From NCBI GenBank assembly GCA_027340875.1, contig DAIENX010000080.1:1-11758 (forward strand): a stretch of DNA of 11,758 bases, in the 5' to 3' direction. The notes under the pieces are model-generated. The model had not been told where the DNA came from. It saw nothing but the letters and a program-made list of their open reading frames with translations, and made no database searches. The position numbers and the translations under genes were made by a program. Of the stretch, positions 1 to 11,758 are shown one piece after another. The stretch comes from Elusimicrobiota bacterium. GTDB lineage: Bacteria > Elusimicrobiota > Elusimicrobia > Elusimicrobiales > UBA9959. Every line of letters starts with the position of its first letter. Position 1 is the first letter of the stretch.

Positions 1-1
1 C

Positions 2-586
2 TATCTGCAGCAGCTGACGATGGAGAGCAACGGCAAGCGCGTCACGCTGAACGGCCGGGCCGTCGACTACCAGACCGGACAGATCTACTGGGGCGAGCCC
101 GGCACCAACGGCCAGCACTCCTTCTACCAGCTCATACACCAGGGCACCAAGCTGATACCCTGCGACTTCATCGCCTTCTGCAGGCCCCGCCACAGGCTGG
201 GACGCCACCACGACCTGCTGATGGCGAACGTCTTCGCCCAGGCGGAGGCCCTGGCCTTCGGCAAGACCGCCGAGGAGCTGAGGAAGGAAGGCGTAAAGGA
301 CTGGCTCGTCCCGCACAAGACCTTCGAGGGCAACCGGCCGTCCACCACGATGCTTCTCGACGAGCTGACGCCGGCGGCGCTGGGGCGGCTGGTAGCCCTC
401 TACGAGCACTCCGTCTTCACGCAGGGCATGGTCTGGCGCATAGGTCCGTTCGACCAGTGGGGGGTCGAGCTGGGCAAGGTGCTGGCCGGGCGGATAGCGC
501 CCGAGCTCGAGGCAGGCGAAGCACCCGACCTCAAGCATGACAGCTCGACCAACGCGCTGATCAGGCGCTACCGAGGGAAACGCTGA
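2..586 (+). CDS. pgi: Glucose-6-phosphate isomerase, C-terminal part (5' end lies outside the window)
   Basis: Frame is open from base 2 ([12 protein letters not shown]). It contains the PGI motifs QQLx[43 protein letters not shown] and HDSST. Stop TGA at 584-586. Confidence 0.97.
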
Positions 587-599
587 AAAAGCGGGCCAG

Positions 600-629
600 A
601 AAAAACCCGGGGAAGTCCCCGGGTTTTTT
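600..629. terminator. Bidirectional rho-independent terminator between convergent pgi and antiporter
   Basis: AAAAAA-CCCGGGG-AAGT-CCCCGGG-TTTTTT: a 7-bp GC stem flanked by A6 and T6, giving a U-tract on both strands. Confidence 0.9.
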
Positions 630-1875
630 ATTGCGGTTCAGGAGGAACGGGTTCCTCATAAGGGTCGGCCGCCGCTTCGGGCTCCGAGGGAGGGTCCGGG
701 TCCTCGTCCCCGGAATGCTTTATCACTCCCCACGTCATCACCAGGGACGAGATCAGGATCGTCCAGAGCAGCACGCTGTCGGGTATCATCGCCAGGCGGA
801 AGTCCGAAGGGATGCCCATGAAAAGCAGTATCGTGATAAGGCCGCGGGGGGCCACGTAGGTCAGCGCCGAGGCGCGCAGCTTCGGGAGCATCAGACGCAG
901 CGGCAGGGCCCTGGAAGCGTAGACGATCAGCATCAGCGGCAGGACTATGGCCATCGCGTTGCGGTCCAGCAGCTTCGGGATATCGGCGGAATAACCCAGC
1001 AGCACGAAGAAGAAGGTCTTGATCACGAACGTGCTCTCCGCGATCACGCTCTTGAACTGCACCACCTCGTCCTGTATCTTCTCCAGTCTGAAATACTTGC
1101 GCATGTTCCCGCGGATGAACAGCGTGATATTGTTCAGGAAGAGCCCGAAGACCAGCACCAGTATCAGCGGCGAATAGTGCATCATCTTGGCCGTGGCGTA
1201 GACCAGCAGGAGTATCGCGAACACCGGCAGGTGCTTGACCTGGTGGCGCACGCGCTCGACGAGAGCCGTCAGGCCGAGCGAGAACAGCAGCGAGAGCAGC
1301 GTGGTGACCACTATCTCGAGGAAGAACGAGAACAGCGAGCCCACCCCGAACACCGCGTTGAGGGCTATGAAGTTGAACACCAGGATCCCCAGGATGTCAG
1401 AGAAAGAGCTCTCGTACGTGACGAACTCGCGCCGGGAATCCGAGAAAAGTCTGGCTCCGGGGATGGCGATCGCGCTGCTGATGATAGCGAAAGGCACGGC
1501 GTTTATCAGGCAGACGCGCCAGGGCTCTCCGAAAAGTAGTTTGTAAAGCCCGGCTATGCCGAACAGGCAGAGCAGCAGCCCGGCAAGAGAGGAGAGGGAG
1601 CTCTTGCGGATGAGGCGGGTCTTCTCTAGGTTGAGCTCCAGGTCGAGACCGGCCTCGAGGACGATGAGTATCAGGCCTATCGTGCCAAGGGGAGCGAGCA
1701 CGTAGTCCAGATAGGGGATGATGTAGCCGGTCCAGTTGGAGATCAGGCGCAGCAGCAGTCCCGAAAGTATGAGAAGAACTACCGGCGGCAGCCTGGTCCG
1801 GTCGGAAAGCATGTCGAACAGGTACGAGACCAGTACGATGACGCTTACGATTACGAGGACGATCTCAGCGCTCAT
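628..1875 (-). CDS. Cation:proton antiporter (Na+/H+ exchanger, CPA superfamily), about 415 aa
   Basis: About 12-13 hydrophobic segments, with PPVVLLILSG, IGLILIVLEAGLDL, YESSFSDILG and APRGLITILL resembling CPA transmembrane motifs. Start set at ATG 1875 (MSAEIV), 13 nt downstream of a TATAAT; the ORF extension to 2079 crosses the promoter region. Confidence 0.85.
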   Translation of the reverse strand: MSAEIVLVIVSVIVLVSYLFDMLSDRTRLPPVVLLILSGLLLRLISNWTGYIIPYLDYVLAPLGTIGLILIVLEAGLDLELNLEKTRLIRKSSLSSLAGLLLCLFGIAGLYKLLFGEPWRVCLINAVPFAIISSAIAIPGARLFSDSRREFVTYESSFSDILGILVFNFIALNAVFGVGSLFSFFLEIVVTTLLSLLFSLGLTALVERVRHQVKHLPVFAILLLVYATAKMMHYSPLILVLVFGLFLNNITLFIRGNMRKYFRLEKIQDEVVQFKSVIAESTFVIKTFFFVLLGYSADIPKLLDRNAMAIVLPLMLIVYASRALPLRLMLPKLRASALTYVAPRGLITILLFMGIPSDFRLAMIPDSVLLWTILISSLVMTWGVIKHSGDEDPDPPSEPEAAADPYEEPVPPEPQ

Positions 1876-1888
1876 GGCGGCGCCGGTA

Positions 1889-1894
1889 ATTATA
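1889..1894 (-). promoter_or_regulatory. Putative sigma70 -10 element (TATAAT) for the antiporter
   Basis: Perfect TATAAT on the minus strand within an AT-rich island, 13 nt upstream of the ATG. No convincing -35 (CTCGCG at 17-nt spacing). Confidence 0.55.
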
Positions 1895-1903
1895 CAAAAA
1901 TAC

Positions 1904-1932
1904 TTTAATCCCGCGAGTATTAATGATAAAAT
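1904..1932 (+). promoter_or_regulatory. Putative extended -10 sigma70 promoter for the otsA-like/otsB operon
   Basis: TTTAAT(1904-1909)-N17-TAAAAT(1927-1932) with TGn (TGA, 1924-1926) directly before the -10. Confidence 0.55.
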
Positions 1933-2096
1933 CACTCTGGGGAAGGGTTCAGCCCGCCGCTCCCGCTCCGGCGCCACGCCGGTCCGCTGGGAGAACCGCC
2001 GGGCGAACGACGCGGCCCTTGACCGCGAAACTCCAGGATCTGCCGCCGCCGGCGGCCGCGGGCCGGTCCGCAAACTCACAGGAGTCTGCCTTTTAT

Positions 2097-4349
2097 ATGA
2101 GAATAACCCTCCGACTTATCATTTCATTGAGCCTGGTAGTGATAACGGTGGCTTTCAGCTCCACCTGGATAAACGTGCGCCAGCAGAAGAAGCGGATGTA
2201 CGAGGAGGTCACCGCCCATTCCGCGCTGCTCGCCGCGACCTTCAGGGAGAGCGCGGTCCGGCTTCTCGACGCCGGCGACGCCACCGCCCTGCAGAAACTG
2301 GCGGACAAGCTGCAGAACCAGAAGAACCTGGAAGGAGTGGCTGTATACGGCGAGGAAGGAATGCTCCTCTCCGGCTCTTCGGCTATCCCGCCGGAGCTGC
2401 TGGTCCGGGGCAAGGAGATAAACCGGGCCGTCTCCGATGCCGGCGGGCAGGCGGTAGCGCTGACGGTGGGGAACAGCCGCATCCTGCTCTACCCGCTGGA
2501 TTTCACCTACCGGGGCGGCCACAAGGCCCGCATGGTCCTGTTCAGCAACGTCTCGAACATAGATTACGAGCTGTTCCGCATCTGGGAGAGCACGCTGCTG
2601 CGCCTGCTGGCCCAGATGATCCTGATAGCGGTCGTCACACTGCTGGTGGTCCGCTGGACCGTGGTGGACCCCATCAAACAGACAGCCGAATGGATGAAGC
2701 GGCTGCGCGTCGGCGACGCTTCCGGACATTCCATGCCGCTGAAGGGCAGCCTTTTCGCGCCGCTCGCCAAGGAGGCCACCACGCTGGCCAAGAACCTTAA
2801 GGCCGCGCGCAGCGCCGCGGAAAAAGAGGCCCGCCTGCGCAACGAGGCGGGCTCCATCTGGACGGCGGACAGGCTGAAGGAGCATATCAAGATGGTGATG
2901 GACGGCAATCCGATCTTCGTGGTCTCCAACCGGGAGCCGTACCTCCACATGAAGGAGGGCAGCGAGATACGCTGCATCCGGCCTGCCGGCGGACTGGTGA
3001 CCGCCCTGGACCCGATAATGAAGGCCGCCTCCGGCACCTGGATAGCCCAGGCCAGCGGAGACGCAGACTTCGACGTCACCGACCGGAACGACCGCATCAA
3101 GGTGCCGCCGGAGGAGCCGGCCTACACGCTGCGCCGCGTTCCGCTGACGAAGGAGGAGGAGGACGGCTATTATTACGGCTTCTCCAACGAAGGCATCTGG
3201 CCTCTCTGCCACATAGCCCACATCCGACCTATCTTCAGGAAGGAGGACTGGGCCCAGTACTACGCCGTGAACAAGAAATTCGCGCAGACCGTCCTGGAGG
3301 AGATCGAGGACGTGAAGGACCCGTGCGTGCTGATCCAGGACTATCATTTCACGCTGCTGCCGGGCATGATAAAGGAGGCCCGCCCGGACGCCCGAGTGGC
3401 CGTCTTCTGGCATATCCCCTGGCCCAACCCGGAGACGTTCGGCATCTGTCCCTGGCAGAAGGACCTCGTGCTCGGCCTGCTGGGCGCGGACCTGATAGGC
3501 TTCCAGACGCAGTTCTACTGCAACAACTTCCTGGAGACCGTGGACCGGACCATAGAGTCCAGGCTCGACTGGGAGCATTTCACCGTGCAGAAGGAGGGCC
3601 ACGTAACGGCGGTAAAGCCCTTCCCGATAAGCGTGGACTTCACCCAGCCGGAGCGCGAGGAGAGGCAACTGCCGGCGAAGCCGGAGCCCGCCGCCGTCCT
3701 GAAGGACCTGGGCCTGCGCGCCGAGAAGCTGGCCGTCGGCGTGGACCGCATAGACTACACCAAGGGCATCCTGGAAAGGGTGAAGGCCGTTGAGCGCTTC
3801 CTGGAGAAATACCCGGAGTACGTAGGGAAGTTCACGTTCATACAGCTCGGCGCCCCCAGCAGGACCCACATACCGCAGTATCACCGCTTTATCGCCGAGC
3901 TGCACGCGGAGGTGGACCGGATAAACTGGCGCTTCCGCGCCAAGAACTGGAAGGCCATAGTGTTCTTCGAGAAGCACCACGACCACAAGGAGATAACAAA
4001 GTACTACAAGATAGCCGACACCTGCCTGGTCACGTCGCTGCACGACGGTATGAACCTGGTGGCGAAGGAGTTCGTGGCGGCCAGGGAGGACCTGGGGGGC
4101 GTGCTGATCCTGAGCCGCTTCGCCGGCGCCTCGCGCGACCTGAGGGACGCCCTGATAGTCAATCCGTACGACGTTGAGCAGATGGCCGACGCTATCTACT
4201 ATTCGCTGACGATGCCGGCGGCGGAGATAGAGGAGAGGATGTCCCGGATGCGCCGCCAGATCTATGAGAACAACATCTACAAATGGGCCGCCGACCTGAC
4301 CGGCGAGGTCATGAAGCTGCGGCTGGACAGCTTCAGCGAGGTCTCATGA
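2097..4349 (+). CDS. otsA: Trehalose-6-phosphate synthase (GT20) with an N-terminal TM-extracytoplasmic sensor-TM-HAMP module, about 750 aa
   Basis: C-terminal ~480 aa carry the OtsA/GT20 motifs VVSNREP, AGGLVTAL, YYGFSNEGIWPLCH, QDYH, FWHIPWP, GVDRIDYTKG, GAPSR and DGMNLVAKEF. N-terminal ~270 aa have two hydrophobic helices and a HAMP-like segment. ATG at 2097 is preceded by AGGAG (2080-2084). Confidence 0.93.
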   Translation: MRITLRLIISLSLVVITVAFSSTWINVRQQKKRMYEEVTAHSALLAATFRESAVRLLDAGDATALQKLADKLQNQKNLEGVAVYGEEGMLLSGSSAIPPELLVRGKEINRAVSDAGGQAVALTVGNSRILLYPLDFTYRGGHKARMVLFSNVSNIDYELFRIWESTLLRLLAQMILIAVVTLLVVRWTVVDPIKQTAEWMKRLRVGDASGHSMPLKGSLFAPLAKEATTLAKNLKAARSAAEKEARLRNEAGSIWTADRLKEHIKMVMDGNPIFVVSNREPYLHMKEGSEIRCIRPAGGLVTALDPIMKAASGTWIAQASGDADFDVTDRNDRIKVPPEEPAYTLRRVPLTKEEEDGYYYGFSNEGIWPLCHIAHIRPIFRKEDWAQYYAVNKKFAQTVLEEIEDVKDPCVLIQDYHFTLLPGMIKEARPDARVAVFWHIPWPNPETFGICPWQKDLVLGLLGADLIGFQTQFYCNNFLETVDRTIESRLDWEHFTVQKEGHVTAVKPFPISVDFTQPEREERQLPAKPEPAAVLKDLGLRAEKLAVGVDRIDYTKGILERVKAVERFLEKYPEYVGKFTFIQLGAPSRTHIPQYHRFIAELHAEVDRINWRFRAKNWKAIVFFEKHHDHKEITKYYKIADTCLVTSLHDGMNLVAKEFVAAREDLGGVLILSRFAGASRDLRDALIVNPYDVEQMADAIYYSLTMPAAEIEERMSRMRRQIYENNIYKWAADLTGEVMKLRLDSFSEVS

Positions 4350-5128
4350 GGCGGTTCTGGGACAGCTCGGCCCGTCTTGCCGGGCAGCTGGCGGCGCCCC
4401 GCCTGCTGGTAACGCTGGACTTCGACGGGACACTGGCCGCGCTGGCGCAAACCCCGGGAGCCGCGAGGCTGCGCCCCGAGTACAGGACGGCTCTGATACG
4501 CCTGGCGGCCGCGCCTGGAGTATCCGTCTTCATCCTGAGCGGCCGCACGCTGGGGGACGTCAAGGCCTTGGTAGGCCTGCCCCGCCTCTATTACGGCGGG
4601 AACCACGGCATCGAAGTGGCCGGGCCAGGATTCTCCTGCCGCGACCCGAGGGCGGAGAAGACCAGGGAAATGGTCGCCAGCGCCGCCGCCGACATGCTGC
4701 AGCGCTTCCCGCCGGGGACCGGCGTGCTTGTGGAGGACAAGGTCTTCTCGGCGAGCGTCCATTACAGGACGCTGAAGCCGGCCTACAGGGCGGGCTTCTT
4801 CGGCAGGATGCGGACCCTGACGGCCAGGCAGGGGGGCAGGCTGCGCTGGCGCCGCGGGCACAAGGTGTTCGAGCTGCGCCCGGTCTCGGCCTGCGACAAG
4901 GGCGCTGCGGCCCTCCGCCTGCGAATGGAGCTGGGCAACCCGTTCGCGGTCGCCGTCGGCGACGACCTGACCGACGAGGACATGTTCCGGGCGCTGAAGG
5001 GCCGCGGCATAACCGTCAGGGTGGGGATGAAGCGCGGCTCGAAGGCGGAATATTTCCTCGACCGGCAGACGGAGGTCCTCCGCCTGCTAAAGTTCATCCT
5101 GGCCGCGCGCAAGGCTAGGGGGATATGA
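4346..5128 (+). CDS. otsB: Trehalose-6-phosphate phosphatase (HAD subfamily IIB), about 260 aa
   Basis: HAD motifs LDFDGTL, ILSGR, GNHG, DKG and GDDLTDEDMF, plus the TPP-typical VEDK..SVHYR and G.KVFELRP. The start overlaps the otsA stop (ATGA, 4346-4349). Confidence 0.93.
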   Translation: MRRFWDSSARLAGQLAAPRLLVTLDFDGTLAALAQTPGAARLRPEYRTALIRLAAAPGVSVFILSGRTLGDVKALVGLPRLYYGGNHGIEVAGPGFSCRDPRAEKTREMVASAAADMLQRFPPGTGVLVEDKVFSASVHYRTLKPAYRAGFFGRMRTLTARQGGRLRWRRGHKVFELRPVSACDKGAAALRLRMELGNPFAVAVGDDLTDEDMFRALKGRGITVRVGMKRGSKAEYFLDRQTEVLRLLKFILAARKARGI

Positions 5129-5216
5129 AGACCGCCGCAGGAACACCGGCTCCGCTCCTAATGCGGCCCTCCGGAGCCCATCGCTCCCCGGCGGCGGCTT
5201 CAGCGCCCATTTTGTG

Positions 5217-5222
5217 TATAAT
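5217..5222 (+). promoter_or_regulatory. Putative internal promoter -10 (TATAAT) upstream of malQ
   Basis: Perfect TATAAT in the only AT-rich patch of a 130-nt GC-rich spacer, 36 nt before the malQ ATG. No clear -35. Confidence 0.5.
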
Positions 5223-5258
5223 GGCTGAGGCGGGCCTCCCCGCCAACGGACCGATCTG

Positions 5259-6812
5259 ATGCATCCCCTGCTTAAGACAAAAAAGGTAGGCCTGCTGCTC
5301 CCGCTCTTCTCGATGCGCTCCGTACGCGACTGGGGTACCGGAGACTTCTCCTCGATGCGGGGCTGGCTGGACGTCCTGCATTCCGCCGGCCTTACCATAC
5401 TGCAGGTGCTGCCGCTCAACGAGATGCCGCCTGGCGTGAACTGCCCCTACACGGCCCTCAGCGCGTTCGCGCTGGACCCGGTATACCTGGACCCCTGCGC
5501 GCTGCCGGAGCTGGCCGAAGCCCCCGAAGCCGCGGCTTACATGGAATCGCGGGAGTTCAAGGCCAGGCTGGCCGCGCTGCGTGCCTCGAAACAGACCCTT
5601 TACGACGATATCCGCGCGCTCAAGCATGAGACGCTCTGGCGCGTCTTCACCGCTTTCCACAAGCACCACGTACTGGGCGGGACGCCTGAAGGCAAGGCCT
5701 TCGAGGCGTTCTGTTCGAAGAACGCCTACTGGCTGGAGGACTACGCCCTGTTCCGCCGCCTCAAGGACGTGCACCGCTGGATATCCTGGACGCACTGGCC
5801 CGGCCCGCTGTCCGCGCGCGAGCCTTCCGCGGTAGCCGCCGCCGCGGCGGAGCACGGACTGGAGACGGTCTTCTTCAAATACCTGCAGTGGTGCGTGCAG
5901 CGCCAGTGGCGCCAGGCCCGCCAGCGGGCGGCCGAGCTGGGTATCTCTCTCTTCGGGGACCTCCCCTTCATGGTCAACCAGGAATCGGCCGACATCTGGT
6001 CGCGCCAGCCGGAGTTCGACATCAGTCTGTCCATCGGGGCCCCGCCGGACACCTGGACCCCGGAAGGCCAGAAGTGGGGCCTGCCGGCCTACAACTGGGA
6101 CGTGGCGGAGGCCACCGGGTTCGAGTGGTGGAAGCTCAAGCTGCGCAGGGCCGAGGAGCTCTACGACATCTACCGCATAGACCATATGGTCGGCTTCTTC
6201 CGCACCTGGATAGTGCCGGAGGACAAGCGCCTGAAGCCGCATTTCGACATAGAGGGGGACCGGGCCCAGGAGGACAGGGGCAGACGCTTCCTGAAGGCGC
6301 TGACCTCGTCCTCGCGCATGCTGGCGGTCGGCGAGGACCTGGGACTGATACCGCCTTACGTCGGGAAGGTGCTGGCCGAGGCAGGCGTGCCCGGCTACAA
6401 GGTGCTGCGCTGGGAGAAGACCGGCGACGATTACGCCGACCCGGCGGATTTCCCGAAGGTTTCGCTGGCCACGACGTCCACCCACGACACGGAGCAACTG
6501 GCCGCCTGGTGGAAGTCGGCGGGTCCCAAGGAACGCCGGCTCTTCTGGAAGATGGTCTCCGGGCGGGACGGAAAGCCTCCGGCCTTCGCGAAGGCGCTGG
6601 ACCCGCTGCTGCGCAAGATGATAGCCGGCGGCTCGAGGGTCGTGATACTTCCCTATCAGGACCTCTTCGGCATCCCTGACAGGATCAACACCCCGAACAC
6701 CGTCGGGCCGCACAACTGGTCCTTCCGTCCCGACGTGCCGCTCGAGCAGTTCCAGCAGAAGCACGGCGACAGGCTGCGGCAGCTGGCTTCCTGGATAAGG
6801 GAGGCCCGGTGA
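5259..6812 (+). CDS. malQ: 4-alpha-glucanotransferase (amylomaltase, GH77), 517 aa
   Basis: GLLLPLFS..DWGTGDF, QVLPLN, PY..S.FAL, GDLPF, GAPPD..GQKWGLP, and the catalytic triad motifs YRIDHMVGF, GEDLG and STHD, followed by RINTPNT...NW. Confidence 0.95.
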   Translation: MHPLLKTKKVGLLLPLFSMRSVRDWGTGDFSSMRGWLDVLHSAGLTILQVLPLNEMPPGVNCPYTALSAFALDPVYLDPCALPELAEAPEAAAYMESREFKARLAALRASKQTLYDDIRALKHETLWRVFTAFHKHHVLGGTPEGKAFEAFCSKNAYWLEDYALFRRLKDVHRWISWTHWPGPLSAREPSAVAAAAAEHGLETVFFKYLQWCVQRQWRQARQRAAELGISLFGDLPFMVNQESADIWSRQPEFDISLSIGAPPDTWTPEGQKWGLPAYNWDVAEATGFEWWKLKLRRAEELYDIYRIDHMVGFFRTWIVPEDKRLKPHFDIEGDRAQEDRGRRFLKALTSSSRMLAVGEDLGLIPPYVGKVLAEAGVPGYKVLRWEKTGDDYADPADFPKVSLATTSTHDTEQLAAWWKSAGPKERRLFWKMVSGRDGKPPAFAKALDPLLRKMIAGGSRVVILPYQDLFGIPDRINTPNTVGPHNWSFRPDVPLEQFQQKHGDRLRQLASWIREAR

Positions 6813-9800
6813 AGGCTTCCGCCCCGCTTGCCGCCCAGGACCCGCTCTGGTACAAGGACGCGGTCATCTACGAGCTGCACGTAAAGTCCTTCAGCGACAG
6901 CAACGCCGACGGCATAGGCGACTTCCCCGGCCTGACGGCAAGGCTGCCCTACCTCAAGAGCCTGGGCGTCACGGCCCTCTGGCTGCTGCCTTTCTACCCG
7001 TCCCCGCTCAAGGACGACGGCTACGACATCTCGGACTACTTCGACATCAACCCGGACTACGGGACGATGGCCGACTTCAGGGATTTCCTGAAGGAGGCCA
7101 GCAGGCTGGGCCTGCGGGTGATCACGGAGCTGGTGGTCAACCATACCTCGGACCAGCACCCCTGGTTCAAGCGGGCCCGCGCCGCGCAGCCCGGCTCCTC
7201 GGCCCGCGATTTCTACGTCTGGAACGACAGTCCGGAGAAGTACAAGGACGCCAGGGTGATCTTCAAGGACTTCGAGTCCTCCAACTGGACCTGGGACCCG
7301 GCGGCCAAGGCCTATTACTGGCACCGCTTCTACCACCACCAGCCCGACCTGAACTTCGATAATCCCGCGGTGCAGAAGGAGCTGTTCAAGGTCGTGGACT
7401 TCTGGCTCGGAATGGGGGTGGACGGCATGCGCCTCGACGCCGTCCCGTATCTCTACGAGGAGGAGGGGACGAACTGCGAGAACCTGCCGCAGACGCACGC
7501 CTTCCTGAAGAAGCTCCGCGCTCACGTCGACTCCAGGTTCAAGGGCCGGATGCTGCTCTGCGAGGCCAACCAGTGGCCGGAGGACGCGGCCGCCTATTTC
7601 GGCGCCGGCGACGAGTGCAACATGGCCTTCCATTTCCCGGTCATGCCCAGGCTTTTCATGTCGCTCTGGATGGAGGACAGCTTCCCCGTAACGGACATCC
7701 TGGACCAGACCCCGGTCATACCGGAGTCCTGCCAGTGGGCCGTCTTCCTCCGAAACCACGACGAGCTGACGCTGGAGATGGTCACCGACGAAGAGCGGGA
7801 CTACATGTACAAGGTCTACGCGCGCGACGCCAAGGCCCGCATCAACCTGGGCATCAGGCGGCGCCTGGCCCCGCTGCTCGGCAACAACCGCAGGAAGATA
7901 GAGCTGATGAACATTCTGCTGTTCTCGCTCCCGGGCACGCCGGTGCTGTATTACGGCGACGAGATAGGGATGGGGGACAACTTCTACCTGGGCGACCGCA
8001 ACGGCGTGCGGACGCCCATGCAGTGGAGCCCGGACCGCAACGCCGGCTTCTCGAAAGCCAACCCCCAGAAGCTGTTCCTGCCGGTAGTCACCGACCCGGA
8101 ATACCACTACGAGGCCGTCAACGTCGAGAGCCACGAGGGCAACCTTTCCTCCCTGCTGTGGTGGATGAAGCGCGTCATCGCGATGCGCGAGGACTACAAG
8201 TCCTTCGGCCGCGGCACCTTCGAGCCCGTGCGCTCCAGCAATCCCAAGGTACTGGCCTTCACGCGCCGCTACGGCGACGAGATAATGCTGGTCGTCGCCA
8301 ACCTTTCCCGCTTCTCCCAGTCCGCTTCGCTCGACCTCTCCAGGTACGCCGGCTATACTCCGGTGGAGGTGTTCGGCGGACACAAGTTCCCGGCCATCGC
8401 CGACAAGCCCTACCAGCTCACTCCCGGCTTCCACAACTATTACTGGTTCCGGCTGATGAAGGGCTCGGGGCCGGTCCAGACCGGGCCGAAAGCCCTGCCG
8501 GAGCTGAGCTTTCCCGGAGATGACTGGGCCTCGTTCGTCTCCGGACGGCGCGTCTCGTCGCTGGACCAGGCCCTGGAGGAATACCTCCGGCGCGGCGGAC
8601 CGCCGCAGTACGACGCGGAAGGACTGCGGAGCGCCGCCGTTTCGGACCTGTTCCCGCTGCCCTCCGGCGCGGCACTGGCCACTCTCTCCGCCTATCACCC
8701 GCAGGGCCGTTCCGAGACGCTGCTGCTGCCGCTGCGCTTCGTCACCGGGGCAGCCGCGGAAGAGGCCGCGCGCAGGCGCCCGGAACTGGTGGTCGCGGCG
8801 GCGACCTTCTCCGGAGAGAAAGGGCTCGTCGTGGACGCGCTCTACGACCCGGTCTTCCACGCGGACCTGCTGTCCCTGTTCATCTCGCGCAGGCGCGCCC
8901 GCTGCGGCAAGGGGGAACTGAGGGCTATCGCCTCGCCGCTGTTCCGCCGGTCGCTGGACACCAACCCCATGCCGGCGGATTCCAAAGTATTGAAGTCCGG
9001 CCCCAACGGCGCTACCATCCTTTACGGCTCCCACTACGTCCTGCGCTTCTGCCACCGTCTTGAGGAGGGCCCCAGCCCGGACCTCGAGCTCGGCCTGCGG
9101 ATGACCGAGGCCGGCGAGCAGGGTGCACCCGTCACTTTCGGCTCGCTGAACCTGAGCCGGGCCGGAAAGTTCCACGGCACCCTTGCGGTGCTCCGTTCCT
9201 TCGTTCCCAACCAGGGAAGCGCCTGGACCCTGATGCTGAACGAAGTATCGAAGTTCTACGAGGCCACACAGTCGGCGCCGCCCGCTGGCACGCCGCCGCC
9301 GCTCCCCGCTGCCGGACCACTCGAGATCAAGGACATCCCGGCGGTCCTTACCGCGGCTTCCGGCGCCGTGGCTTTCGAGATGGCGTCCATGCTGGGGCAC
9401 CGCCTCGGTAAGGTGCACACCGCGCTGGCCGCGGGCGCCGACCCGGAATTCGCCCCGGAGCCTTTCTCCAGGCTCTACCAGCGCTCGGTCTACCAGTCCC
9501 TAGCGGGTCACGCCAAGAAGTCGCTGCTGGCGGTTTCCGCGCGCCTGCAGGGAACCGCCCCGGAAACCGCGGAGGACATCTCCGCAGTGCTGGCCGGCCA
9601 GCAGAAGCTGCTGCGCCTGGCCCAGCGCCTCAACGAGCGGAAGTTCGCGGCCCGGAAGATACGGATACACGGCAACTGCACGCTGAAGCAGGCGCTGTTC
9701 ACCGGCAAGGACTTCGTCTTCACGGACTTCGAGGGCGACCCGGCCCGGGCCTTCGGCGAGCGCCGCATCAAGCGCTCGCCGCTGCGCGACGCGGCCTCGA

Positions 9801-10114
9801 TGCTGTTCTCTTTCTACTACGCCGCTCACGCGCCTTTCCTGCTGCCCGGAGGGATCCCTAGGAAGGAGCTGGAGGCCCTCGGCCCCTGGCTCAGGCTGTG
9901 GTACGCCTGCGCCGCCGGCTCCTTCCTGCGCGGCTACTGCCACGCCACCGGAGATATGCAGCTCCTGCCGCCCGACTGCGGCGACGCGATGCTGCTGCTG
10001 GATATATTCCTGGCCGAGAGGGCCGTTCAGGCCCTGCCCGAGGAGATGGCAGCAAGGCCCGACTGGGCTTTCGTTCCCGCCAGGCTTCTGCGCGAGCTGA
10101 TGGAAAGGGCCTGA
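6809..10114 (+). CDS. treS: Trehalose synthase / maltose alpha-D-glucosyltransferase (GH13) fused to a degenerate maltokinase (Mak/Pep2)-like domain, 1101 aa
   Basis: N-terminal ~550 aa: WYKDAVIYE, DDGYDISD, ELVVNHTSDQHPWF, catalytic RLDAVPYL / EANQWP / FLRNHDELTLE, INLGIRRRLAPL, DRNGVRTPMQW. C-terminal half: RIHG...DFEG.P...RRIKRSPLRD.ASML.SF.YAA, typical of Mak. The GTG start overlaps the malQ stop (GTGA). Confidence 0.95.
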   Translation: MKASAPLAAQDPLWYKDAVIYELHVKSFSDSNADGIGDFPGLTARLPYLKSLGVTALWLLPFYPSPLKDDGYDISDYFDINPDYGTMADFRDFLKEASRLGLRVITELVVNHTSDQHPWFKRARAAQPGSSARDFYVWNDSPEKYKDARVIFKDFESSNWTWDPAAKAYYWHRFYHHQPDLNFDNPAVQKELFKVVDFWLGMGVDGMRLDAVPYLYEEEGTNCENLPQTHAFLKKLRAHVDSRFKGRMLLCEANQWPEDAAAYFGAGDECNMAFHFPVMPRLFMSLWMEDSFPVTDILDQTPVIPESCQWAVFLRNHDELTLEMVTDEERDYMYKVYARDAKARINLGIRRRLAPLLGNNRRKIELMNILLFSLPGTPVLYYGDEIGMGDNFYLGDRNGVRTPMQWSPDRNAGFSKANPQKLFLPVVTDPEYHYEAVNVESHEGNLSSLLWWMKRVIAMREDYKSFGRGTFEPVRSSNPKVLAFTRRYGDEIMLVVANLSRFSQSASLDLSRYAGYTPVEVFGGHKFPAIADKPYQLTPGFHNYYWFRLMKGSGPVQTGPKALPELSFPGDDWASFVSGRRVSSLDQALEEYLRRGGPPQYDAEGLRSAAVSDLFPLPSGAALATLSAYHPQGRSETLLLPLRFVTGAAAEEAARRRPELVVAAATFSGEKGLVVDALYDPVFHADLLSLFISRRRARCGKGELRAIASPLFRRSLDTNPMPADSKVLKSGPNGATILYGSHYVLRFCHRLEEGPSPDLELGLRMTEAGEQGAPVTFGSLNLSRAGKFHGTLAVLRSFVPNQGSAWTLMLNEVSKFYEATQSAPPAGTPPPLPAAGPLEIKDIPAVLTAASGAVAFEMASMLGHRLGKVHTALAAGADPEFAPEPFSRLYQRSVYQSLAGHAKKSLLAVSARLQGTAPETAEDISAVLAGQQKLLRLAQRLNERKFAARKIRIHGNCTLKQALFTGKDFVFTDFEGDPARAFGERRIKRSPLRDAASMLFSFYYAAHAPFLLPGGIPRKELEALGPWLRLWYACAAGSFLRGYCHATGDMQLLPPDCGDAMLLLDIFLAERAVQALPEEMAARPDWAFVPARLLRELMERA

Positions 10115-10125
10115 CGGACCCGCCT

Positions 10126-10169
10126 GAAGAGAAGAGGCCGGCTCCCGGGAGCCGGCCTCTTTTCTCTTC
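10126..10169. terminator. Bidirectional terminator hairpin between convergent treS and the CLC gene
   Basis: Perfect 30-bp palindrome AAGAGGCCGGCTCCC|GGGAGCCGGCCTCTT (10132-10161), extended by GAAGAG/CTCTTC, with pyrimidine/U-rich tails on both strands. Confidence 0.85.
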
Positions 10170-10180
10170 TGGGCAGCGCG

Positions 10181-11539
10181 TCAGCGCCTCAGGCTGTTGA
10201 CGGCGTCGTCCACCTTCTGTATGAACCTTATGGCGAGCGCGGCGAGGCCGCCGGGCCTGGGGGAATAGGTGGAGCGCATCTGCTGGAGCTCCTTGCCCAG
10301 TTCGCCTTTCACCGACTCCGACTTCATCATGGACAGTACCTGGGACGGGTATACGCTGCGGTTGCCCGTCATCAGGAAGCTTATGACGCAGGCGACCGTA
10401 GCGTACGGGGCGACCGCGGGGCCGAAGAGCTCCACGGCCATGATGCTGGCGGCTATCGGTGTGTTCGCCGCACCAGCCAGGACCGCCGTCATGCCTATGG
10501 CCGCGAATGTAGCGTGGTCCAGGTGCAGCAGACCGGCGTACAGGCTGCCGGCGGTCGTACCGACGAAGAAGACCGGAGTGATTATGCCGCCGCTGCCGCC
10601 GAAGCTCAGCGTTATACCGGTGAAGACCGACTTCATTATGAAGTCGTACCAGTGGGCCGGAGCGCCCATCAGCGAGTCCTCTATCACGTCCAGGCCGAGG
10701 CCTAGGTAGCGCTTGGTGACCAGCAGCGTAAGCGCCACTATGACGGTGCCGCCTATCAGGCCGCGATAAGGTTCCCAGATCTTAATGTCGTGGGCCTTCT
10801 TCTCGAAATAGCTCACGGTCTCGATAAGTATCATCGCCGCCAGGCCGCAGAACACGCCGGCGAACATGACCTTCAGCATGAAGGTCTCGGAAAAGACGGG
10901 GATGAACTTAAGCGGACGGTAAAAATAGGATACGCCCATAGCGGCCGATATCTGGTAGGCGGTGATGCCCGAGATGAAGGAGGGCAGCAGCACCTCGTAC
11001 AGGATGGAGCCCACGAACAGCACCTCGACGCCGAATATGGCCCCGGCTATCGGGGTACCGAAGACGGCCGCGAAGCCGGCGCTGATGCCGCAGATGACCA
11101 GTTTCTGCCTATCATGGTCGTTGAACTGGAACAGCTGGCTGAAGGCCGAGGTTATGCCGGCCCCTATCTGAGCGCAGGGACCTTCCTTGCCGGCCGAGCC
11201 TCCGAGAGCCAGGGTTATCAGCGTGGCGACCAGCTTCACGGGCACTACCGCCAGCGGTATGCGGCCGGCGCGGCGGTGTATGGATTCTATCACTTTCTCT
11301 GTGCCGTGGCCCTTGGCCTCCGGGGCCAGATATTTCACCAGCGCGGCGCTGGCGAACATGGCTACAGGGAGCAGCAGATAGTAATATTCCCAGCCGGAGG
11401 CCCAGTCGGAGGTTATGCGCAGGTACTTCAGGAACAGCGCGGTGGGGAAACCGACTATGGTGCCGGCCAAAGTCGCCAGGAAGACCCACTTTACTATGCT
11501 TATGAAGAGGAGGGTCGACTCTGTTATGTGCGTTTTCAT
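10181..11539 (-). CDS. CLC-family (voltage-gated chloride channel family) anion transporter without CBS domains, about 452 aa
   Basis: GGSAGKEGP, GISAGFAAVFGTPIAG, GGSGGIITP.F..G, AGAANTPIA...ELFG and SVY.SQ. Start at ATG 11539, preceded by AGGAAG and a good promoter. Confidence 0.93.
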   Translation of the reverse strand: MKTHITESTLLFISIVKWVFLATLAGTIVGFPTALFLKYLRITSDWASGWEYYYLLLPVAMFASAALVKYLAPEAKGHGTEKVIESIHRRAGRIPLAVVPVKLVATLITLALGGSAGKEGPCAQIGAGITSAFSQLFQFNDHDRQKLVICGISAGFAAVFGTPIAGAIFGVEVLFVGSILYEVLLPSFISGITAYQISAAMGVSYFYRPLKFIPVFSETFMLKVMFAGVFCGLAAMILIETVSYFEKKAHDIKIWEPYRGLIGGTVIVALTLLVTKRYLGLGLDVIEDSLMGAPAHWYDFIMKSVFTGITLSFGGSGGIITPVFFVGTTAGSLYAGLLHLDHATFAAIGMTAVLAGAANTPIAASIMAVELFGPAVAPYATVACVISFLMTGNRSVYPSQVLSMMKSESVKGELGKELQQMRSTYSPRPGGLAALAIRFIQKVDDAVNSLRR

Positions 11540-11555
11540 CTGCAGCTTCCTATAT

Positions 11556-11584
11556 AAGTTATCAAATTCCCGCCGCATATGCAA
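11556..11584 (-). promoter_or_regulatory. Putative sigma70 promoter for the CLC gene
   Basis: Minus strand reads TTGCAT-N17-TAACTT, with TGn before the -10, ending 16 nt before the ATG. Confidence 0.6.
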
Positions 11585-11624
11585 AAGCCCGTCCGGGCAT
11601 GCGGCATGGGGCCGCGGCCGCTAT

Positions 11625-11653
11625 TTGTCTTTCAAGGGGGTTTTTGATATACT
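11625..11653 (+). promoter_or_regulatory. Putative strong sigma70 promoter pointing out of the right edge of the window
   Basis: TTGTCT(11625-11630)-N17-TATACT(11648-11653) with an extended -10 TG at 11645-11646. Confidence 0.7.
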
Positions 11654-11667
11654 TTTCCCGACAACCC

Positions 11668-11740
11668 GAAGGCCGCAGGCCCCCGGGGGTGCCCCGGTGG
11701 CTGCCGCGGGGCAGGGAATCAGGGGGCTGCGAGGGCTTTC
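11668..11740 (+). other. Long irregular RNA hairpin right after the predicted transcription start (structured leader or unidentified small RNA)
   Basis: Nested pairings: GAAGGCC/GGCTTTC, GCAG/CTGC, CCCCC/GGGGG, TGCCCC/GGGGCA and GTGG/CCGC. Confidence 0.35.
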
Positions 11741-11758
11741 TAGCTCCAAACGCCTTTC

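Follow-up and report, generated by a model that had tools for sequence, protein, structure and literature searches.

Trehalose synthesis is usually regarded as being switched by transcription or by cytoplasmic effectors, and known HAMP receptors drive signalling enzymes. The locus described here raises the question of whether a membrane receptor could gate a trehalose-6-phosphate (T6P) synthase to which it is directly fused. The window, which is the whole stretch of 11,758 nucleotides that was analyzed, carries an otsA gene (protein P0001) at 2097..4349 (+), whose stop-free translation is 750 aa long and whose nearest named relatives are from Elusimicrobiota. Input and output domains lie in one chain, as in a one-component transmembrane signalling protein. 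The preferred answer, given a probability of roughly 0.58 from sequence and a structure model, is that the protein would be a receptor-enzyme in which a relay gates T6P synthesis on a salt, osmotic, or envelope cue.

The membrane module

A Shine-Dalgarno-like AGGAG (2080..2084, +) is located 12 nt 5' of ATG 2097, and an M[RK][IV]T start is found at the same place in 30/30 family genes. ATG 2097 is therefore considered the real start, and a longer ORF from 1923, the longest frame given by the ORF lister, was rejected in its favor. The predicted order of parts is TM1, a single-Cache-like domain, TM2, a divergent HAMP, a coiled helix, and GT20. The sequence-only reading had proposed this anatomy, and profiles and an AlphaFold monomer model supported it. 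Kyte-Doolittle peaks occur at aa 3-21/7-25 and 167-185. The N-terminus of TM1 (aa 3-25; 2103..2171, +) would lie inside according to the positive-inside rule, and TM2 (aa 166-187; 2592..2657, +) runs unbroken into the first HAMP helix in the model. The Cache-like domain (aa 28-160; 2178..2576, +), assigned by profiles and model, occupies the extracytoplasmic stretch between both TM helices, a criterion used in the text of PMC4822843. Its modeled topology is Cache-like (pLDDT 83-93), with an element order that fits a long N-terminal helix and a five-stranded PAS-like sheet. The long helix is followed by helix 62-72, strands 78-84 and 90-93, helices 99-114, and strands 120-124, 127-138, and 142-151.

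The sequence-only reading had also expected PF00672 (HAMP) and a Cache family; both stayed below the Pfam cut-offs in this protein but were recognized through profiles and the model. No Cache-clan model scored above cut-off in the protein, where SMP_2 reached E 0.016-0.086 at best. At E <= 0.05, sCache_3_2 was found in 12/62 homologues and SMP_2 in 13/62; one homologue has PF17203, and another (P0099) carries the sensor duplicated in tandem. The profile of the N-terminal module aligns colinearly with a Cache-HAMP kinase (hhalign probability 95.7%, 229 columns), which itself matches Pfam HAMP at E 2.7e-14 and sCache_3_2 weakly. Matches to PDB profiles were all weak (E 0.03-0.45) and included one chemoreceptor HAMP and three sensor domains. 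Atlas features gave HAMP and sCache clusters at 0.95-0.97. In fold searches with the whole model, the matches were filled by GT20 and the sensor was not represented.

The divergent HAMP (aa 188-236; 2658..2804, +) follows TM2 as an amphipathic helix started by P192 (core I193/M200/L203), a glycine (G206), a connector, and a second amphipathic helix (core L223/L230/L234), and it can be aligned to true HAMPs. W199 and E226 are family-invariant. The canonical HAMP motif is DExG, the place of which is taken here by S-L-F-A-P, and aa 206-230 have pLDDT < 50 in the monomer model. PF00672 does not match this protein and reaches E <= 0.05 in 6/62 homologues (best 0.0032). When the TM2 and HAMP sub-profile was compared with 9389 ORFs of the same genome, six Pfam-HAMP ORFs ranked at the top after the self match, and the reversed sub-profile brought up zero Pfam-HAMP ORFs from the same set. 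The HAMP is followed by an Ala-rich charged coil resembling a signalling helix (aa 237-252; 2805..2852, +), as judged from alignment, selection, and model. A junction helix, W255-T-x-x-R-L260...M268 (2859..2900, +), was defined by the family alignment and is also the N-terminus of several sensor-less relatives.

The synthase and its operon

The GT20 domain (aa 273-740; 2913..4316, +) is assigned to the GT-B fold by Pfam, structures, and alignment; PF00982 covers aa 274-735 with 396.9 bits against a cut-off of 32.5. Motifs LEGVAVYGEEGMLL, VVDPIKQTAEWMKRLRVGD, LAKEATTLAKNL, and KAARSAAEKEARLR are present in the translation. In comparison with E. coli OtsA, residues R279, G299, Y359, W368, D415, H439, R551, K556, D650-G-M-N-L654, and E658 are retained and show little or no variation across 127 aligned homologues; R589 is shared by 126/127. 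The DGMNLVAKE motif and the acceptor- and donor-binding residues are retained except for E. coli W42, which is replaced by Q318 here and by H in 29/30 family members. An earlier statement that all OtsA motifs are retained thus holds for the listed positions and quoted motifs but fails at W42. With that exception, all checked phosphate-binding and catalytic residues are kept, and the synthase looks complete. The protein misses the cut-off of the NCBIfam equivalog for UDP-forming OtsA (TIGR02400; 433.6 vs 564.85 bits), and the glucosylglycerol-phosphate synthase model scores lower (300.1). From its residues and the adjacent otsB, the enzyme is predicted to form T6P from NDP-glucose and glucose-6-phosphate. 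Donor-site residues L584 and E632 match L319 and E367 of an ADP-glucose-preferring mycobacterial OtsA. The genome has glgC above cut-off and no galU above cut-off; a PF01704 search gave no match even in control genomes and was uninformative. ADP-glucose is more likely to be the donor in this genome, a weakly based preference because H628 takes the place of V at the third donor-site position and genome completeness is 92%.

otsB (4346..5128, +) encodes a T6P phosphatase with the HAD motifs DFDGT, SGR, DKG, and GDDLTDE. Its start overlaps the otsA stop in ATGA (4346-4349), in agreement with the translational coupling noted earlier. Family matches identify malQ, a 4-alpha-glucanotransferase (GH77; 5259..6812, +), and treS fused to a maltokinase-like C-terminal domain (6809..10114, +). 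A divergent cation/proton-antiporter-like gene (628..1875, -) matches NF003716 at E 1.1e-10, below the family cut-off, and is conserved beside otsA in relatives. otsB is present in 48/65 fused GTDB loci and lies directly downstream in 29/29 family relatives; DUF5752-treT was found in 10/12 longer family loci. GlgE, TreT, and DUF5752 were not found in this 92%-complete genome.

The leader is distinct from that of the relatives. An extended -10-like element, TGATAAAAT (1924..1932, +), aligns with the same element in three relatives and is a putative promoter, which a consensus promoter scan did not call. The GC-rich leader behind it (1933..2096, +; fold z-score -1.85) lacks the nhaA-I riboswitch that relatives carry at this place and had no homologue in 79 family genomes, only scattered short matches. 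Rfam returned nothing but sub-threshold noise on the window and on 1850-2150, the riboswitch loop motif was absent from the leader at 3 mismatches, and a family-trained riboswitch model had no match near the gene. nhaA-I (RF03057) is absent from the window and, at cut-off, from this genome. In contrast to this operon, 26/29 family relatives have an nhaA-I-class (putatively Li+-I / Na+-II) riboswitch <= 1.5 kb upstream, and this points to salt stress. Among 10 GTDB loci, mostly from Acidobacteriota/Elusimicrobiota, Rfam detected no riboswitch, and among 9 others it gave nhaA-I in 3, so the link is lineage-limited. Excerpts of White et al. 2022 (PMC9646797) report that TPS genes adjoin these riboswitches and suggest an osmotic-stress role.

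Proposed gating and its rivals

In the proposed receptor-enzyme, two chains would pair via a four-helix HAMP bundle and the coil, and TM2 and the HAMP would shift when the outer domain or the bilayer changes. Through the coil, this shift would reach the W255 junction helix, which sits on the N-terminal Rossmann domain, altering GT-B domain closure or the packing of both catalytic domains. The enzyme would convert glucose-6-phosphate and NDP-glucose (more likely ADP-glucose) to T6P, the coupled OtsB would convert T6P to trehalose as a compatible solute, and MalQ and TreS would connect the trehalose pool with alpha-glucan. In most relatives, the nhaA-I-class riboswitch would add control at the transcription or translation level; this copy has lost it, which would leave the protein-level switch as its sole evident salt-linked control. 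The stronger version, in which the HAMP relay opens or closes the GT-B enzyme and compatible-solute synthesis is thereby triggered within seconds, independently of gene expression, by a salt or turgor change sensed at the membrane, in a widespread and unstudied class of one-component receptors, falls a little short of even odds.

The relay shows a conserved register. D151 and W199 lie 48 aa apart in all 103 type I proteins and 41 aa apart in all 24 of type II, P222-W255 is 33 in 102/103 type I and 26 in 16/24 type II, and W255-N278 is 23 in 123/127, while sensor core and connector lengths are free to vary. Helix spacing from sensor to enzyme that is either fixed or exactly seven residues shorter would be expected of a signalling coiled coil. 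This is suggestive and no proof, because helices tolerate few indels anyway. Among 30 family genes, dN/dS is about 0.13-0.17 in the HAMP, 0.06-0.10 in the coil and linker, 0.07-0.08 in GT20, and 0.26-0.40 in the sensor. Register conservation, together with purifying selection on HAMP and coil, makes the HAMP-mediated control proposed earlier plausible.

The most probable rival, although less likely than gating, is that the receptor arm only tethers and pairs the enzyme at the membrane. Activity would then be constitutive or depend on metabolites, and the outer domain, in this lineage at any rate, would be a spacer that is structural or decaying. The sensor has the highest dN/dS, and its signature (R41, E76, H130, P135, H150, D151) is missing in this copy and much of its family. 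Its second, pocket half has 41% identity within the family compared with 75-89% in the membrane, HAMP, coil, and GT20 parts, and it outpaces the sensor of a neighbouring kinase in divergence in 3/3 genome pairs. Also speaking against gating, the N-terminal module has zero invariant residues among 62 diverse members. Three Mesorhizobium relatives nested in the clade retain a single TM, which shows that loss of the sensor is possible. In a sister clade, OtsA is fused to an unrelated cation/proton-antiporter domain (both families in 119/120 listed hits), which suggests that membrane attachment itself is favored. Against a passive tether, the module of about 250 aa has a single inferred gain and was kept across records of > 10 phyla, and the sensor is still under purifying selection, with a whole-domain divergence equal to that of a real kinase sensor in 2/3 genome pairs. 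Furthermore, relay length changes occur in sevens, and HAMP and coil are constrained almost like the catalytic domain. A specific ligand for this copy is doubtful because the lineage lacks the sensor signature and has a fast-evolving pocket; a physical or ionic cue is more likely here than a specific small ligand. The earlier proposal of an outside signal was therefore weakened with respect to a specific extracellular ligand for this copy.

A receptor-enzyme could also route carbon, with the outer domain binding a sugar or carboxylate and ADP-glucose passing via trehalose into alpha-glucan storage through TreS-maltokinase and MalQ rather than into osmoprotection. Such routing is improbable. 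The malQ and treS-maltokinase genes 3' of otsB in this window and the ADP-glucose type of donor residues are in its favor, and excerpts of PMC11046441 connect OtsA-TreS-Mak with glucan synthesis. However, the failure to find glgE in the 92%-complete genome speaks against it, treS is near just 3/65 fused loci and malQ near 0/65, and the conserved context consists of otsB, treT, and cation transporter genes together with a cation riboswitch.

It is less probable still that T6P acts as a second messenger, as the sequence-only reading had offered, with the receptor writing T6P, OtsB erasing it, and an effector that binds T6P, possibly the operon kinase, reading it. The receptor-enzyme layout does parallel receptor cyclases, and a kinase gene directly follows otsB in 9/29 family relatives. 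However, that kinase has its own outer sensor and shows no additional input domain on the cytoplasmic side, and a search of this genome gave no close match to it. In relatives, the operon also contains TreT, a second route to trehalose that does not pass through T6P. No recurring sugar-phosphate-binding (T6P-receptor-like) regulator appeared among the neighbour clusters of 77 loci. The messenger role is unsupported because otsB, treT, malQ/treS, and the cation riboswitch characterize the operon as osmoprotective, and because no T6P-receptor-like neighbour recurs. The operon kinase was also considered as a close paralogue of the sensor arm and rejected, as the similarity is weak (hhalign 41%).

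That two genes were joined by misassembly or run together by chance, conceivable in an assembly of 112 contigs with 5.5% contamination, is refuted by GT20 in 97/97 homologues of residues 1-270, intact fusions in 65/80 GTDB loci (plus 4 frameshifted), the cultured strains Caenimonas koreensis DSM 17982 and Oligoflexus tunisiensis Shr3, and contigs from 4 runs that cover the gene without joints. A single independently assembled Logan contig covers 1700-4127 with zero differences, and its run may be the source of this DNA. No RNA holder was among the matches listed for the gene. The intact GTDB loci are labelled with > 10 phyla, so the fusion is no artefact; it was found, as foreseen, in homologues annotated merely as TPS. 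Among the best 150 of 430 sensor-module representatives (E <= 1e-30), 62 run on into GT20, 62 stop within 35 residues, and 26 have tails that, judged by eye, look frameshifted or low-complexity; no other output domain was recognized among these 150. No full-length match was located on plasmids.

Comparison with known systems

If the relay gates the enzyme, the protein represents a new output class for Cache-HAMP receptors, and membrane-triggered, post-translational osmoprotection would occur in many soil and groundwater bacteria in which the gene is annotated just as TPS. Counting the independent antiporter-OtsA fusion, bacteria would have coupled trehalose synthesis directly to the membrane on two or more occasions. 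The long-standing question of what osmosensors sense would gain a direct enzyme read-out, and the architecture might serve as a chassis for sensor-controlled glycosyltransferases. The easy enzyme assay and the cultured carriers make the mechanisms of HAMP signalling and osmosensing directly testable.

A targeted and broad full-text literature search outside subscription journals, judged by title and abstract, yielded no paper on the sensor-OtsA architecture. In the text of Upadhyay et al. 2016 (PMC4822843), Cache domains pair with known signalling outputs, SMP_2 excepted, and trehalose is not mentioned; 12/18 supplementary files had no match, and the other 6 could list the architecture. Excerpts of PMC2700814 say of Geobacter GSU2337 no more than that it 'contains a domain' similar to the mycobacterial enzyme, and a term search for 'HAMP' and 'transmembrane' gave no match in PMC13597711 and PMC11046441.

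Soluble OtsA/Tps1 proteins (Mycobacterium thermoresistibile 5jij/5jio, E. coli 1gz5/1uqt, Burkholderia xenovorans 5v0t) share the GT-B fold, catalytic residues, and OtsB partner. The GT-B model matches 5jio at Foldseek E 3.8e-39 (target TM 0.90) and 5v0t at Z 42.8 (rmsd 2.2 A, 437 residues). In contrast to these enzymes, with which it has ~32% identity, this protein carries an additional membrane module of 270 aa and a W255 junction helix specific to its clade, and has W42 replaced; no solved GT20 matched by sequence reaches residues before about 263. Cache-HAMP kinases and chemoreceptors (WalK, MtrB; 6s1k; 5o7j, 4u64, 5is1) share the TM-sCache-TM-HAMP-coil order and spacing, and the N-terminal module weakly matches MtrB (E 1.8e-4) and WalK (E 1.3e-3) in NCBIfam. 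Unlike theirs, the HAMP here is divergent with an invariant W199, and a metabolic glycosyltransferase takes the place of a kinase, cyclase, phosphatase, or methyl-accepting domain as output. One-component receptor-enzymes, such as membrane diguanylate and adenylate cyclases and PP2C phosphatases, as well as LapD-type receptors, also combine both input and output within a single chain, with HAMP and a coiled helix coupling the two. Their products or targets are signals, whereas the product here would be a bulk protective metabolite.

Identity of the membrane arm and the enzyme

The ORF at 2097-4349 (+) encodes a 750-amino-acid protein. Its start codon was set by AGGAG at 2080-2084 and by the same start place in all 30 family genes (this copy and 29 close relatives). 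The window is an entire contig of a 2.8 Mb genome (112 contigs, 92% complete) in which this was the single otsA detected, and the closest named homologues are from Elusimicrobiota. Hydropathy indicated two helices (aa 3-25 and 166-187), and aa 274-735 are Pfam GT20. Single-sequence matches of the N-terminal module were weak: SMP_2 (E 0.02-0.09), which PMC4822843 places in the Cache clan, MtrB (E 1.8e-4), and WalK (E 1.3e-3). Among 62 diverse members, Pfam at E ≤ 0.05 gave SMP_2 in 13, sCache_3_2 in 12, dCache_1 in 9, and HAMP in 6. The module profile aligned over 229 columns (95.7%) with a kinase carrying Pfam HAMP and weak sCache_3_2, and 7/9 non-self matches in the source genome were Pfam-HAMP ORFs. 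The TM2 and HAMP part alone ranked six HAMP ORFs first among 9389, while the reversed control found none; without TM2, the HAMP part found one. An AlphaFold model (127 sequences, pLDDT 86, pTM 0.66) predicted helices 2-59 and 62-72, a five-strand pattern broken by helices 99-114, and helix 153-204, followed by a low-confidence connector and helices 221-250 and 257-268; fold searches with it, filled by GT20 matches, confirmed that part only. On profile matches and predicted topology, the module is Cache-like and HAMP-like, yet it is not a member of either family by Pfam cut-off. The TM-Cache-TM-HAMP layout proposed in the sequence-only reading stands in its two TM helices and overall likeness, but not at domain cut-offs.

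The substrate-binding and catalytic motifs of OtsA, thought to be wholly intact, are so with one exception. All checked E. coli phosphate-binding and catalytic positions are retained except W42, which is H in 29/30 family members and Q318 (3048-3050) in this copy only. Some positions in this comparison are those that we take to be the key ones in E. coli. The others came from PMC6879718. Two of three donor-preference residues (L584, E632) match the ADP-glucose-preferring mycobacterial enzyme, with H628 in place of V363, and the source genome has glgC above cut-off but not galU. Residues and gene content hint weakly at ADP-glucose as the donor.

Helix register and the proposed relay

Register was counted in 127 aligned proteins, 103 of type I (longer sensor-to-enzyme spacing) and 24 of type II (shorter), as defined by the presence of a gap at P192 and not by its size. 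D151 and W199 are 48 residues apart in every type I and 41 in every type II protein; P222-W255 spans 33 residues in 102/103 type I and 26 in 16/24 type II, and W255-N278 spans 23 in 123/127. The sensor core and connector are free to vary in length. Across the 30 family genes, dN/dS by a rough NG86 method, with most pairs near saturation, was highest in the sensor (0.26-0.40), followed by HAMP (0.13-0.17), and low in coil and linker (0.06-0.10) and in GT20 (0.07-0.08).

The register and selection are as a coiled-coil relay would give, but are not proof of regulation, and a passive membrane anchor remains an unlikely though serious competitor. A dimeric receptor-enzyme is favored, at a probability of about 0.58. 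Two chains would pair, salt or envelope stress would be the cue, and movement of TM2-HAMP-coil would act on the W255 helix at the GT20 junction, gating the synthesis of T6P that OtsB would convert to trehalose.

Operon context and lineage-specific losses

The otsA stop and otsB start overlap (ATGA), with malQ and then treS-maltokinase 3' of otsB and an antiporter-like gene divergent from otsA. otsB is present in 48/65 fused GTDB loci and directly downstream in 29/29 relatives; of 12 longer family loci, 10 continue with DUF5752-treT and 4 with a kinase. The nhaA-I riboswitch lies ≤1.5 kb upstream of otsA in 26/29 relatives (Rfam detected 15, and a model trained on 9 hits a further 11), and in 3/9 and 0/10 of two more distant sets. 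According to White et al. 2022 (PMC9646797), this class responds to Li+ and has Na+-sensing variants, and TPS genes occur downstream of it. This context is one of salt stress and bulk trehalose. Nutrient-gated carbon routing is accordingly improbable as an account of the fusion, and the second-messenger role suggested for T6P is very improbable, as otsB, treT, and nhaA-I point to bulk product and not a T6P signal.

A membrane histidine kinase lies immediately 3' of otsB in 9/29 relatives (for example L119:16455-17894, L121:10363-11772, L125:7668-9086, L130:9908-11293); no close match was found in this copy's genome. At 583-631, where pgi and the antiporter-like gene converge, sits a hairpin with A- and T-run flanks that resembles a terminator acting in both directions. 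A CLC-family chloride channel/transporter gene (10181-11584, minus strand) converges on treS, and a CLC gene also lies near 4/65 fused loci. One family genome has a 2dG-II purine riboswitch match above gathering score (L131:952-1022, minus strand), unrelated to the fusion.

In the window, downstream of a retained promoter-like element, the relatives' nhaA-I (26/29; loci L082-L118) is replaced at 1933-2096 by an unrelated GC-rich leader, in which no riboswitch was found and which lacks a homologue across 79 family genomes. The wider-family sensor signature (R41 87%, D151 91%, with E76, H130, P135, and H150; 55 non-redundant rows) is also largely lost in the family, and in this copy the six positions read H, N, K, L, D, and S. 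Within the family, identity is 41% at residues 96-150, 63-68% in the first sensor half, and 77-89% in HAMP, coil, and GT20. At 80-90% GT20 identity, sensor identity is 48% in this clade versus 59% in others. Across three genome pairs, the sensor as a whole and the operon-kinase sensor diverge similarly (0.39-0.47 vs 0.39-0.56), while the second sensor half diverges more than that of the kinase (0.23-0.33 vs 0.39-0.53). Because the signature is lost and the second half diverges fast, a conserved small-molecule pocket is unlikely in this copy; the cue may instead be physical or ionic, the ligands may be diversifying, or the sensor may be decaying.

Distribution of the fusion and its relation to known receptors

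GT20 was present in 97/97 proteins matched by residues 1-270 (7999 candidates scored), and one Logan contig, which may derive from the source sample, covers 1700-4127 with zero differences, which leaves artefact, including an assembly chimera, a negligible explanation. As anticipated, named matches are annotated as TPS or hypothetical. A GTDB scan gave at least 600 relatives, and since only the best 80 were kept, the sample is biased towards forms resembling this copy: 65/80 have an intact 240-300-aa module, 4 (L052, L057, L058, L074) have frameshifts that are probably sequencing errors in MAGs, 3 (all Mesorhizobium) have one TM only, 2 bear an antiporter domain in its place, and the remaining 6 are soluble. 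Record labels of fusion-bearing relatives span >10 phyla, although some MAG labels may be mis-binned. Within the phylum, 46/201 genomes match, 23 of them from residue 12 or earlier. The module profile found 430 representatives at E ≤ 1e-30, and the GT20 profile and inspection revealed no other output domain in the best 150.

A quick tree built from 34 GT20 domains can be explained by a single gain of the fusion (support 84, weak) and a single loss, and soluble relatives already starting with the W255 helix fall outside the fused group. Such soluble forms are L131, L133 (genome G005), and L055; the genome of L131 (G180) shares the divergent antiporter-like gene. The Mesorhizobium forms (L046:5272-7050, L047, L051:6809-8623), which retain a single TM plus a short linker and lack both sensor and HAMP, are nested among fused forms. 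Several genomes carry two fused copies (L119 in G263:C27, G221, G240), and in G263 the whole unit riboswitch-DUF1646-otsA-otsB-(kinase)-DUF5752-treT is repeated in tandem. The homologue P0099 (913 aa) has two tandem copies of the sensor ahead of TM2, a layout reminiscent of double-Cache proteins. Another membrane fusion, unrelated to this one, occurs in Vicinamibacterales-type MAGs of Acidobacteriota, where a PF00999 cation/proton-antiporter domain is fused in frame to GT20 (L061:5696-8464 and L069:5714-8464, both plus strand; 64% identity over 903 aa); among the matches listed, 119/120 homologues have both domains.

No description of a Cache-HAMP input joined to a metabolic glycosyltransferase was found in the literature searched, with subscription journals outside coverage. 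New in this analysis are the register and selection counts, together with the finding that this lineage has lost both the riboswitch and the sensor signature. Both halves of the protein are already known, and their pairing is best seen as an established receptor chassis given a new output.
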